Shown here piece after piece: positions 1-64,000 of a stretch of DNA of 64,000 bases. Positions within the stretch are counted from its first letter, which is position 1. Every line of letters starts with the position of its first letter. The position numbers and the translations under genes were made by a program. Source of the stretch: Longimicrobiales bacterium (lineage in GTDB: Bacteria > Gemmatimonadota > Gemmatimonadetes > Longimicrobiales > Gaopeijiaceae). The stretch spans positions 1,632,001 to 1,696,000 of the forward strand of contig CBDBCF010000001.1 of the NCBI GenBank assembly GCA_965202985.1, in the 5' to 3' direction. The notes below the pieces were generated by a model that did not search any database, was not told the origin of the DNA, and saw nothing but the letters and a program-made list of their open reading frames with translations.

Positions 1-710
1 GACCGCCCAGCACGCCCGGGTCCGCCGTGTTCCCCTCGAACACCTCGACCGCCACCGGACAGCCGTCGGCCGCGCACAGCAGCGCGAAGACGATCTGCAG
101 CGAGCCCCGCTTGCCGTCGCGCGAATGCCCTCGCTTCGCCAGCGGACAGCAACGGGGCCCTCGAAGTACGACGACGTCACGTCGCACAGCACCAGCGAGC
201 CGTCCTGCAGGCGCCTCCGCGCCAGTCCGCGCTCGATCTTGTCCTGCCTTGCCAGCAGCCAGTCCATCGCCCGGTACAGCTCGTCGGCGTCCGCGTCCTC
301 GACATCCAACTCCTCGGCCAGCGTGCTGGTCAGCGTCTCGCGGCCCAAGCCCCGAGCCGTCGCAGCTTCGAGCCGGGGTCCAGTATGCGCGCCAGCGCCA
401 TGGCCGCGGCCAGCGACCGGTTCCTCGAGGGCTTGCGGTCCAGCAGCCGCTCGAAGCCCAGCTTGCGGGCGGCGCCGACGACGGCTGCGACGTGGCCGTG
501 GGGACGCGAGCGCTCGATGCGGAAGACGTCGTCGATCGACGGCAGCGCGACGCCGCCCCTGAGCAGGACGCGGAGCCCCTCGACGAGCTCGTCGGGCCAG
601 CGGGAAAGGTTGGCCAGCGTCTGCTTGCGCACCTTGCCGCCTTCGCGGTAGGAGCGCCGCAGCAAGACGGCGGGCGGCGAGTTCCGGTTGGGCACGCGTT
701 CGATGTACAT
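1..710 (-). pseudogene. IS1634-family DDE transposase, 5' part, with two frameshifts (about 361 and about 155)
   Basis: MYIERVPNRNSPPAVLLRRSYREGGKVRKQTLANLS...DPGSKL, continuing in another frame as TARGLG...ELYRAMDWLL...LVLCDVTSSYFEG, then in another as CCPLAKRGHSRDGK...QIVFALLC..DGCPVAVEVFEGNTAD. These are typical IS1634 motifs. Confidence 0.8.
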
Positions 711-862
711 GGGCATGACCGTAGCGTCAGAACGAAATCATGTCAACTCCAACCAAGATCGCTACATGGGTACATACGACGATGGCAGAAAGCCCGCAAG
801 TCCTTCAACTGCAACGACTTGCGACGCCAGAACCGGCGAATTCCTGCGGAACTTCGGCCTAG
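1..862 (-). mobile_element. IS1634-family insertion sequence (partial, runs off the window start); probable terminus at CTAG 859-862
   Basis: Carries the IS1634-type transposase below; the minus-strand end reads CTAGGCCGAAGTTCCGCAGG. The boundary is inferred because the other end is outside the window. Confidence 0.7.
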
Positions 863-893
863 ATGAGTCGCCACCGGACCTGGGCTACCAACA

Positions 894-1237
894 CTATGTG
901 GACCTGGTGCCCGCCGGGCCGAGGACGACGATGTTGTGGCCGTCGTCGATCCAGTCGCCTCCGTTGGCGAGGACGCGGACCAAGCGTCCGACAGCCCGGG
1001 CAGGCGGTCGAAGTCGAAGTTGTCGAGCGTCTTGCTGGTGGGCAGCCCGGCCCCGGTGGGGTGGCGCTCGAGGCGACGGCGCGCGCGGTCGGCGAGTTCC
1101 TGGTCGGCGAGATGGGCGAGGTAGCGGTGATGGGACCAGCCTTCGCGCTCGGCCCGTTGGGCCAGCGACCTCCACATGTCCTTCATGGTCGGCACGCCCA
1201 GCTCCCGGAGCATCCGGTCGACTTCGGCTCTGTCCAC
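894..1237 (-). pseudogene. istB: IS21-family IstB helper ATPase, N-terminal remnant (frameshift about 985, truncated in Walker A)
   Basis: AEREGWSHHRYLAHLADQELADRARRRLERH...LPTSKTLDNFDF, then in a second frame GDWIDDGHNIVVLGPAGT followed shortly by a stop; no istA present. Confidence 0.75.
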
Positions 1238-1252
1238 GACGGAGGGCTGCTG

Positions 1253-3009
1253 CTAGATTGTGGTGGCTAGCGGCGGTCCATTTCAGAGCGGAGGGAGCGT
1301 GGTGAAGAAGCAGTACCAAGCGTGGACGCAAGACCAGTTGTACTTGATGCCGCCGTCGATGCGGGAGTGGCTTCCGGCCGACCACTTGGTGTGGTTCGTG
1401 CTGGACGTGGTGTCGGAGCTGGACATCACGGCGATCGAGGCTGCGGTGCAGGAGAAGGACGCTCGGGGCCAGCGGCCGTACGATCCGCGGATGATGGTGG
1501 CGCTGCTGGTGTACTCGTACAGTTCGGGCGTGTACTCGTCGCGGCGGATGGCGCGGGCGTGCCGCGAGAACGTGGCGTTCCGGGTTCTGACGGGGAACGT
1601 CGAGCCTCACTTCACGACGATCAACGAGTTCCGCCGCGTGCATCGCAAGCACTTCGAGCGTTTGTTCGTCGAGGTGCTGAGGCTGTGCGGCGCGGCGGGG
1701 CTGGTGAAGTTGAGGCACGTGGCGGTGGACGGGACGAAGGTCGAGGCGAACGCGAGCAAGCACAAGGCGATGAGCTACAAGCGCCTGGTGGCGGAGGAGA
1801 AGCGGCTGCGCGCGGAGGTGGCGCGGATGCTGGCGGAGGCGGAGGCGGCGGACCGGGCCGAGTCGGAGCGGACGGAGGCGAGCGGCGCCGACGGGCTGCC
1901 GGAGGAGTTGAGTCGGCGCGAGGACCGGCTGGCGCGGATACGGGAGGCGAAGGCGCGGCTGGAAGAGGCGGCGCGGCTGACGCGTGCGCGCAAGCTGCGG
2001 ACGCAGGCGGCGGGCATGGAGCGGACGGCGGCGGGCCACGGCAACCCGGCGGTGGCGAAGGGGCTGCGGACGCGGGCGGCTGGATGCCGGGCGCGGGCGA
2101 ACGTGTTGGACCCGCAGGGCGCGCAAGCAGCGGAGCCGCCGGAGCGGGTGCCGGGGCTGTTGCCGCCAAAGGAGACGCCGGCGACGCCGGAGGCGCTGCC
2201 GACGGACGGGGCGCAGCGCAACTTCACGGACCCGGAGAGCCACGTCATGATGGGGACGCACGGGTTCGTGCAGGCGTACAACGCGCAGCTGGCGGTGGAC
2301 GACGCCGCGCAGGTCGTCGTGGCGCACGGGGTGACGAACCAGCCGGCCGACTGCCGCAACTTGGAGCCGGTGATCGAACGCGCCAAGGAGAACGTAGGCG
2401 AAGCGCCGGCGAACGCGACCGCCGACGCCGGCTACTGGAACCCGGAAGTCGAGGCGCGAGCGCGGGCCCTGGGGACGGAAGCGTGGGTGGCGACGGCGCG
2501 CAAGCCCGCGGAGGCGCCGTCGGACGCGGGCGCGACCGCGCACGACGAAGCGTCGCCCCGGGAGCGGATGCGGGCTCGCGTGACGAGCGAGGACGGACGG
2601 GCGCTGTACGCGCGCCGCAAGGCCGTGGTCGAGCCGGTGAACGGCCAGATCAAGCAGGCGCGCGGCTTCCGGCGCTTCTCGTTCCGAGGACTCGAGGCGG
2701 TCGAGGCCGAGTGGGCGCTGGTGTGCGCCTGCCACAACCTGCTCAAGCTGTTCGCCAACCGCCCGCAACAGGGGCGCCGTGCGCCCAAACGCCGCGCTCC
2801 GCACGCCCTGCGCCCCTCTTTTCGCCCGAATTCGGCCTCTCGGCGCCCTTCGGACGCCCGCCGACGCCCAAGACTGCCCATCGATCTGCTCGGCACACGC
2901 CGACGTGCCCCCTCCAACATGCGCGCCCGCCTCCAACGTGTCCCGCCAACACGCCCCGCCCGGCTTCGCTTCGCCCGCCGTGCGCTACGCCCTACGGGCT
3001 CCTAGCGGC
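1253..3009 (+). mobile_element. IS1182-family insertion sequence
   Basis: Full-length transposase, with CTAG at 1253 and 1267 on the left and 3002 on the right, and an 8-bp direct repeat CTAGCGGC at 1267-1274 and 3002-3009. Exact ends are uncertain. Confidence 0.7.
1302..3005 (+). CDS. IS1182-family transposase
   Basis: Motifs LMPPSMREWLPADHLV, PYDPRMMVALLVYSY, SSRRM, VAVDGTKVEANASKHKAMSY, NFTDPESHVM, AYNAQLAVD, ADAGY, YARRKAVVEPVNGQIK, GFRRFSFRG; GTG start after GGAGGGAG (1299 or 1302). Confidence 0.9.
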   Translation: MKKQYQAWTQDQLYLMPPSMREWLPADHLVWFVLDVVSELDITAIEAAVQEKDARGQRPYDPRMMVALLVYSYSSGVYSSRRMARACRENVAFRVLTGNVEPHFTTINEFRRVHRKHFERLFVEVLRLCGAAGLVKLRHVAVDGTKVEANASKHKAMSYKRLVAEEKRLRAEVARMLAEAEAADRAESERTEASGADGLPEELSRREDRLARIREAKARLEEAARLTRARKLRTQAAGMERTAAGHGNPAVAKGLRTRAAGCRARANVLDPQGAQAAEPPERVPGLLPPKETPATPEALPTDGAQRNFTDPESHVMMGTHGFVQAYNAQLAVDDAAQVVVAHGVTNQPADCRNLEPVIERAKENVGEAPANATADAGYWNPEVEARARALGTEAWVATARKPAEAPSDAGATAHDEASPRERMRARVTSEDGRALYARRKAVVEPVNGQIKQARGFRRFSFRGLEAVEAEWALVCACHNLLKLFANRPQQGRRAPKRRAPHALRPSFRPNSASRRPSDARRRPRLPIDLLGTRRRAPSNMRARLQRVPPTRPARLRFARRALRPTGS

Positions 3010-3034
3010 TCATTGAGCATCTCCTTCTGCTCCT

Positions 3035-3799
3035 TTACGCCACGAGGCTCTTCACCGCATCTTCCCGGGCCGACCAGAGAATCGTCCGCACACCGTAGCT
3101 GTCGAGTGCCCTGTCGACGGACGGTGGTACGGATCCGCCTGTGTCGTTGAGGATGGCGTAGGCGGCCGCGTTGGGGTCGCGGACCTCCTTGGTGTCCAGC
3201 CATGCGAAAGCCATCGTCTGCGCCGTGTTGCGGTCCGGTCGGTTGATCGACCTGCATAGGCGTTCGGGTTGATCCGGCGATTTCGGGATGACGAAATCGA
3301 ACTTGTGGTCGTAGCCGCTCTTGCCCGAGAACTTGACATTCGGCGTGTATCTGACGCTGGATGTGTCGAGCCACGTGGTCACGTCTTCGTGAAACAGGCT
3401 CTCCACTGTCGGCGATGCCAAGTAGAACATGTCGGAAACAGCGAGCATGGCTTGAAGAAGGCTGTGCTTGCGGAGTCCGAAGTCTTCGGGGGAGGTCGCC
3501 ACCTGCAAAGCACCCGCAACCTCTTGAACTCCAAAGCCGTTGAGTGTTTCCTGCAGCAACGAGCGACGCTTGTCGCTGGTTGCCTCGAAGCCAGCCTGTG
3601 CCAAGTCGTTGAGCACGTAGCCGTCGTCTGTAAGGATGAGGTCGTCACCATGCTTTCCGGCATACAACTGAAGGCAGTCGTTATGGCGGTCGAGGTAGGG
3701 AGTCGTGATCTCGACGTAATCGCCGACTTCCCGGATCGCCGTCTGCTCCTGCAACCAGTTCCAGTACCGGTCCAAGAGGCGTTGGACCTCACCGATCAT
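3035..3799 (-). CDS. DUF1828/DUF1829-domain protein
   Basis: 254-aa ORF with ITTPYLDRHNDCLQLY, LTDDGYVL and GKSGYDHKFDFVIP; start overlaps the upstream stop (ATGA); visibly lower GC than flanks. Confidence 0.75.
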   Translation of the reverse strand: MIGEVQRLLDRYWNWLQEQTAIREVGDYVEITTPYLDRHNDCLQLYAGKHGDDLILTDDGYVLNDLAQAGFEATSDKRRSLLQETLNGFGVQEVAGALQVATSPEDFGLRKHSLLQAMLAVSDMFYLASPTVESLFHEDVTTWLDTSSVRYTPNVKFSGKSGYDHKFDFVIPKSPDQPERLCRSINRPDRNTAQTMAFAWLDTKEVRDPNAAAYAILNDTGGSVPPSVDRALDSYGVRTILWSAREDAVKSLVA

Positions 3800-4251
3800 G
3801 CCGGCTCCAGACCCTGTTCGATGGCTGGACGGTCAACGACGTTGCAGAAGCCCATAAAGTCCGTAAGCATGGTCCATGGATCCGTGGTATTCGTGACAAA
3901 CCTGTCGAATGGCACCTCATAGGCCCATTTGTCCCCGAAGCCCTCTTGGTATAGGTGAAGATGGGGTGACATGACCGGCTGGCCATCCGGGTTGCGGTGC
4001 GGCTTCCCGCCAAAATCTAGACGAGCAAGAACGACAGTCTTTCGAGCGCGGTTCTGGTAGCTGCCCTTAGTCATGTCGATGCTGTTTCGAGTGACGTCGA
4101 GCAAAAACTTCTCGCACTTGTCCGTGCTCGTCAAGGGAATCACGATCCGCCCGCCAAGGCTCGGGTACTTCCATACCTTGGCGTCCACACGACGCTTGGG
4201 AGTCCCCAGCAGTCGGTCGGCATCCGCTTGGGTCATCAGGTTCGTTGGCAT
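3796..4251 (-). CDS. DUF6978-like hypothetical protein
   Basis: 151-aa ORF with MTQADADRLL, LARLDFGGKPHRNPDG, HLHLYQEGFGDKWAY and DFMGFCNV; translationally coupled to the DUF1828 gene. Confidence 0.7.
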   Translation of the reverse strand: MPTNLMTQADADRLLGTPKRRVDAKVWKYPSLGGRIVIPLTSTDKCEKFLLDVTRNSIDMTKGSYQNRARKTVVLARLDFGGKPHRNPDGQPVMSPHLHLYQEGFGDKWAYEVPFDRFVTNTTDPWTMLTDFMGFCNVVDRPAIEQGLEPA

Positions 4252-4544
4252 CGCTGTCGAATCGTCACGTCAGGAGTCGTTTCGCCCCACCTGGGAAGAC
4301 GGCACATCGACCAGTAGCTTGGGAGCCAAGGCCGATCTCTGTCAAGACCAGTGTGCCCGCCCCGGGACACCTCGCGCGCCCCGAGACTGCACGCAAGTGA
4401 CCCTCTCGGCCGGCCGACCGGCACTCTTGGCACAGGCCAAACGAGGCTGGCTGACGTCGCTAACGACCATTATGTTGACTCGATTGCGTACTACCGAACC
4501 CTGAACCGTGCCGGGCAAGGGAGCCTACACACCCCCGCACCGTC

Positions 4545-7500
4545 ATGCCTACCGACACCACCGAACGCGGCCTCGAACGCCTGATCTGCGTCGCAATGAC
4601 GGGCTCGCCCTGCGATCCAGGGGCTATCCCCGGCGGCGACAGCACCGGCAGCACCGCCAGCGACGGTCGCGCATTCCCCGCCAAGGTGCGGGAGCCTCGG
4701 CGCATCTACGACGCGGGCGCGCCCAGCGGCCAACCGCGCGGCTCCGGCTGGACCTGCGGCAACCCGCGCGACTACGACCGCGAGCACTACGTGGATATGG
4801 CGCAGCTCGCGGCGTTTCTCTCCGACACGCAGCCCGAGACAGCCGAAGCCCTGGCCTTGCGCGGAAACGGCCCGGCCCGCCGCAAGTTCCTGGCTCGCGT
4901 CCGGGGCCAGATCAGCAGGCGCGGCACCATCGACGTGCTCCGCCACGGCGTCAGGCACGGCCCCCGCGAGATCAGCCTCTTCTACGGCACGCCGTCTCCG
5001 GGCAACGAGGCGGCCAAGACGCGCTACGACGCCAACCGCTTCACGGTCACGCGACAGCTGCACTACAGCCTGGACCAGCCGGGGCTGGCGCTGGACTTGG
5101 CGCTGTTCGTCAACGGGCTGCCGGTGGTCACCTTCGAGCTCAAGAACCGGCTGACCAAGCAGACGGTGCACGACGCGGTGCGTCAGTACGCGCGCGACCG
5201 CAGTCCTCGGGAGCGGCTGTTCGAGCTTGGGCGGTGCATGGCGCACTTCGCGGTGGACGAGCAACGCGTGCGGTTCTGCACCCACCTGTGCGGCAAGGAC
5301 TCGTGGTTCCTGCCCTTCGACCGGGGGCACGCGGGCGGCGCGGGCAATCCTCCGAACCCCGCCGGCCTTCGCACCGCCTATCTGTGGGAAGAGGTGCTGG
5401 CCCCGGACAGCTTGGTCGGCATCGTCGAGAACTACGCGCAGGCGCTGGCCGAGAAGGACCCAAAGACGGGACGCCGCCGCAAGACGCAAATCTGGCCCAG
5501 GTACCATCAACTGGACGTAGTGCGGCGGCTGCTGGACGACGCTCTCCGTCACGGTCCCGGACGGCGCTATCTGATCCAGCACTCGGCGGGCAGCGGCAAG
5601 TCCAACTCCATCGCTTGGCTGGCGCACCAGCTGATCGGTCTGGCCCAGCGCGGCGAGCCCGTCTTCGATGCGGTCGTGGTCGTCACCGACCGGCGCATTC
5701 TGGACCGGCAGATCCGCGACACGATCAAGCAGTTCGCGCAGGTTGGCGCGACCGTCGGCCACGCCACGCGCTCCCGCGATCTGCGCCGGTTCATCGAGGG
5801 CGGCAAGAAGATCGTCGTCTCCACGGTGCAGAAGTTCCCGTTCATCCTGGACGAGATTCGGGAGCAGCAGGTCGGCCGCACCTTTGCCATCGTCATCGAC
5901 GAGGCGCACTCCAGCCAAGGAGGCCGACAGTCGGGGGCCATGTCGCAGGCGCTCTCGGGGTCGGGGAGCGCGGGCGGCGCAATGGCCGAACGGGACGCCG
6001 CCGCCGGAGACGCCACCGCCAACGCGGTCGCCGACGCCGACGGCGATACGGACACGCTTGAAGACCGGATCAACCGCATCGTCGAATCCCGTCGAATGTT
6101 GCCCAACGCCAGCTACTTCGCGTTCACGGCGACGCCCAAGAACAAGACGCTGGAGCTCTTCGGGACGCCCGTGCCGCAGCCCGGCGACGATCCGCCGAAG
6201 CGCCGTCCCTTCCACGCCTACACCATGAAGCAGGCGGTCCAGGAGGGCTTCATTCTGGACGTGCTGCAGCACTACACGCCCGTGCGCAGCTACTACCGGC
6301 TGGTCAAGAGCGTGGAGGACGACCCCCTCTTCGACGCCAATCGCGCGGCGAAGAAGCTGCGGCGGTACGTCGAGGACCACGACCACGCGATCCGCTTGAA
6401 GGCGGAGATCATGGCGGATCACTTTCACAACCAGGTGGTGGCAAAGCGCAAGATCGGCGGCAAGGCCAGGGCGATGGTCGTAACGAGCAGCGTCCGGCGC
6501 GCCATCCAGTACTACGACGCCGTTCAAGCCTACCTGTCCGCGCGGAAGAGAGGGTACAAGGCGCTTGTGGCGTTCTCCGGCGAGCGCGAACACGGCGGCG
6601 CGACGGTTTCTGAGGCGTCGCTGAACGGATTCCCCGAGTCGCAGACCGCCGACAAGTTTCGCGAGGACCCGCACCGTATCCTGGTGTGCGCCGACAAGTT
6701 CCAGACCGGCTACGACGAGCCGTTGTTGCACACGATGTACGTGGACAAGCCGCTGTCGGGTGTGCGCGCGGTGCAGACGTTGTCGCGCCTGAACCGGGCC
6801 TGTCCTGGCAAGCACGACGTGGCGGTGCTGGACTTCGCGAACGACGAGGATGCGATCAAGGCGGCGTTTGAGCCGTACCACCAGACGACGATCTTGTCGG
6901 GCGAGACCGACCCCGACAGGCTCCACGACCTGCAGAGCGCCCTGGACGCTTGCCAAGTCTACGACCCGGACAGCGTGGACGAGTTCGTGGAGCTGTATCT
7001 GGGCTACGCGGGCCGGGAGCGGCTCGACCCGATCCTTGACGGGAGCGTGGAGGCCTACGTGAACGACCTGGACGAGGACGGCCAAGTGGAGTTCAAGGGG
7101 AAGGCCAAGACGTTCCTGCGCACCTACGACTTCCTGTCGTCGATCCTGCCGTACGCGTATCCGCCTTGGGAGAAGCGGTCGATCTTTCTGCACTTTCTGA
7201 TTCCCAGGCTGCCGGCGCCCAGGGAAGAAGACCTGTCGCGGGGCATTCTGGAAGCGATCGACATGGACAGCTACCGGATCGAAAAGCAGGCGGTACGGGC
7301 GATCTGGATGAGCGAAGAGGAAGAAGAGATCGATCCCGTGCCCGTGGGCGGCGGCGGCCATGCCCGCGAACTCGAACTGGACATGCTGTCCGCGATCATC
7401 GCCCAGTTCAACGAGCGGTGGGGCGGAGACGGCCAGTGGCGCGACGAGGACCGCGTGCGTCGCTTGATCACCGAGGACTTGCCCTCCGCGGTCCGGGCCG

Positions 7501-7700
7501 ACGAATCCTTTCGCAACGCGCAAGAGCATTCCGACGGCCAGAACGTGCGGATCGAGCACGACAAGGCGTTGAAGCGCGCGGTCAACGGAACCATCGAAGA
7601 CGACATGCAGTTCTTCAAGCGCTTCTCCGACGACGAGTCCTTCAAGCGCTGGGTGGCGGAGAGCATCTTCCGGCTGGTGTCGTCGTCGGGCGGTCCTTAG
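4545..7700 (+). CDS. hsdR: Type I restriction-modification system restriction subunit R
   Basis: 1051 aa; nuclease motif DLALFVNGLPVVTFELKN...AVRQY; helicase motifs QHSAGSGKS, VVTDRRILD, IDEAHSSQ, FTATP, YTMKQAVQEGFILDV, KFQTGYD, QTLSRLNR. Confidence 0.95.
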   Translation: MPTDTTERGLERLICVAMTGSPCDPGAIPGGDSTGSTASDGRAFPAKVREPRRIYDAGAPSGQPRGSGWTCGNPRDYDREHYVDMAQLAAFLSDTQPETAEALALRGNGPARRKFLARVRGQISRRGTIDVLRHGVRHGPREISLFYGTPSPGNEAAKTRYDANRFTVTRQLHYSLDQPGLALDLALFVNGLPVVTFELKNRLTKQTVHDAVRQYARDRSPRERLFELGRCMAHFAVDEQRVRFCTHLCGKDSWFLPFDRGHAGGAGNPPNPAGLRTAYLWEEVLAPDSLVGIVENYAQALAEKDPKTGRRRKTQIWPRYHQLDVVRRLLDDALRHGPGRRYLIQHSAGSGKSNSIAWLAHQLIGLAQRGEPVFDAVVVVTDRRILDRQIRDTIKQFAQVGATVGHATRSRDLRRFIEGGKKIVVSTVQKFPFILDEIREQQVGRTFAIVIDEAHSSQGGRQSGAMSQALSGSGSAGGAMAERDAAAGDATANAVADADGDTDTLEDRINRIVESRRMLPNASYFAFTATPKNKTLELFGTPVPQPGDDPPKRRPFHAYTMKQAVQEGFILDVLQHYTPVRSYYRLVKSVEDDPLFDANRAAKKLRRYVEDHDHAIRLKAEIMADHFHNQVVAKRKIGGKARAMVVTSSVRRAIQYYDAVQAYLSARKRGYKALVAFSGEREHGGATVSEASLNGFPESQTADKFREDPHRILVCADKFQTGYDEPLLHTMYVDKPLSGVRAVQTLSRLNRACPGKHDVAVLDFANDEDAIKAAFEPYHQTTILSGETDPDRLHDLQSALDACQVYDPDSVDEFVELYLGYAGRERLDPILDGSVEAYVNDLDEDGQVEFKGKAKTFLRTYDFLSSILPYAYPPWEKRSIFLHFLIPRLPAPREEDLSRGILEAIDMDSYRIEKQAVRAIWMSEEEEEIDPVPVGGGGHARELELDMLSAIIAQFNERWGGDGQWRDEDRVRRLITEDLPSAVRADESFRNAQEHSDGQNVRIEHDKALKRAVNGTIEDDMQFFKRFSDDESFKRWVAESIFRLVSSSGGP

Positions 7701-8584
7701 AGCCCCGGCCCGGGGACCGCAGGCTCGATCCGAGAAACCGGGCGGTCGCGAAAGTGCGCAAGCAGGCGGTCCACGGAGGCGAAGGCGCGAAAGTCCTCCA
7801 GGGTTCTGCGCGTCGGGAAGACCAAGGGGAGCGTCCCGTCGTGGTGACGGGCCAAGGCTTCGGTGGGGGAGAGCCAGCACGCGTCCGTGGTTTCTCGTCC
7901 GTCGGGGGCGGCGGTGGAGCCGGCCGGCGCGCGGGCCGCGAAGAACCGGGTGTCGTAGCGCCGGGGGGCGGCAGCGGGCGTCACCCAGTGCGCGAGGTAG
8001 ATCAGGGCGGAGCCGTCCAGGCGAAGGCCGAGGTCGTGAAGGACCTGGGAGAAGGAGGCCGAGCCGTCCAGCAGCGCTTCGCGAGCGGCCGATGCTTCGC
8101 GGGCGCGCGGCCGTAATGCGGGCCGCCGGAATCGACCGGGCCAGGAATCGCCGCCGGAGCGGGACTTGGACCGGATTGGGCTGGTCACCGGCTCGCCGGA
8201 GCGGGCGGGCCGCACGCACGGAAGGATGCCGGTTTCCTCGAAGGTTTCGCGCACGGCGGCGGCGTAGTAGGCGATCGCGGGGGGCGCGGCATCCAGGGCC
8301 AGCCCCAGCCGTTCGGCCGCGCTGGCGGGCAACAAGTCGGCCCAGGCGCGAGCCATCGCCGAGCTCGAGTCGGCTGCGTCCACCCGACCGCCGGGGAAGA
8401 CGAATGCACCGGGCGCGAACCGGGTCGCTTGGTTGCGGCGAAGGAGAAGGACCTCGATCCCGCCGGGACGCTCCTGCAGGCCGGGGCCGTCCCGCAGGAG
8501 CACGAGGGTGGCCGCGGGCAGGGGCGGCACGGGTCGCGCGGATGCGGCAGGTGGCGTCGCCGCCGCCGACGGTTGTTCGCGCAA
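7697..8584 (-). CDS. NUDIX hydrolase
   Basis: PAATLVLLRD...VLLLRR...FVFPGGRVD...AAVRETFEETG...HWVTP...RRYDTRFF. The start is uncertain; TTG at 8584, just after ggt, is assumed. Confidence 0.85.
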   Translation of the reverse strand: MREQPSAAATPPAASARPVPPLPAATLVLLRDGPGLQERPGGIEVLLLRRNQATRFAPGAFVFPGGRVDAADSSSAMARAWADLLPASAAERLGLALDAAPPAIAYYAAAVRETFEETGILPCVRPARSGEPVTSPIRSKSRSGGDSWPGRFRRPALRPRAREASAAREALLDGSASFSQVLHDLGLRLDGSALIYLAHWVTPAAAPRRYDTRFFAARAPAGSTAAPDGRETTDACWLSPTEALARHHDGTLPLVFPTRRTLEDFRAFASVDRLLAHFRDRPVSRIEPAVPGPGL

Positions 8585-8603
8585 GGGATGCCGTCCGGGG
8601 CGT

Positions 8604-10268
8604 CTAGTGGCCGGCGGCGTGTCCGTCCTTGCGCGGCTCGGAGGCGGCCGCCCAGCCACGGGCCAGCTTGGCGACCAGCTGCGCGCCGCCGAAGCTCGTC
8701 CGAGTCCAGTCGGCGATCTCGTGGCCCAGGGCCTCCAACGCCGCCGCCGCTTCGGGACCGATCCTCTCGATGGCCACGCGTCGGCCCGACAGGTGGCGGA
8801 ACCGCGGCGCGTCGACCGCTTCCTGCGGGTCCATGCCGAAGACCAGCATGTTGAGCAGGAGCTGGACATGGCCTTGGGGCTGCATCGACCCGCCCATGAC
8901 TCCGAACGCCATGTACGGCTCGCCGTCGCGGGTCGCGAACGCTGGGATGATCGTGTGGAAGGGGCGCTTCCGGGGCGCGGCCTGGTTGGGGTGCCCGTCT
9001 TCGAGAACGAACCCGGCGCCTCGGTTCTGGAGGGCGAATCCGGTGCCCGGCACCACGATCCCCGAGCCGAACGACGAGTACACCGAGTTGATGAACGACA
9101 CCATGTTGCCGTCCTGGTCGGCCACCGCCAGGTAGATCGTCTCCGAGTCCGTGACGGCTCGGCCCGGCTCCGGGCGGTCCGCCGCCGCCCCCGGATCGAT
9201 GAGCTTGCGCCGGGCGTCCACGAACGCGGGCGCCAGCAGCGCCTCGGGATCGATCTCCATCGTCTCGGGGTCGGACACGTACCGGTGCAGGTCGGCGAAC
9301 GCCAGCTTCTTGGCTTCGATCAGGTGGTGCAGGTACTCGGGCGAGTTGTGGCCCATCGCCGCCAAGTCGAACGGCTCCAGCAGCTCCAGCATTTCCAAGG
9401 CCGCGATCCCCTGCCCGGCGGGCGGCAGCTCCCACACCGTCCAGCCGCGGAACTCCGTGCCCAGCGGCTCCACCCACCGCGGTTGGTGCGCGGCCAAGTC
9501 GTCCAGCGTCAAGAACCCGCCCAGGGCGTCCAGCCCTTCCACCAGCTCCCGCCCCAGCGCGCCGCCGTACAAAACGCCGGGCCCCTCTTGGGCGATCCGC
9601 CGCAAGGAGCGGGCCAAGTCCGGGTTGGCGAACCACTCGCCGGCCCCGGGCGCCCGCGCGCCGTCCACCAAGTACGTGGTGCGCGCGCCCTCGTCGCGGG
9701 CCAACCGATCGGCCGCCGCGGCCCACTGCTCCGCGATCACGGGCGTCACCGGGAAGCCCGTCTCGGCGATGCGGATCGCGGGCGCGAGCACGTCGGCCAG
9801 GTCCAAGCGTCCGTAACGCTCCACCAAGGCGTGCCAGCCCGAAACGGCGCCGGGCACGGTCACCGTCTCCGCGCCGCCGCCGGGCATCCGTTCGTGGCCC
9901 CGTTCGCGCAACGCCCGGGCGGACAGGCCGCTCCCGCTCCGGCCGCTGGCGTCCAGGCCGACCAGCTCGCCGGTATCGGCCCACCACAGCAGGGCGAAGG
10001 CGTCTCCCCCCGCGCCGGTCATGTGCGGCTCCACCACGTTCAGGACGGCCGCCGCCGCGACCGCGGCATCGACCGCGTTCCCGCCTCGGCTCATGATTTC
10101 CAGGGCCGCCGACGTGGCCAGGGGCTGGCTGGTAGCCGCCGCGGCCCGCGGCGCATAGACGGTGGAGCGGGCCGCCATGTCGGACCGACCACTAGATTGA
10201 ACGCCGTCGGCAGTCACGGGGAACGCCGCGGCCGCGAGCAGACAGACGACAAGTCGACGAGAGAACAT
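8604..10268 (-). CDS. ggt: Gamma-glutamyltransferase, secreted
   Basis: Signal peptide; GGNAVDAAVA, VVEPHMTGAGGD, catalytic ETIYLAVAD, LQNRGAGF, RPFHTIIP, GVMGGSMQPQGH. Confidence 0.92.
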   Translation of the reverse strand: MFSRRLVVCLLAAAAFPVTADGVQSSGRSDMAARSTVYAPRAAAATSQPLATSAALEIMSRGGNAVDAAVAAAAVLNVVEPHMTGAGGDAFALLWWADTGELVGLDASGRSGSGLSARALRERGHERMPGGGAETVTVPGAVSGWHALVERYGRLDLADVLAPAIRIAETGFPVTPVIAEQWAAAADRLARDEGARTTYLVDGARAPGAGEWFANPDLARSLRRIAQEGPGVLYGGALGRELVEGLDALGGFLTLDDLAAHQPRWVEPLGTEFRGWTVWELPPAGQGIAALEMLELLEPFDLAAMGHNSPEYLHHLIEAKKLAFADLHRYVSDPETMEIDPEALLAPAFVDARRKLIDPGAAADRPEPGRAVTDSETIYLAVADQDGNMVSFINSVYSSFGSGIVVPGTGFALQNRGAGFVLEDGHPNQAAPRKRPFHTIIPAFATRDGEPYMAFGVMGGSMQPQGHVQLLLNMLVFGMDPQEAVDAPRFRHLSGRRVAIERIGPEAAAALEALGHEIADWTRTSFGGAQLVAKLARGWAAASEPRKDGHAAGH

Positions 10269-10368
10269 TGCAGCCCTTCGGGACGCTGGGAGTAACGCGG
10301 GTGTCGCATACGTCGTAAGATTATAAGTCCAAATGGCTGGACCGAAGCCGAACAAAGCGAAGCGCAAC

Positions 10369-13089
10369 ATGGAAGAACGGTTCTCCCTGCCGGTGCTCCC
10401 CTTGCGGGACACGGTGGTCTATCCGGGCGTGGCCGTGCCTATCTCGGCCGGGCGCACGGGAACGATAGAGGCGGCCCAGCAAGCGCTGGAAGGCGACCGG
10501 CGGCTCTTTGCGGTCGCGCAGCAGGACAACTTGGAGGACCCCGACCCCCAGATCCTCTTCTCCGTCGGCACGGTGGTGCGGGTCATTCAGACCCACCGCG
10601 TGAGGGGCGGCGTCCAGCTTCTGGTGCAGGGCGAAGGGCGCGCCCGGGCGCGGGCCTACATCAACGAGGGCGAGGCCATGCTGCGGGCTACCCTCGTGTC
10701 GTTGGAGCGCAAGGGGCCGGGTAACGCTCAAGACCCGGAGTTCCTTGCCCTGGACACCGAGCTCCGCGAGCGGGCGGCCGAGCTCAGTGCCCGGCGCGGC
10801 GTGTCGTCGGAGGCCGTCAACCAGCTCATCGAGGGCGTGGACGACCCCGGCGCCTTCGCGGACCTGGTGGTCTTCTACCTGGACTTGGACACGTCCAAGA
10901 AGCAGAAGCTGCTGGAGACCTTGGAAGACGAAGCCCGGATGAAGGCCGTGCTGGTGGCCGTCAAGCGGGCCTTGGTCGGCTTGGACGCGCAAGAGCACAT
11001 CCAGGCCAAGGTCCAGGAGGAGCTCGGGGAACGCCAGCGCGAGATGCTGCTTCGCGAGCAGATGAAGCAGATCAGAAAGGAGCTGGGCGAAGAAGGCGAA
11101 AAGGACGAGGCCGAAGAGCTTCGCGAGCGCATCGACGCCTTGGCGCTATGCGACACGGCTCGCAAGGAGGTGGAGCGGGAGCTGCGTCGCTTGGACCGGA
11201 CCGCGCCCCAGTCGGCCGAGTACCAGGTCATTCGCACGTACTTGGAGTGGGTCACGGAGCTGCCGTGGAACGCGCGAACGGAAGACAAGCTGGACCTGCA
11301 ACGGTCGGAGGAGATACTCGAAGAGGACCACTACGGCCTCTACGACGTGAAGGACCGCGTCCTGGAATTTCTGGCCGTGCGCAAGCTGCAACAAGAGCGG
11401 TTCGACGCGAACGGCGAAGGCCCCGAAGGCGCGAGCGACGAATCCGACGAGGCGAAGGCACGCTGCCAAGGCGAAGGGGATGAGACGGCCGAGGAGGGCG
11501 ACCGTTCGGGCGAAGCCGATGCCGACGCCGACGAACCTGCGACGGAAGCCGAGGGTGCGGCCGGGGACGGCAAGGCCGGTGGCGCCGCCGCCGCGGACCC
11601 GGTCGCCGGCTCTGAAGGCGTCGCGCCCCGCGATGCCGACAACACCGGGGACGCCGAGGAGGCCAGTGCCGCTGACGCGGACGCCACTGACGAAGCCGCC
11701 GCCGAAACGCCGGGCGGCAAGGGGCCGATCTTGCTCTTTGCCGGACCGCCGGGGGTGGGCAAGACCAGCATCGCGCGTTCGATCGCGCGCTCCATTGGCC
11801 GCAAGTACGTTCGCATCTCGTTGGGCGGCGCAAGGGACGAAGCGGACATCCGGGGCCACAGGCGCACCTACGTGGGTTCGATGCCGGGGCGGATCATCCA
11901 GGGCATGAAGGAGGCGGGCAACAAGAACCCGGTCTTCCTTCTGGACGAGGTGGACAAGCTGGGCGTGTCGTTTCAGGGCGACCCGAGTTCGGCCCTGCTG
12001 GAGGTCCTGGACCCCGCCCAGAACGCCACGTTCATCGATCACTACCTGGGCGTTCCGTTCGACCTGTCCGAGGTCCTCTTCATCGCGACTGCCAACTACG
12101 CCGACAAGATCCCGGCGCCCTTGCGGGACCGCATGGAGGTGGTGGAGTTCCGGGGCTACACCGAAGACGAAAAGGTGGAGATTGCCCGCCGGTACTTGCT
12201 TCCGCGGCAGATGCGCGATTCCGGACTGCGCGAAGGGGAGCTGGACATCGGCGCCGACGCGCTGCTGATGGTGATCCAGAAATACACGCGGGAGGCCGGC
12301 GTGCGGCAGCTGGAGCGCGAGTTGGGGAAGCTGGCCCGAAAGGTGGCCCGCAAGATCGCCGCCGCCGAAACCGACGGCATGAAGGTGACGCCCGAAGAAG
12401 CGAAGGAGTTGCTGGGGCGGCCTCGGGTCCACCCGGAGCGCAGGGCCGCCGAAGACGCCGTGGGCGTGGCCACTGGGATGTTCTACACGCCCATGGGAGG
12501 CGACATCATGTTCGTCGAAGCCACGGTCATGCCGAGCGGCGAGGGCGGGCTCGTGCTGACGGGACAGCTGGGCGACGTCATGAAGGAATCGGCCCGTGCG
12601 GCCCTGTCCTACGCCAAGACGCACTACGTGTCGCTGGGGATCGACAAGAACGTCCTGGACAAGCGCGAGACCCACATCCACGTGCCCGCGGGCGCCGTGC
12701 CCAAAGACGGGCCGTCGGCGGGGATCACGATGGCCACGGCGCTGATCTCCGCCGTGTCGGGCCGGAAGGTGCGAAGCGACTTGGCGATGACGGGCGAGCT
12801 CACCCTGACGGGTCGCGTGCTGCCGATCGGCGGCGTCAAGGAAAAGGTCCTGGGCGCGGTCCGGGCGGGGATCGAGGAAGTGATCCTCCCCCACGAGAAC
12901 GAAGCCGACCTGGAAGACCTTCCCGATTCGGTGCGGGACTCGCTCACCGTGCACTTGGTGGAGGACTTGGACCGCGTGGTGGCGCTGGCGATCCGAGGCC
13001 CCCGGCCCCACGCGGGAGTCGGCGCCGGACCCGGGGCGGTGACCGCCGTACTGGAAAAGGAGACGGGGCCGACGCACGTGCAGGCCTGA
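10369..13089 (+). CDS. lon: ATP-dependent Lon protease with a long acidic insertion before Walker A
   Basis: [15 protein letters not shown]-domain, [38 protein letters not shown] (catalytic Ser), PIGGVKEK; alternative start at 10333. Confidence 0.95.
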
Positions 13090-13105
13090 GGGGCGCGGTC
13101 CCTCG

Positions 13106-14161
13106 TTACGCGACCACCAAGCGGCCCGGACCCGCGGTTTCGCCCTCGACCATCGACCCGATCTCGGCACAGGTCACGCCCCTGGCCGTCATCTCGTCCC
13201 GAAGCGCCGGCAGCCGTGTCGCGGGGCACACCACCAGCAGCCCCCCCGACGTCTGGGCGTCCGACAGCAGCAGGCGCGTCGTCTCGGAAGTCGCGTCGTC
13301 GTACGACACGTAAGGCGCGGCGTCGGCCAAGTTGCGACGCGTGCCGCCGGGAACGTGACCCGCGTCGGCCAGGGCGGCGGCGCCTTCCAGCAGCGGCACC
13401 CGTGCGGCGCCGATCCGCGCCGACGTGCCCGAGGCGCGAGCCATGGCGAGCAGGTGCCCGGTCAGGCCGTAGCCGGTCACGTCGGTGGCGGCGTGGGCGC
13501 CGGCGGCCAGGGCGGCATCGGAGGCGGCTCGGTTCAGCTGCGCCATGGACCGGACGGCGCGCTCCAGCACGTCGGGCGGGCACGCCTCCTGCTTGACGGC
13601 GGTGGCCACGACGCCTGTCCCCAGCGGCTTGGTCAGGACCAAGTGGTCTCCCGGACGCGCCCGGTCGTTGGCCAGCATCTTGCCGGGGTCCACTTCGCCC
13701 ACGGCCGCCAAGCCGTACTTGGGCTCGGGGTCGTCGATGGAGTGGCCCCCCAGCACGGGCGCACCGGCTTCCGCCGCCTTCTCGGCGCCGCCCCGAACGA
13801 TCTCTTCAACGATCCCGGCACCGAGCAGGGCGCGGGGGAACGACAGCAGGTTCAGCACGAACAGGGGCTTGCCGCCCATGGCGTAGACGTCCGACAGGGC
13901 GTTGGCCGCGGCGATCCGACCGAAGTCGTACGGGTCGTCCACCACGGGCGCAAAGAAATCCGCGGTCGCGACCAGCGCCCGGTCCTTGCCGATCCGGTAG
14001 ACGGCCGCGTCGTCCCCGGTCCCGGCGTCCACCAACACGCGCGGATCGTCCACGGGCAAGAGGGGGCGCAAGACCTGCGCCAGCTCGGCTTGGCCGAGTT
14101 TGCACGCTCACCCGGCGCCGTGGGAAAGCGTGGTCAGGCGGATCCGGGGTCGCTGGTCCAG
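13106..14161 (-). CDS. selD: Selenide, water dikinase (selenophosphate synthetase) with in-frame UGA = selenocysteine at 14108-14110
   Basis: Reading through the TGA gives [16 protein letters not shown] (canonical G-C/U-x-C-K motif), in frame with [36 protein letters not shown] and DAQTSGGLL. There is no nearby in-frame ATG/GTG/TTG, so a CTG start at 14161 is assumed. Confidence 0.93.
14084..14098 (-). promoter_or_regulatory. Candidate SECIS hairpin of selD
   Basis: CTCGGC-CAA-GCCGAG, a perfect 6-bp stem starting 9 nt after the UGA. Confidence 0.5.
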
Positions 14162-14183
14162 GGCAGGCGTCTCCCCGCCCTCC

Positions 14184-17100
14184 TTACCGGTTGAAGCAGG
14201 GCGCGGCATCGGCCGCCGACGCCGGGTGGACGATCCGCTGCGTCAGGCCGCCGCTGCCGTCGTTCTGCCACTGGACTTGCAAGCCCGTGAGCGCCTGCTG
14301 GCTGCCCGCGGCCCGGTGTCCCAGGGGCGCCACTCGAAACGGACCCAGAACGGTCTCGGTGTCGGCGGCGAACAGGAAGTCGCGCATGGCATGGCGGTCG
14401 ATCCGCCCCGTCGAGTCCAGCGAAGACCGGATCGCCTGGGTCAGCAGCTCGACGGCCCCGAAGCCGCCGGCGGCGTGGTAGCCCGCCGGCTCGCCGTACT
14501 CGTCCCGAAAGCGCCTCACGAACGTCTCGCTCGCGGCAATCGCGCCCCGTGTCCGGATCGACGCGATCCACGGCGTGTTGCCCGCCACGCAGCGCGCCAA
14601 GTCGCCCACCGCATCGGGGAACGACGGATCGGCCGGACCGATGTTCCAGCTCATGAGCTGCGGCGCGTAGTCCACGGCCGCCGCCGCCAGCGTCAGGCCG
14701 ACGGCCTCGCGCAGATAGCCTCCGCCCACGAACAGGTCCGCCCCCGCGTCCCTGGCCCTGGTCGCGAGCCCCTGCAGCACGGCGGCGTCCGCAGCGCCCG
14801 CCGGGTAGGACTCGTCGACCACGATCTCCAGCCCGTGATCGGCGGCCGCGGCCCGCACGCCCGCCGCCACCGACGCCGGGAACCGGGAGTCCTCCCACAC
14901 CAGCGCCGCCGTCTCCGCCCCGTGCTGGGTCGCCAGCGCCACGGACCCGCGCAGGTACGTGGCGGCCGAGTTCAGCATCTGCACGCTCCACTGCCGGCGC
15001 CGCCCTTCCCACAGCTCGCTGGATGCGGCCATGGCGGCGATCACCGGCAGTCCGGCGGCCTCCGTAACCGGCAGCACGGCCTCGGTCACGGGGCTGGCGT
15101 AAGGACCCAGCAGCACGTCCACGTTCGGGTCCGCCACGAACCTTCGATAGGCGGCGGCGGCGGTCCGGCCGTCGCTGCGGTCGTCCACCATGGTCAGCTC
15201 CAGCATCCGGCCCGCGCTTCCGTCCTGGTTGGCGGAGCCTGCGCCCCCGACGCGGAAGCCGCCCTGCTCGTTGAAGAGCTTCACGGCCAGCGCGTATCCC
15301 TGGCGCATCTTGCGGCCGTCTTCGCTCAGGTACCCGGTCTCGGGGAACGTTGCCGCCACGCGAACCGGCGGCGGCGGCGCAGTGAAGCATGCTTCGCCCT
15401 CGGCGGCGTCCCGCGGGTGCACGATGCGCTGGACCAGCCCGCCCGCGCCGTCGTCCTGCCACTGCACGGTCAGGTTCTGCAACGCCCGCTGGCTGCCCGC
15501 ATCCGCTTGGCCCAGCGCCTCCACGCCGTAGTCGCCCAGCACCGTCTCGATCTCGGCGTCGAACAGGAAGTCGCGCAACGCCTCGTCGTTGATCTCGCCG
15601 CCCCGGTCCAGGGCGGCCTTCAGTCCCTCGTACAAGAGTTCGACGGCTGCGAACCCGCCCGCCGCGTGGTAGCCGGCCAGGCCCCCGTAGGCGGCCTCGT
15701 ATCGGGAAACGAACGTCTCGCTGGCGGCGATCGGCCCCTGTGTGCGGATCGTCGGCAGCCACGGCGTGTTGCTGGCCACGCAGCGCGCCAAGTCGTCGCC
15801 CACCTCGTCCGCGAACCCCGGGTCCGCCGGGCCCAAGGTCAGGCTTGCAAGACGAGGCGCGTACCGTTCGGCGGCCGCGCCCCGGAGGAACTCGGCGGCG
15901 TCGCGGTAGTAGCCTCCGCCCACGAACAGGTCCGCGCCCGCGTTCTTGGCGGCCCGCGCCAGCAGCTGGTGGCGAGCCTCGCCGGGCGGATACGACCGGT
16001 CCATCACCAAGCGCAACCGGTGGGCTTGAACCGCTTCGCGCACTCCCGCCGCCACCGAAGCCGGGAACCGCGAGTCCTCCCACACCAAGGCCACGTTGCG
16101 GGCGCCGCCCCGCGCGGCGAGCTCCACCGACCCCTTCAGGAAGTTCCGGGCCGAGGCCAGCAGCTGAACCGTCCACTCCCGGTTCCGTCCCTCCCAGAGC
16201 TCGGCGGACGCGGCCATGGCCGCGATCATGGGCCGTCCCGCGCCTTCGACGACGGGAAGCACGGCCTCGGTGATCGGGCTGCTGTAAGGCCCGAGCAGCA
16301 CGTCCACGTCCTCGTCGGCGGCGAACTCGGCGTAGATGCGGGCCGCGCTGTCGGGGCTGCTGTGGTCGTTTCGCGCAACCAGTTCCAAGCGGCGCCCGCT
16401 CAAGCCGCCCCGCTCGTTGAGCATCTCGACGGCAAGGGCGTAGCCTTCCCGCATCTTGCCGCCGTCCCGATACAGGTAGCCCGACGCCGGGAAGGTGGCG
16501 GCGATGCGGATCGGACCTCCGGGGCGGCGGAAGCAGGCCTCGGACTGGGCGGACGCGGTCGGGTGCACGATCCGCTGCACCAAGCCGCCTTCCCCGTCGT
16601 CCTGCCACTGGATCTGGAGGACCCGCGACGCCTGCTGGCTGCCCGACGAGGGGTCGCCCAGCGGCGCGACTCCATACGGGCCGGCCACCGTCTGCGTGGT
16701 CGTGGAGAAGAGGAAGTCGCGCAAGGCGCCGTCGTTGACCTGGCCGTCGGCGGCCGCCGTGGCGCTCAGTCCAGCCGCCAAGAGCTCAACCGCCCCGAAA
16801 GCGCCGGCGGACAGGTAGTGGGCCGGCTCGCCGAAGGCTTGGCGGTAGCGCTGGACGAAGGTGGCGTTGTCGGCCAGGAGACCCTGCGTGGACATCGACG
16901 GCGCCCAAGTCGCGTGGCTGGTGACGCATCGAGCCGCCTGCACGCCCGCCGCGCTCGCGAATCCGGGGTCGCCGGGGCCCACCAGCAGTCCCATGAGCTG
17001 GGGCGAGTAGTCGGCCGTCCGGGCCGCTTGGGCGAACGCCACGGCGTCTTGCAAGTACCCGCCGCCTAGGAAGACGTCCGCGTTGGCGGTCTTTGCGGCC

Positions 17101-17771
17101 GTCGCCAAGGCCGCGTGATCAGCGCTTCCCGGGACGTAGGACTGGTCCAGGACGATGCGCATGCCCGCTTGGATCGCCGCTTGGCGAACCCCGCTGGCCA
17201 CGGACCGGGGGAAACGGGAGTCTTCCCAGATCAAGGCCACCGTCTCGGCCCCGTTCGCCGCGGCCAACTCCACCGAGCCGTCCAAGTAGTGCCGCGCCGG
17301 GGCCGCCATCTGCACGCTCCACTGCCGCGCCCGTCCGTTCCACAGCGCCGCCGAGCCGGCTGCCGCGGTCACCAGCGGCTTGCCCGCGGACTCGACGACC
17401 GGCAGCACGGCCTCGGTGATCACGCTGCTGAACGGACCCAGCACCACGTCCACGCTCGGGTCCGTCACGAACTCGCGGTAGATGCGCGCGGCCGCCTCGG
17501 GGTCGCTGCCGTCGTCCCGCAACGTCAGGACCACCTCCCGGCCTCCGATGCCGCCCTGCTGGTTGAGCATCTCCACGGCCAGCGCGTACCCGTTGCGCAT
17601 CTTGCCGCCGTCGTTGCTCAGGTAGCCCGTCTCGGGGAACGTGGCCGCGATTCGGACGGGTTCGGGATCGGGCTCGGGCTGCGGCCCGACAGCCTCGGAG
17701 CAAGCTGCCAAGAACAGGGTTGCCGCCGGCATCGCCAACAGCGGGAAAGACCTGGAACGCGCGAAACGCAT
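14184..17771 (-). CDS. Lipoprotein with three tandem branched-chain-amino-acid-type (LivJ/LivK-like, PBP1) solute-binding domains
   Basis: GGAGG RBS and lipobox LAAC; three repeats of about 380 aa, each from R(I/V)AATFPxxGYL..DG.KMR.GYALAV to QWQxDGxGGLxQRIVHP...CF. Confidence 0.88.
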   Translation of the reverse strand: MRFARSRSFPLLAMPAATLFLAACSEAVGPQPEPDPEPVRIAATFPETGYLSNDGGKMRNGYALAVEMLNQQGGIGGREVVLTLRDDGSDPEAAARIYREFVTDPSVDVVLGPFSSVITEAVLPVVESAGKPLVTAAAGSAALWNGRARQWSVQMAAPARHYLDGSVELAAANGAETVALIWEDSRFPRSVASGVRQAAIQAGMRIVLDQSYVPGSADHAALATAAKTANADVFLGGGYLQDAVAFAQAARTADYSPQLMGLLVGPGDPGFASAAGVQAARCVTSHATWAPSMSTQGLLADNATFVQRYRQAFGEPAHYLSAGAFGAVELLAAGLSATAAADGQVNDGALRDFLFSTTTQTVAGPYGVAPLGDPSSGSQQASRVLQIQWQDDGEGGLVQRIVHPTASAQSEACFRRPGGPIRIAATFPASGYLYRDGGKMREGYALAVEMLNERGGLSGRRLELVARNDHSSPDSAARIYAEFAADEDVDVLLGPYSSPITEAVLPVVEGAGRPMIAAMAASAELWEGRNREWTVQLLASARNFLKGSVELAARGGARNVALVWEDSRFPASVAAGVREAVQAHRLRLVMDRSYPPGEARHQLLARAAKNAGADLFVGGGYYRDAAEFLRGAAAERYAPRLASLTLGPADPGFADEVGDDLARCVASNTPWLPTIRTQGPIAASETFVSRYEAAYGGLAGYHAAGGFAAVELLYEGLKAALDRGGEINDEALRDFLFDAEIETVLGDYGVEALGQADAGSQRALQNLTVQWQDDGAGGLVQRIVHPRDAAEGEACFTAPPPPVRVAATFPETGYLSEDGRKMRQGYALAVKLFNEQGGFRVGGAGSANQDGSAGRMLELTMVDDRSDGRTAAAAYRRFVADPNVDVLLGPYASPVTEAVLPVTEAAGLPVIAAMAASSELWEGRRRQWSVQMLNSAATYLRGSVALATQHGAETAALVWEDSRFPASVAAGVRAAAADHGLEIVVDESYPAGAADAAVLQGLATRARDAGADLFVGGGYLREAVGLTLAAAAVDYAPQLMSWNIGPADPSFPDAVGDLARCVAGNTPWIASIRTRGAIAASETFVRRFRDEYGEPAGYHAAGGFGAVELLTQAIRSSLDSTGRIDRHAMRDFLFAADTETVLGPFRVAPLGHRAAGSQQALTGLQVQWQNDGSGGLTQRIVHPASAADAAPCFNR

Positions 17772-18064
17772 GGTGCCTCCTAGGGCGAAATTAGGGAAAA
17801 GAAATCTACGGCTGATCCGGCGGTCGGGAAAGGAAGCCGGGCGCTTCGACGGCGGAGACGAAGGGCAAGCGCATCGCGTTGGTCGTCGGCATCGGGCGAT
17901 GGGATTCGCAAGGACCGTTTCGTGCTTGACGGTGTGGAGTCGAGCGTCGAAATTGCCTCGTGCTCGCCACCAACCAAACGCTGGCCAGCAACTATGACAG
18001 CCGTTCCAACCGCTCCCCCGATTCAGGCAGCCGCGTTCCGGCCCGAGCGTCAAAGACCTCTGCG

Positions 18065-19165
18065 ATGTCGGTAGCGAAAAACCGCACTCGCGGCCCTCGG
18101 CGCCTCTTGTGCTTCTCAACGGGGCCGACCAGGGGGTCGCGGGCCGGGGCAGACGAATACCGGGCGGCCACCGAGGGTTGCGGGCTGGTCCGCCGGGACG
18201 ACCGAAGCCTGTTGCGGGTGCACGGGCGGGCGCCGCGCCGGATGCTCCACGGGATGCTCACGAACGCGATCCCCGATCCGCCGGTCGAAGGGGCCGGCGC
18301 ACGCGCCCTCCTCGGCAAGGCGGCATACGGGGCCGTCCTCACGCCCAAGGGCCGCATGATCACCGATTTGACGACCTATTGGCTGGGCATCGGCGAGTCC
18401 GACGGCATCGCGCTGTCCGTCTCCGCAGCGGCCATTCAGTCGACCAAGACCCACTTTGCCCGGTTCCTGCCTCCGCGCTTCGCGCAGGTGGAGGAGCTGG
18501 GCGAAGGCGCAGGAAACGACGATCCGGTCGGACTGCTGACGGCGACAGGGCCTCTGGCGGAAGAGGTGGTTCGCGCCGCCGCCGGCATGGCCCCGGACGA
18601 GGGATACGCGCTGATCGAAGGCGGACCGGGGTGCGCAAACGGCGTCCTGGTGGCCCGGGGGATCGAGCAGGCGGGGCCGTCTTGGGACGTCTGGGCGCAT
18701 GGCGACGCGCTTCGGGACTTCCGTGGGCGGCTGGAAGAGGCCGGCGCCGTTCCCGTGGGTCCGGAGGTTTGGGAAGCGCTGCGCGTCGAAGCCGGTTTTC
18801 CCCGCTACGGGGCGGACATGGACGAGACGACGATCCCTATCGAGGCGGGGCTGGAAGACCGGGCCTTCGACCACGACAAGGGCTGCTACACCGGCCAGGA
18901 GGTAATCGTGCGTATCCTCCACCGCGGACACGTGAATTGGCATCTGCGCGCCCTGCGGTTCGGCGACACGGGGGCCGGGCCGGGCGACAAGCTCTTCGAG
19001 CCCGGGGGGACCAAGGTCCGAGGTCGGGTCACCTCCGCGACGGAGTCGCCGCGGTTCGGCCAGAGGATAGGCCTGGGCTACGTGCGCAGAGAGGTGGAAC
19101 CGCCGGCGACCTTGCGGCTGGGAGACGGCGACGGAGCGCCCGTAGGCGTGGAGGCGCTGGCGTAG
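18065..19165 (+). CDS. ygfZ: YgfZ/GcvT-like folate-binding protein
   Basis: Signature KGCYTGQEVI, plus LTPKGRMITD and EALRVEAGFP; start uncertain. Confidence 0.85.
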   Translation: MSVAKNRTRGPRRLLCFSTGPTRGSRAGADEYRAATEGCGLVRRDDRSLLRVHGRAPRRMLHGMLTNAIPDPPVEGAGARALLGKAAYGAVLTPKGRMITDLTTYWLGIGESDGIALSVSAAAIQSTKTHFARFLPPRFAQVEELGEGAGNDDPVGLLTATGPLAEEVVRAAAGMAPDEGYALIEGGPGCANGVLVARGIEQAGPSWDVWAHGDALRDFRGRLEEAGAVPVGPEVWEALRVEAGFPRYGADMDETTIPIEAGLEDRAFDHDKGCYTGQEVIVRILHRGHVNWHLRALRFGDTGAGPGDKLFEPGGTKVRGRVTSATESPRFGQRIGLGYVRREVEPPATLRLGDGDGAPVGVEALA

Positions 19166-20229
19166 ACGGCCGCCGCAATGCGCGCTCCGTGCTCGCGGCC
19201 GTTCTCGATGAAGATCTTGTTGGCGTCGAAGCCGGCGGCGATCACGCCCGCGACGTAGACGCCGGGGACGTTGGTCTCCATGGTGGCCGGATCGTGGGCC
19301 GGAATGCCGCTCTCGGGGTGCGCGCGAACGCCCGCGCCGTGCAGCAGGGCGTGGTCGGGACGCCATCCGGTCATCGCAAGGATCCAGTCCGCGGGGTGCT
19401 CGGCCGACGCGCCGGTCTCCAGTTTGACCACCGTGGCCGTGTCCGGGCCAACAGCCGCCACCCGCGACCGCCAGTGCATCGGGATGTCGCCCGCGGCGAT
19501 CCGATTGTCGATGTCCGGCCGGACCCAGGGCTTGACGCCCCGGTCGAAGGCGGCGCCGAAGTGCACCATCCGCACGCGAACCCCGTTCCGGTGCAGCTCC
19601 AGGGCGGCCTCCACGGCCGAGTTGCCGCCGCCCACCACGATCACGTCCTGTCCGTAGTACGGGTACGGCTCGCGGTAGTAGTGCACGATGCGTCCGTCCG
19701 GGTAGGCGTCCGGCCCACCGGGCAGCTCCAGCCGATTCGGCTCGCCGAAGCCTCCGGTGGCGATCGCCACGGCCCTGGCCGCGTAGATCCGCGCTTCGCC
19801 CCTGCCGCCCGGACGCCTGCAAATCGAGCGAACGCGAAAGCGGGGACCCTGGGCGCCCGCGCCGCCGCCGGCCGCGACCGCCGCGATCTCGTCGTACCGC
19901 CGCAGCGCTCCCGTCTCCGCGATCTCGGCAACCTCTTCGTACTGGCGGACCGCCAAGTCGTGATGCCGCACCACGTGGCGATAGTAGGCAAGCGCCTCCC
20001 GCCGCGTCGGCTTGGGGTCCGGGACGGCAAAGGGCACGCCGCCGATCTCCAGCCGCTCCGCCGTGGAGAAGAAGGTCATGTAGTACGGGTAGCGGATCAG
20101 CGACTGGGCAATGCAACCCTTGTCCAGCACCGCGTAGCGCAGACCGCGTTCCTTGGCCGCCACGCCGACGGCCAGGCCGCAAGGACCTGCGCCGACGATC
20201 AGCAGGTCCAGGGCGTCGTCCCGATGCAC
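19078..20229 (-). CDS. ypdA: YpdA-family FAD/NADPH oxidoreductase (putative bacillithiol disulfide reductase)
   Basis: IVGAGPCGL, YPYYMTFFSTAERLEIGGVPF, KPTRREALAYY, VGGGNSAVEAAL, VKPWVRPD, IFIENGREHG. Confidence 0.88.
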   Translation of the reverse strand: MHRDDALDLLIVGAGPCGLAVGVAAKERGLRYAVLDKGCIAQSLIRYPYYMTFFSTAERLEIGGVPFAVPDPKPTRREALAYYRHVVRHHDLAVRQYEEVAEIAETGALRRYDEIAAVAAGGGAGAQGPRFRVRSICRRPGGRGEARIYAARAVAIATGGFGEPNRLELPGGPDAYPDGRIVHYYREPYPYYGQDVIVVGGGNSAVEAALELHRNGVRVRMVHFGAAFDRGVKPWVRPDIDNRIAAGDIPMHWRSRVAAVGPDTATVVKLETGASAEHPADWILAMTGWRPDHALLHGAGVRAHPESGIPAHDPATMETNVPGVYVAGVIAAGFDANKIFIENGREHGARIAAAVYASASTPTGAPSPSPSRKVAGGSTSLRT

Positions 20230-20239
20230 TCTTCTGGTT

Positions 20240-21757
20240 CTAGTTGACGGGTTGCCCGCCCTTGCCCACTACGGCTTGGCCCGGCCGGGCGCCCGGCACG
20301 TTCTCTCCGTCCCGGACCACGAACTGGCCGTTCACCAGCACGTGGGCCACGCCCCGGGAGTACGACAGATCGTCCTCGAAGGTGGCGGTGTCGATGATCG
20401 ACGCCGGGTCGAAGACCGTGATGTCGGCGTCGGCGCCGGTCTGGATGCGCCCCTTGCGCGTCATTTGGCTCGACATGCCCTCCAGTCGGCGAGCGGGCAT
20501 GAGCGTGATGCGCGCCAGCCCTTCCATGAGCGGGACCAAGCCCTCGTCGCGGACGTAGCGTCCCAGGAAGCGCGAGAACGTGCCGGCGCTGCGCGGATGG
20601 GCGCCCGGCGCGTAGGGCATGCCGTCGGAAGCCACCATGACGAACTCCCGCGACAGCGCTTCGCGTATCCACTCGGGCCGCATCATGTGAATGATCACGG
20701 TGCCGCCCGACGCCCGATAGCGGCGGAAGCTGGCCTCCGTGAGCCGCTCGCCCGTGTCCTGCCACTGAAGGTCGCCGTAGCCGATGCGCAGGTCGTCCTG
20801 CCAGCCAGGATCGAATATGGCGGACTGCAGGCCCGTGGACGCCGCCGTGTAGGGGTACGCCTCCGTGCTGACGTCGAAGCCCCGGTCGCGGACGCCGGCC
20901 ACGAGGTCCATCACCGTGGCGATCTCCCACAGGCTGGAGCTGTTGGCGTGGACGATGTGGAGCGGCGCGCCCGTGACCACCGCGTCCGCGATCACCTCTT
21001 GGATGGCGCCGACGCCCATGCTGCGCACGTGCGTGAAGATCACCGCCTCTTCCTCGGCGGCCAGCTGGAAGACCCGCAGGATCTCTTCGCGCGTGGCCCC
21101 CGGGTAGTACTGGTGCGCCATGCCGACCCCCAGCGCGCCGCCGGCAAGCCCTGCGCGAAGCGCCTCGCGGAGCGCCTCGTGGCGCTCGGGCGGCACCGGG
21201 TCGTAGCGGGCAGCGGACGCGATCCGGCCCACGGCGCGCTCCCCGGCCTCGGCCCCGTTCTCGTAGGCCCGTCGGGCGCGCTCCAGTCCCGGCCGCCCGG
21301 GGACGGCCCACGCCCGAGCGGACATGTGCGACACCGTGGCCCCGAAGTTCAAGACGGCGTCGCCCGCGCGGTGCGCCAGGAACGCCGCCGGATCGGCCAC
21401 GCCGCTCTCCAGCTCGAGCGCCGTGGTGACGCCGTCCCGCGCCTGGAACTCGTTGGCCCGGTTGGTCTGTCCGTGCGCGTGCAGATCGATGAACCCCGGC
21501 GCCACCACGAGCCCCGCCACGTCCACGATCACGTCCCCGTCCAGCGGCTCTTCCGACACCGCCGCGATCTCGGAGCCCACGATGCCCACGTCGCGCACCG
21601 CGTCCAGTGCCGTCTCCGGGTCGATCACGCGACCGCCCCGAAGAACGACGTCGTAGCGTGCGGTCGACTGGGCCGCGACGCCGGCGGGCGCGACAAACAG
21701 GGCGACCGCGACGACGGCGACCGCGACGCGGAGGAACGCTGACGCTCTCGCTCTCAC
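20240..21757 (-). CDS. Secreted amidohydrolase (D-aminoacylase/dihydroorotase-like)
   Basis: Signal peptide; LRGGRVIDPE, VAPGFIDLHAH, EAYPYTA, HPRSAGTF, KGRIQTGADADITVFDP; start approximate. Confidence 0.85.
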   Translation of the reverse strand: MRARASAFLRVAVAVVAVALFVAPAGVAAQSTARYDVVLRGGRVIDPETALDAVRDVGIVGSEIAAVSEEPLDGDVIVDVAGLVVAPGFIDLHAHGQTNRANEFQARDGVTTALELESGVADPAAFLAHRAGDAVLNFGATVSHMSARAWAVPGRPGLERARRAYENGAEAGERAVGRIASAARYDPVPPERHEALREALRAGLAGGALGVGMAHQYYPGATREEILRVFQLAAEEEAVIFTHVRSMGVGAIQEVIADAVVTGAPLHIVHANSSSLWEIATVMDLVAGVRDRGFDVSTEAYPYTAASTGLQSAIFDPGWQDDLRIGYGDLQWQDTGERLTEASFRRYRASGGTVIIHMMRPEWIREALSREFVMVASDGMPYAPGAHPRSAGTFSRFLGRYVRDEGLVPLMEGLARITLMPARRLEGMSSQMTRKGRIQTGADADITVFDPASIIDTATFEDDLSYSRGVAHVLVNGQFVVRDGENVPGARPGQAVVGKGGQPVN

Positions 21758-21886
21758 GATGGGCGGCTCCGGTGGTTTGAGGCTGGGGGGACGAACAATC
21801 GTAACCCGCGACGGGCGGGGCGCAATGTCCCGGGTCCGGGACGCAATGCCAGGCGCGCAAGTCCTAGGGCGCGCAAGTCGGGAAGC

Positions 21887-21915
21887 TTGATGTCCTCCGC
21901 TCTCTTGCGTATCTT
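21887..21915 (+). promoter_or_regulatory. Putative sigma70-type promoter of the tRNA pair
   Basis: TTGATG-N17-TATCTT ending 20 nt before tRNA-Glu. Confidence 0.45.
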
Positions 21916-21935
21916 GCCCGTCCGTTCCTTGAAAT

Positions 21936-22008
21936 GCCCCCATCGTCTAGTGGCCTAGGATACCTGGTTCTCAGCCAGGAGACCGGGGTTCGATTCCCCG
22001 TGGGGGTA
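21936..22008 (+). tRNA. tRNA-Glu (anticodon CTC)
   Basis: Acceptor GCCCCCA/TGGGGGT, anticodon arm CCTGG-TTCTCAG-CCAGG, T-loop GGTTCGATTCC; CCA not encoded. Confidence 0.95.
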
Positions 22009-22033
22009 TTCGGCGGCGACCGCGTCGCCGTTC

Positions 22034-22106
22034 GGTCGCTTAGCTCAGTCGGTAGAGCACTACGCTCACATCGTAGGGGTCGCTGGTTCGAGTCCAGCAG
22101 CGACCA
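22034..22106 (+). tRNA. tRNA-Val (anticodon CAC)
   Basis: Acceptor GGTCGCT/AGCGACC, D-arm TAGCTCAGTCGGTAGAGC, anticodon arm CTACG-CTCACAT-CGTAG, T-loop GGTTCGAGTCC. Confidence 0.95.
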
Positions 22107-22111
22107 TTGAA

Positions 22112-23059
22112 ATGACCCCACGGCGTTCGGAACGCGCATCGGCGCTCGCGAAACGGGAACCGGCGTCCAGGACGGAACCGGCGTCCACGACGACGCCGAG
22201 AGCCGCCCTCGCTCTCCTGGCCCTCTGTTGCGGGGTCGCCCTGGGCCTGTCGCCCGTCTCCGTCCGCGCCGTCCCCCAGCGCACCGCCGCCACCCGGCCG
22301 ATCCTGTCGTTCGACTCCCTGGTGGCTGCTCCAGCCCCTCTTCCGGCGGAGGCCTCCCGTCCGGCCCCGGCTTCTCGGATTGCCCCGCGCGCGTCCGCGT
22401 CCCTCCGCTGGCCAGGCGGCTGGGCCCAGGTCCGCTTCGGCGGCGACGGCGCCACCGACTACTGGGTCACGGAGCTGGACGGCGAGCCGGCACTGTGCGC
22501 GGAGAGCCGCAACCACGCCTCGGCCTTGGTGCGAAGCTTGTCCTTCGATGCCGAGACGCATCCGATCCTGCGGTTCCGCTTCCGGGTGGAGGACGTGGTG
22601 CCCGGCGCCGACGGCCGCGAGAAGAAGAGGGACGACTTCGCCGCCCGCATCTTCGTCAACTTCGAGTTCGACCGCGAGAACGAAAGCCTCCTGTCCCGCC
22701 TTGCCCACGCCGCGTCCGAGCGCATGAAGGAGCGCGAGCTGCCCGGCCGGGCGCTGAACTACGTGTGGGGCGCCGCGACGCCCGCCGGCACCCAGATGCC
22801 CAGCCCGTACACCGACCGCGTGTCCGTCGTGGTCGTGGCCTCGGGCAAGCCCCGCCGCCCGGTGTGGCGGGCGTTCGAGCGCGACGTGGTCGCCGACTTC
22901 ATCGCGGCGTTCGGACATCCGCCGCCGCCCGTCCACAGCGTCGGCGTCATGTCGGACTCGGACGACACGGGCACGCGCGCGTCGGCCTGCTTCGGAGAGA
23001 TCACGGCGGCCACCGTCTTCGGCGCAACCGGAGACGCCTCGGCGAACCGTCGTCCGTAG
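22112..23059 (+). CDS. DUF3047-domain protein
   Basis: Signal-like hydrophobic N-terminus; DDFAARIFVNF, ALNYVW, SPYT, RDVVADF..AFG, MSDSDDT. Confidence 0.8.
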   Translation: MTPRRSERASALAKREPASRTEPASTTTPRAALALLALCCGVALGLSPVSVRAVPQRTAATRPILSFDSLVAAPAPLPAEASRPAPASRIAPRASASLRWPGGWAQVRFGGDGATDYWVTELDGEPALCAESRNHASALVRSLSFDAETHPILRFRFRVEDVVPGADGREKKRDDFAARIFVNFEFDRENESLLSRLAHAASERMKERELPGRALNYVWGAATPAGTQMPSPYTDRVSVVVVASGKPRRPVWRAFERDVVADFIAAFGHPPPPVHSVGVMSDSDDTGTRASACFGEITAATVFGATGDASANRRP

Positions 23060-23092
23060 ACGGCGCGCTCGACGACCACCTCGCAGTTCGCG

Positions 23093-26000
23093 CTACCGCC
23101 TCCGGTCCCAGTAGTCCACGGGGAGGTCGTCCATCCGCCATGCGTCCGGCTCCACCCACCAGTGCTCGCCGTAGGGCGCGCGGGTGGGCCACACCTCGTC
23201 CAAGGTGACCGCGTCTCGCGCGATCCCGCCCTGCACCACGTACAGGATGTCGGTCGTGTTGCGGATGTCGTCCAAGGGGTTGGAGTCGAGCACCAGCAGG
23301 TCGGCCAGCTTGCCGGGCTCGATTGTGCCGATGTCCTGGTCCGCGCCCAAGAAGACGGCGCCGTGCACGCTTGCCACCTCCAGCGCCGTCATGGGATCGG
23401 ACGCCGACTCCGCCATCCATATCTCCCAGTGCGACGCGATCCCGTGGGCCTGTCCATGGGAGCCGATGGCGCCCCAGCCGCCGGCCTCGATCACGTCCAT
23501 CATGCCTTGCGCGATCAAGGGGAAGCTGTAGTCGGTCTCGGGTCTGATCCAGCGCCGCCGCATGTGCGGAATCACCTGGCGCCAGGGCATCCACTGCCGC
23601 TGCTTCTCGTCCAGCCAAGCCTCGCTTTCGGCCAGGAAGTACTCCTCGTTCCACGGCCCAATGCCGCCGACGACGAACGTAGGCGAATACGTGGCGCCGG
23701 CCAGCCCCAGGAACCGGCTCAAGTCGCCGTACATGGGCAAGTAGGTCATGGGATGCTCGAAGCCCGTGTGCCCGTCCATGATCATGCCGATCGTGTAGGG
23801 GGTGTCGTTGTTCTCCGACGTGACCATGAGCCCCTTGGCCCGTGCGATCTCGGACACCCACTGCCGCTGGTCTCGGCGCGGCTGCATGTACTGCTTCAAC
23901 GCCGTCGCCCCCCACGACGCCAAGCGGTTGACGTTCTGCTCGGCCGCCTCGTAGCTGGACAGCTGGTTCTGCCTGGCGCCGTTGCCCCGGTAGAGCGGAT
24001 CGCCCGTGGAGAACGTGCGCGGCCCCGCCACTGCGCCGGCCCGAATCAGCTCGCCGCTGGCGAACACGTTCTGCGACCACATGGAGTTGTCCAGGTTGGT
24101 CGTGACGCCGTACGCCAAGTACACGGCCGACTCGAAGTCGCGCTTGGGGATCAGTCCCCGGTGCTCTCGGTAGTGGTGCGCGTGCATGTCCACGAATCCG
24201 GGCACGATCGTCTTGCCCGTCATGTCCAGCATCTCGGAAGCGCCCGACGTGTCGCACTCGCCCACGCACGCGATGCGGCTGCCCTCGACCAGCACGGTTC
24301 CGTTCTCGACCACCTGCCGGTCGTTCAGCGTGACGATCCGGGCGTTGGTCAGCGCCAGGACGCCTTCGGGGATGCGGCGCGGCACCCGCAGGTCGACGAC
24401 CATCGTGTCCGTGACGCCGGTCGCTGCGTCGTGCACGAAGAAGCGGTCCGCGCTGCCGTACTCGAGCTCGTCGTTCGTGCGCCAGCGGGGGTAGAGCCCG
24501 CCCTCGGTGGTGAGGCGGACGACCGGAACCGGCGCGTTCTCCTTGGTCAGCGCCACGGGCTCTCCGCCCGTTCCGCCCGGGGGCAGCGGCGCCCAGAAGA
24601 CGTTGTCGCCCTCCTGGAAGGCCACGCGACTGCCGTCGGGAGAGATCACGAACTCGTCGCCGAACGGGATCGTGGCGTGCGCGCGCAGATCGGAGCCGTC
24701 CCTGCGCACCGACGTCAGCGCTGTCACGGTGCCGCCGCCCTCGGACTCTTGGCGCGAGGGAAAGTAGATGCGCCCGCCGGGGCCGAACGAGGCGCGAACG
24801 ATCTGGCGTCGGTTGCCCAGCAGGCCCTCGACGCCTCGGGGCAAGGTCATGATCCGCTCTTCCCCGCTGCCGTCGGCCGGCACGCGCCAAAGCTCCCAGT
24901 ACGGGTTCTGCGTCGCCGAGCGGGCACGGGAAGCGGCGCCCGAACCCCTTGTCGCCACGATCTCGGAACCGTCGAGGCTCCACACCGGATGCACGTACTC
25001 GGAGGACGACGTGGTCAGCCGCTGCGGTCCGCTTCCGCCGCCGTCCGCCCGAGTCTTCCAGATGTGGCCGCCGTCCGCGCCGCCCCAAGTGGCGTAGGCG
25101 ATCCACTGCCCGTCGGGAGACCACGCCGGCGAGTATTCGAAGGGGCCGTCGCCGGTCGTGAGTCGCTCGGGTTGGCCGCCGTCCGCCGCCGCGATCCACA
25201 CGCGCCCCACGGCTTGGAAGGCGATCCGCGATCGGTCGGGCGAAGCGCCGTACCAGCGCAGCATCTTGGCTTGGAAGGGGTCGTCGTCGATCCGGAAGCT
25301 GGCGCGGGCCATCTCGGAGATCGTGCGCCGCACGCGCGCCGTGAACGGCACCGTGGTCACCTCCCCGCCGGCCACGTCCAACCTGCGTATCTTGCCCCCC
25401 TGCGTCACGACGATGCCCGAACCGTCGGCGGTCCACGCGTACCCCGGCAGAATGCGCAGCGTCTTGATCCCCTCGGCGTTGTCCACCGTGATCGGGTCCA
25501 TCGCCACGCGCTCCCGTCCCGTCTCCAAGTCGCGGATCCACAGCGCCGCGCGCGGCCCGAAGGTGTGGCCCCGGTACGAGATCGTGCCCCCGGCGATCCG
25601 CCGCGCAAAGGCCAAGTAGCGCCCGTCCGGCGAGATCTCGGCCGCGTAGGCGCTGCCGCTGGACGCGCGAACCTGCTGCGCCGCCGTGCCGTCGGTGACG
25701 AGCGTCACTTCGCCGGTCTCCAAGTCCATGCGTCGCACCTGCCAGTGCCCGGCCATGGCGTCCCTACCCTGAAGCCCCGGCGGCCCCGTGTACACGTGGA
25801 AGTACAGGTGGCGCCCGTCCTTCGACGGCGAAGGCCACGCAGCCTGGGGCTGGTCGGCGACCACCTGCACGCCCTTGCCCCCGTCCCTATGGTACATCCA
25901 GATGCCGCCTGTTGCCGCCCCGAGTCCGGGCGGCAGGCTCTGTCGCCGCACGAAGACGTAGTTGCCGTCCGCCGACCACGCCGGCTCCAAGGCGCGGACC

Positions 26001-26434
26001 ATCGGCTCCTCGAAGACCGCCCTGGCGTTCGATCCGTCGGCGTCCATGATCCACAGGTTGTTCTGGCCCTTGCGGTCGCTGATGAAGGCGATCGATGCGC
26101 CGTCGGGCGAGTAGCGCGGATGGTAGTGGGTCGCAACGCCGGTGCCGCCGGTGAGCAGCTGGGCCTCGCCGCCGCCCTCCGCCGGCACCCGGTAGACGTG
26201 TCCCAGCAGGTCGAAGGCGATCCAGCGCCCGTCCGGCGAGATGTCCAGGGACATCCAGGTGCCTTCGTCGGTGGTGAAGTCGATCTCCCTGGTCTCGCCC
26301 CGCGCAAGCGTCACGTCCCATTCGTCCGCCTGGGCGTCGTCTTCCTGGGCGACGACGGGAGCGGGGGACGCGAGGGCGAAGACGGCGAAGACGACGAGCG
26401 GGGCGGAGAGGCGGGAGAAAGAGGGAGCGCACAC
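23093..26434 (-). CDS. Secreted PD40/TolB-like beta-propeller plus amidohydrolase-domain protein
   Basis: GGAGG RBS and signal peptide; FTTDEGTWMSLDISPDG, repeated SPDG blades, IVPGFVDMHAH, GSHGQ, IGTIEPGKLADLLVLD. Confidence 0.88.
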   Translation of the reverse strand: MCAPSFSRLSAPLVVFAVFALASPAPVVAQEDDAQADEWDVTLARGETREIDFTTDEGTWMSLDISPDGRWIAFDLLGHVYRVPAEGGGEAQLLTGGTGVATHYHPRYSPDGASIAFISDRKGQNNLWIMDADGSNARAVFEEPMVRALEPAWSADGNYVFVRRQSLPPGLGAATGGIWMYHRDGGKGVQVVADQPQAAWPSPSKDGRHLYFHVYTGPPGLQGRDAMAGHWQVRRMDLETGEVTLVTDGTAAQQVRASSGSAYAAEISPDGRYLAFARRIAGGTISYRGHTFGPRAALWIRDLETGRERVAMDPITVDNAEGIKTLRILPGYAWTADGSGIVVTQGGKIRRLDVAGGEVTTVPFTARVRRTISEMARASFRIDDDPFQAKMLRWYGASPDRSRIAFQAVGRVWIAAADGGQPERLTTGDGPFEYSPAWSPDGQWIAYATWGGADGGHIWKTRADGGGSGPQRLTTSSSEYVHPVWSLDGSEIVATRGSGAASRARSATQNPYWELWRVPADGSGEERIMTLPRGVEGLLGNRRQIVRASFGPGGRIYFPSRQESEGGGTVTALTSVRRDGSDLRAHATIPFGDEFVISPDGSRVAFQEGDNVFWAPLPPGGTGGEPVALTKENAPVPVVRLTTEGGLYPRWRTNDELEYGSADRFFVHDAATGVTDTMVVDLRVPRRIPEGVLALTNARIVTLNDRQVVENGTVLVEGSRIACVGECDTSGASEMLDMTGKTIVPGFVDMHAHHYREHRGLIPKRDFESAVYLAYGVTTNLDNSMWSQNVFASGELIRAGAVAGPRTFSTGDPLYRGNGARQNQLSSYEAAEQNVNRLASWGATALKQYMQPRRDQRQWVSEIARAKGLMVTSENNDTPYTIGMIMDGHTGFEHPMTYLPMYGDLSRFLGLAGATYSPTFVVGGIGPWNEEYFLAESEAWLDEKQRQWMPWRQVIPHMRRRWIRPETDYSFPLIAQGMMDVIEAGGWGAIGSHGQAHGIASHWEIWMAESASDPMTALEVASVHGAVFLGADQDIGTIEPGKLADLLVLDSNPLDDIRNTTDILYVVQGGIARDAVTLDEVWPTRAPYGEHWWVEPDAWRMDDLPVDYWDRRR

Positions 26435-26579
26435 GGGGTCCTCCGGGTCGAACGGCGCCTGCGAGCGGGATATGGAACGGGGTGAAGTAGCGCCGCAACC
26501 GGGGCCGGGCAAGAAGTTGCGCGCCGATGTCGTCCGAGTTGCCCTCCGGACCGTTCCTGGCCATTCTACCTTTCTTCCC

Positions 26580-28121
26580 ATGGCAATCGAGAACCCTAGC
26601 GGCGGGCGCGGCAAGGCGGTCGGCCTTTGGCTGGGTCCCGCGCTGGCCGTGCTGTTCCTGGCGTTTCCGGTAGCGCCGGACAACATGCCCGCAAGTCGGT
26701 TGGCGGCGGTGGCGGTGCTCATGGCCGTGTGGTGGGTCACCGACGCCATTCCCCTCTTCGCCACGGCGCTGGTCCCCCTGGTCCTGTACCCGCTCCTGTC
26801 GATCATGGACGGGGGCGACACCGCGCCGCTCTACTTCAACAGCACCATCGTGCTCTTCATCGGCGGCTTCATGATCGCCCTGACGATGGAGAAGTGGAAC
26901 CTGCACCGTCGCATCGCCCTGAACATCATCCACTTCGTGGGCGGCGGTCCGGCGCGCATCGTCCTGGGGTTCATGCTGGCGGCGGCGTTCCTGTCCATGT
27001 GGATCTCCAACACGGCCACGGCGGTCATGATGGTGCCGATCGGCTTGGCGATCGTGCTCCAGATCGAGGACGCGGCCCAGGACAAGGCGCGCCCCCTGAC
27101 CGTGGGACTCATGCTGGGGATCGCCTACGGCTGCTCCGTGGGCGGCCTTACGACGCTGGTGGGCACGCCGCCCAACCTGACCTTCCAGCGCATGTTCGAG
27201 ATCCTGTTCCCCGATGCGCCGGGCATCTCCTTCGGCCAGTGGATGATCATGGCGCTTCCCATCGGAGCCGTCATGCTGGCGGTGTCGTGGTTCCTGATCA
27301 CCCACGTGTTCTTTCGCGTGCCGGAGGGCGTCTCGGTGGACAGGACCGTCGTGGAGAAGGAGCGCGCGCGCCTCGGGCCGGTTTCGTTCGAAGAGCGGGT
27401 CGTGACGGCGGTCTTCGCCCTGACCGCGCTCCTTTGGGTGTTCCGGGGCGACTTGCGCGTGGGCCTCTTCACGATCCCGGGCTGGTCCAACTTGCTCCCC
27501 GACCCCGGGTTGGTGGACGACGGCACCGTGGCGATCGCCATGGCTTCGGTGCTCTTCTTCGTACCCGCGCGAAACCGGGAGCACGGCGACACGCGGGTCA
27601 TGGGCCCCGGCGTGATACCGCGCCTGCCTTGGAACATCGTGCTGCTGCTGGGGGGCGGCTTCGTGCTGGCGGCCGGCTTTCAGGAGACGGGCTTGGCCCG
27701 GATCATCGGCGACCAGTTCCAGGCGCTGGGGAACCTTCCCACCTTCGGCCTGATCCTTCTGGTGTGCCTGTCGCTCACCTTCCTGACGGAGCTGACCAGC
27801 AACACGGCGACCACCGAGATGATCCTTCCGATCCTGGCCTCCGTCGCCGTGGCCACGGGCATCCATCCGCTGGTGCTCATGATCCCCGCCACGCTGTCGG
27901 CTTCGTGCGCCTTCATGATGCCGGTGGCCACGCCGCCCAACTCCATCGTCTTCGGCAGCAACCGCATCACGGTGAGCGAGATGGCCCGCACCGGCATCTT
28001 CCTGAACCTGATCGGCGTCGTGGTGATCGCCGTGGTCGTGTTCACGGTGGGGCTGGTCGTCTTCGACATCGACCCGGCGGTGGTGCCGGAGTGGGCTTCG
28101 TCGCTGTCGGGAGAGCCGTAG
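26580..28121 (+). CDS. SLC13/DASS sodium:dicarboxylate/sulfate symporter
   Basis: WWVTDAIP, FLSMWISNTAT, GTPPN, TELTSNTAT, AFMMPVATPPN. Confidence 0.92.
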   Translation: MAIENPSGGRGKAVGLWLGPALAVLFLAFPVAPDNMPASRLAAVAVLMAVWWVTDAIPLFATALVPLVLYPLLSIMDGGDTAPLYFNSTIVLFIGGFMIALTMEKWNLHRRIALNIIHFVGGGPARIVLGFMLAAAFLSMWISNTATAVMMVPIGLAIVLQIEDAAQDKARPLTVGLMLGIAYGCSVGGLTTLVGTPPNLTFQRMFEILFPDAPGISFGQWMIMALPIGAVMLAVSWFLITHVFFRVPEGVSVDRTVVEKERARLGPVSFEERVVTAVFALTALLWVFRGDLRVGLFTIPGWSNLLPDPGLVDDGTVAIAMASVLFFVPARNREHGDTRVMGPGVIPRLPWNIVLLLGGGFVLAAGFQETGLARIIGDQFQALGNLPTFGLILLVCLSLTFLTELTSNTATTEMILPILASVAVATGIHPLVLMIPATLSASCAFMMPVATPPNSIVFGSNRITVSEMARTGIFLNLIGVVVIAVVVFTVGLVVFDIDPAVVPEWASSLSGEP

Positions 28122-28127
28122 GGGGCG

Positions 28128-30302
28128 TCAGAACGCCTTCAAGTAGGTCAGCTTGGCCACGCCGGTGCGGCGTTGCCATCGTTCGGTTCGGGGGTCGCGA
28201 AGCGCACCGGTCAGATAGCCCGAGTCGAACACCAGGAACAGGTCGCTTCCCGGCGTGTGGATCCAGTTGATCCGCACGTTGGCCTGCATCATGTCGGACA
28301 CGTCGTCCCACTGCACCAGCGCGTTGGCGAACAGCGACCGGCTCACCGCCCCCAGCACCGTGACGCCGAACAACCGCGTGGCGAAGTCGCCGTCGCGCGC
28401 GGGCAGGCTGACGTCGTTCCACGCGTAGTCGCCACCGATCGTCAAGTACGGCCCCGTCTTCCACGCGCCGCCGACCGAAACCTCCGTCCGCGTGCCGCCC
28501 CAGAAGCCGCCCGTGGACACGCCGCCCCGTGACGACAGGCGCCGGCTCTCGTTGGTGCGGAAGCGAAGCTCGACGGTCGTGAACGCGTAGTCGCCCGCCG
28601 CCAGCTCGCGCCCCTGGATTCTCGCGGGCTGCCGCAACGCTTCGGTGCGGCGGCGCACGTTCGCGACGATCCAATCGCCCGACTCGAACGACAGCATGCT
28701 GTGCGACAACAAGGTTGTGCTCTGCCGGACGCCGTCGAGTCCCTGCACGTAACCGCCGTTCACCGCGGCGATCAGCTGGCGGGCCCAACGGCTCTGCTCG
28801 AAGCGCGGAAAGGCGGCCACCGAGCCTTCGTACCGCCGCATGTCCCGTCGGCGCACGAACCCCAGCGCGGGCTCGAATTCGCTCGGCACCTGGGTGAAGC
28901 CGGCGCGCGCCGAGAAGTTGCGGTTGCCTACGGTCGCCTGGGCGGACGCTGCCGTGGCGGCCTGTCCGCCGTCGCCGGAAGAACGCGCAGCCCACGCAAC
29001 CACCGAGCCGGAGCCCCCGAAGCGGATCTGCGCGTCCGCTCCCGCGACCTGGTTTTGCGCGGCGTCGGTCCTCAGCGACGTGAAGATGCCGCCGACGGTC
29101 GTGCGGGGAAGCGGGTCGGCGCGCAGGCGGAGCACGGAGTTGAGGCCGCCGGGAAGCCGGCTTCCGCCCGGGCGCCGGGCGTCGTCGGTGAACAGGCTCA
29201 GCGCGCCCACGGACACGGGGCCGGCCTGGCCCGTCAGGCGCCCGCCCCCGGCGATGTCGTTGTTGATGCCGATCCGGCGGCTGAAGAAGACCTCGGTTTC
29301 GCGGGCGTCGCCGAAGTCGAAGAGGCCCGCCCGTTCCAGGAAGAACTCTCGCTTCTCCGGGTAGAAGAGGCCGAAGCGGGTCAGGTTGATCTGGACGTTG
29401 TCCGCCTCCACCTGGGCGAAGTCCGGGTTCGCCGTGGCGTCCAGGGTCAGGTTGGACGTGATCGAGTACTTGAAGTCGAGGCCGATCTCGTCGAGGGCGC
29501 GGGTGGCGGCGGGCGCGTCTCCCGCGCGTCCCTCGGCGGACCGCCCGGCGATGGCGAAGGGCTTCACCTCCATGTAGCGGCCCCGGCGCAGGTCCTCCAG
29601 GCCGGTCAGCGTGGCGTACTGGGAGACCTGCGTGAGGCCCGAGCGGAACTCTTGGCCGACGTGGGGGAAGTACACGAACTCGTTGTTTCGCCGGATCGTG
29701 CGCTCCACCAGGATGCCCATCGTCGGCGCGGCTTCGTCGGAGAACCGGATCGTGGTGAAGGGGACCGCGGCCTCCACGACCCAGCCGTCCTCGGTGACGC
29801 GGGCCTCGCTCTCGTAGATGCCCTCCCAGTTCCAGTCGGCCAGCGTCATGGACTCGTCGGTGATCAGGGCGTCGCCCTGCGTGCCGAAGGGGTTGATCTC
29901 GAAGATGTAGGCGTTCCGCCGGTCGTGGTACGTGTCCAGCCCGATGCGGATGTTGTCGTCCTGGTCGATGCGCCCTTCGCGGTGGAGGATGCTGCGGCGG
30001 ATGCCGGCCGGGTCCGAGTCGTGGAGGACGAGAGCGAAGTACAGGTTGTTTCGGTCGAAGGCGACGCGCAGTTCGGTGCGCTCCGAAGCGGGGGCGCCGT
30101 CCACGGGGACGCGTTGCCGGAAGTCGGTGACGACCGGGACGTCTCGCCAGAAGGGCTCGTCCAGGACTGCGTCGATCACCGGTGGTTCCGGCGCCCTGAC
30201 TGCTTGGACGACGGCCTGTGCGCAAGCGACGCCCGCCGGAGGCGCGAGTCCGGCGGCGACGAGCAACAGGCACGCGGTCGCCAGGAGGCCCGGTGGCCGC
30301 AT
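28128..30302 (-). CDS. CBM9-like/DUF5916 outer-membrane protein
   Basis: Signal peptide; P.IDAVLDE, LDTYHDRRNAYIFEINPFG, NPDFAQVEAD, FYPEKREFFLE, FFSRRIG; C-terminal Phe. Confidence 0.85.
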   Translation of the reverse strand: MRPPGLLATACLLLVAAGLAPPAGVACAQAVVQAVRAPEPPVIDAVLDEPFWRDVPVVTDFRQRVPVDGAPASERTELRVAFDRNNLYFALVLHDSDPAGIRRSILHREGRIDQDDNIRIGLDTYHDRRNAYIFEINPFGTQGDALITDESMTLADWNWEGIYESEARVTEDGWVVEAAVPFTTIRFSDEAAPTMGILVERTIRRNNEFVYFPHVGQEFRSGLTQVSQYATLTGLEDLRRGRYMEVKPFAIAGRSAEGRAGDAPAATRALDEIGLDFKYSITSNLTLDATANPDFAQVEADNVQINLTRFGLFYPEKREFFLERAGLFDFGDARETEVFFSRRIGINNDIAGGGRLTGQAGPVSVGALSLFTDDARRPGGSRLPGGLNSVLRLRADPLPRTTVGGIFTSLRTDAAQNQVAGADAQIRFGGSGSVVAWAARSSGDGGQAATAASAQATVGNRNFSARAGFTQVPSEFEPALGFVRRRDMRRYEGSVAAFPRFEQSRWARQLIAAVNGGYVQGLDGVRQSTTLLSHSMLSFESGDWIVANVRRRTEALRQPARIQGRELAAGDYAFTTVELRFRTNESRRLSSRGGVSTGGFWGGTRTEVSVGGAWKTGPYLTIGGDYAWNDVSLPARDGDFATRLFGVTVLGAVSRSLFANALVQWDDVSDMMQANVRINWIHTPGSDLFLVFDSGYLTGALRDPRTERWQRRTGVAKLTYLKAF

Positions 30303-30333
30303 GGCTGTGGCGATTTGCGGCCTGCGGGCGGCG

Positions 30334-30630
30334 TCAGTCTTGGTCGTGGTCCGCGTCGTGGTGGGCGTCGGCGTCCTGGCGGCCGTTGTCGCCGTCGTCC
30401 CCGGCCTCGGCGTCGCACGTCTCCCGACGGCAGCAGCACGGGTCCAGGCGACAGCAGCACGACTCCGACCCGGCGCCGAAGCTCCAGCAGCAACCGCCGC
30501 CGCGCCGCCGCCTGCGCAACCAGCAGAAGAGCAGGACCAGCAGCAGGATGTGGGGCAGGCCGATGCGCACGGCTGCCGTCCAGAACGCCGCCAGCGAATA
30601 GAAGTACCCTTCGACGAACGTGCTCAGCAT
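30334..30630 (-). CDS. Small membrane protein with a Cys-cluster and Asp/His-rich tail (98 aa)
   Basis: GGAGGAG RBS; MLSTFVEGYF...PHILLLVLLFCWLRRRRRGGGCCWS...SCCCRLDPCCCRRETC...HHDADHDQD; fills the gap between co-oriented genes. Confidence 0.65.
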   Translation of the reverse strand: MLSTFVEGYFYSLAAFWTAAVRIGLPHILLLVLLFCWLRRRRRGGGCCWSFGAGSESCCCRLDPCCCRRETCDAEAGDDGDNGRQDADAHHDADHDQD

Positions 30631-30686
30631 CTTGTCTCCTCCGTTTGCCAATTCATACGCGCTGCGGCGCGTCTTGGTTTCGTCTC

Positions 30687-31730
30687 CTACCGTTCGCCCG
30701 AGCCGGGACGGCGCTCTCGGACCAGGGCAATTCGGTCGCCGGCAGGGCTGACCGCGATGCGGGAGATCGCTCCGGCCTCCGCGCCTTGGGCTCCCGCGCC
30801 TCCGGCGTTCCCGGCGCTCAACTCCGCCAAGAGTCTCCACCCCGAGTCCGGGGTCCAGTAGTGAAGGGCCGCCCCGTCGCCCATCAGGATTTCGCCGTGC
30901 GGAGTCCAGGCGTAGTCCTCGCGGCCGGGCAAGGTGCGGACCAGCCGCTCGGTCCGGCCCGAAGCCGGGTCGAGGCGCTCGATCCACCATTCTCCCTCGG
31001 CGAGCTTGTGCACGAACGAAATGTCGCCTGATCCAGCGATCCGGTGGATCGAACGACCCGGGTTGTCGACCACGGTTTGCAGCGTGCCGGACAGCGCGTC
31101 GCCGATCCGGAGGACGGGGGGGTCGCCCAGGACGAACAGAACCGCCACTCGCTCGTCGGCCCATGCGTGATAGCCCACCGGCTCGGCGGTCGAGAAGACG
31201 GGCCCCAGCGCGGCGCCGGCGTCGTCGTAGCGCCAGAGGTACTGCTTGCCTCGGATCTCGCGGATCGCCGAAAACGCCTCCTGTCCAGGGATCGGAGTCG
31301 GCGAGAACTCGCTGGCTTCGGGCGTGCGGGTCAGCCGTTCCGACCGGCCCGCGTCCAGGACGTACCGGAACGCCTCCGTCTGGATGGAGTCCACGGCGGA
31401 CGTGTAGTAGAGGCTGTTGCCGTCCGGACCGAAGCGGGGCTGGTTGTCGTAGCCGTCCCGGTCCGTGGCGTTGAACAGGTCGCGAACCAGCGGGGCGCCG
31501 TCGCTCGAGCGGTCGAGAACGCCAAGCCAGATGTCCGTCGACGGCGCCCCGGCCGCGGTGGGCCGGTAGTCGGCGGGGGCTGGACCGATCTCGGGCATGG
31601 GACCGTCGGCCGGGGTTCCGGCGAAGGGATCGGGCTCCGGCGCCGTGCAGGCCAGCGACAGCGGCAGAAGCAGCGCCGCCAGCGTCCGACTCGGAGCGGA
31701 TGTCCCGGCCATCGCGGCCGCCCAGGTCAT
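30687..31730 (-). CDS. TolB-like beta-propeller lipoprotein
   Basis: Lipobox SLAC; GYDNQPRF, EFSPTP, PVGYHAW, ISRIAVSPAGD; start overlaps the upstream stop. Confidence 0.75.
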   Translation of the reverse strand: MTWAAAMAGTSAPSRTLAALLLPLSLACTAPEPDPFAGTPADGPMPEIGPAPADYRPTAAGAPSTDIWLGVLDRSSDGAPLVRDLFNATDRDGYDNQPRFGPDGNSLYYTSAVDSIQTEAFRYVLDAGRSERLTRTPEASEFSPTPIPGQEAFSAIREIRGKQYLWRYDDAGAALGPVFSTAEPVGYHAWADERVAVLFVLGDPPVLRIGDALSGTLQTVVDNPGRSIHRIAGSGDISFVHKLAEGEWWIERLDPASGRTERLVRTLPGREDYAWTPHGEILMGDGAALHYWTPDSGWRLLAELSAGNAGGAGAQGAEAGAISRIAVSPAGDRIALVRERRPGSGER

Positions 31731-32221
31731 TGCGGTTGTTCGGCGCGACCGTGGTCGCCGCGCTCGCCGGCGTCCGCGCCCTGGGCGTCGTCGTCCGCGG
31801 CCGTTGTCGGCGGCTGCGTCAGTTCGCGGCTCAGAGCGGTCGCCTCCAAACCCCAGGCGGCCAAGACGCGATCCGATTCCGGGTCTCCGGCCCCGGCCAC
31901 GCCCAGCAAGAGGTGGACTCCGGTGGTGGCGGGCCACCCGCGCGCCGAGCTGAACTCCACCGCCGCGGCAAGCGCCGCGTGCGACGAAGGCGAGAAGGGA
32001 ATGTGATTCTCGTGCGTGACGGGCAAGTTCGTGAAGTCGTCAGGCAGATCGCCGATCTCCAGCCCGAGCCGCCCCACGGCGCGGAGAAGAGCCGGTTCCC
32101 CGTGAGACGCGACGCCCGCCAAGATGTGGCGCGGCTCCACGGCCTGGGCACCGTCCCTGGCGGCCGCGGCGGCAGCCCGGTTCAGTGCGTGCACTGCTTC
32201 TTCAGCGAGTTGGATGCTCAT
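31727..32221 (-). CDS. Stand-alone Clp N-terminal repeat domain protein
   Basis: Two Clp_N-like repeats: A...A.RDGAQAVEPRHILAGV and PFSPSSHAALAAA...TTGVHLLLGV. Confidence 0.75.
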   Translation of the reverse strand: MSIQLAEEAVHALNRAAAAAARDGAQAVEPRHILAGVASHGEPALLRAVGRLGLEIGDLPDDFTNLPVTHENHIPFSPSSHAALAAAVEFSSARGWPATTGVHLLLGVAGAGDPESDRVLAAWGLEATALSRELTQPPTTAADDDAQGADAGERGDHGRAEQPQ

Positions 32222-32922
32222 GGTTCCGTAACGTAGAGAAGTGCCGTCGCGCCGGCGACGCCAGCGCCCGCGGATCCGGCGGAGGCCGCGGCTGCAGCGG
32301 CGTGCACTGCGCCGCGGACGGCTCGGCCCACCGGATCGTGCCGGACAAGCTGCTTGATGTGGGCGCGCCGGCGCCAGATCGGCTTCCACCCGAACACGGG
32401 GCGAAGGAGGCCGACGGCGTCCGCCAGGGCCAGCAGCGCGGTCGTCCGCGGATCGAGTCCGGGGTCGGCGTCCGAGCCGAAGATCGCCGTGTGCAATCGT
32501 TCGACGGCTTCGCGCCTGGGGCGCCGGTCCATCTGCAAGTAGAGTCGGCGCGGGAAGACCCAGAGAACCCGCGTTTCCTTTGCGCGAAGAACGCCCCGGC
32601 TGCGGAGGGGCTCGGCTACTTGGTGCGTCAGCTTCTTGGTCCGGGCAAAGGCAGCGACCCACGCCGCCGGCGCGCGCAACCGCTTGGCGTCGCGGACGAG
32701 GGAGCGGCATTCGTCCAGCAGGGATCCGCCGTCGGCGGCGTCCTCGACCATAATCACGCGCTCCTTTCGCCCCGCGCCCTTGATGCCAACCTCCCCGCGC
32801 AGCAGCAACTCGCCCAGGACGGCTCCGCCAAGGGCGTAGTTGGTGTGGAAGCCTCGGAGCGCTCCGGTGGAATGCAACGCCACCAACAGGACTTCCTCGG
32901 GAAGGCTGGGCCGGCGCTTCAC
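32218..32922 (-). CDS. GOLPH3/Vps74 (GPP34) family protein
   Basis: SLPEEVLLVAL, LGGAVLGELLLRGEV, L...GVL...RVLWVFP, DPRTTALLALADA, Ala-rich tail. Confidence 0.8.
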   Translation of the reverse strand: MKRRPSLPEEVLLVALHSTGALRGFHTNYALGGAVLGELLLRGEVGIKGAGRKERVIMVEDAADGGSLLDECRSLVRDAKRLRAPAAWVAAFARTKKLTHQVAEPLRSRGVLRAKETRVLWVFPRRLYLQMDRRPRREAVERLHTAIFGSDADPGLDPRTTALLALADAVGLLRPVFGWKPIWRRRAHIKQLVRHDPVGRAVRGAVHAAAAAASAGSAGAGVAGATALLYVTEP

Positions 32923-32923
32923 C

Positions 32924-33712
32924 TCACGCGCTCTTGGGCACGGGAACGGTGTAGTTGAGGGCCAAGCGTCCGCCGTCGGGGTAGACGGTCTGGCCCGTCA
33001 CGTACGAGGCGTAGTCGCTGGCCAGAAAGACGGCCACGCGGGCCACCTCGGCGGGTTCGGCGATGCGGCCCAGCGGCGTGCGCGACAGGACCGTCCGACG
33101 GGCGTCGTCGTCGTCCGCAACCGCGTCCAGCATGGCGGTGGCGACGCTTCCGGGGCCGATCGCGTTTACGCGCACGCCGTGCGGCGCCAGCGCCACGGCC
33201 ATCGCCTTGGTGAGCTGCGCGACGCCGCCCTTGGAGACGGCGTACGCAAGCTGGTCCGGAATCGCCACGACGGCGTTGGTGGAGGACATGTTCACGATCG
33301 CGCCCCCGTCGCCGCGGTCCACCATGTGGCGCGCCGCCAGCCGGCCCATCAGGAAGGCGCCCCGCAGGTTGACCGCCAGCACCCGGTCGAAGTCCTCGGG
33401 CGATGCGTCCAAGATGGAGCCCGGAACGATCACGCCCGCGTTGTTGACCAGAACGTTGCAGCGTCCGAACCGCTCCAGGCAGGCGTTCAGAACGGCGGCA
33501 CAGTCCTCTTCCCGGCTCGCGTCGGCTCGAACGGCCAGCGTGGCGGCGCCGGTTGCGGACGCGACGGACTCGGCGGTCTCGGCCACGCCGCGCTCCCGAA
33601 CATCGGCCAGCACCACGTCGGCTCCATGCTCAGCGAAGGCCTGCGCGCACGCTGCGCCGATGCCCCTGGCCGCCCCCGTCACGATTGCGGCCCTGCCCTC
33701 GAACGAGATCAT
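32924..33712 (-). CDS. Short-chain dehydrogenase/reductase
   Basis: TGAARGIG, NNAG, YAVSK, VNAIGPG. Confidence 0.92.
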   Translation of the reverse strand: MISFEGRAAIVTGAARGIGAACAQAFAEHGADVVLADVRERGVAETAESVASATGAATLAVRADASREEDCAAVLNACLERFGRCNVLVNNAGVIVPGSILDASPEDFDRVLAVNLRGAFLMGRLAARHMVDRGDGGAIVNMSSTNAVVAIPDQLAYAVSKGGVAQLTKAMAVALAPHGVRVNAIGPGSVATAMLDAVADDDDARRTVLSRTPLGRIAEPAEVARVAVFLASDYASYVTGQTVYPDGGRLALNYTVPVPKSA

Positions 33713-33783
33713 TTCACCGGACAATATAAGCCGGCGCAACGTCGCCGGGATTCCGCCCCCGCCTGCCCCGGAGCGCAATCAGA

Positions 33784-35121
33784 GTGAAGAAGTCCACGGC
33801 CCGGTTCCTGGGCCCGTCCGTTGCGGGCATGCTGGTCTTTCTGGTTCCGATCCCCACGGCGGACGGCATCGACATCGGGATCGGGATCGTCACCGGGCTG
33901 GTCCGCGAGCTCGCGGGCGACGCCTTGCCCGCCGTCGTGACCGCGGTCGTGTGCGCGTCGGCGGCGACCTCGCTGTACGGGCTGCTCGCTCGTCCCCGAT
34001 GGCGGCGCGAACCGGGGGACTTGGCTCGGGCCTTCGCGGCCTCGCCCGTCGGCGCCGCGGTGCGGGTCGTCGGTGCCGCAGTCGCCTGCATGGTCCTCTT
34101 CGACGCGGGTCCAAACTGGATCACGTCGGGCGAGACCGGCGGCGTGATCCTGCGCGACCTGGCGACCGTGATCTTCGCCGTCTTTCTGTTCGCTTCCGTG
34201 CTGCTGCCGCTGCTGACCGAGTTCGGCCTCATGGAGTTCGTCGGGACCCTGGTGCAGCGGGCGTTCCGACCGCTCCTGACGCTGCCGGGGACCGCCGCCG
34301 TGGACTGCGCGGCGTCCTGGTTCGGTTCGTCCACGGTGGGCGTGGTCATCACCGCCAAGCAGTACGACGCGGGCCGCTACACGCAGCGAGAGGCCGCCGT
34401 CATCGCGCTCAACTTCTCGGTCGTGTCGGTGGCCTTCGCCAAGGTGATCGTCGACTTCGCGGGCCTGAGCGCGCACTTCTTCGCCTTCTACGGCGCGTTG
34501 CTCGTCAGCGGCGCGGCGGCGGCGATCGTCACGCCCCGCCTGCCTCCGCTGTCGCGCAAGCAGGACCGCTACGCGACCGCCGACGCCCACGCGCACCAAG
34601 ACGATCCGGCGGACCGCACCGGCAGCGGCCCGTTCTCTCTGGGCCTGCAACGGGCGCGCGCCCGGGCCGCGCAGTCGCTCTCGTGGACGGCGCTGCTGCG
34701 CGCCGGGGCCGCCACGACCTTCGACATCTGGTTCGGGCTGCTCCCGCTGGTCGTGACGGTCGGCACGCTGTCCCTTGCGGCGGCCACGCACACGCCGGTG
34801 TTCGACTGGCTGTCCTATCCGCTCGTCTTCCTGGCCGAACTCCTGGGCCTGCCCGAAGCCCGGGCCGCCGCGCCGGCGCTTCTCGTCGGTTTCGCCGACC
34901 AGTTCCTGCCGGTAGTGCTGGCGCAGGGCATCGACAGCGAATTGACCCGGTTCGTCGTCGCCTGCGCGTCGGCCACGCAGCTGGTGTACATGTCGGAGGT
35001 GGGCGCGTTCCTGATCCGCTCGAACCTGCCGGTCGGCTTCCGCGATCTGCTTGCCGTCTTCCTCCTGCGGACAGCGATCACGGTTCCGATCTGCGCCCTG
35101 GTGGGACACTGGGTGTTCTGA
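33784..35121 (+). CDS. YjiH-family (nucleoside recognition Gate) membrane protein
   Basis: LLTEFGLMEFVG, RPLLTLPG, YTQREAAVIA.NFSVVS, GFADQFLP, QLVYMSEVG. Confidence 0.85.
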   Translation: MKKSTARFLGPSVAGMLVFLVPIPTADGIDIGIGIVTGLVRELAGDALPAVVTAVVCASAATSLYGLLARPRWRREPGDLARAFAASPVGAAVRVVGAAVACMVLFDAGPNWITSGETGGVILRDLATVIFAVFLFASVLLPLLTEFGLMEFVGTLVQRAFRPLLTLPGTAAVDCAASWFGSSTVGVVITAKQYDAGRYTQREAAVIALNFSVVSVAFAKVIVDFAGLSAHFFAFYGALLVSGAAAAIVTPRLPPLSRKQDRYATADAHAHQDDPADRTGSGPFSLGLQRARARAAQSLSWTALLRAGAATTFDIWFGLLPLVVTVGTLSLAAATHTPVFDWLSYPLVFLAELLGLPEARAAAPALLVGFADQFLPVVLAQGIDSELTRFVVACASATQLVYMSEVGAFLIRSNLPVGFRDLLAVFLLRTAITVPICALVGHWVF

Positions 35122-35153
35122 TCCCCCACGAGAACTCGCGCTGCGGGCCGTCG

Positions 35154-35639
35154 TCAGCCGTACGGCATGACCGGCGTCTTGCCCAAGAGGCGCGCGTACA
35201 CGGAGAGGGCGCCCCGGTGGTGGGCCGTGTGGTCCACGATCGCGGTCACGACGGCGGCCCGAGGCGCCCCGCCCATGATCCTGCGGTCGGGGATCGGCTC
35301 GCCCAGGGCACCGGCGGGCGCGGACTGGACGGCCTCCGCGGCGGCGCCGAACGCGCGCTCCAACCAAGCCGACGCCTCGGCAAGCGACGCCACTGCCCGA
35401 ACCTTGCTTTCCATGGTCGCGAAGTCCATGTCCCACCCTTTGCCGAAGGCCCCCTCCACGAACCAGTCGACGGAATCCGCCACATGGGCAACGTGGCCCG
35501 CCACCGTGAAGAGCTGCGGGTTGGGCGCGAACCCCGAGTCCTCTTCTCCGAACACGGAGAGCGTCTTCCGCAGGTACCCCAGGGACGTCTCGAGCTCCTT
35601 GACCAATGTCTTCGCGGGCGTTGCGTTCGTCGTCGTCAT
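35154..35639 (-). CDS. DinB-family protein
   Basis: F.P......VAGHVAHV and C-terminal DHTAHHRGALSVYARLLG metal-binding motif; AAGGA RBS. Confidence 0.85.
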   Translation of the reverse strand: MTTTNATPAKTLVKELETSLGYLRKTLSVFGEEDSGFAPNPQLFTVAGHVAHVADSVDWFVEGAFGKGWDMDFATMESKVRAVASLAEASAWLERAFGAAAEAVQSAPAGALGEPIPDRRIMGGAPRAAVVTAIVDHTAHHRGALSVYARLLGKTPVMPYG

Positions 35640-35775
35640 GACTTCGGTCCTTTCGCAGGCGTGGCGGCTGCTTGCTGTTTGCGTCGCGACAGTCCACATT
35701 ATACGGTTCCAGCATATGGGCGCACACCGGGCGGCGCCCTCCCGGCAGCTGTCCCCGACGCCAAGGAGCCCTGCG

Positions 35776-36873
35776 TTGATCTCGATGGAACGACTGAACC
35801 CGTGCGCCGACGGTCCCTTCCAGGCCGTCTTGCGGATCGAGCCTTCGGCGCGCTTCGACCTCATCGACGTGCGCGGCCGCGTGGAGCGCGAGTTCGGGAA
35901 GCTGTTCAGCCGGTTTCCCAAGGCCCTGTACGTGTCCGACCACACCACCGCCGGCTACTTGGACCAGCGCTTGGCGGAGCGTCTGAAGCACGACGGCCAG
36001 AACGTCCACAAGTTCCTGCAGCTCTTCCGCGAACTCTTCCCTCCCGGCGCCGGCTACGTTCACGACGAGCTTCACCTGCGCACGGAGCTTTCCGACGAGC
36101 AGCGCGCAAGCGAACCCAAGAACGCGGACTCCCACCTGACGTTCATGGGGGCGGGCCTGAAGAACTGCGTGTCGTACGAGCAGCGGGGCGACCTGCCCGT
36201 CTGGTTCGTGGAGCTGGACGGAGTGCACGACGCGGGCACCCGTTGTCGGCGGACGACGGTCGTGGGATACGGGGGCGAAGAGGAGGTCGCGCGGCTTACC
36301 GTAGAGGTCGAGGCGTCGCCCCACGCCATCGACGCGCGCAACCTGCGGGACCGCGAGTTCGGGTTCATGGACCGCCTGCGAGCGCTGGCCCGCGAGCACG
36401 ACGTGTCCTTCGGGCGGCTGGACGTGTCGCTTCCGCCCGAGGAAAGGCATGCCGGCCTGACGGTCAACGAGTACGAGACGCTGCTCATGACCCACGATCT
36501 GCGCGACGTGTTGGCCGACCCGTTGCGGTTCATGGCGGAGAGGGGCAAGAACGCGCTCCTCGACCCCAAAGCGATTCCCGCGAAGACGCTCAACTACGCC
36601 CAGTTCGACGCCGTCCTGATCCTGAACAAGCTCCTGGACCGCATGGGCGTGCGCCGCTCCGTCGTGGAGCGGATCGTGAATCGGGCCCTGGCGCTGCCCG
36701 TGTCGCACTTCCTGCGCATGAAGCGGCGGTTCAGCTTGCCCGTGCTGGACGCCCGTGGCGACGGAAACGGCATGATCCCCCGCGGCGCCTACCAGAGTCC
36801 GATCCTGGTCCAGTGGAGGGGCGCCGAGCGGCCCACGCGGGCCTTGGACGTGCGGCTGTACCGGTTTGTCTGA
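35776..36873 (+). CDS. YjbQ/UPF0047-like protein, apparently two tandem domains
   Basis: HTTAG, YVHD, NADSHL and FVELDG in the first half; HAGLTVNE and GAYQSPILVQW in the second; start at TTG 35776 or ATG 35785. Confidence 0.65.
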   Translation: MISMERLNPCADGPFQAVLRIEPSARFDLIDVRGRVEREFGKLFSRFPKALYVSDHTTAGYLDQRLAERLKHDGQNVHKFLQLFRELFPPGAGYVHDELHLRTELSDEQRASEPKNADSHLTFMGAGLKNCVSYEQRGDLPVWFVELDGVHDAGTRCRRTTVVGYGGEEEVARLTVEVEASPHAIDARNLRDREFGFMDRLRALAREHDVSFGRLDVSLPPEERHAGLTVNEYETLLMTHDLRDVLADPLRFMAERGKNALLDPKAIPAKTLNYAQFDAVLILNKLLDRMGVRRSVVERIVNRALALPVSHFLRMKRRFSLPVLDARGDGNGMIPRGAYQSPILVQWRGAERPTRALDVRLYRFV

Positions 36874-36882
36874 CGGCCCCTT

Positions 36883-37659
36883 TTAGATCAGCGATCTGCC
36901 CTGGGCGCCGTCCACGGCAATGCAGGCGCCCGTGATCAAGCTGGCTCGCTCGGACGCCAGGAACGCGACCACGTCTCCCACCTCTTCCGCCCGCCCGAAG
37001 CGGCCTAGGGGAAGGTTCGCGTCCACGAACTTCCTCATGCCGTCGGGGTCGGCCTTGACGCGCTTGTCCCAGCTCCCGCCCTCGAAGCGGATCGACCCCG
37101 GCGCCACGCAGTTCACGCGAATGCCTTCGGGGGCCAGCTCGAGCGCCATGATGCCGGCGGCGGAGATCAGCGCGGACTTCGTCGTGTTGTAGATCGACAG
37201 CCCCGGGCCTCCCTTCTCTCTGCCGAACACCGAAGACACGAAGACGATTGAGCCGCCGCCCTGCTTCCGCATCCACGGAATGGCGCAGCGGCTGGCGCGG
37301 AACGCCGACAGCACGTTGAGTTGAATCACGTCCAGCCAGTCCTGGTCCGTGGACTCGGCGAAGTTCCCCCGGCGGTTGCCCCCCACGTTGTTCACCAGGA
37401 TGTCCACGGCCCCGTAGCGATCGGCAGCCGCCTCCAAGAACGTCCCGGCGCCGTCCTCCTGGGCCACGTCCGTTGCGACCGGCAGCACCTCGGCGCCGCC
37501 GGCGCGCAGCTTCACGGCGGCCGCCTCGAGAGCGTTGCGGTTGCGGGCGCAAATCGCCACACTGGCCCCCTCGGCCGCCAAGGACCGAGCGATGGCGAAG
37601 CCCAGCCCCTGGCTTGCGCCCGTCACGGCGGCGACTTTGCCGGCCAGTCCCAGGTCCAC
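36883..37659 (-). CDS. Short-chain dehydrogenase/reductase
   Basis: TGASQGLG, ICARN, NNVG, YNTTK, VNCVAPG. Confidence 0.92.
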   Translation of the reverse strand: MDLGLAGKVAAVTGASQGLGFAIARSLAAEGASVAICARNRNALEAAAVKLRAGGAEVLPVATDVAQEDGAGTFLEAAADRYGAVDILVNNVGGNRRGNFAESTDQDWLDVIQLNVLSAFRASRCAIPWMRKQGGGSIVFVSSVFGREKGGPGLSIYNTTKSALISAAGIMALELAPEGIRVNCVAPGSIRFEGGSWDKRVKADPDGMRKFVDANLPLGRFGRAEEVGDVVAFLASERASLITGACIAVDGAQGRSLI

Positions 37660-37716
37660 GGTCCGCCTCCTACCTTCCCGGCCGTGCGGTGCGGACGCGG
37701 CCTTGCCCTGTGCCGA

Positions 37717-40700
37717 TCACGGCTCGCCGTCCGTCACGGCGGCGCGCAACAGGCGCTCCAGGGTGCGGATGTGCTCCTGCAACGCCGTGTTCAACTGGTC
37801 GTAGCGGCGAACGGCGTCACCGCCCGGTTCCTGGTCGGCCCGGGTCAGGTTCCCGTACAGGTACTGCAGCTGGTCGACCAACATGGGGCGCGAATAGCGG
37901 ATCGGCGCCGTCACCAGCTCGTGCCGGACGGCTTCGATCTCGGCGGCCAAGCTGCCCCCTCCGCGGCGCCGCGCCTCCTCGATCCGCTCCGCCGCCAGTC
38001 GGGCCTCGCTCAGCGCGTTGCGCACCTGCAGCGCCAGCGCCGTTTGGCGCTCCACTTCGTCCTCGCCGACCCCTTCGCTCGCGACCCGCGGGTCCATCCG
38101 CACCTGGAAGGTCCGAGAGGCGCTCCAGTCGCCCGCCGACAAGCGGGCCACGTAGGCGCCCGGCGGCACCATTGGACCGCCGCGGCCGGCGCGAGCGGGG
38201 TTCGCGTGCCACGGCCCCGGATACGCCAAGTCCCACGTGAAGCGATGCGCGCCCGGTTCCGCGGGCAGCGCCGGCGTGCCGAACCGTTCCAGCCGCCACT
38301 CCCTCATGCCCGGCTCCGCGGGCGGCGCCTCGTACTCGCCCGCCGACTCGCTGGAGAAGGAGCGCACCAGCGTGCCGTCCGCGTCCAGGATCTCCAGCGT
38401 CGCCGCCCCTTCCAGACCCTGTGGCAGCACGTAGTCGATCTGGGCGCCCGGGTCGGGGTAGACTGGTTCGTGAGGCAGCGCGGGGCCGCCGAAGCTTCCC
38501 CGGTACCGCAAGCGGTATGCGTCGCGAACCGGGTACAAGTACGCAGTCTCCGTGCGGGGGCCCGCGACGGCGTCGGCTTCTCCGTCGTGCAGCGGCGTCA
38601 GGTTGTCCATGATCCAGAAGCCCCGGCCCATGGTCGACAACGCCAAGTCCCCTTGCACCACCTTGATGTCGGTGACCGGCGTGACCGGCAGGTTTCGCTG
38701 GAAGGGCTCCCACTGCGCACCGTCGTCGAACGAGATCCACATGCCGAACTCGGTGCCCAGGTACAGCAGCCCCTCCCGCGCCGGGTCCTCGCGCACGACC
38801 CGCACCGGGTGGTTCGCCGGGACGCCGTTCGCGCCCGTGGTGATGCGCGTCCAAGTGGCGCCGTAGTCGTCGGTCCTGAACGCGTAGGGGGCGAAGTCGC
38901 CCAGTTGGTAGCGCAGAATCGCCACGTAGGCCTTGGCCGGATCGTGGGCGGACGTCTCGATCGTCTGGACGCGACCGTAGGGGCCGATCCCAGGCGGCGT
39001 CACGTCGGTCCAGGTTCCGCCGCCGTCGCGCGTGACGTGCACCGGCCCGTCGTTGGCCCCTGCCCAGACGACGCCCGGCTCCAGCAGCGACTCCTGAATG
39101 TCGTAGAGGACGGAGAAGTGCTCCTCGCCGGTCACGTCCAAGGTGATAGGCGTTCCGGACACGACCTGGGTCTCGGGCGTGAACGCCGTCAGATCCGACG
39201 AGATCGTCTCCCAGTGCTCGCCGCCGTCGGTGCTGACGTGAACGTACTGGGACCCGTGGTAGACCTTGTCGGGGTCGTGAGGCGAGACGTGGACGGGCGC
39301 CACGCGCTGGAAGCGGAACTCCAAGTCCTTCGGGTTGTGGCCGTAAAGGTTGGCGAAGCCCACGTAGTACTGCTTCTCTTGTCCCGTCCGGCGATTGTAG
39401 AGCCCGAACCGGCCCTTGCAGTTGGCATACACGATGTCGGGGTCGCCGGGCTTGGGGACCACCGGGCCGGTCTCGCACCCGCCGTGAGCCTCCCAGGCGG
39501 ACTGATGGCCGCCGGGCTCGGAGCGCTCGGGCAGGCCGGGCACCGAGATCGTGCTGTTGTCCTGCTGGCCCGCGTAGAGCCGGTACGGGAAGTCGTCCGA
39601 CACGTCCACTTGGTAGAGTTCGGCGGTGGGCTGGTTCAACTGGGTGGACCAAGTGGCCCCGCCGTCGAGCGACACGTTGGCCCCGCCGTCGTTGGACTGG
39701 ATCATGACGTCCGGGTTGTCCGGGTTGATCCACATGTCGTGGTTGTCCCCATGGGGCACGCGCTGGGGCGCCCAGCTCCGGCCGCCGTCGGTGGACTTCC
39801 AGTGGCCCTCGGTCATGCCCCAGAGCACGTCCGGGTCGGTCGGATGCGCCTCCAGGTTGGTGTAGTAGAAGGCTCGGGTCCTGATGGGACCGAAATCCGT
39901 GACTTGCCGCCACGTGACTCCCCGGTCGTCGGAGCGGTAGACGCCGCCCGTGTCCGCCGGCGCCTCCATGAGCACGTACACGCGGTCCGGATCGGCGGCG
40001 CTCACCGCCAAGTCCGATTTGCCCCGAAGCCCTGCGGGAAGGCCGTCCGTGGCCTGCTGCCAACTGTCGCCGCCGTCGTCGGAGCGGTAGACGCCGCCCT
40101 CCAAGCCGCCCGAGATGATCGTCCACGGCTTGCGCTCGCCTCGCCACATCGAAGCGTAGATCGTGGCGGGGTCGTCCGGGGCGAACTCCAGGTCCACGGC
40201 CCCGGTGCTGTCGGACACGAACAGGATGTTGTCCCAGGTGACGCCACCGTCCCGACTGCGGTAGACGCCGCGCTGCGGGTTCGGAGCAAAGGGATTTCCT
40301 ATTGCGGCAATATACACTAGATTAGGATCTTCCGGGTGGATCAGGATCGCCCCCGTGTTGCCGGTCTCTTCCAGGCCCATGTGCGTCCAGGATGCGCCGC
40401 CGTCGGTGGACTTGTAGACGCCCGTGCCGATGATCACGTTGCTGCGGATGCCGTCGGAGCCGGTGGACACGTACACGATGTTCGGGTCGGACTCCGCGAT
40501 GCGGATGGCCCCGATCGAACCGGTGCCCAGGTAGCCGTCGGACACGTTCCGCCAGACGTGGCCGTAGTCCTCCGTCTTCCAGACGCCGCCGCCCGTGGCC
40601 CCCATGTAGAAGGTAGACGGCAGGCTGCGGTGACCTGCTACGGCCGTGACGCGCCCGCCCCGCGAAGGACCGACGTAGCGGTACTCCAGGGCGCCGAAGA

Positions 40701-40845
40701 CGGCGGGCGAGCCGGCGGGGCTGTTCTGCGGACGCGAGTCCTGGGGAGCGGCGAGTACGGGACTGGAAGCCCAGGCGATAGCGGCGACGGCCACGAGGCC
40801 GCCGACCAAGGAAGTGGGGCGAACCAGACGGGCGAACCTGCTCAT
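37717..40845 (-). CDS. Secreted BNR/Asp-box (VPS10/sortilin-like) glycosyl hydrolase-like protein
   Basis: Signal peptide; GPSRGGRVTAV, GGGVWKT, many SxDGGxxW Asp-boxes, GQQDN, LYLGTEFG. Confidence 0.88.
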   Translation of the reverse strand: MSRFARLVRPTSLVGGLVAVAAIAWASSPVLAAPQDSRPQNSPAGSPAVFGALEYRYVGPSRGGRVTAVAGHRSLPSTFYMGATGGGVWKTEDYGHVWRNVSDGYLGTGSIGAIRIAESDPNIVYVSTGSDGIRSNVIIGTGVYKSTDGGASWTHMGLEETGNTGAILIHPEDPNLVYIAAIGNPFAPNPQRGVYRSRDGGVTWDNILFVSDSTGAVDLEFAPDDPATIYASMWRGERKPWTIISGGLEGGVYRSDDGGDSWQQATDGLPAGLRGKSDLAVSAADPDRVYVLMEAPADTGGVYRSDDRGVTWRQVTDFGPIRTRAFYYTNLEAHPTDPDVLWGMTEGHWKSTDGGRSWAPQRVPHGDNHDMWINPDNPDVMIQSNDGGANVSLDGGATWSTQLNQPTAELYQVDVSDDFPYRLYAGQQDNSTISVPGLPERSEPGGHQSAWEAHGGCETGPVVPKPGDPDIVYANCKGRFGLYNRRTGQEKQYYVGFANLYGHNPKDLEFRFQRVAPVHVSPHDPDKVYHGSQYVHVSTDGGEHWETISSDLTAFTPETQVVSGTPITLDVTGEEHFSVLYDIQESLLEPGVVWAGANDGPVHVTRDGGGTWTDVTPPGIGPYGRVQTIETSAHDPAKAYVAILRYQLGDFAPYAFRTDDYGATWTRITTGANGVPANHPVRVVREDPAREGLLYLGTEFGMWISFDDGAQWEPFQRNLPVTPVTDIKVVQGDLALSTMGRGFWIMDNLTPLHDGEADAVAGPRTETAYLYPVRDAYRLRYRGSFGGPALPHEPVYPDPGAQIDYVLPQGLEGAATLEILDADGTLVRSFSSESAGEYEAPPAEPGMREWRLERFGTPALPAEPGAHRFTWDLAYPGPWHANPARAGRGGPMVPPGAYVARLSAGDWSASRTFQVRMDPRVASEGVGEDEVERQTALALQVRNALSEARLAAERIEEARRRGGGSLAAEIEAVRHELVTAPIRYSRPMLVDQLQYLYGNLTRADQEPGGDAVRRYDQLNTALQEHIRTLERLLRAAVTDGEP

Positions 40846-41066
40846 GCGATGCCTTTGCGGTGGGTGACGAACGGAGACGCGAAGATCGTGGACCGCTGAA
40901 CGATACAGCCGCAGCACGACCGGGAACAGGAAGGACGACCCGGGAAGCTCCCGCGGCTGCCTTGGCCGCTGGTTGCCAACGGAAGCCGCTAGCGTATCTT
41001 TGGTGCGCGGGGCGGGCCGCGCCGTGGAATCGCACACTATCAATTCACCGTCAGAAAGGAGTCGCA

Positions 41067-41591
41067 ATGGGCAGAATCCAGAGCTTCATCGTGGCGAGCG
41101 TCCGCACGGGCGTCGCCGCCATCATCGCCGAGGAAGTCGGCGTACTCAGGGCCGAGATGGAGAAGATGAGGGCCGAGATGGAGAGGCAGCGGGCCGAGAT
41201 GGAGAGGCAGCGGGCCGAGATTGAAAAGCAGATCCGAGAACTCAGGGCCGACATGAACCGGTTGTTTGCCGAAGCCATGGCGCACACGGACCGGAAGTTC
41301 GAAGAGGCCAAGGCCCACGCGGACCAGCGGTTCGACGAAGCCAAGGCCTATACGAGGGAGCTGATCGAGCGGGCCGGGGTCGCGAACGATGCCGCCCACG
41401 CCGCCATCGGCCAGCGCATCGACGACCTCCGGAAATCGCATGCCGCGTTGGCCGACGAAGTTCGGGCCGTTCGGACCGATCTCGGCGGCCGAATCGAGAA
41501 GGTGGAGGAACGCGTGCATCAGGTCGGCGAGCGCTTCTCGGGCGTAGCCGAAAGGCTGGCCCGCATCGAGGCCGGCCAAGCCGCGAGCTGA
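41067..41591 (+). CDS. Coiled-coil hypothetical protein with heptad and hendecad repeats
   Basis: GAAAGGAG RBS; four RAE(M/I)Exx heptads followed by three FxEAxAxxxxx 11-mers. Confidence 0.75.
   Translation: MGRIQSFIVASVRTGVAAIIAEEVGVLRAEMEKMRAEMERQRAEMERQRAEIEKQIRELRADMNRLFAEAMAHTDRKFEEAKAHADQRFDEAKAYTRELIERAGVANDAAHAAIGQRIDDLRKSHAALADEVRAVRTDLGGRIEKVEERVHQVGERFSGVAERLARIEAGQAAS
41149..41232 (+). repeat. 4 x 21-bp tandem repeat (GGGCCGAGATGGAGAGGCAGC)
   Basis: Units at 41149, 41170, 41191 and 41212; the middle two are identical. Confidence 0.9.
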
Positions 41592-41670
41592 ATAGGCGGG
41601 GAGCCGCGCACCGCCCGCCAGGGCGCGGCTCCCCCGAACGTTGCGCAAGCACTCTCTTGGAGATCCGCCG

Positions 41671-43260
41671 ATGAATCTGCCGTCCCGCATGTTCCGCACC
41701 CGGCCAGCCGGCTTCCCGCTGGTTGCGGCGGTCGCGCTGCTCTCCGGCCTGCCCTGCAGCGCGCCCGCCCAGGTCTTCCCGACCGACGACCCCGTGATCC
41801 GCGCCATGTGGGAAGAGGGCATGGGCGAGGGGAGCCAGGTCGTCCACTTGGCGCAAGCGCTCGTGGACTCGATAGGCCCGCGCCTCATGGGGTCGCCGGC
41901 GTTTTCTCGTTCCGCCGATTGGCTGGCCGGCAACTACGAGCGCTGGGGCATCGAGGCGGAACGCCAGGAGTACGGGACGTGGACCGGCTGGGACCGGGGC
42001 GTCACCCACGTCGACCTTCTCGAACCCCGCGTGCGGACGCTGGAGGGAATGATGCTCGCGTGGAGCCCGGGCACCCGTGGTCCCGTGGAAGGGGAGGTCG
42101 TGGCGCTGCCGGCGTTCGAGCGAGCGCAGGACTTGGAGGCATGGCTTCCGCAGGCCGAAGGCAAGTTCGTTGCGATCTCCTTCGCGGAGCCCACGTGCCG
42201 GGAGGACCAGTCCTGGCAGGACCACGCCACGGAAGCCTCGTTTCGACGCATGACGGAGGCGCGCGACGCCGCCCGGGCGTCGTGGAGCGCCGGCTTCGGG
42301 GTCCTGGCCCGTGCCGGCGGACCCGCGCGGTTGGAAGAAGCCGGGGTCTTGGGCGTGTTGACGGGTCGCTGGTCCCAAGGCTGGGGCGTGGACAAGATCT
42401 TCTCGTCTCCCACGAGACGGATGCCATCGGTGCACCTGTCGTGCGAGGACTATTCCCTCGTGCACCGGCTGGCTTCCCGGGGCCAATCGCCCCGAATTCG
42501 CCTCGACGCCCAAGCCGAGTTCCTGGGCGAAGTGCCGGCCTTCAACTTGGTGGCCCGCATTCCGGGCGCCGAACTCCCCGACGAGTACGTGGTTCTGAGC
42601 GCGCACCTGGACTCCTGGGACGGAGCCTCGGGCGCCACCGACAACGGCACCGGCACGATCATGATGCACGAGGCCATGCGCATTCTGAAGGCCGCCTATC
42701 CCAATCCTCGTCGCACAATCTTGGCAGGCCACTGGGGCGGCGAGGAGCAAGGACTTATCGGCTCCACGGCCTTCGTGGCCGACAACCCGGAGGTGGCGGA
42801 CGGGCTGCAAGCCGCTTTCAACCAGGACAACGGCACCTGGCGGATCGACTACGTCCGGATGCAGGGCTTTCTGGGCGCGGGAGCGCACTTCGCCAAGTGG
42901 ATGGAGGCGATCCCGCCCGAGATCGCCGGCCACGTCGAGCTGGACGTGCCGGGCGTGCCGGAGCGGGGCGGGTCGGACCACATGTCGTTCATCTGCAAGG
43001 GCGCCCCCGGCTTCAGGCTCCAGTCCAACTACCCGGACTACCGTCGGTACACGTGGCACACCAACCGGGACACCTTCGACAAGATCGTGTTCGACGATCT
43101 GCGCAACAACGCCACCCTGGCGGCGATGTTGGCCTACGCCGCGTCCGAGGACCCGGAGCGCGTCCGCGTCGCGCGCAGGGAGATGCCCGCCAACCCTCGG
43201 ACGGGCCGCCCGGAGCCTTGGCCCGAGTGCAGAGCGCCCCGGCGGAGTCCCGGCGAATAG
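41671..43260 (+). CDS. Secreted M28-family metallopeptidase (carboxypeptidase Q-like)
   Basis: Signal peptide; DSIGPRLMGS, SAHLDSW, GATDNGTG, GEEQGL, SDH, WHTNRDT. Confidence 0.9.
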   Translation: MNLPSRMFRTRPAGFPLVAAVALLSGLPCSAPAQVFPTDDPVIRAMWEEGMGEGSQVVHLAQALVDSIGPRLMGSPAFSRSADWLAGNYERWGIEAERQEYGTWTGWDRGVTHVDLLEPRVRTLEGMMLAWSPGTRGPVEGEVVALPAFERAQDLEAWLPQAEGKFVAISFAEPTCREDQSWQDHATEASFRRMTEARDAARASWSAGFGVLARAGGPARLEEAGVLGVLTGRWSQGWGVDKIFSSPTRRMPSVHLSCEDYSLVHRLASRGQSPRIRLDAQAEFLGEVPAFNLVARIPGAELPDEYVVLSAHLDSWDGASGATDNGTGTIMMHEAMRILKAAYPNPRRTILAGHWGGEEQGLIGSTAFVADNPEVADGLQAAFNQDNGTWRIDYVRMQGFLGAGAHFAKWMEAIPPEIAGHVELDVPGVPERGGSDHMSFICKGAPGFRLQSNYPDYRRYTWHTNRDTFDKIVFDDLRNNATLAAMLAYAASEDPERVRVARREMPANPRTGRPEPWPECRAPRRSPGE

Positions 43261-43275
43261 GTTCGGGAGCGCGAG

Positions 43276-43764
43276 TCAGACCACTCCGTCATCCAGAGCG
43301 AGCCGCAGCTTCCGGCGGAACCGGCCCTCGTTCGCGCGCCGTTCGTCAGCGGGGTCCGACAAGTCCAGCGGCGGGACCGGGGCCGGGCGTCGTCCGTCGT
43401 CCACGGCCACGAACGTCACCAGGCACGTGTTCGTGCGACGCTTCGTTCCGGTCAGCAGGTTCTCGGCCTCGACCTGGACCCCGATCTCCATGGAAGTGCG
43501 GCCCACGAAGTTGACCCGAGCCGCGCACGTCACGAGTTCGCCCGCGTAGATCGGCTCCTTGAAGTCCACGCGGTCGATGGCGACCGTCAGGCAGGGCCGC
43601 CCCGAGTGCCGCATGGCGCACACCGCAGCCACGCGGTCCACCATGGCCAGCAGCTCGCCGCCGAAGATGTTCCCCGCGTTGTTGACCTGGTGCGGCATCA
43701 TAAGTTCGGAGAGGACGGCCACCGAGTCCGCCGGCCTCTTGGCTTCGCTGAGCGTCGCGGTCAC
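43276..43764 (-). CDS. Acyl-CoA thioesterase (YciA-like hotdog fold)
   Basis: MPHQVNNAGNIFGGELL..D, VNFVGRTSMEIGV, TFVAVD. Confidence 0.9.
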   Translation of the reverse strand: MTATLSEAKRPADSVAVLSELMMPHQVNNAGNIFGGELLAMVDRVAAVCAMRHSGRPCLTVAIDRVDFKEPIYAGELVTCAARVNFVGRTSMEIGVQVEAENLLTGTKRRTNTCLVTFVAVDDGRRPAPVPPLDLSDPADERRANEGRFRRKLRLALDDGVV

Positions 43765-44603
43765 CCGCCCGGCTTGACGGCCTGGATCGTGCCGCCGTGG
43801 ATCGAACCGGCAAAGGCGCGGGCTTCCGCCTCCCGACGGGGATCATTCTCCACCACGGCCTGGACCTGCGGGTCCCCGAAGATGTGGTCGGCCGGGTACG
43901 GACTGCCCTGTTCCACGCGAACCTCGGCGAAGCCGGCCTGGGACAGGTCGCGCTCGTACTCGGACACCATGACGGGCAGGCACCCGACCAGCGCCTCCTT
44001 GGAGGACGCGATGAACTCCGGCGGACGGCGCGCGGACACCAAGTCGGAGATCATGAGTCGGCCGCCGGGCTTGAGCACGCGCAGGGCCTCGGCCAGCACC
44101 CTCGGGCGGTCCGGCGACAGGTTGAGGACGCAGTTGGAGATGACCGCGTCGGCCATGCCGTCTCCCACGGGTAGGGCTTCGATCTCGCCCAGGCGGAACT
44201 CCACGTTGGCGTAGCCGCCGTCTTCGGCGTTGGCGCGGGCGCGTTCGATCATCTCCGGGGTCATGTCCACGCCCAAGACCCGTCCGTCGGGACCGACCCG
44301 GTCCGCCGCCAGAAAGCAGTCGAAGCCCGCGCCGGACCCCAGGTCCACCACGGTGTCGCCCGGCGACAGCGACGCCAGCGCCACCGGGTTGCCGCACCCC
44401 AGTCCCAGGTTGGCGCCGTCCGGCACGCTGGCCAGATCGCCCTCCTGATACCCCACGGCCCGGCTGATGTCCTGCGCCGTCGTCGCCTCGGCTTCTCCCG
44501 CGCAGCCGCACGCGGAAGGCCCGCAGCACCCGCCCGTCTCTACCGCCTTGCTCCCGTACCTCTCTCGAACCGCACGCCGAACTGTGCTCGCTTCCATCGC
44601 CAT
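43761..44603 (-). CDS. arsM: Arsenite methyltransferase
   Basis: VRERY...CCG, NLGLGCGNP, VDLGSGAGFDC, GVDMTPEMI, ISNCVLNL. Confidence 0.88.
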   Translation of the reverse strand: MAMEASTVRRAVRERYGSKAVETGGCCGPSACGCAGEAEATTAQDISRAVGYQEGDLASVPDGANLGLGCGNPVALASLSPGDTVVDLGSGAGFDCFLAADRVGPDGRVLGVDMTPEMIERARANAEDGGYANVEFRLGEIEALPVGDGMADAVISNCVLNLSPDRPRVLAEALRVLKPGGRLMISDLVSARRPPEFIASSKEALVGCLPVMVSEYERDLSQAGFAEVRVEQGSPYPADHIFGDPQVQAVVENDPRREAEARAFAGSIHGGTIQAVKPGG

Positions 44604-44797
44604 TTGGTGCCGCCCCCCTTCCCCTGTCTTAATGTCGCGTTCCTTGAAGCCGCCCCAATATACCACCATGTTCCAAGGGAGCGGGGCGCGTTGCTAGGCG
44701 CGCGCCACGCCCGACAGAACGGGGCGCGGGGACGGGGCCGAGCTGGTCGGTCGCCCGGCTTTGCACGACACAAAAAACACGCGGCGGAGGGGCACGA

Positions 44798-45934
44798 ATG
44801 GACTGGAAGGAACGGCTGGCGCAGATCCGCAACCGGCTCGAACGCGAGCGGGACGAACTTGGGCTCAAGGCTCGCTTGGCCAAGATGGACGCTCGCGACG
44901 AGATGGCCGGATTGGAGAAGAAGTGGGAGGCCTTCCGCGCCAGGATGGCCGACATCGAGATCGGAGAGGTGACCGAAGAGGTCCGGGACACGGCCGACCG
45001 GCTGGCCGGCGAACTCCGGCGCGGCTACGACCGGCTTCGGGAGCGGATGCGCGATCGCGCCGACGGGGCCGACTCGACGGACGCGGAGCCGGACGCCGGC
45101 GAACGATCGGGCGCGGCGGCGTCCGAAGACGGCGAGGGAGCCTACACGATGGGCTACGGGGAGGAGTTTCAGCAGGTGCTGGAACGCCGGAGCGCCCGGA
45201 CCCATGCGGCGCACCTCTTGCCGCGCTTGCGACGGGGGATGCGGGTGCTGGACTTCGGTTGCGGCCCGGGAACGATCTCGGTGGGCTTGGCGGAGGCGGT
45301 GGCGCCGGGAGAGCTTCACGGCATCGACATGGAGGAGTCGCAGGTGGAGATGGCCGTTGCCGCGGCTCGTGCCGGCGGCCACGAGAACGCCGTCTTCCGC
45401 ACCGGCGACGTGACGGAGCTGGCGTTCGAGGACGACTCGTTCGATGTCGTGCACTGCAACGCCGTGCTCATGCACGTGCCCGACACTGCGGCGGCTCTGG
45501 CCGAAGCGATGCGCGTGCTCAAGTCCGGCGGCCTCTTGTCCATGCAGGAACTGATCACCGATTCGTCGTTCCTGGAGCCGACGTTCGGCAACCTGGACGG
45601 CGCCTGGACCACGTTCGACAAGCTGCTTGCGGGCAACGGCGGGCATCCGCAGATGGGCAAGGAAGCCAAGGCCGTCCTCCAGGAGGCGGGGTTCGCCGAC
45701 GTCGAGGCCCACGCCTTCTTCGAGCTCTTCCACACCGAAGCCGACCGCGTGTTCTTCTACGGCTTCATCACCCAGTGGTTCTTCTCGCCCGAGGTCGTGG
45801 CGGCCGCGTCCAAGCACGGGCTGGCCACGGAGCAGGAGTTGGACGGATGGCGCGCGTCGCTGGACAGGTGGAAGAACCACTCGGCCGGTTGCGCGGCGTT
45901 CGCCTGGGGAGGAGCGCTGGGGCGCAAGCCGTAG
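44798..45934 (+). CDS. Class I SAM-dependent methyltransferase with an N-terminal coiled-coil domain
   Basis: YTMGY..., VLDFGCGPG, FDVVHCNAVLMH, RVLKSGG; the first ~85 aa are helical. Confidence 0.85.
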   Translation: MDWKERLAQIRNRLERERDELGLKARLAKMDARDEMAGLEKKWEAFRARMADIEIGEVTEEVRDTADRLAGELRRGYDRLRERMRDRADGADSTDAEPDAGERSGAAASEDGEGAYTMGYGEEFQQVLERRSARTHAAHLLPRLRRGMRVLDFGCGPGTISVGLAEAVAPGELHGIDMEESQVEMAVAAARAGGHENAVFRTGDVTELAFEDDSFDVVHCNAVLMHVPDTAAALAEAMRVLKSGGLLSMQELITDSSFLEPTFGNLDGAWTTFDKLLAGNGGHPQMGKEAKAVLQEAGFADVEAHAFFELFHTEADRVFFYGFITQWFFSPEVVAAASKHGLATEQELDGWRASLDRWKNHSAGCAAFAWGGALGRKP

Positions 45935-45962
45935 CCCCGGGGTTGCTGTCGGGCGGTTGCGG

Positions 45963-47204
45963 TCAGGCTGGAGCGGCCGCCTTCGGGTCGCGGACCCGTT
46001 GCAGAAGCAGGGCGCCGATCACGAACAGGGCCGTGAGCGCCAGCATCGCTGGACGCTGGTTGCCGCCGAAAGCGAGGACGACGTACCCGAACAAGAGCGG
46101 CCCGATCACCGAGGACGACTTTCCGCACAGGGCGTAGAAGCCGAACAGCTTGGCTTCCTGGCCGTCCGGGATCAGCGAAGCCATGAGGGCGCGACTGGCC
46201 GACTGCACCGATCCCAGTCCGAAGCCGGCCACGACGGCCAGCACGTAGAACGCCCCCTGACTCTGGATGAAGTAGGAAGCGATGCCGGCGGCGGTCCACA
46301 GGACCAGCACTCCGGTCAACACCTTCTTGGGTCCCAGGACGTCCGTGGGCTTGGCAAGCGCGAAGGCCCCCGCAAGCGCCGAGAACTGCACGATGAAGAA
46401 GAGGATGATCGTGCCCGTCTGCGTGAAGCCGAAGCTTTCCGTGGCGATGAGGCTGGCCATGACGATGATCGTCAGGACCCCGTCGATGTAGAAGAAGAAG
46501 GCGAACAGGAAGTTTCGCAGGTCCTTGGTCCGCCATATGTAGACGACGACTTCCCAGAGGTCCCGGATGCCCAGAACGGCGGCGCTGGCCACGGACGTGC
46601 TCGCGCCCCGGCTCCCGGGCAGGTTCCGAAACGCCGGTATCGAGAACATCAGGAAGAAGGCGGCGGTCGCCAGCCACACGACGTCCAATCCGGTTCCGAG
46701 GAACGTGTAGAGGATCAAGGCGATGCCGAGGCCGATTGCCGACCCGACGTAGCCGAGTCCAAAGCCCAGTCCCGACACCCACCCCAGCCGCCTCTTCGGC
46801 GCAATGTCGGGCAAGTAGGCGTTGTAGAACACCAGTGCGCTCTCGAAGCCCACGTTGGCCACGACGAAGACGGCGAACCCGGCGGCGAGCATTCCCTCGC
46901 CCAGCAACGCCATGGCGGCCACCCCGGCAACGCAGACCAGCGTGTAGAAGACCATGAACTGCTTGCGGGCCCGGCTCCGGTCGGCGATGGCCCCGAGCAT
47001 CGGCGCCGTGACGGCGACGAAGAAGGCCGACGCCGAGACCGCCAAGCCCCACCAAAATTCGCCCTGGCCACCCTCCCCCCCCACGATGACATCCTTGAAG
47101 AACACCGGGAAGACGGCCGTGGTGATCACGGCCGGATAGGCCGAGTTGGCGAAGTCGAAGAGGGCCCACGACCACACCTGGGCCCGGTTGCCGCGGTCGG
47201 TCAA
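45963..47204 (-). CDS. MFS transporter, UMF1/ATG22-like
   Basis: WALFDFANSAY, FYNAYLPD, SGLGFGLGYVG, QSASRA, FGFYALCGK. Confidence 0.9.
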   Translation of the reverse strand: MTDRGNRAQVWSWALFDFANSAYPAVITTAVFPVFFKDVIVGGEGGQGEFWWGLAVSASAFFVAVTAPMLGAIADRSRARKQFMVFYTLVCVAGVAAMALLGEGMLAAGFAVFVVANVGFESALVFYNAYLPDIAPKRRLGWVSGLGFGLGYVGSAIGLGIALILYTFLGTGLDVVWLATAAFFLMFSIPAFRNLPGSRGASTSVASAAVLGIRDLWEVVVYIWRTKDLRNFLFAFFFYIDGVLTIIVMASLIATESFGFTQTGTIILFFIVQFSALAGAFALAKPTDVLGPKKVLTGVLVLWTAAGIASYFIQSQGAFYVLAVVAGFGLGSVQSASRALMASLIPDGQEAKLFGFYALCGKSSSVIGPLLFGYVVLAFGGNQRPAMLALTALFVIGALLLQRVRDPKAAAPA

Positions 47205-47491
47205 GACAAGTCTTCCGACGCCCCGCCCTTCCGCGCCTGCCTGACTCCCAGCGCCACGCCCGAGCCCACGCCCGCCGCCGTGATCAAGGCCGCGCTGGCG
47301 CCGATCACGGGCACGATGACCACCACGGGCGCCGCCGCCACCGCGGTCACAGCGCCGGCGGCCAGTCCCACCCTCACGCTCGACTTCTCCACCACGCGCG
47401 TGTACCGCAGCCTGCGCCGCACGAAGTCCTTCGACTTCCGGTGGCCGAAGAACCCTGCCACGCCGCCGACGATGAGTTCAAGCACAAACAT
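47201..47491 (-). CDS. Small membrane protein
   Basis: 96 aa with hydrophobic segments and FVRRRLRY; AGGAG RBS; coupled to the MFS gene. Confidence 0.65.
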   Translation of the reverse strand: MFVLELIVGGVAGFFGHRKSKDFVRRRLRYTRVVEKSSVRVGLAAGAVTAVAAAPVVVIVPVIGASAALITAAGVGSGVALGVRQARKGGASEDLS

Positions 47492-47568
47492 GAAAGGGCT
47501 CCTTGCTGTTGTGTGACCGGCTCATACGAAACGCGGCGCCCAACGGTTCCAACGCCTGGGGCTCCAAC

Positions 47569-48081
47569 TTACGACGGATGCCCCATCGCTGCCCAGACCC
47601 GGTTCACCTGCGTGGACACGTCCTGGAGGGCGTAGATCGAAGCGTCGTCCAGCTTGCGGCTGATCTCTGGCCCCACCAGCCGTCGCAAGAAGCGCAACGG
47701 CTCTGCGAACTCGGCCTCGAAGAGCGGTTCGGCGCCGCGGTTCAGGTTTTGGAGGATGCGCAGGGCCAAGTAGGTGTCGTCCAGCAGGCCGGCCAAGCCC
47801 TGGGTCATCTCCGGGATCAGGTCCACCGGGTCGACGAAGTAGTGGGCGGCGTGGTCCAGCAGGGGCATCACGACCACCGTCAGGCCCCGCTGGTTAGCGG
47901 CGTCGGCGGCGTTGGCCAGCAACACCGGCACCAGGTCGATGATCTCCACGGCCACAACGGCGGCCTCGGTCACGTCGGAGTTGCTGGAGCGGGGCGAACG
48001 GGAGCGGATGAACTCCTCCAGCTTGCCGCCGTCGCGCACCTTTGCACTGTCGATGACCGCCTGCACGTCGCCGATGTTCAT
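47569..48081 (-). CDS. YkvA/DUF1232-like protein
   Basis: YFVDPVDLIPE...GLAGLLDD motif; ATG overlaps the upstream stop. Confidence 0.65.
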   Translation of the reverse strand: MNIGDVQAVIDSAKVRDGGKLEEFIRSRSPRSSNSDVTEAAVVAVEIIDLVPVLLANAADAANQRGLTVVVMPLLDHAAHYFVDPVDLIPEMTQGLAGLLDDTYLALRILQNLNRGAEPLFEAEFAEPLRFLRRLVGPEISRKLDDASIYALQDVSTQVNRVWAAMGHPS

Positions 48082-50063
48082 CGCGCGGCGCCGCCGTCGT
48101 TGCGCCGGTACGCCACCAGCCCGCCCCCTGCGCCGCCCAGGATCAAGTCCAGGTCCCCGTCGCCGTCCCAATCGGCGAAGGCGGGCGTCGCGAACGGGGG
48201 GACGTCGCGGGCGAACGGCGGGCCTTCCACGAAGACGGGCCCGGCGGCGGCGTGCGGTCCGCCGTCGGCGCCGCGTTCCGTTGCCGGGCCGCGGTCGGCT
48301 GCGTCGCTGTCGCCTCCGGTCTCGTTCAAGAACAATCGAAGTCCGTCGCTTTCGGAACCCACGGCCATGTCCAGGTCCCCGTCGCCGTCCAAGTCGGTGA
48401 ACGCGGGCGCGCTCCGGCGTCCCACGTCGATCTCCAGGAACCGGTCCGAGACCAGCCGAAAGTCGGGTGCGCGCGGTCCGCCGTCGTTCCGGTAGTAGTT
48501 GAGGACGCCCGACGCCTCGCCCACCATGAGGTCCAGGTCTCCGTCGCCGTCCAAGTCGGCCAGCGCCGGAGTCGTGTTGCGGCCGCGGGTCAGGACGGCC
48601 GCTGCCGAATCCACCAGGGTCCAGCGGGGCAGGAGGCCTTCGCCGGGGCCGTCGTTCCGGTAGTAGGCGATGCGGTCGCGCCACTCGCCCAGGAGCAGGT
48701 CCGGGTCGCCGTCGCCGTCCAGGTCTCCGAAGGCGGGGGCGTAATGGTACGCCTGGGGCAGTCCGGGCACGGCGCCGCGCGCGGCGAAGGCGGCTGCCCG
48801 CGGAGAGCCCGTGTTCTCGAAGACATAGAGTCCCCCCGTGCGCGGGTGGTCCGGCTCGATCTTGTTGGACACCAGCAGGTCCAAGTCGCCGTCGCCGTCC
48901 AGGTCCGAGAAGGCGGGGATCGACTCGCTGCCCACGTCCAACGTGCGGATCAGGCGGGTGGTCGCTGCGTGGAAGGCGCCGTCCTGGTCCTGGTCGAAGC
49001 GGTGCAGGTTCTCGATCGTGGTGCGGTTCGGGTTGAAGGCGCCGCCCAGCACGCCCATGACCAAGTCCACGTCGCCGTCCGCGTCCAGGTCGCCCAAGGC
49101 CGGCGCGTTGTAGCCCGACGTGCGCACCGGGTTCCCCGGCGGAAAGGGCTGCGGTTGTCCGCGCAGGACTGGCCGCGCGCACGACCCCGTGTTCTCGATG
49201 AACAGAAGGCCGGGTTCGAAGAAGTCCCCCCAGAACAGGTCCTGGTCGCCGTCCTGGTCCACGTCGCCCAAGGCCATCGTGTTGGCGCCGTGCAGGCTGC
49301 CGCCCTGAAGCGCCGCCACGATCTCGATGTCCTCGAACGAGTCGGTGACGTGCCGGAAGCGGGGCACGCCGTCCGGGTCCATGGTCTCGGCCTCGTACCG
49401 CGTGATCGTGCCGGTCAAGCGGCCCACCAAGAGGTCCAAGCGGCCGTCGCAGTCGATATCCGCCGCGTTCGGAATGTTCTGGCGGTCGGAGAAGACGGCG
49501 GCGCCGTCAACGTCGCGGAGCGTGTCGGTCGCCAGCACGTACGACGCCCGTCCCGCGCCTCCGTCGTTGCGGTAGTAGCGAATGTGGCTGAAGGGCTCTT
49601 CGGCCAGCAGGTCCAGGTCGCCGTCCAAGTCCACGTCGGCGAAGCGAAACCACTCGCCCACGGCCAAGTCCCCGAAGGCGTCGGTCGCCCATCGCCAGCG
49701 GACGCTCCCGGCTTCGGTCCCCTCGGCCTCGACGCCCTCGTTCTCGAAGTAGGCGACGCGGCCCGCGTACTCCTGAAGGAACAGGTCCAGGTCGCCGTCA
49801 CCGTCGGCGTCGGCCAACTGGGGTCGGGGCAGGTTGTAGCCGCCCAGGAAGGGGTGGTCGTGGGGCTGGCCGAGGCTGTCGAGAACTTGGACGCCGTAGA
49901 CCACGCGCTCCCAAGAGGGCGGGCCGGAAAGGGCCGGACCGGGGCCGGGCGACGAGGGTTCCGGGGCGCCCGAGCCGGCGGCGCACCCGCCGACCAGCGC
50001 AGTCGCGCACACCGCCAGGGCGGCCGTCGCGCGCTGCCGGACCGCCGGCCGCCCGAGCGTCAT
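48078..50063 (-). CDS. FG-GAP/VCBS repeat lipoprotein
   Basis: Lipobox-like VGGC; about 10 DxDGDGDxDL repeats. Confidence 0.88.
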   Translation of the reverse strand: MTLGRPAVRQRATAALAVCATALVGGCAAGSGAPEPSSPGPGPALSGPPSWERVVYGVQVLDSLGQPHDHPFLGGYNLPRPQLADADGDGDLDLFLQEYAGRVAYFENEGVEAEGTEAGSVRWRWATDAFGDLAVGEWFRFADVDLDGDLDLLAEEPFSHIRYYRNDGGAGRASYVLATDTLRDVDGAAVFSDRQNIPNAADIDCDGRLDLLVGRLTGTITRYEAETMDPDGVPRFRHVTDSFEDIEIVAALQGGSLHGANTMALGDVDQDGDQDLFWGDFFEPGLLFIENTGSCARPVLRGQPQPFPPGNPVRTSGYNAPALGDLDADGDVDLVMGVLGGAFNPNRTTIENLHRFDQDQDGAFHAATTRLIRTLDVGSESIPAFSDLDGDGDLDLLVSNKIEPDHPRTGGLYVFENTGSPRAAAFAARGAVPGLPQAYHYAPAFGDLDGDGDPDLLLGEWRDRIAYYRNDGPGEGLLPRWTLVDSAAAVLTRGRNTTPALADLDGDGDLDLMVGEASGVLNYYRNDGGPRAPDFRLVSDRFLEIDVGRRSAPAFTDLDGDGDLDMAVGSESDGLRLFLNETGGDSDAADRGPATERGADGGPHAAAGPVFVEGPPFARDVPPFATPAFADWDGDGDLDLILGGAGGGLVAYRRNDGGAAR

Positions 50064-51181
50064 CCGCCCGCCGGAGCCGGTCCTGCGGAGATGCCGGCCG
50101 GGTAGGCGCCGACCTCGATCGTCTGCACGACCTCCAGCGTGCGCGTGTCGATCTTCACGACCGTGCCCACCTGGGCGTTGTCTTCCACGGGCCGGATAGG
50201 AACATACGTTCCCTTCTGGTTCCGGTTGGACACGAAGAGCCAGCGACCGTCGCCAGCGATTGCGCTGCCGTGGGGCTCGGCGATACCCGGCGCCGTGATG
50301 CGCTTCGCGACCGTCCAGCCGTCCGTCTCCACCACGACCACGGCGTCGTCGTCCTTGGCGCCGAAGTAGACGCGCCCTCCGTCCGGGGAATAGGCGGGAT
50401 GCCACGGCTGGGCGCCGACATCGATCTCGCGGATCAGCCGAAGGTCGGGTTCTTCCGCGTCGAAGACGAGGAGCTTGCCGGTGAGCTGGGCGGTGGCGAC
50501 CAAGCGGCGGCCGTCCGGCGCCAGGGCGAACTGCACGAAGGTGTGGGCCGGGCCGTCCACGTCCACCAAGTTGATCTCGCCCGAGGCGGGGGCCAGCACG
50601 GCGATGCGGTTCTCGGCCAGGGAGGCCGCGAAGACGCGGTCGCGGCGGCCGTCCACGGCCAGGGCATGGGGTCGGGGGAAGAAAACGTCCAGCTCTTCCA
50701 CGTCCATCGTGGCGCGGTCCATGGCACCGATGCGGCGAGGGGGGCTCACCGCCATCATCGACCGTCCGACGTAGAGCGTGCCCGACGCCGGGTCGGCCAC
50801 GAGCAGGCCGGGCGTCTCGAACGGCGCGCGACCCGCCGGTTCGCCGTCGGCGGTGAAGCGCAGCACGTGGCCTCCGCCGATCAGAGACACGTACCAGTGG
50901 CCGCCGTCCGGATCCACGGCCGTGTCGTGAGGACGCGAGTCGGGACCGAAGCCGTGCTCCGCCAGGTCCACGGTGTAGGCGACTTGGCCCGACTCCACGT
51001 CGATCACCGAGACGCTGGCCGAAGCCTGGTTGGCGACGTAGAGCCGCTCGGCGCGCGCGGCTTGGCCCGTCGCGGCTTGGCCCGCCCAAGCCGGGGCCGG
51101 ACGGAGCACCGAGACGGCGAGCAGCGCGACGAGCGATCCGACGGCGGAAGCCGCCGCCGACAATGCCGGTCTGGGCGTCAC
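50060..51181 (-). CDS. YncE/YVTN beta-propeller protein
   Basis: Signal peptide; LYVANQ..ASVSVID, PH motifs, IEVGAYPAGI. Confidence 0.85.
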   Translation of the reverse strand: MTPRPALSAAASAVGSLVALLAVSVLRPAPAWAGQAATGQAARAERLYVANQASASVSVIDVESGQVAYTVDLAEHGFGPDSRPHDTAVDPDGGHWYVSLIGGGHVLRFTADGEPAGRAPFETPGLLVADPASGTLYVGRSMMAVSPPRRIGAMDRATMDVEELDVFFPRPHALAVDGRRDRVFAASLAENRIAVLAPASGEINLVDVDGPAHTFVQFALAPDGRRLVATAQLTGKLLVFDAEEPDLRLIREIDVGAQPWHPAYSPDGGRVYFGAKDDDAVVVVETDGWTVAKRITAPGIAEPHGSAIAGDGRWLFVSNRNQKGTYVPIRPVEDNAQVGTVVKIDTRTLEVVQTIEVGAYPAGISAGPAPAGG

Positions 51182-52953
51182 TTGCCTTTCTCCTTGGTCT
51201 GGAGGGCCTTTTCCTTGGTCCGGACAAGGATATCCGACGCTTCCACCAAAAGGGCCATGACCTTGTTGATCTGCCGCTGAATCTCGGTCTTAAGGAACGG
51301 CACGCGCTCCGGGTCGTCCTCTTCCATGGCCGCCAGCTCGCGGATGCGCGCCAGCTTGGGGATCGGAACCTGGGGCAGGGCGGGATCGTGCTCGTAGCGC
51401 TCGCCCTCGGCGTAGCCCAAGTGGACGAGCACCCGCGACAAGCGCAAAAGCGTCTCGTTGGCGGCGGCGGGTTCGATCTTGGCGGCGGCAACGTCGTCGT
51501 AGAACTTCTTGAGGCGCTCGCGGAGGCCGTCCAGCTCCCGGCGCAAGGGCAGCAGGCCGAAGCGCTTGTCCACGAGGACTTCGTACGACTCCAAGGCTTC
51601 GCTCAGTTCGTCGGCGGTCTCCCGAAAGTCCAGGGGGACGACTTCGTCGGTCAAGAAGCGGCCGATGGCGGTTGCGTAGACCCGCAAGTCCCGCTCCAAG
51701 TTGGCCCGGTCGGCCACGTCCAGCCGGTCCTTCTCCGTGTGCCAGGCGATGTTGCCGCCGCAGCCGCCCACGGGGTAGAACCCCAAGCGCTTCCGTTCCG
51801 CTTCGGGAATATTGGACAGAAGCATGAAGAACGACGTGAGCCCCAGCTGGTTGAACGAGTAGTCGCCCGCTCGCAGGGGCCGCTGGCGCCTGGGCTTGAC
51901 TCCGGTTGCCGACTTGATCGACTCGCTGCAGACGGCGCCCGCCTCCGCCATCCACGGCACTTCGTCGTACTCGGTGGCCTGCCAGCAGCCGGGCGAGTCG
52001 ATGTTCACGGTGGCCACGCACCGGCGCGAGAGCTCCAAGGCGTGGGCGTCCGCGTACCAAGCGGAGCCGCCGTAGCGCCCCGTGGAGTGGCCGGGCCACC
52101 AGGCGATCCGCACCGAGCGCCGGAGCAAGCCCCGGTTCTCGTGGAAGATGCGGGCCAGCTCGAGGAGCGTCGCGTCGCCCGTGGCGTTGTCGCCGATCCC
52201 CACGTCCCACGAGTCGTAGTGACCGTGCACCAGCACGAAGTCCTCGTCTCGCCCGTCGATTCGGGCCACGGGGACCAGGCAAGGATACCAGCCTTTCTGC
52301 AGCTCCGTTCGAATCGTGATCTTGGCGGCACCGCTCCAGACCGACTTCAGGAGACGGTCGCCGTCGGGACGGTTGATGGCGGCGACTGGCGTTTTGGGCA
52401 GGCGCGAAAGCTGGGAGTCGCCCGGGGCGCCCCAGATGCGCGTGCAGATGCCCCAGTGGATGCGGCTGCCCGGGTTGATGTACACCTGACCTACTGCGCC
52501 CGCGTCTTCCAGACGAGCGACCGATGCCGGCATGGGGAAGCCCTCGGTGACGACGATCTTGCCCTCGACCTCGGGCGGCGGATCGTCTGGGGCGGCCTCG
52601 AACAGGCCCTCGGTGTCGCGGACCGGTTCGGCGCGGAGGTGGTACGGCGGAGCGGTCAAGCCGCTGGCCGGCGTCGATGCGGCGAAAGCGGGCGGCTTGG
52701 CGTCGTAGGTGTTCTTGCCGGAGGCGACCGAAGCGGACCGAGGGATCGACAGGTACAGGTCCGGCTCGTGCAGCTCGCACCGAATGCCCATCGACTCCAG
52801 GCGCGTCGCGATGAAGTTGGCCGCCGCTCGTTCTTCGGGAGTGCCCGATTCCCTGACGAGTATGGAGAAACGATCCAGCAGGCTCCAACCTTGGTCGAAG
52901 GATACGCTGGCAAGAAGGGATTCTATCGGGTTCTGCTCTGTTTCGTCTGACAT
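51178..52953 (-). CDS. M28-family peptidase
   Basis: RESGTPEE, LVHGHYDSW, DNATG, WWPGHSTGRY, NIDSPG, WHTEKD. Confidence 0.85.
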   Translation of the reverse strand: MSDETEQNPIESLLASVSFDQGWSLLDRFSILVRESGTPEERAAANFIATRLESMGIRCELHEPDLYLSIPRSASVASGKNTYDAKPPAFAASTPASGLTAPPYHLRAEPVRDTEGLFEAAPDDPPPEVEGKIVVTEGFPMPASVARLEDAGAVGQVYINPGSRIHWGICTRIWGAPGDSQLSRLPKTPVAAINRPDGDRLLKSVWSGAAKITIRTELQKGWYPCLVPVARIDGRDEDFVLVHGHYDSWDVGIGDNATGDATLLELARIFHENRGLLRRSVRIAWWPGHSTGRYGGSAWYADAHALELSRRCVATVNIDSPGCWQATEYDEVPWMAEAGAVCSESIKSATGVKPRRQRPLRAGDYSFNQLGLTSFFMLLSNIPEAERKRLGFYPVGGCGGNIAWHTEKDRLDVADRANLERDLRVYATAIGRFLTDEVVPLDFRETADELSEALESYEVLVDKRFGLLPLRRELDGLRERLKKFYDDVAAAKIEPAAANETLLRLSRVLVHLGYAEGERYEHDPALPQVPIPKLARIRELAAMEEDDPERVPFLKTEIQRQINKVMALLVEASDILVRTKEKALQTKEKGK

Positions 52954-52998
52954 GACCGTTGCCGCTGGCGGCGGATTGGGAGGAAAAAGGCGGCGGGT

Positions 52999-53484
52999 TC
53001 AGCCCGAAGGCGGAGGGCTCAGCCTGGAGAAGTGGTACTGCACGATCTTCCATCCGCCCTCGGCGTGCACGCGAGTCTCGGAGTAGCGCCACGTGCCCGA
53101 GATCGAAGGCTGGTCGCCGGGCAGGTGGAGGGTTCCGTCCACGTAGGCGACCGACGCGGCCGTGGCGCCGTGGACCTGCACGTCCAGATCGCGAACCGAG
53201 ACTTCGGCGCGCAAGCCGGCCTCGTAGGCCAACCGGAGGGCGGCGGCGTTGAAGCCGCGCGCCAGGGGAGCTCCCTGCAGGAAGAAGCCGCGAACGCCGT
53301 CGCGATAGTGGGCGGCCAGGCGCTCGAAGTCGCCGCTGGACCACGCGTCGAGCGTCTCCGACACGGCGGCGCGCACCTCGACGGCGGGCTGGGCGGACGC
53401 GGCTTGGGGCGTCGCGAGCCAGGCGAACGCCAGCAGCGTCGCGAGCCGTCCCGCGACGGTCGATCGCTGTCCAAGGGTCGTCAC
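52999..53484 (-). CDS. NTF2/SnoaL-like (YybH/DUF4440) secreted protein
   Basis: GAGGAGG RBS, signal peptide, LDVQVHG, GGWKIVQYHFS. Confidence 0.78.
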   Translation of the reverse strand: MTTLGQRSTVAGRLATLLAFAWLATPQAASAQPAVEVRAAVSETLDAWSSGDFERLAAHYRDGVRGFFLQGAPLARGFNAAALRLAYEAGLRAEVSVRDLDVQVHGATAASVAYVDGTLHLPGDQPSISGTWRYSETRVHAEGGWKIVQYHFSRLSPPPSG

Positions 53485-53666
53485 CGCATCCTCCTCTCCG
53501 CTCCCGCTTGAGTTCGGGGGACCGGTTCGCACCCGTTCAAGCGGCCCATCTACTATAATCGTTCCCGCAACCCTTCTCGGCCCGCCCCCTTCGGCGTTCG
53601 GTCGGCGTCGCAAGACTTGGACCCGGTCCGAGCGCCTATTGCGGGCGGCGCGACCGCGACATTCGC

Positions 53667-55775
53667 ATGTCCCATTCCCGCTGGCGGCTTCCGAGCCTTA
53701 CCGTCGCGGTTTCGGCGCTCCTGGGCTGGGGCGTCGCCGCTTGGGTGGACTTGGCGCCCCGCGTGGAGGCCGACTTCTTCTTCGCGCCGGGAGACCCGCA
53801 GCTTCGGGAGTCGCGGGAGCTGATTGCGCGCTACCCCGGCGCGGGCACGGGAGACGCCGTGATCGTGCGGGCCGCGGCTCCGGCCACGGACTCGGAGTCG
53901 TACAGGGACCGGATCGACGCCCTGGGCCGGGCGCTGGCGGAAGTTCCCGGTGTCGCGAGCGTCTATTCGATTGCCGACCAAGACCGGACGAGCCCGTTCT
54001 GGAGCCGGATATTGGCCCCTGCGCCGGCGCGGGCGACGAACGTGATCGCCGTGCTGGAGGCGGAGCGGTCGGGGGGCGGCGTTGTGGATGCGGGCCCTGG
54101 TGCGGCCCCTGGCGTGGATGCGAGCGCCTTGATTCGGCGGCTCGAAGCGGTGTTGGAGGCTCACGAGGAAGACGACTTTGTGCTGCTGGCTTCGGGGACG
54201 CCGGTGGTCGTCGAACTCATCCGCAGGGGTTTGGCGCGGGACTTGGCGGTCTTCAGCACGGCGGCGCTCCTGCTGTTCGGTCTGGTGGCGATGGTGTTGT
54301 ACCGGGATGCGCGGCTCGTGGCCGGAACGCTGCTCTCGTGTCTCTGCGCCTGCGCCGGCACGTTGCTCGCGGCCCGGGCCTTCGGAATAGGGGTCGGGCT
54401 CCTGACGGCCAACATCGTGACGATCGTCTTCGTCCTTACGCTGTCGCACACGGTGTTCATCGTGGCCAACTGGCGGCGAGGGGGCGGCGCGGCCCAGGCC
54501 CTGGCGCGGACGATCGGGCCCTCGACGTGGTGCATGGCCACGACGGCCGCCGGGTTTCTCAGCCTGTGGACCACGTCGGCGCAGCCGCTTCGGGAGCTGG
54601 GCACCGCGGGCGCCCTGGGCACGGTCGTGGCGGCGGCGTCCGCGTTCGGCGTGCTGCCGGCGTGGCTGGGCGCGGCAAGGCGGTCGGCCTCGAAGGCGCG
54701 ACTGCCGCGTTCGCCGTTCGAGTCGAGGCTGCCCTTGATCCTTGGCGTAGTTGCCGTGGGCGTCGTTGGACTTGGGGTGCTTCGGCTGGACACCGACCCG
54801 AGCTTGCTGAGCTACTTCAACGCCGACGGACCGATCCGGTCGGGCCTGGAGGTCGTCGATCGGGAAGGGGGCAGCAGTCCGCTGTTGCTGGCTGTGGGCG
54901 CCGCAGACGGAGGGCGGTTGGACACGGGCGAAGGCTACGAGCGGATGTGGCGGTTCCAGGATTCGCTGGAAGCCGACCCGGCCACGGGAACCGTTCTGTC
55001 GCCGGCCCCGCTCCTTGCGCACGCGCGGACGCTGCCCCTTGCGGGGTTCCTGCCCGTGTCGTTGCTGGTGGACTTTCTGAACCGGCCCGAGTTCGGGGCC
55101 GTGGGGCGCGGGTTCGCGAGCGAGGACAGGACCGAGGTGCTGTATGCGGTCCGCATGAAGGAGGGCGGCAGGACGGAGCCGCGGGATTCGGTGGCCGCGC
55201 GGCTGGCGGCCCACGCGGGGGCGGCGGGGCTGGCCGTGAACGCGACCGGCGGGCTGTACGAGCTGCAGGATCGGCTGGGCACGCTGATCGCCGGAAGCCT
55301 CAAGGTCGGGCTCGGCGGGCTCTTGGCGCTGTTCCTGCTGGTCGGCGCGGGCGTGGCGCGCAACGCCGCGACGGCCCTGGCCATGCTCGCGTGCCTGTTG
55401 GCGGTGCCGTTGACCGTGCTGGGAACGTTCGGCCATGCCGGCGTGGCCGTGGACATCATCACGTCGCCCGCGGCGAGCGTAGCGCTCGCGATGGGCGTGG
55501 ACTCGATGATCCACCTGACCAGCAGGGTGCGCAGAATCGACGGAGGCGCGGCGCGTATCGGCGGCTCTTGGCAAGCGGCCAGGGCCGAACTCGCGGCCCC
55601 CGTAGCCACCGCGTGCGTGGTCATCTGCGCCGGGTTCGGCGTCTTTGCGTTCTCGGACTTTCCGCCGACGCGGCGCTTCGGGCTTGCGGTGGTGCTGGGC
55701 ACGGTTGCGGCCACGACCGCCGCGCTGGGCGCCTTGCCCAGGTTGATGACGCGGCAGCGGGTGGACGCAGCGTAG
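53667..55775 (+). CDS. MMPL/RND-superfamily transporter
   Basis: Two repeats of a periplasmic loop plus TM cluster; TTAAGFLSL, MGVDSMIH, FSDFPPTRRFG. Confidence 0.85.
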   Translation: MSHSRWRLPSLTVAVSALLGWGVAAWVDLAPRVEADFFFAPGDPQLRESRELIARYPGAGTGDAVIVRAAAPATDSESYRDRIDALGRALAEVPGVASVYSIADQDRTSPFWSRILAPAPARATNVIAVLEAERSGGGVVDAGPGAAPGVDASALIRRLEAVLEAHEEDDFVLLASGTPVVVELIRRGLARDLAVFSTAALLLFGLVAMVLYRDARLVAGTLLSCLCACAGTLLAARAFGIGVGLLTANIVTIVFVLTLSHTVFIVANWRRGGGAAQALARTIGPSTWCMATTAAGFLSLWTTSAQPLRELGTAGALGTVVAAASAFGVLPAWLGAARRSASKARLPRSPFESRLPLILGVVAVGVVGLGVLRLDTDPSLLSYFNADGPIRSGLEVVDREGGSSPLLLAVGAADGGRLDTGEGYERMWRFQDSLEADPATGTVLSPAPLLAHARTLPLAGFLPVSLLVDFLNRPEFGAVGRGFASEDRTEVLYAVRMKEGGRTEPRDSVAARLAAHAGAAGLAVNATGGLYELQDRLGTLIAGSLKVGLGGLLALFLLVGAGVARNAATALAMLACLLAVPLTVLGTFGHAGVAVDIITSPAASVALAMGVDSMIHLTSRVRRIDGGAARIGGSWQAARAELAAPVATACVVICAGFGVFAFSDFPPTRRFGLAVVLGTVAATTAALGALPRLMTRQRVDAA

Positions 55776-55782
55776 GGGTGGC

Positions 55783-56481
55783 CTACCGTTCCATCGCGTC
55801 GAGCTTGGGGTCGAAGTTGTCAAACGCCGACCGCACCAGCAGGAAGCCGACGCCCAAAGCGACGCCGGCGACGACGAGCACTGCGCCGGTCGCGAGCGCG
55901 ACGAGCCGACCCGGGCCAGCCTCGAGTGCCCAGCGCGCCCAGTCTTCCGGAGTGCTGAGCACCTCGTCGGCCACCAGTGTTGCAAATATCATTACCGTCG
56001 CGAAGGTGGCTACCCGTTGCGGGCTGTACTTTGCCACGGCGCCCGTGGCCAGGCAGGCCAAGGAACCACCGACCAACCACACGGACAGTGCCGCGCCCAG
56101 CCCCCATTCGAGCCGGTCTTCCAGGCCGAGGGAAGGCGCTGCGGTCCGGCCCATGAGCACGCCGGCGACGGCGGCCATGGGCAGAATGAAGAGAAAGTTT
56201 GCCATGAACCGGGCGCCTGCGACGGTAGCGCCGCGCACCGGCAACGACGCAACAAACTCCATCGTCCCTTCCAGCTTGTCTCTCAGGGTCGCGCCGACAA
56301 CGGCGCCAGCCGGCACCGCGGTAGCAACCATCAGAAAAAAGACTACGGCTTCGGACGTGGCTTTGCCGATCGCGACGAAGACGGCCAGACCGACCACCAG
56401 CAGGCCGTAGGAACGCAAGGTCGGCGTGGTGGCCCGGCGGATTTCCAGTCGCAGAAGGCGGCTAGTCTTGGGAGGGATCAT
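55783..56481 (-). CDS. ABC-2-type transporter permease
   Basis: About 6 TM segments; DKLEGTMEFVASLPVR motif; overlaps the ATPase 3' end. Confidence 0.8.
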   Translation of the reverse strand: MIPPKTSRLLRLEIRRATTPTLRSYGLLVVGLAVFVAIGKATSEAVVFFLMVATAVPAGAVVGATLRDKLEGTMEFVASLPVRGATVAGARFMANFLFILPMAAVAGVLMGRTAAPSLGLEDRLEWGLGAALSVWLVGGSLACLATGAVAKYSPQRVATFATVMIFATLVADEVLSTPEDWARWALEAGPGRLVALATGAVLVVAGVALGVGFLLVRSAFDNFDPKLDAMER

Positions 56482-57187
56482 GGGACTCCAGCGCTTCGTA
56501 CAAGATGCGGGAAAGGGGACTGTCGGGGTCGCGCCCCTGCAGTTCCTCCACGGATGCGTCGTCGACGAGCAGACCACGGCGAATCAAGACCACGCGATCT
56601 GCGATCTGCTCAATGTCTTCCAGGATGTGGCTGGAGAATAGGACGAGTCGTTCGCCGCCGCGTGGAACACAGTCGTTGATCACCGCCAGGAGCTGTCCGC
56701 GCATCAGGGGATCGATCGCCGAAGTCGGCTCGTCCAGGATCAGCACCGGTGGACGGTGGGCTTCGGCCGCCACCAAGGACAGCTTCACGCCCATCCCCTT
56801 CGAGAGTGTGCCGACCTTGGAATCCGACGGGAGCTCCAGCCGCCGAAGAAGATCTTGCGCGTACTCGTGATCCCACGACGGAAAGAACGTAGACAGGAAA
56901 GTGAGGTGCTCGGCCACGGTCATCCAGCCAAAGCCCTGCGCCTTCTCGGGAAGGAAGCCGATCTTCTCCCGGATCTCGGGCAGCTGGGAACGCACTTCGG
57001 CGCCGCCGACCTCCACTCGGCCGTCGTACTCTCTCGAACGGCCCCCGATTGCTTTCAGCGTGGTGCTTTTCCCGGCCCCGTTCGCGCCGATCATAGCCAC
57101 GCGCTCCCCTTGCCGTATGTGCAGGTTCATCGGCTCCAGGAAGAAGTTCGGAAAACGAACGCTGAAGTCCTTCAGGCGAATGTCCAT
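56462..57187 (-). CDS. ABC transporter ATP-binding protein
   Basis: Walker A GANGAGKST, signature LSKGM, Walker B LILDEPT, H-loop FSSH. Confidence 0.92.
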   Translation of the reverse strand: MDIRLKDFSVRFPNFFLEPMNLHIRQGERVAMIGANGAGKSTTLKAIGGRSREYDGRVEVGGAEVRSQLPEIREKIGFLPEKAQGFGWMTVAEHLTFLSTFFPSWDHEYAQDLLRRLELPSDSKVGTLSKGMGVKLSLVAAEAHRPPVLILDEPTSAIDPLMRGQLLAVINDCVPRGGERLVLFSSHILEDIEQIADRVVLIRRGLLVDDASVEELQGRDPDSPLSRILYEALESHDPSQD

Positions 57188-57212
57188 GCGAGCATCCGGC
57201 GCGCGCGCCGGT

Positions 57213-57881
57213 CTAGAGGAGGAAAAGGCGGGCCATGCCCAGAGCAACGAGAATGAACCATAACAACGCGGCCAGGCCCGCCGCCGACCATCGGCCCAGA
57301 TCGACGACGCGTCGGAAGCCCATAAACAGAAAGACGAACCAGGCCGCGTGAAGCAGCGTGACGCTCTGAGCGGCGGCGGCGAGAACCGGCTGACTCGGCG
57401 TAACCAGAGCCCCCAGACCAAGGCCGGCCTGCAGATCCTGGGGAGATGCGACCGCTCCATCGCTCGTGAAGCGAAGGAGCACGGCTGTGGCTATGCCATG
57501 AGCGGCCAGGATGGCCTCCCCGTAGAGCAAGAGAGAGAAGATGCGGCGGAAGGGCCGGTCTGTGTTGGTCAGTACCAAGATCGCCCACGCCAACGCTGCG
57601 AACAAGAGCGCCTTGATTCCGTTCAGAACGGGTCCGGCCAAGGCCCCCAGCCATATCAAGACCTCTGCGAATGCGGCTTGCTCTCCGGACGTCGCAACCG
57701 CGACGAACGGGAGCAAAGCATATGCCGACGCCAGCGACAACAGCCAGGCCGCCGCGAGCGGCGCAAACACGGGCCGATGCTGCCGTATCTCGCCCATGCC
57801 CGGCACCAGAAGACTTCCGAATCTCTTGGCGCCTGCACCGAATCGCGTTGCGCCGATTGCGTTCAGGATCGTCATGTTCAC
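57213..57881 (-). CDS. Yip1-like integral membrane protein
   Basis: 222 aa, about 5 TM segments, PFRRIFSLLLYG, W..FL..GFRR...LGRW..A; AAGGAG RBS; coupled to the upstream gene. Confidence 0.7.
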   Translation of the reverse strand: MNMTILNAIGATRFGAGAKRFGSLLVPGMGEIRQHRPVFAPLAAAWLLSLASAYALLPFVAVATSGEQAAFAEVLIWLGALAGPVLNGIKALLFAALAWAILVLTNTDRPFRRIFSLLLYGEAILAAHGIATAVLLRFTSDGAVASPQDLQAGLGLGALVTPSQPVLAAAAQSVTLLHAAWFVFLFMGFRRVVDLGRWSAAGLAALLWFILVALGMARLFLL

Positions 57882-58402
57882 TCCTTGTCGTACCAGTGGA
57901 TGGTGGATTGAAGGTTGGCGACGATGGCGTGCCGGACGCTTCGGCCAACCTCTACGAATCGGACCGTGTCGCGCGCGTCCACCCAGAACGTGGTCGGAAC
58001 CGCGATCACGCCGAGCGCCTCTGCCAGCTCGCCGTCAACGTCGCGAACCGTTCTTCGGCGAAGAGACGGCGGTATCCACCGAGCCGAGTCCATGGCCGAC
58101 TTCGGTGAAGCGACAATCCATCGCTCGATCCGGGTCATCTCGGGCGTCATCGCCTCCCAGAGGTCGAGTTCAGCCTTGCAGTGCACGCACGCGCGGTCCA
58201 CGTACATGATCGCTGCCGGTCCCGCGATGCGCAAGTCGGCGCCTAGGGTCGCATTCCAAGACCAAGGCGGCTCGTTCGATCCCGCCTCCGGTGCCGATCG
58301 CCTGGCAAGAGCCGCGGGCAACAAGATCGCCGCTGCAATGCATGGAAGGATCAACCATGCCAGCAGCTTCTTCTTCCACACCGAGTGTTCTCCTGAGGTC
58401 AT
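57878..58402 (-). CDS. Membrane-anchored thioredoxin-fold (TlpA/DsbE-like) CxxC protein
   Basis: N-terminal TM segment, active site CVHC, cis-Pro motif LGVIAVPTTFWVD; start at ATG 58402 or GTG 58381. Confidence 0.8.
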   Translation of the reverse strand: MTSGEHSVWKKKLLAWLILPCIAAAILLPAALARRSAPEAGSNEPPWSWNATLGADLRIAGPAAIMYVDRACVHCKAELDLWEAMTPEMTRIERWIVASPKSAMDSARWIPPSLRRRTVRDVDGELAEALGVIAVPTTFWVDARDTVRFVEVGRSVRHAIVANLQSTIHWYDKE

Positions 58403-58508
58403 TTCGAAAGTTCCTCCTGACCAGAATGGTTCGTTCCCTGTTGGCCTGGGCGCGTCCGAAAAACGCGCCCAGGCCAACAAATGTGCGGCTATCCGACCTG
58501 ACGATGCC

Positions 58509-58766
58509 CTAGGCCCTGCAGGCTCGCTTGGCGCAGAACTCGATCGGAATCGGCAGCGACGAGGTCAACGCAAAAGCGACGCACGTGCCACACCGAACTG
58601 CTCTCCAGAACGACGACCCTCGGCCAACCACTTCCTCTTGGTGACCCGTGCCGATGCTCGCGGCGGCCGGGTGGTTTCCAGAAGAAACCTCGGGCCTGGG
58701 CGCTGCGACGAGGATCGAGACAGCCAGAGTGGCCACGATTGCCTTGCGAGAGACAAGACGCTTCAT
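58509..58766 (-). CDS. Putative secreted Cys-stapled precursor peptide 3 (85 aa)
   Basis: GAAAGGAG RBS; MKRLVSRKAIVATLAVSILVAA...QEEVVGRG-SSFWRAVRCGTCVAFALTSSLPIPIEFCAKRACRA; appears only as the 3' part of track ORF 58509..59375. Confidence 0.8.
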   Translation of the reverse strand: MKRLVSRKAIVATLAVSILVAAPRPEVSSGNHPAAASIGTGHQEEVVGRGSSFWRAVRCGTCVAFALTSSLPIPIEFCAKRACRA

Positions 58767-58801
58767 GTTTTGCTCCTTTCGATTGGTGAAGTGCGACGGA
58801 A

Positions 58802-59095
58802 CTAGCCGTACGCGCGATAGCAGGCTATGCCGCAAAAAATGATGGCTTCGGGAGCGAAGAATGCGAGCATCGCCAATCCGAAGACGCTCCCGCCTCCTGC
58901 AAACAAGACGGCTGTCAGGCACGCTACGCAGACAAACTTGTCGGGACCGAAGCCAACCGGGTCCTCGACGTCCTGTTCGACCCGAGGTACGTCGTCCGCC
59001 GCGGATGCAACGGAGCGATCTCCGAAAGACGCAGCGTGCGCGACGGCCAAGATGCCCAGGAGAGCCGTCGTCTTGCGCATTATGTTCGAAGTCAT
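58802..59095 (-). CDS. Putative secreted Cys-stapled precursor peptide 2 (97 aa)
   Basis: GAAAGGAG RBS; MRKTTALLGILAVAHAA...VEDPVGFG-PDKFVCVACLTAVLFAGGGSVFGLAMLAFFAPEAIIFCGIACYRAYG. Confidence 0.82.
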   Translation of the reverse strand: MTSNIMRKTTALLGILAVAHAASFGDRSVASAADDVPRVEQDVEDPVGFGPDKFVCVACLTAVLFAGGGSVFGLAMLAFFAPEAIIFCGIACYRAYG

Positions 59096-59110
59096 TTCTC
59101 TCTCCTTTCC

Positions 59111-59392
59111 TTATGAAAACGCGTCGACACAGGCTGCGATGCAGCCCGCAGCAACCATGGTAGAGCCCGGGCGAGCACTGGCAACCAAGATGGCGCCCCA
59201 GCCACCCCAAACAACGGCCGCGGCGCCAACCGCGCAGGCCGCGCATCCCAGGGCGCTCCAGATTCCCGCGCCCGTGAAGTCTTCTGCGGCAATGTCGGAG
59301 GGGCTTCGAGTCTCGAACGTGGAGCCGATCTCGGTGCTTCCAGCGGTCAGCAGGGCGCACAGAACGAAGGTCCAAAGACGTGATTTCTTCAT
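59111..59392 (-). CDS. Putative secreted Cys-stapled precursor peptide 1 (93 aa)
   Basis: AAAAGGAG RBS; MKKSRLWTFVLCALLTAG...AEDFTGAG-IWSALGCAACAVGAAAVVWGGWGAILVASARPGSTMVAAGCIAACVDAFS. Confidence 0.82.
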   Translation of the reverse strand: MKKSRLWTFVLCALLTAGSTEIGSTFETRSPSDIAAEDFTGAGIWSALGCAACAVGAAAVVWGGWGAILVASARPGSTMVAAGCIAACVDAFS

Positions 59393-59438
59393 GTTTCTCT
59401 CCTTTTGTTGTCGAGTTGCGTGTTCACCAAGTTGGCGA

Positions 59439-59528
59439 TCACGAAAGCCTGGTAAGGGCCGTACGAACCAACAGGTACGCTTTGGAGATCAGAAGCACTT
59501 GCGTAAGGACTGCCATGGAGATGTACAT
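59439..59528 (-). CDS. Candidate 29-aa hydrophobic small ORF
   Basis: GAAAGGA RBS 7 nt before the ATG; MYISMAVLTQVLLISKAYLLVRTALTRLS; below the ORF-track size cut-off. Confidence 0.4.
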   Translation of the reverse strand: MYISMAVLTQVLLISKAYLLVRTALTRLS

Positions 59529-59656
59529 TGCGCTTTCCTTTCATTTGAGGCGCTGAATCGGAGCGCGTCCAGGCGCTCCAGTTGGCGACGCCGGCGATTC
59601 CGGCGACCGCGGGGGGCCGAGGCCCGGTTTCGATCTTCCTGCCAAGTTTCTTCGCG

Positions 59657-60298
59657 TCAGTCCATGGGCTTCCTCCTTTCCAGGGAGCGGGGTTCCGCGA
59701 CGGCTGGCGCAGCGGACGATCCGGTGCTTTCGCGGAGGACGACGGCCTCGCCCGACCAGATCTTGCTGAATGCGGTGTCGCCGATCGTGTAACGACCCAC
59801 TTGGGGGTCCAGCACGGTTACCCGACCATCGGGCGTCCACTCCGTGACTGTCACGAAGTGGCTCCTGCGGACCCAGGCGATGAAGGGCTTCGGAGTCTCC
59901 GCTATGCCGCCGCGTCGTAGGCGGTTCAGGGTGAGAGAGAGACCGAAGACCTCGGCTGCCCGGATCAACCCGCGGGCCCTCGTGCCCGTCGGTCCCGTGC
60001 CTGCCAGCGCGCCGAGCGAATCCGTGGCCGGCGTGTCCAAGCCCAGCACCTGGAACATGTTGGCGAGAGCGGCAGGACCGCAGTCGCTCAGCGTGGATTG
60101 CAGCACCATGCCTTCGCGTCCTTGGTAGGAGCCCCCGTCGGCTGCTACTTGAATCCGCGCCGCCCACCTGCCCAGGCGGGCAGGGTCCACTGCCAGAAGA
60201 GCTGTGGCAGCGACCGTGAGGACCAACCCCAGAAGGGTCGAGGCGGCGAGAGTCCGGCGGCGGGCCGAACGCGGGGTCTGCGGCTTGGGAGCGGGCAT
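59657..60298 (-). CDS. Stand-alone C39-family cysteine peptidase with an N-terminal membrane anchor or signal
   Basis: LQSTLSDCGPAALA (oxyanion Gln and catalytic Cys), HFVTV (His), VLDPQVG (Asp), FSKIWSG; no ABC domains; alternative GTG start at 60325. Confidence 0.88.
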   Translation of the reverse strand: MPAPKPQTPRSARRRTLAASTLLGLVLTVAATALLAVDPARLGRWAARIQVAADGGSYQGREGMVLQSTLSDCGPAALANMFQVLGLDTPATDSLGALAGTGPTGTRARGLIRAAEVFGLSLTLNRLRRGGIAETPKPFIAWVRRSHFVTVTEWTPDGRVTVLDPQVGRYTIGDTAFSKIWSGEAVVLRESTGSSAAPAVAEPRSLERRKPMD

Positions 60299-60504
60299 CC
60301 GGTGTCGGGTTGCGGGTCGTTCCACGATCGAACGAAGGAACGATGCACCCGGGAATTGGGCGCTTCCATGCTCAGATCGGCCCGACTTTTTTCGCCCCGC
60401 AAAAAGGGCCGAAAATCGGCGCTCCGGAGTCCCGAAAACGGGGGCTCACCCCCCGAGTGCACCCCCATCGGGGCACTTCGCACCCCCGCTGCCCCCCCGT
60501 CGTG

Positions 60505-60645
60505 CCGACCGAGGCGGCTTCCGGCCGGGCGAGGCGCCTGCGGCCGACGAGGGTCCCATGCCGACGGACGTTCCCACCGACGGACGCTTCCAACCGGCGG
60601 GTGCTTCCAGCCGACGGAAGCTCTCCCCGGCCAGGACGCTTCGGC
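60505..60645. repeat. Degenerate tandem array of about 8 units of 16-20 bp (consensus CCGACGGACGCTTCCA)
   Basis: Units at 60505, 60525, 60544, 60561, 60577, 60594, 60611 and 60628. Confidence 0.6.
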
Positions 60646-60712
60646 TGGCGGCCGTCGCCCACCGCCAGGGCGCCTCCCTACCGCGAAGCGCGCTTCGGGT
60701 CCCGCCTTGCGG

Positions 60713-61378
60713 CTAGAGCGCCTCCAGCGCGGCGAGGATGTCGGCGTTGGTGGGGCGAACCCGGTAGTCTTCCTCCACGAACCCCCAGCGCACGATCCCC
60801 TCCTGGTCGATCACGTAGGTGGCCGGGTGGGGTACGGGGCGGTTCGGGGGCGCGTCCGGGTTCAACAGGCCGTAGCGGTCGATCACCCGGTGGTCGGGGT
60901 CGGACAGCATGACGAAGTCAGGGGCCTCGCCTCCGTCGGCGACGATGCGGTCGATCATCAGCTGCTGCTTCTCGCGGTCGTCCACGGAGACGGCGACGAT
61001 CACGGTCTGGGCGGCGATCGCCGGGGGCAGCAGGTCTCTCAGCTCGCCGAGCTGACGGGCGCAGTGCGGTCACCAGTGTCCACGGTAGAAGACGAGGACC
61101 ACGTTCGCTGTGCCGCGGAAACCTGCCAGCTCCACGGTCTCGCCCCCGAAAGACTCCAGGGCGAAGAGCGGAGCCTCCGTGCCGGCCGACACCCGCTCCA
61201 AGTCCGTCGCGGGAAGGTCGTGGCCGTCGGTCGGCCCCAGGCTGGAGACTTGGGCCGAAGCCGTGCCGAAGCCGGGGAGTGCCCCGAGCACCGCGGCCAG
61301 GACGAGAGCGCGGGCGCCGTCTCGAAGGAGGCGCCGTGCGCGGAGGCGGGAGGTACTGAAGCAACGGGTCGAGGTCAT
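60713..61378 (-). CDS. AhpC/TSA peroxiredoxin-like selenoprotein (UxxC; UGA at 61070-61072)
   Basis: Track ORFs 61070..61450 and 60713..61003 share a frame. Readthrough gives APLFAL...VVLVFYRGHW-U-PHCARQLGEL...IVAVSVD...LSDPD..VIDRYG...PATYVIDQEGIVRW. Signal-like N-terminus. Confidence 0.9.
61040..61054 (-). promoter_or_regulatory. Candidate SECIS hairpin of the peroxiredoxin-like gene
   Basis: CAGCTC-GGC-GAGCTG, a perfect stem with a G-initiated loop, starting 15 nt after the UGA. Confidence 0.6.
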
Positions 61379-61653
61379 GGTCCGGGGCTGTCGTGGTGGC
61401 GGGGGGTCAGGCCCGTGCGGGGACGCTCGCGTTCGCGGGGCGCTCTCCAAGTCCGGGCGCTCCCCTCAATTATATGGTCAAGCCGCGATCGGTGGGACGA
61501 ACCGGCTGTGGTCCGTCGGGCCGCGTGCCGCGGCTCTTCATCGGTCCGGAAGTCGTCCCGCGCAAACGAGTAGGCCGGCCGGGACGGACCGGAAGCGCGC
61601 CGCCGAATGCGCGCCTCCAGCCCGTCCATCGGCCGACCGCCTGCTGGCGGCTC

Positions 61654-62928
61654 CTACCGCGCCGCCGCCAGCGCTTGGTCCAGGTCCTCGACGATGTCGT
61701 CCACGTGCTCGATGCCGACGGACAGCCGCACCAAGTCCTCGGAGACGCCCGTGGCCTCGAGCTCTTCGTCCGACAGCTGGCGGTGCGTCGTGGTGGCCGG
61801 GTGGGTCGCCAGGGTCTTGGCGTCGCCGATGTTCACCAGCCGCGTGACCAGCTGCAGCGCGTCGATGAAGCGCGCCCCGGCGTCGCGACCGCCCTTGATG
61901 CCGAAGCTCAGGATGCCGGCCGCGCGGCCCCCGCAGTACTTGTCCAGCAGCGGCTTCTCGGGGCTGTCTTCGAGTCCGGCGTAGCGCACCCACTCGACTT
62001 GGTCGTGTTGGCGCAGGTGCTGGGCCACGGCGAGGGCGTTCTCGCAGATGCGGTCCATCCGCAGGGGAAGGGTCTCCAGCCCTTGCAGCGCCAAGAACGC
62101 GGTGTGGGGCGAGATCGCCGCCCCGATGTTGCGGAGCGGCACGACCCTGGCGCGGACGATGTACGCCAGCTCGCCCACCGCCTCGGTGTAGACCACGCCG
62201 TGGTACGACACGTCGGGCTCGGTCAGGCGGGGGAAGCGCGCGGCGTTGGCCTCCCAGTCGAAGGCGCCCGAGTCCACGATGGCGCCGCCGATGATCGTGC
62301 CGTGACCGCCGATGTACTTGGTGACCGAGTGGACCACGATGTCGGCCCCGTGCTCGAACGGACGGCACAGGTACGGTGTGGGCACCGTGTTGTCGGCGAT
62401 CACGGGCACCCCCCGAGCGTGGGCCGCTTCGGCGACGGCCTCCAAGTCCACCACGTTACCGGCCGGGTTGCCGATCGTCTCCAGGTACACAGCCTTCGTA
62501 CCGTCGTCGATCAGGCTTGCCAGGGCGTCCACGTCGCCTGGGGCGGCGAAGCGCGTCTCGATGCCGATCTGGGGGAACGTGTGCGCGAACAGGTTGTAGG
62601 TGCCTCCGTACAGCGTGGACGTGCTGACGATGTTGTCGCCCGCCTCGGCGATCGTGAGCACCGCGTAGGTCGTTGCCGCTTGGCCCGACGACAGCGCCAG
62701 CGCTCCCACGCCCCCTTCCATGGCGGCCAGCCGCTTCTCGAGCACCGCCGTGGTCGGGTTCATGATGCGGGTGTAGATGTTCCCCTCGACTTTGAGGTCG
62801 AAGAGGTCCGCACCGTGCTGGGTGTCGTCGAACGCGTACGCGGTGGTCTGGTAGACCGGGACCGCGACGGCCTTCGTGGTGGGTTCCGGCTCGTAGCCGG
62901 CGTGAACGGCCTTTGTTTCTATGCGCAT
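61654..62928 (-). CDS. metY: O-acetylhomoserine aminocarboxypropyltransferase (sulfhydrylase)
   Basis: VPVYQTTAY, NIYTRIMNPT, DNTV, HSVTKYIGGHG (PLP Lys), LVNIGDAKTL, HPATTTHRQL. Confidence 0.93.
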   Translation of the reverse strand: MRIETKAVHAGYEPEPTTKAVAVPVYQTTAYAFDDTQHGADLFDLKVEGNIYTRIMNPTTAVLEKRLAAMEGGVGALALSSGQAATTYAVLTIAEAGDNIVSTSTLYGGTYNLFAHTFPQIGIETRFAAPGDVDALASLIDDGTKAVYLETIGNPAGNVVDLEAVAEAAHARGVPVIADNTVPTPYLCRPFEHGADIVVHSVTKYIGGHGTIIGGAIVDSGAFDWEANAARFPRLTEPDVSYHGVVYTEAVGELAYIVRARVVPLRNIGAAISPHTAFLALQGLETLPLRMDRICENALAVAQHLRQHDQVEWVRYAGLEDSPEKPLLDKYCGGRAAGILSFGIKGGRDAGARFIDALQLVTRLVNIGDAKTLATHPATTTHRQLSDEELEATGVSEDLVRLSVGIEHVDDIVEDLDQALAAAR

Positions 62929-63282
62929 CTGACTTTCCTGTCTCTTGTTTGGGTTGGGTGGTGCTGGGATACGGCGGCGCCATGAAGTGGACGACGCCGG
63001 GGACATGCAGGGAAACGACGCGGGGGGATGCCCACCGCCGCCGCCGTTGCTCCGTCGCTAGGAAGCGATTCGTCCCTTCAATTTAGCGAAACGACGCCGG
63101 CCAGGCGACTGCTCGCGGGCGTCACTCCGGGTCGTCCTCGATCCAGGCGGAGATGAGCCCGGCCAGCGAGCCGATCAATCCCAGCGACAGCGTGCCAGCC
63201 AGATCGACACGATCCGCCCGCCCGTGGTGACGGTGTGGTGGTCGCCGAACCCGGCCTGCGCGGGACGCCTTGTCGGAGTCGC

Positions 63283-64000
63283 CTATTCTCGCGTGGCTCC
63301 TGCCAAGAAGTCGGCGACCGATACGACGGGCTTGCCGTAGCGCCGCGCCGCCCGGGCCTTGCTGGACTCGCTCGCCACGTCGGCGGCCACCAAGACGTCG
63401 CATCCCTTCTTGGTGACGTTGAGGACCGGCACGAGGCCTTGCGCGCCAGCGCCTGCAGGTCGTCCCGAACCCACGTCTTGCCGTCCACGAAGGCGGTCCC
63501 CGTGAAGCAGAGGCGGTCGCCGGGCGCGAGGTTCTCGACGACTGCCACGGGTGTCGGGTCGGGGATCTCCACGTCGGCGAGCTCCAGCTGGTCGGCGATG
63601 CGCGCGATGATCTCGTGCTCCGCCGGGCTCGCGACGCCGTCCCGCCTGGCCGCGGCCACGATGCAGTCGAAGTAGTCCCGGTGCGCCTTCAGCCTTTCGC
63701 GTTCCGGTATTCCCAGGTCCTGCGCCAGCCGCTTGATCTCGGCGCGCTCCCGCTGGTCGATGACGCTGTCGTCCAGCACCCAGTCCAATGCGTCCAGGTA
63801 GCCCAAGATCAGCTCGTCGCAGTGGGGGTAGTGGGAGCGGGCCACGACCCTGTGCATCGGACTCACGCCGGCGTCCACTAGACCCCGCCGAACGGTTCGC
63901 TGACTGGGCTTCTGCGCCACATACCCGACTCGGACCGGTTCCGCGCCCAAGTCCGCCTCGTCCCCCCACAATCGACGCGCAAGCTCGGCCGTGGCGCGCG
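63283..64000 (-). pseudogene. 3' part of a gene with TerB-like and BRCT domains (probably an exonuclease-BRCT protein), frameshifted at about 63445
   Basis: YLDALDWVLDD..ID..ER, AARRDGVAS.AE, and the BRCT start LCFTG; the BRCT continues in another frame as GLVPVLNVTKKGCDVLVAAD.AS.SSKARAARRYGKPVVSV..F. The 5' end is outside the window. Confidence 0.7.

Follow-up and report, generated by a model that had tools for sequence, protein, structure and literature searches.

The eight-gene cassette at positions 55783–60325 of the window (the whole analyzed stretch of 64,000 nucleotides) appears to yield a set of two to six secreted, strongly hydrophobic peptides with four cysteines each. The cassette is accessory in Gemmatimonadota, occurring in a minority of genomes. 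We lean, by a narrow measure, towards a reading in which its peptides are exported, cut by a C39 peptidase, stapled by disulfides and act as a microcin-like multi-peptide toxin, with a YknW-like protein and an ABC transporter providing protection. No published description of such a cassette was found in the literature; the architecture, initially annotated as novel, is a new combination of parts but is not wholly unparalleled, because precedents exist in FapD (a periplasmic stand-alone C39 peptidase) and in the YknWXYZ/SDP pair (a Yip1 protein with an ABC pump). ‘RiPP’ fits the products only loosely, since no modification beyond proteolysis and disulfide formation is implied.

The eight genes were confirmed to be co-oriented, all being encoded on the minus strand. 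Direct reading of the sequence revealed Shine–Dalgarno (SD) sites of AAGGAG or AGGAGG type upstream of the three precursor, thioredoxin and Yip1-like genes (AAGGAG at each precursor) and GGAG before the permease start, while no obvious SD preceded the C39 and ATPase starts; most genes, as had been claimed, possess strong ribosome-binding sites. The last four genes are indeed closely spaced: 2 nt separate the thioredoxin stop from the Yip1-like start and 25 nt the Yip1-like gene from the ATPase gene, and the ATPase and permease genes overlap by 20 nt. The cassette genes are presumably expressed. An extra small ORF of 51 aa (59389–59544) with neither cysteines nor a signal-like start lies inside the 264-nt gap between the C39 and precursor 1 genes. 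The G+C content was 63.8% in the cluster and 69.6% in the remaining window.

Radical SAM, Lan, YcaO and glycosyltransferase families had no Pfam or NCBIfam match in the eight genes and six flanking ORFs, consistent with the earlier claim that known modifying enzymes are absent. Assignment to the known RiPP classes (lanthipeptide, sactipeptide, YcaO-dependent, glycocin) was rejected, as no class-defining modifying enzyme was matched in this gene set. The same eight genes and six flanking ORFs of the window encoded no sensor kinase or regulator. Within the cassette, neither an outer-membrane exit component, in a presumably diderm host, nor a recognizable small immunity gene was found.

The window contains three precursor genes: precursor 1 (type A, 93 aa, 59111–59392), precursor 2 (type B, 97 aa, 58802–59095) and precursor 3 (a divergent extra member, 85 aa, 58509–58766). 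Their annotation as four-cysteine precursors was borne out by 110 more ORFs of like design, collected from other loci between the C39 and thioredoxin genes. The resulting 113 ORFs share one layout: a signal-peptide-like N-terminus, an acidic spacer, the motif [VIL]-x-G-x-[G/Q] and a near-neutral, very hydrophobic core of about 50 aa. Exactly four core cysteines were present in 113/113 precursors, and the pattern Cx2C...Cx3C in 111/113; the loop measured 28 residues in 48 of the 113 and 30 residues in 21. The motif, in the form [VIL..]-x-G-x-[GQ], was located within 24 residues upstream of the first cysteine in 105/113; the glycine motif reported just before the core is upheld, although its ‘GxG’ wording is better replaced by [VIL]-x-G-x-[G/Q]. 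We anchored the motif on the hydrophobic residue at −4 and the glycine at −2. Position −1 was occupied by G, A or S at 64 of the 105 sites and by R, Q, T or D at about a third of them, which is unusual for C39 enzymes; positions −5 and −6 were acidic, and position −7 was mixed (A, T, V, E, P).

The signal-peptide-like N-terminal part had a median length of 50 aa. The net charge of the core was between −2 and +2 in 103/113 precursors, its median GRAVY was 1.34 (n = 113), Ala and Gly made up 35% of its residues, and the cores scored as transmembrane segments by hydropathy. In being near-neutral and very hydrophobic, they are unlike most cationic bacteriocins and suit peptides that stay in the membrane. 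A fold search returned membrane helices in its top rows, at Z of 5–6, which is uninformative. Most precursor genes had strong SD sites. Among 13 orthologous pairs, differences at the three codon positions numbered 136, 125 and 285, i.e., an excess at the third position; non-synonymous codon changes roughly equaled synonymous ones. The paralogues number 2 to 6 per locus, and their sequences evolve fast. A type A and a type B gene stood adjacent, A then B, in 35/42 loci. As an independent check set, the best 150 profile matches were used, 148 of which were no longer than 160 aa; the cysteine pattern was found in 144/148 and a signal-like start—basic residues followed by a hydrophobic run—in 133/148. 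Judged by these sequence features, the small ORFs are real, conserved precursor-like genes.

Precursor 1 carries the motif F-T-G-A-G and the core C50-x2-C53 ... C84-x3-C88; in its numbering, G41, G43, C50, C53, G64, C84 and C88 were invariant in 36 type A sequences, and the profile had 165 representatives among 1.84 billion proteins. Its AF2 model (pLDDT of 73–84 per 10-residue block) has a helical core holding three helices, which does not agree with the plain two-helix hairpin proposed earlier. Precursor 2, with an alternative Met at residue 6, has a signal-like N-terminus ending in AHA-AS, an acidic spacer, P-V-G-F-G and the core CVAC ... CGIAC; BLAST relatives were found at the equivalent position in other loci, and HMM typing assigned it to type B. 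Precursor 3 has V-V-G-R-G followed by CGTC ... CAKRAC (Cx4C), with a loop of 15 and a net charge of +4; it formed a singleton cluster, and its BLAST relatives were weak.

The C39 gene (59657–60325) encodes 222 aa from GTG, with an ATG 9 codons further in. An Arg-rich N-terminus and one hydrophobic segment (approximately residues 28–46) precede the peptidase domain. The annotated C39 identity was upheld by Pfam PF03412 (E 5e-21, 75.4 bits vs. a cut-off of 22; 76.7 bits in the genome search, where it was the sole PF03412 match) and by the invariance of Q76, C82, H156 and D173 in 21 sequences; the catalytic role of Cys/His and the supporting role of Gln/Asp are presumed after the PCAT and ComA structures. 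In the PDB, the family profile matched the peptidase domains of PCAT1, ComA and LahT (E 6e-18 to 2e-9), and by these matches the nearest solved relatives are true double-glycine peptidases. Homologues were 139–264 aa long. K+R counts around the hydrophobic segment averaged 4.0 on the N-side and 2.8 on the other, a modest bias, and the enzyme is probably anchored with its domain outside the cytoplasm. Its identification as a PCAT was rejected: the ORF has 222 aa, and precursor genes lie next to it here and in 41 full or partial loci. No C39 fusion was found among longer proteins, which is weak evidence.

The gene after the precursors (57878–58402) encodes a thioredoxin-fold protein of 174 aa from ATG with one N-terminal hydrophobic segment and the CVHC motif, so that the annotated membrane-anchored thiol-disulfide oxidoreductase was recovered. 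C72, C75 and V135-P136 were invariant in 30 homologues, and both CxxC and the cis-Pro loop are present. Single-sequence Pfam and NCBIfam scores were below cut-off; the profile matched StoA, DsbF, ResA, CcmG, DsbE and TlpA chains in the PDB (E 3.6e-9 to 2e-3), which places the protein in the putatively extracytoplasmic TlpA/ResA/DsbE class. The active site was C-x-[HYFW]-C in 37/39 loci, where the second Cys is thus preceded by His or an aromatic residue, as in DsbA, DsbC and PDI.

The Yip1-like protein (220 aa, 57213–57875) contains five hydrophobic segments. Its annotated likeness holds as a remote one, with both curated cut-offs missed: Pfam Yip1 (PF04893) gave E 5.6e-5 and 23.5 bits vs. 28.6, and NCBIfam YknW_fam (NF052650) gave E 6.5e-8 and 32 bits vs. 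110, so at the sequence level the YknW/Yip1 relationship is remote only. Of 28 homologues, 14 matched YknW_fam at E up to 0.01, with alignments spanning almost the whole model, and 2 matched Pfam Yip1. The ABC transporter ATPase (241 aa, 56462–57187; PF00005, E 1.9e-27) had its best NCBIfam match to PmtA, the phenol-soluble modulin exporter (E 4.6e-40, 138 bits vs. a cut-off of 350), followed by GldA, DrrA and lantibiotic-protection ATPases, all below cut-offs; its identity across other loci was 41–74%. The putative ABC-2 type permease (232 aa, 55783–56481) has six hydrophobic segments and scored below cut-off against both ABC2_membrane_3 (E 1.2e-5) and ABC2_membrane_5 (E 2e-3); its gene follows the ATPase gene in 37 loci. 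A four-component pump of YknWXYZ type was rejected, as the permease matched ABC-2 families only and the cassette contains no fusion-protein gene.

The gene set proved to be a conserved unit. All five protein genes were found in the order C39, precursors, thioredoxin, Yip1-like, ATPase, permease in 36/46 Gemmatimonadota loci; the order was partial in 5 more, and 5 others were cut by contig ends. In one locus (L032), the precursors are followed by the Yip1-like gene with no thioredoxin gene in between. Given this shared order and the conserved small ORFs, the recurring arrangement is far beyond chance. The cassette was present in 20/401 genomes of the phylum and, within one genus, in 11/24; the genomes behind all counts are MAGs. 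It is flanked by a selenoprotein redoxin gene on one side and an M28 peptidase gene on the other. These two genes were directly adjacent in 3 of 5 related cassette-less genomes, and in the other 2 the site was filled by unlike cassettes whose small secreted ORFs are rich in Cys; one of these contained an ABC ATPase and the other IS21 IstB. The site is variable, and the presence of the cassette is patchy.

In the favored reading, a core pair of precursors, type A followed by type B, and as many as four others would bear an acidic propeptide and a signal peptide of Sec type and would cross the inner membrane by Sec. The anchored stand-alone C39 peptidase would cut [VIL]-x-G-x-[G/Q] outside the cytoplasm; cleavage could occur after the canonical −2 Gly/−1 position or at ‘GxG’. 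The TlpA/ResA-like oxidoreductase would form or shuffle two disulfides, probably joining the Cx2C with the Cx3C pair, to give compact helical peptides of about 50 aa that are near-neutral and very hydrophobic. These may be pulled from the producer membrane by the YknW-like protein and the ABC-2 transporter, for self-protection and possibly release. Most likely, the peptides act jointly on competitor membranes, as a bacteriocin or microcin-like toxin made up of two or more peptides.

Near-neutral cores as hydrophobic as membrane helices make a membrane-resident role a live rival: the processed peptides may remain in the producer’s inner membrane and, as helical mini-proteins stapled by disulfides, serve a physiological function (channel, envelope, stress), C39, thioredoxin and transporter handling their assembly and turnover rather than warfare. 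The GRAVY, Ala+Gly and charge values of the cores, their rating as transmembrane segments, the membrane helices heading the fold search (at uninformative Z) and the absence of an outer-membrane exporter from the cassette all speak for it. Nevertheless, we consider such a role unlikely, though its probability is appreciable, as the cassette is patchily distributed (20/401 genomes) and its site is empty in close relatives, its paralogues vary in number and change fast, non-synonymous codon changes nearly equal synonymous ones, and the variable site hosts other Cys-peptide cassettes; such features are more in keeping with conflict systems than with housekeeping parts. Secreted signaling peptides (pheromones) instead of toxins are highly improbable. 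C39 enzymes do have competence and quorum peptides among their substrates, and ComA is among the nearest solved relatives; but neither the cassette nor its surroundings in the window showed a sensor kinase or regulator, 50-aa peptides so hydrophobic would be poor diffusible signals, and the dedicated YknW-like protein with its ABC pump resembles protection.

A ‘split PCAT’ is likewise rather improbable. Here, a cytoplasmic C39 would remove the whole 50-aa leader, the ABC-2 transporter would export the cores, and the thioredoxin would oxidize them outside. The characterized bacteriocin C39 domains covered in PMC10885120 all work on the cytoplasmic side, the ATPase is similar to hydrophobic-peptide exporters such as PmtA, and the charge bias at the C39 anchor is modest. 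However, the more basic side of this anchor is the N-side, the precursor N-termini are built like Sec signals (in 133 of the 148 independent members) and not of amphipathic double-glycine leaders of 15–30 aa, the transporter is of ABC-2 type with separate subunits and not of the PCAT exporter fold, and periplasmic C39 activity is described for FapD (PMC5557850).

Among known systems, PCAT-matured class II bacteriocins and class IIa microcins share with the cassette a C39 site (putative in the cassette) with hydrophobic −4 and Gly −2, several peptides encoded side by side, and C39 domains (PCAT1, ComA, LahT) closest to the one found here. Class IIa microcins also have Gly/Ala-rich hydrophobic cores, as do the cassette precursors, and some of them contain disulfides, which are predicted for the cassette products. 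In contrast, the cassette C39 stands alone as a membrane-anchored protein of about 200 aa, unfused to an exporter, its transporter is of ABC-2 type, and a small immunity gene is not recognizable. Double-glycine leaders are short and amphipathic, end in G-[GAS] and have hydrophobic residues at −4, −7 and −12. The cassette precursors agree at −4 and −2 in 105/113, by the anchoring of the motif, but are mixed at −7, begin with a signal-peptide-like N-terminal part (median 50 aa) and have G, A or S at −1 at only 64/105 sites.

SdpC, which is exported by Sec, is the larger precursor from which SDP, a hydrophobic disulfide-bonded peptide of about 40–50 aa resembling the predicted cassette products, is cut. 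As described in PMC4887032, YknWXYZ, in which a Yip1-family membrane protein is combined with an ABC pump, protects Bacillus cells against SDP, a processed disulfide-bonded peptide of 42 aa. The cassette similarly pairs a YknW-like protein with an ABC pump; however, relatives of SdpA, SdpB and SdpI were not seen in it, and its processing would be by C39. YknYZ is MacB-type (FtsX) and works with a membrane fusion protein, unlike the cassette’s ABC-2 transporter, for which no fusion protein is encoded. FapD of the Pseudomonas Fap amyloid system is, according to PMC5557850, a stand-alone C39 protein with an export signal and a periplasmic activity that needs its Cys. It is thus a precedent for periplasmic function, but Fap substrates are amyloid subunits and an outer-membrane pore, while those of the cassette would be small four-Cys peptides. 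A Fap amyloid system was rejected, as the eight genes encode no FapF-like barrel, Asn/Gln repeats or amyloid-repeat subunits.

PmtABCD, the best family match of the ATPase at 138 bits vs. a 350 cut-off, is an ABC-2-type pump removing hydrophobic peptides from the producer membrane; unlike the cassette precursors, PSMs have no signal peptide, Cys or C39 step. The clusters of sublancin and glycocins (with BdbA/BdbB) and of Blp/thermophilin (with BlpG) encode a thioredoxin-fold enzyme alongside helical peptides that contain Cys, and in glycocins two nested disulfides staple the helices. The cassette too has its dedicated thiol-disulfide oxidoreductase; it differs from these clusters in lacking a glycosyltransferase or PCAT, in its presumably diderm host and probably Sec-type export, and in its Cx2C...Cx3C spacing.

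The cassette contained all eight co-oriented genes proposed in the initial annotation, on the minus strand at positions 55783–60325. A C39 peptidase of 222 aa (59657–60325), matching Pfam PF03412 above the cut-off (E 5e-21), was followed by three small ORFs, pre1 (59111–59392, 93 aa), pre2 (58802–59095, 97 aa), and pre3 (58509–58766, 85 aa), none of which matched any Pfam or NCBIfam family. Downstream lay the genes of a 174-aa thioredoxin with a CVHC motif and one N-terminal hydrophobic segment (57878–58402), a Yip1-like membrane protein with five segments and weak, below-cut-off matches to Yip1 and YknW_fam (57213–57875), an ABC ATPase (56462–57187), and an ABC-2-like permease with six segments (55783–56481). 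As had been proposed, these last four genes were closely spaced or coupled (gaps of 2 nt and 25 nt, then a 20-nt overlap), and no family of known peptide-modifying enzymes was matched in the cassette or the flanking genes. Shine–Dalgarno sequences of the AAGGAG/AGGAGG type preceded the three small ORFs, the thioredoxin gene, and the Yip1-like gene.

The G+C content of the cassette was 63.8% versus 69.6% in the remaining window. One flank was formed by a convergent MMPL transporter gene followed by SnoaL-like and M28 peptidase genes; the other, by an AhpC/TSA redoxin gene and a gene for a PLP enzyme of Cys/Met metabolism. An Rfam scan of positions 55000–62000 gave nothing above noise; a promoter scan revealed a single weak site, within pre1, and terminator-like sites were mostly located within genes. 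The gap between the C39 gene and pre1 (59393–59656) was 264 nt long, whereas in the comparison loci from other genomes it comprised a few tens of nucleotides (e.g., 65 nt in L004); here it could have a regulatory function or be a remnant. Within this gap lies a 51-aa ORF (59389–59544) that shows no family features; it was rejected as a further precursor because it lacks both Cys and a signal-like start and because the gap is short elsewhere.

A locus scan with one genome per species yielded 79 loci, 46 of them from Gemmatimonadota. The gene set recurs: BLAST identified C39, thioredoxin, Yip1-like protein, ATPase, and permease in the same order and on one strand in 36 of the 46 Gemmatimonadota loci. 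Five more had a partial set: L016, L028, and L030 were cut by the end of the locus or contig, L073 possessed a CPFC ORF missed by BLAST, and L032 had no thioredoxin match. The remaining five stopped inside or right after C39. In L002 (9467–11702) BLAST split the Yip1-like gene into two pieces separated by about 1.4 kb, possibly owing to an insertion. In L021 a type A-like precursor (6535–6885) lay upstream of C39 rather than downstream, and the contig ended soon after C39.

The small ORFs were likewise conserved: 110 further ORFs of the same build were located between the C39 and thioredoxin genes of these loci, giving, with those of the window, a set of 113. An Arg-rich alternative frame (L005_8498) was left out of the counts, and three of 114 Cys-pattern candidates were lost from them for want of a start codon in range. 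All 113 cores contained exactly four Cys, arranged as Cx2C...Cx3C in 111; the loop between the Cys pairs was 28 residues long in 48 precursors and 30 in 21, and the tail past the last Cys mostly comprised 3–8 residues. Among 13 orthologous precursor pairs, differences at codon positions 1, 2, and 3 numbered 136, 125, and 285, respectively; this third-position excess fits coding sequence, while 214 synonymous versus 231 non-synonymous codon changes point to fairly fast evolution of the protein.

A profile built from 36 type A sequences retrieved 165 representatives at E ≤1e-3 and 63 at 1e-10 from 1.84 billion proteins. Among the best 150 of the 165, 148 were no longer than 160 aa; the Cys pattern was present in 144 of these 148, with the Gly motif as well in 115 of the 144, and a basic-then-hydrophobic N-terminus was present in 133 of the 148. 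A word-indexed protein search with the precursor profile returned 12 proteins, none with a Pfam family; the four that bore a name were called hypothetical protein. Together, the locus counts, codon differences, and profile matches show the small ORFs to be a genuine, compact family that as yet has no name. Two long proteins also matched the precursor profile, P0197 (2079 aa, in 12 separate stretches) and P0199 (310 aa), and could be repeat proteins of similar units or an artefact of composition.

Each precursor starts with a basic N-terminus and a hydrophobic run resembling a Sec signal peptide, continues with a variable Pro/Ala/Ser-rich spacer turning acidic, and ends with a Gly motif and the core. 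The motif was anchored as [VILMFAYW]-x-G-x-[GQ] and had to lie no more than 24 residues ahead of the first Cys; it matched 105 of the 113 precursors. This anchor predetermines positions -4, -2, and +1. Position -1 was occupied by G (28), A (26), or S (10) in 64 of the 105, residues canonical for double-glycine sites, and by R (15), Q (12), T (5), or D (3) in others. Positions -5 and -6 were mostly D or E, and +2 was often W or P. With these position counts, cleavage could fall after the canonical -2 Gly/-1 position or, as initially proposed, after G-x-G; the motif fits either. The putative cores had a median length of 50 aa, a median GRAVY of 1.34, and 35% Ala+Gly, with a net charge of -2 to +2 in 103 of 113.

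HMM typing distinguished type A, with a PGS-like turn in the loop, from type B, with G-x-S-x-x-G and often P-E ahead of the third Cys. Type A (pre1 in the window) was directly followed by type B (pre2) in 35 of 42 loci, and 0–4 more divergent members, such as pre3, came after the pair. An AlphaFold2 model of pre1 (36-row alignment, mean pLDDT 68) had a low-confidence linker at residues 19–34 and core helices at 43–63, 65–73, and 77–92 (block pLDDT 73–84), with C50 and C53 on the first core helix and C84 and C88 on the last; if the helices are antiparallel, this arrangement would allow C1–C4 and C2–C3 staples. Foldseek found no match for the model in the PDB, a wide VIA-align search gave only generic helical rows (Z up to 5.7), neither result being informative, and the best ESM Atlas score for pre1, 0.80, was below the useful range. 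Complex prediction of the C39 domain (residues 58–205) with pre1 (residues 24–93) scored 0.00, which speaks neither for nor against an interaction.

A fifth Cys, Cys12 of pre1 (59357–59359), was situated in the hydrophobic part of the signal-like segment (L-x-L-C-L-A-L-L-G). A comparable Cys occurred in type A precursors of many Longimicrobiales loci, and 25 of the 113 precursors had a leader Cys. A lipobox Cys has a small residue ahead of it; the conserved signal-segment Cys is preceded by L, M, or I, and type A precursors were rejected as lipoproteins.

Homologues of the C39 peptidase formed 85 clusters (139–264 aa), the named ones being from Longimicrobiales and Gemmatimonadota MAGs. Residues Q76, C82, H156, and D173 were invariant in an alignment of 21, and the profile most closely resembled the peptidase domains of PCAT1, ComA, and LahT (E 6e-18 to 2e-9), which are true double-glycine peptidases. 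This was the sole C39 domain in the genome; a search for longer, fused relatives found none, which is weak evidence. Arg residues, often as an RR pair, are frequent at the N-terminus, and a single hydrophobic segment comes next. Since its N-side was richer in K+R than its C-side (means of 4.0 and 2.8 in 21 homologues), an outside-facing C39 domain is modestly favoured.

The thioredoxin profile (30 homologues) retained C72, C75, and a V-P pair corresponding to the cis-Pro loop, and matched StoA, DsbF, ResA, CcmG, DsbE, and TlpA chains, which represent the extracytoplasmic membrane-anchored class. The active site was C-x-[H/Y/F/W]-C in 37 of 39 loci, a form typical for oxidising or isomerising members (DsbA CPHC, DsbC CGYC, PDI CGHC) and not for reducing ones. 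YknW_fam (NCBIfam) was matched over nearly the full model, always below the cut-off, by 14 of 28 homologues of the Yip1-like protein. The best matches of the ATPase, also below cut-off, were PmtA, GldA, DrrA, and lantibiotic-protection ATPases.

Within the phylum, the C39 probe had a match at E ≤1e-15 in 20 of the 401 genomes sampled; one family had 14 of 70 (the window's own genome excluded) and one genus 11 of 24. The redoxin gene was directly upstream of the cassette in 21 loci and the M28 peptidase gene directly downstream in 15. Among five same-genus genomes lacking the cassette, the redoxin and M28 genes adjoined in three (L087, L088, L089), leaving an empty site. The fourth (L090, 1288–6069) carried another cassette at the site, with genes for an anchored protein of 374 aa, an ABC ATPase, and a membrane protein with several segments, plus two small ORFs that are rich in Cys and have signal-like starts; in the fifth (L086, 1122–7001), the site was occupied by a small ORF containing Cys, a gene for a six-bladed propeller protein, and IS21 IstB. 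Because its presence is patchy and the site is empty or otherwise filled in relatives, the cassette is an accessory unit at a variable site, a status more in keeping with a conflict system than with a housekeeping function.

The upstream redoxin gene (60713–61450, minus strand; AhpC/TSA type, signal-like N-terminus) contained an in-frame TGA at 61070–61072 (...FYRGHW-U-PHC...). The same TGA (FYRGHW-TGA-P[YFW]C) occurred in all 21 loci with the gene upstream of C39 and in all five cassette-less relatives; the product is probably a selenocysteine UxxC redoxin. It was rejected as a cassette member because those five genomes all keep the gene.

In the most economical model, the precursors would leave the cytoplasm by Sec export, C39 would cleave them outside, the dedicated thioredoxin-type enzyme would make the disulfides, and the pump would extrude the peptides or protect the producer; the active product would be an A+B pair with extras. 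This model rests on the signal-like precursor starts, the extracytoplasmic-type thioredoxin, the anchored C39 with intact catalytic residues, the Gly motif at the leader–core junction, and the pump with a YknW-like partner. Two precedents support parts of it. FapD is described, in the available part of the study, as a Sec-exported stand-alone C39 protease with an active-site Cys needed in the periplasm and an unknown substrate (PMC5557850). YknWXYZ, which includes the Yip1-family YknW, shields Bacillus from SDP, a 42-aa peptide with one disulfide processed from SdpC, according to the available sections of another study (PMC4887032).

Several features, however, count against a Sec-exported toxin. 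The cores are neutral and hydrophobic like membrane helices, and the cassette encodes no outer-membrane exit component; the ORFs might instead encode membrane-resident micro-proteins, a reading that seems unlikely. The topology argument is modest, and a review of RiPP leader proteases places C39, in its available sections, only within PCATs acting before export (PMC10885120). Cytoplasmic processing followed by ABC export would agree with that review, but the signal-like starts speak for Sec export, and we consider the cytoplasmic route improbable. The -1 residue is also unusual at a third of sites, and one locus is missing the thioredoxin gene. The products could also be signalling peptides, a reading to which we give very little credence. 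Sec export with outside cleavage remains our preferred model.

The family of every part is already known, as are C39-cut, disulfide-bonded bacteriocins as a kind. What is new is the combination of a Sec-type pre-pro-peptide, a stand-alone anchored C39, a dedicated TlpA-like oxidoreductase, and a YknW-like/ABC-2 pump, together with the four-Cys precursor family itself. The initial annotation did not recognise the architecture as described, and no paper on it was found among the main texts of the literature searched on C39, YknW/Yip1, and Gemmatimonadota RiPPs. A survey of marine Gemmatimonadota contained, in its available part, only Nif11-type bacteriocin and microcin annotations, with C39 never mentioned (PMC11316326). 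It is possible, rather than probable, that the cassette is the founding member of a new class of unmodified diderm peptide toxins: Sec-exported pre-pro-peptides cut at a double-glycine-type site by an extracytoplasmic anchored stand-alone C39, with two enzyme-made disulfides, very hydrophobic obligate A+B mini-proteins, and YknW-like/ABC-2 immunity. If so, FapD and look-alike loci in other phyla would make extracytoplasmic C39 processing a general maturation route.

Textbooks present C39 peptidases as cytoplasmic components of bacteriocin exporters, and FapD is, to our knowledge, the sole periplasmic one studied so far. A conserved family that combines a stand-alone C39 behind a membrane anchor with likely substrates bearing Sec-type signal peptides would add to the ways in which peptides are known to mature. 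The precursors, about 165 representative clusters for which there is no Pfam or NCBIfam model, form a defined family lacking annotation; they come from a phylum that is mostly uncultured and has been little studied, and their invariant four-Cys scaffold could be expressed and tested. It would further provide a second, independent pairing of a Yip1-like protein and an ABC pump beside a processed disulfide peptide, which bears on the role of bacterial Yip1 proteins.

Ten DNA or unlabelled sequencing runs contained at least a quarter of the sampled words of the cassette stretch; four of them, from one study and labelled sponge metagenome, contained 91–93%, a hint of habitat only. No RNA run was listed among those containing the stretch. 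A Neomarinimicrobiota MAG with 38% G+C (L045, 6833–9000) encoded a stand-alone C39 with a hydrophobic N-terminus and, about 1.2 kb downstream, a 90-aa ORF (8728–9000) with a signal-like start, D-Y-D-V-V-G-G, two Cys, and a hydrophobic, Gly-rich core, a design resembling the cassette precursors in another phylum. Four loci of Abditibacteriota/Armatimonadota (L051, L056, L069, and L072; e.g., L072, 245–2364) had three consecutive genes: a small ORF (about 100 aa) that has a signal-like start and contains D-V-T-G-R-(D)-C-G-C, the gene of a stand-alone C39 that likewise starts with a signal-like segment, and a gene for a protein of 320–410 aa that ends in Phe and may be an outer-membrane barrel; this layout is similar to that of the Fap system.

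Follow-up and report, generated by a model that had tools for sequence, protein, structure and literature searches.

What is made by three small genes that lie in tandem beside a peptidase gene in a Longimicrobiales bacterium, and what might their products do? The window (the whole stretch of 64,000 nucleotides that was analysed) had first been read from its letters alone, and that sequence-only reading linked the three peptides to C39 peptidases. The link holds, since a stand-alone C39 peptidase gene is found on the same strand, upstream of all three. From this gene the cassette runs through the precursors, a hairpin, a CxxC thioredoxin-like gene and a Yip1/YknW-like gene to an ABC-2 transporter. 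The features, in that order, are as follows.

59657-60325, minus strand: stand-alone C39 cysteine peptidase (PF03412, E 5e-21) with an N-terminal basic and hydrophobic anchor
59111-59392, minus strand: precursor P1, 93 residues, family A; signal-like residues 1 to about 20, spacer, FTGA/G, core 43-93 with CxxC-x30-CxxxC
58802-59095, minus strand: precursor P2, 97 residues, family B; signal-like N-terminus, spacer, PVGF/G, core 50-97 with CxxC-x28-CxxxC
58509-58766, minus strand: precursor P3, 85 residues, a lineage-specific extra; signal-like N-terminus, spacer, VVGR/G, core with CxxC-x15-Cx4C
58437-58481, minus strand: RNA hairpin of 21 bp without a U-run, after the last precursor (z -4.9)
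57878-58402, minus strand: membrane-anchored thioredoxin-fold protein (CVHC), a label below curated cut-offs (weak matches to DsbE, E 2e-4, and AhpC-TSA, E 4e-3)
57213-57881, minus strand: Yip1/YknW-like membrane protein (NF052650 YknW, E 6.5e-8; PF04893, E 5.6e-5; both below curated cut-offs)
56462-57187, minus strand: ABC transporter ATPase, DrrA/PmtA-like (PF00005, E 2e-27; best NCBIfam match PmtA, E 2e-39, below cut-off)
55783-56481, minus strand: ABC-2 type permease (PF12698, E 9e-6, and PF13346; two of three relatives exceed the PF13346 cut-off)

The three-part design originally described, a basic and hydrophobic N-terminus, a polar spacer that ends in a Gly-containing motif and a four-Cys core, is present in P1, P2 and P3 alike. 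Each gene is preceded by a purine-rich stretch resembling a ribosome-binding site (RBS), GC3 is about 0.70, and P2 has a second possible ATG at 59080. The predicted cut falls after A42 in P1 and after F49 in P2. Of the Cys pattern, the spacings of 30, 28 and 15 residues between the pairs were given correctly, but the second pair of P3 (C78, C83) is Cx4C instead of CxxxC, and P1 has a fifth Cys, C12, within the signal. The Cx4C spacing occurs in 1 of 110 four-Cys cores. The P3 core is cationic, with a charge of +4.

The peptides had also been called three paralogues. This is borne out for P1 and P2, which belong to homologous families and are recovered among 49,711 genome ORFs by profiles built with the window left out (E 2.7e-14 and 2.5e-14). 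P3 is a different matter. Against the corresponding profiles (A, B and the other extras) its match was not significant, with E values of 0.6 and 1.2 among the same ORFs, so that its kinship rests on position and architecture. P3 has one relative cluster, 92% identical, in which the motif and Cx4C are retained.

A hydrophobic 29-codon ORF with an RBS-like stretch (59439-59528, minus strand) lies between C39 and P1 and is not conserved. Two other loci, L040 and L044, hold two extra precursors at this position, and the gap may therefore be a remnant.

The wider occurrence of the peptides was followed in 46 loci (L038-L082 and L113, two of them derived from a single split genome; the short L092 was omitted). 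When the cores are clustered, two large families appear together with many small ones; P1 falls in A and P2 in B. Family A is followed by family B in 42 of the 46 loci, an order that is independent of the search even though detection is not, the A and B profiles having been made from these same loci. Three of the four exceptions are contig ends, and in the fourth a B-like peptide scores below the threshold. The two families are homologous (HHalign probability 95.5%) and share 32% identity within a locus. P1 and P2 are thus members of two conserved, co-occurring families and not free variants. Between two and six precursors lie between C39 and the thioredoxin gene of a locus, and exactly two are found downstream of C39 in 22 of 44 loci. 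The extras, zero to four unrelated peptides per locus, are the variable part: diversity arises by their gain and loss, in number and in kind.

Several loci show individual features. In seven (L058, L060, L067, L068, L080, L132 and L133) C39 is preceded by one further precursor built to the same design. In L053 (8855-11350) the family A gene is broken by about 2.5 kb containing a transposase-like ORF, with a direct repeat, ATCCATAT, at both ends. The family A gene of L056 (8475-8764) is seemingly split from its own signal and pro-region, and downstream of B in that locus, at 9231 and 9577, come two short ORFs that are rich in Cys and have a signal but not the Gly motif. Many extras of clusters 2, 3, 5, 10, 13, 16 and 19 would start with Gln after GG or GA and could cyclise to pyroglutamate; several in these clusters have a single Cys pair.

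The rest of the cassette is ordered as well. In all 37 Gemmatimonadota loci with at least 5.5 kb of downstream sequence, the thioredoxin, Yip1 and ABC ATPase-permease genes follow one another in the same order. The whole stretch from 55700 to 60383 is matched by an identical public contig with zero differences, whose run may be the assembly's own source. The cassette is an accessory trait. Of 301 genomes from the class, 19 have C39, and family B occurs as one copy each in 20 of 401 genomes of the phylum. Three cassette-free relatives were examined. In two of them AhpC and M28, the genes on either side of the cassette site, adjoin directly, which indicates that the cassette is gained or lost as a whole; other DNA separates these genes in the third. 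The closest C39 loci in the species collection are all of the Gemmatimonadota group, and no plasmid match for C39 was found. Distantly related C39 loci from other groups (L083-L116 without L113; L139-L196 without L144) gave zero A or B profile matches, and many are fused PCATs.

The neighbourhood has features of its own. In the third cassette-free relative (L202, 1800-6500) the DNA between AhpC and M28, about 4.8 kb long, includes a different ABC ATPase (31% identity), which suggests that the interval is a hotspot for accessory modules. In the AhpC/TSA-type gene that flanks the cassette site (60713-61450, minus strand) the first redox position is an in-frame TGA (RGHW*PHC). The gene likely encodes a selenoprotein, because the TGA is kept in 21 of 21 relatives and the genome has tRNA-Sec and SelA. 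On the other side an MMPL/RND-family gene (53667-55775, plus strand) converges on the cassette. It adjoins the cassette only in L040, L044, L056 and L077 and is for that reason not counted as a core part.

Whether the signal and motif are real features of the family was examined in a non-circular way, with profiles made from the cores alone. These found 109 distinct peptides, whose upstream parts were then scored. A [VIL]xGx[GQ] motif within 20 residues upstream of the first Cys was present in 96 of the 109, compared with 181 of 5000 random windows (3.6%). A basic and hydrophobic segment lies upstream in 90 of 102, compared with 315 of 5000 controls (6.3%), as judged by hand-made hydropathy and charge rules that stood in for SignalP in all signal and topology calls. 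The motif first proposed, E(D/E)xxGxG, is only partly right. Its Gly is kept, but E(D/E) is not conserved, and the true motif is [VIL]-x-G-x-[GQ]. At position P5, for example, 31 of 103 motifs have D and 28 have A. The expectation that homologues keep the motif Gly and all four Cys proved correct, these being invariant in a 66-row alignment whose rows were chosen as precursors.

The motif resembles the site at which double-glycine leaders are cut. The reported C39 register has a hydrophobic residue at -4 and G at -2, which the V, L or I and the G of the motif match, and PCAT leaders are also hydrophobic at -7 and -12 (PMC10885120). Gly at -2 with a hydrophobic residue at -4 is present in 96 of the 109 core-found peptides. 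The hydrophobic -7/-12 pattern is absent from them, with a mixture at -7 (V 20, A 19, L 15, P 13, T 13) and mostly A, P or S at -12. The invariant Gly is followed by a free position, which is A in 29 of 103 motifs, R in 20, G in 13, S in 12, Q in 10 and T in 8, so that the G, A or S preferred by PCAT leaders accounts for just 54. One C39 has been described to cut after Gly-Lys, which means that the P1 position can relax (PMC12457901). Because positions -4 (hydrophobic) and -2 (Gly) agree with the C39 register and cutting after Gly-Lys has a precedent, the cut is placed at G-x/[GQ]; the first residue after it would be G in 88 cases and Q in 13. Given the 54 of 103, it may also lie one residue later. 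Cleavage at VxGx/[GQ] by the neighbouring C39 is the likely event predicted from these patterns.

The peptidase itself appears intact. Residues Q76, C82, H156 and D173 align with those of PCAT1 and are invariant in 38 of 38 rows. The gene (open frame of 262 aa) is the sole PF03412 match in the genome and is not fused to an ABC transporter. By the hydropathy rule a TM-like segment is found in 34 of 37 homologues, and K and R are more frequent before than after this segment in 27 of 37, the other 10 lacking the N-in charge bias. The thioredoxin-fold protein is similar: its CxxC is present in 51 of 52 ORF matches (the one miss is an overlapping frame), 50 of 51 have a TM-like segment, and more basic residues precede it in 36, with 15 of 51 lacking the bias. 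The N-terminal hydrophobic segment with K and R concentrated before it favours a location of both domains outside the cytoplasm, with an N-in anchor predicted for the C39 catalytic domain. The thioredoxin-fold protein is, judging by its CxxC and fold match, likely a thiol-disulfide oxidoreductase.

The hairpin after the last precursor is not peculiar to the window. A helix of at least 12 bp occurs at this place in 23 of 43 loci, compared with 4 of 430 control windows. Its likely effect is to stabilise or attenuate the mRNA, with the result that more precursor is made than downstream protein. The Yip1 label is below curated cut-offs, and four relatives had no Pfam match at 0.05. Circular and leaderless bacteriocin clusters are reported to contain Yip1 together with ABC genes (PMC8659200, PMC11580447), and YknW is described as part of the YknWXYZ pump that protects against SDP (PMC4887032).

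The cores, which are the predicted mature peptides, are 46-56 residues long with a GRAVY of about 1.35 and a net charge between -3 and +3, and the core middle has 2% charged residues. Each of 41 A rows and 40 B rows retains all four Cys. Among 136 cores (three ORFs judged not to be precursors were left out, as were 8 of 144 without a motif call, mostly with truncated starts) 109 are of the CxxC/CxxxC class and 26 have two Cys only. The latter mostly have one N-to-C pair 17-21 residues apart, and a few are truncated or mis-called. Small-xxx-small pairs number 10.7 per core in A and 6.2 in B, an uncontrolled count of a kind expected in Gly/Ala-rich sequence.

AF2 models of both cores are helical. 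That of P1 (pLDDT 83.7) has helices at 2-21, 23-31 and 35-50, that of P2 (pLDDT 89.3) at 2-17, 22-31 and 33-47; the CxxC is in the first helix of each and the CxxxC in the last. This agrees with the helical part of the earlier suggestion, antiparallel helices cross-linked by two disulfides or a metal site. Of the two kinds of cross-link disulfides are favoured, because each of the 37 complete loci has a CxxC thioredoxin-like gene and the peptides seem to be exported. It is likely that two disulfides staple the peptides. Fold searches with the core models returned generic helical proteins only, the best with Z 5.5 (rmsd 2.2, 51 aligned) and 5.3 (rmsd 2.0, 47 aligned), and Foldseek gave zero matches at E 0.001 for both. 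Three-helix models with Z values up to 5.5 do not establish a novel fold, nor do they set the cores apart from peptides with the saposin-like fold of circular bacteriocins.

Diversifying selection on the hydrophobic middle, also proposed at first, finds no support in the substitution rates. The middle has dN/dS of 0.41 in A (8 pairs), 0.30 in B (7 pairs) and 0.49 in extras (11 pairs), which is purifying at the level of the region; only pairs of at least 60% identity were used, and the ratios are biased down as a result. The Cys-bearing ends are lower still (0.18-0.29), and every region is below 1 between close pairs.

Taken together, these observations are best accommodated by a scheme that is judged somewhat better than an even bet. 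Sec would export the precursors by means of the N-terminal signal, and the polar pro-segment would keep the very hydrophobic core soluble and inactive. The anchored CxxC thioredoxin would then make nested disulfides, from the N-terminal CxxC to the C-terminal CxxxC, to give a helical hairpin or small bundle. C39 would remove the pro-segment at VxGx/[GQ] and leave an N-terminal Gly or Gln. Yip1 and ABC-2 would pull the mature peptide from the producer's inner membrane, for release as well as self-protection. A and B would act jointly on target membranes as an antimicrobial pair, and optional extras such as P3 would add strain-specific activities. Export and maturation are more secure than the antimicrobial role. 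Several points speak against the scheme. Most bacteriocins are cationic, while these cores are near neutral. Neither an outer-membrane exit protein (pore, usher or secretin) nor a small dedicated immunity gene was found among the conserved neighbours of the cassette. Purifying selection on A and B and their conservation over several families would also fit a structural role, and gene A is interrupted in one genome, L053. The charge bias missing from some C39s and thioredoxins speaks against the topology that the scheme requires.

A structural role is the strongest alternative, although an unlikely one. Export and maturation would be the same, A and B would build a filament or coat on the surface, or an assembly in the membrane, as its major and minor subunits, and, with the same low likelihood, Yip1 and the ABC transporter would draw these subunits out of the membrane so that they can assemble. 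Extracytoplasmic C39 peptidases have precedents in fibre biogenesis, namely Pseudomonas Fap, where FapD is the peptidase (PMC5557850), and, by name only, Acinetobacter Fil; the cassette C39 has a weak match to FilB (E 0.006). The fixed A-B order, the purifying selection, the neutral and very hydrophobic cores and a hairpin that fits a high precursor-to-enzyme ratio all suit subunits. The missing pore, usher or secretin counts against this role as well. Zero to four unrelated extras per locus and loss of the whole cassette are typical of peptide-weapon clusters, and the pairing of Yip1 with ABC genes is one reported for bacteriocin clusters (PMC8659200, PMC11580447, PMC4887032).

It is improbable that the cassette is a PCAT split into its parts, with the N-terminal segments as cytoplasmic-side tethers, C39 cutting in the cytoplasm and ABC-2/Yip1 exporting the product. 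The ABC exporter is always present and the topology bias of C39 is incomplete (27 of 37), as such an arrangement would allow. However, the N-termini are classic basic-hydrophobic segments in 90 of 102 peptides, the -7/-12 leader pattern is missing, and the transporter is of the ABC-2 and not the PCAT type. A slightly smaller chance still is given to the mature peptides being signals or host-interaction molecules and not antimicrobials. C39-matured peptides do include pheromones such as ComC (PMC10885120), and lineage-specific extras could encode identity. Against this, no sensor kinase or regulator is listed among the conserved neighbours, and cores of about 50 residues with a GRAVY of 1.35 would probably make poor diffusible signals. 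Least probable of all is that the four Cys bind Zn, Cu or Fe-S, with the thioredoxin keeping them reduced and the peptides serving as metal carriers or sensors: CxxC plus CxxxC could make a four-thiol site and thioredoxin-fold proteins can be reductases, but the predicted location is oxidising, and the single N-to-C pair of most two-Cys cores fits a disulfide staple better than a site made of four Cys.

The antimicrobial-pair scheme can be carried one step further, as a tentative proposal that may well be wrong. The cassette might represent a new class of ribosomal peptides in which double-glycine-type maturation is uncoupled from transport. Sec would deliver pro-peptides to a periplasmic, anchored C39 with a relaxed P1 position (G-x/[GQ]) and to a dedicated thioredoxin, and the obligate A/B pair of disulfide-stapled hydrophobic hairpins would form a scaffold (a pore or a filament) into which lineage-specific extras plug.

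None of the Pfam, NCBIfam or PDB families suits these peptides. Pfam, NCBIfam and PADLOC scans of P1 to P3 gave nothing beyond one chance match, and in family scans of the 66 aligned precursors no family was matched by more than one member. The best E value in a PDB sequence search with the peptides was 0.48, and all ESM Atlas scores were at or below 0.81. A profile search of 1.84 billion representatives (50% clustering) gave at least 317 matches at E ≤0.001. Among the 149 matches listed besides P1, 116 are less than 60% identical to the locus set, and 91 of these fit the strict motif-plus-Cys pattern. The cassette is not described in the literature searched, mainly listings and the opening parts of abstracts. 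A survey of marine Gemmatimonadota reports lasso peptides, Nif11-type bacteriocins and microcins; its main text is without C39, and its supplements might list such clusters (PMC11316326).

The cassette has several implications. It provides a concrete, testable set of substrates for the little-characterised extracytoplasmic stand-alone C39 peptidases, and it suggests that a leader peptidase can accept an unusually wide range of residues at the P1 position. It also exposes, in a mostly uncultured phylum, a sizeable peptide family that Pfam and NCBIfam leave unlabelled. The cores can be synthesised and tested directly, since they have about 50 residues and no predicted modification except disulfides.

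Among known systems, the cassette would work like an unmodified disulfide bacteriocin system and lacks what defines PCAT systems, glycocins and circular bacteriocins. The catalytic Cys-His-Asp of PCATs is present, but C39 is not fused to ABC transmembrane or ATPase domains and the precursors have no leader helix. Glycocins (sublancin, glycocin F, orniglycocin) share with the cassette C39 and thioredoxin-like genes, a helical core that has a Cys pair at either end, and a Gly-x/Gly cut site (GK in OrgA; PMC12457901). Their nested disulfides are formed with thioredoxin-like partners, and a thioredoxin gene is present in the cassette. The cassette differs in its CxxC/CxxxC spacing, its longer hydrophobic core, its obligatory pair and the absence of a PCAT, and no glycosyltransferase was found in the window operon or among the conserved neighbours. 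Circular bacteriocins (the circularin A/uberolysin and gassericin A groups) also have hydrophobic helical cores and Yip1 plus ABC accessory genes, and weak ESM Atlas feature scores of 0.76-0.78 connect them with the cassette peptides as leads only. A SpoIIM/DUF95 protein is described as a feature of their clusters (PMC8659200 / PMC11580447). None is in the cassette, and the genome's two PF01944 matches are about 100 kb and 1.2 Mb away. Head-to-tail cyclisation of the cassette peptides was considered and is thought unlikely, with no SpoIIM at hand and ragged C-termini; their ends are apparently tied by Cys pairs instead.

FapD of the Pseudomonas functional amyloid system is, like the cassette C39, a stand-alone enzyme working outside the cytoplasm, in the periplasm, on Sec-exported substrates (PMC5557850). 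FapD has a Sec signal and its target is left unclear in that account, whereas the cassette C39 has an N-terminal sequence predicted to anchor it in the membrane, and its likely substrates adjoin it with a common motif. Neither a FapF-like pore nor amyloid repeats were found in the cassette.

SdpC of Bacillus, the precursor of the SDP toxin, has a Sec signal and a pro-region. The toxin resembles the cassette peptides in being hydrophobic and disulfide-bonded (42 residues), and the Yip1-family protein YknW with an ABC transporter protects against it (PMC4887032). SDP differs in that it is a single peptide with one disulfide, with a MacB-type pump that includes a membrane-fusion protein, and no C39.

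Class IIb bacteriocins are typically exported by a peptidase-containing ABC transporter, an arrangement that the genome's sole, free-standing PF03412 match does not offer. The cassette precursors further differ from them in their signal-like N-termini, their near-neutral cores with four invariant Cys and their host, a member of a Gram-negative phylum. Lactococcin G and plantaricin EF/JK likewise consist of two adjacent, different, helical and hydrophobic peptides with a double-glycine-like release site. Their helices have Gly/Ala-xxx-Gly/Ala motifs, and the activity of such two-peptide bacteriocins is reported to need both peptides at about 1:1, acting in synergy (PMC8538875).
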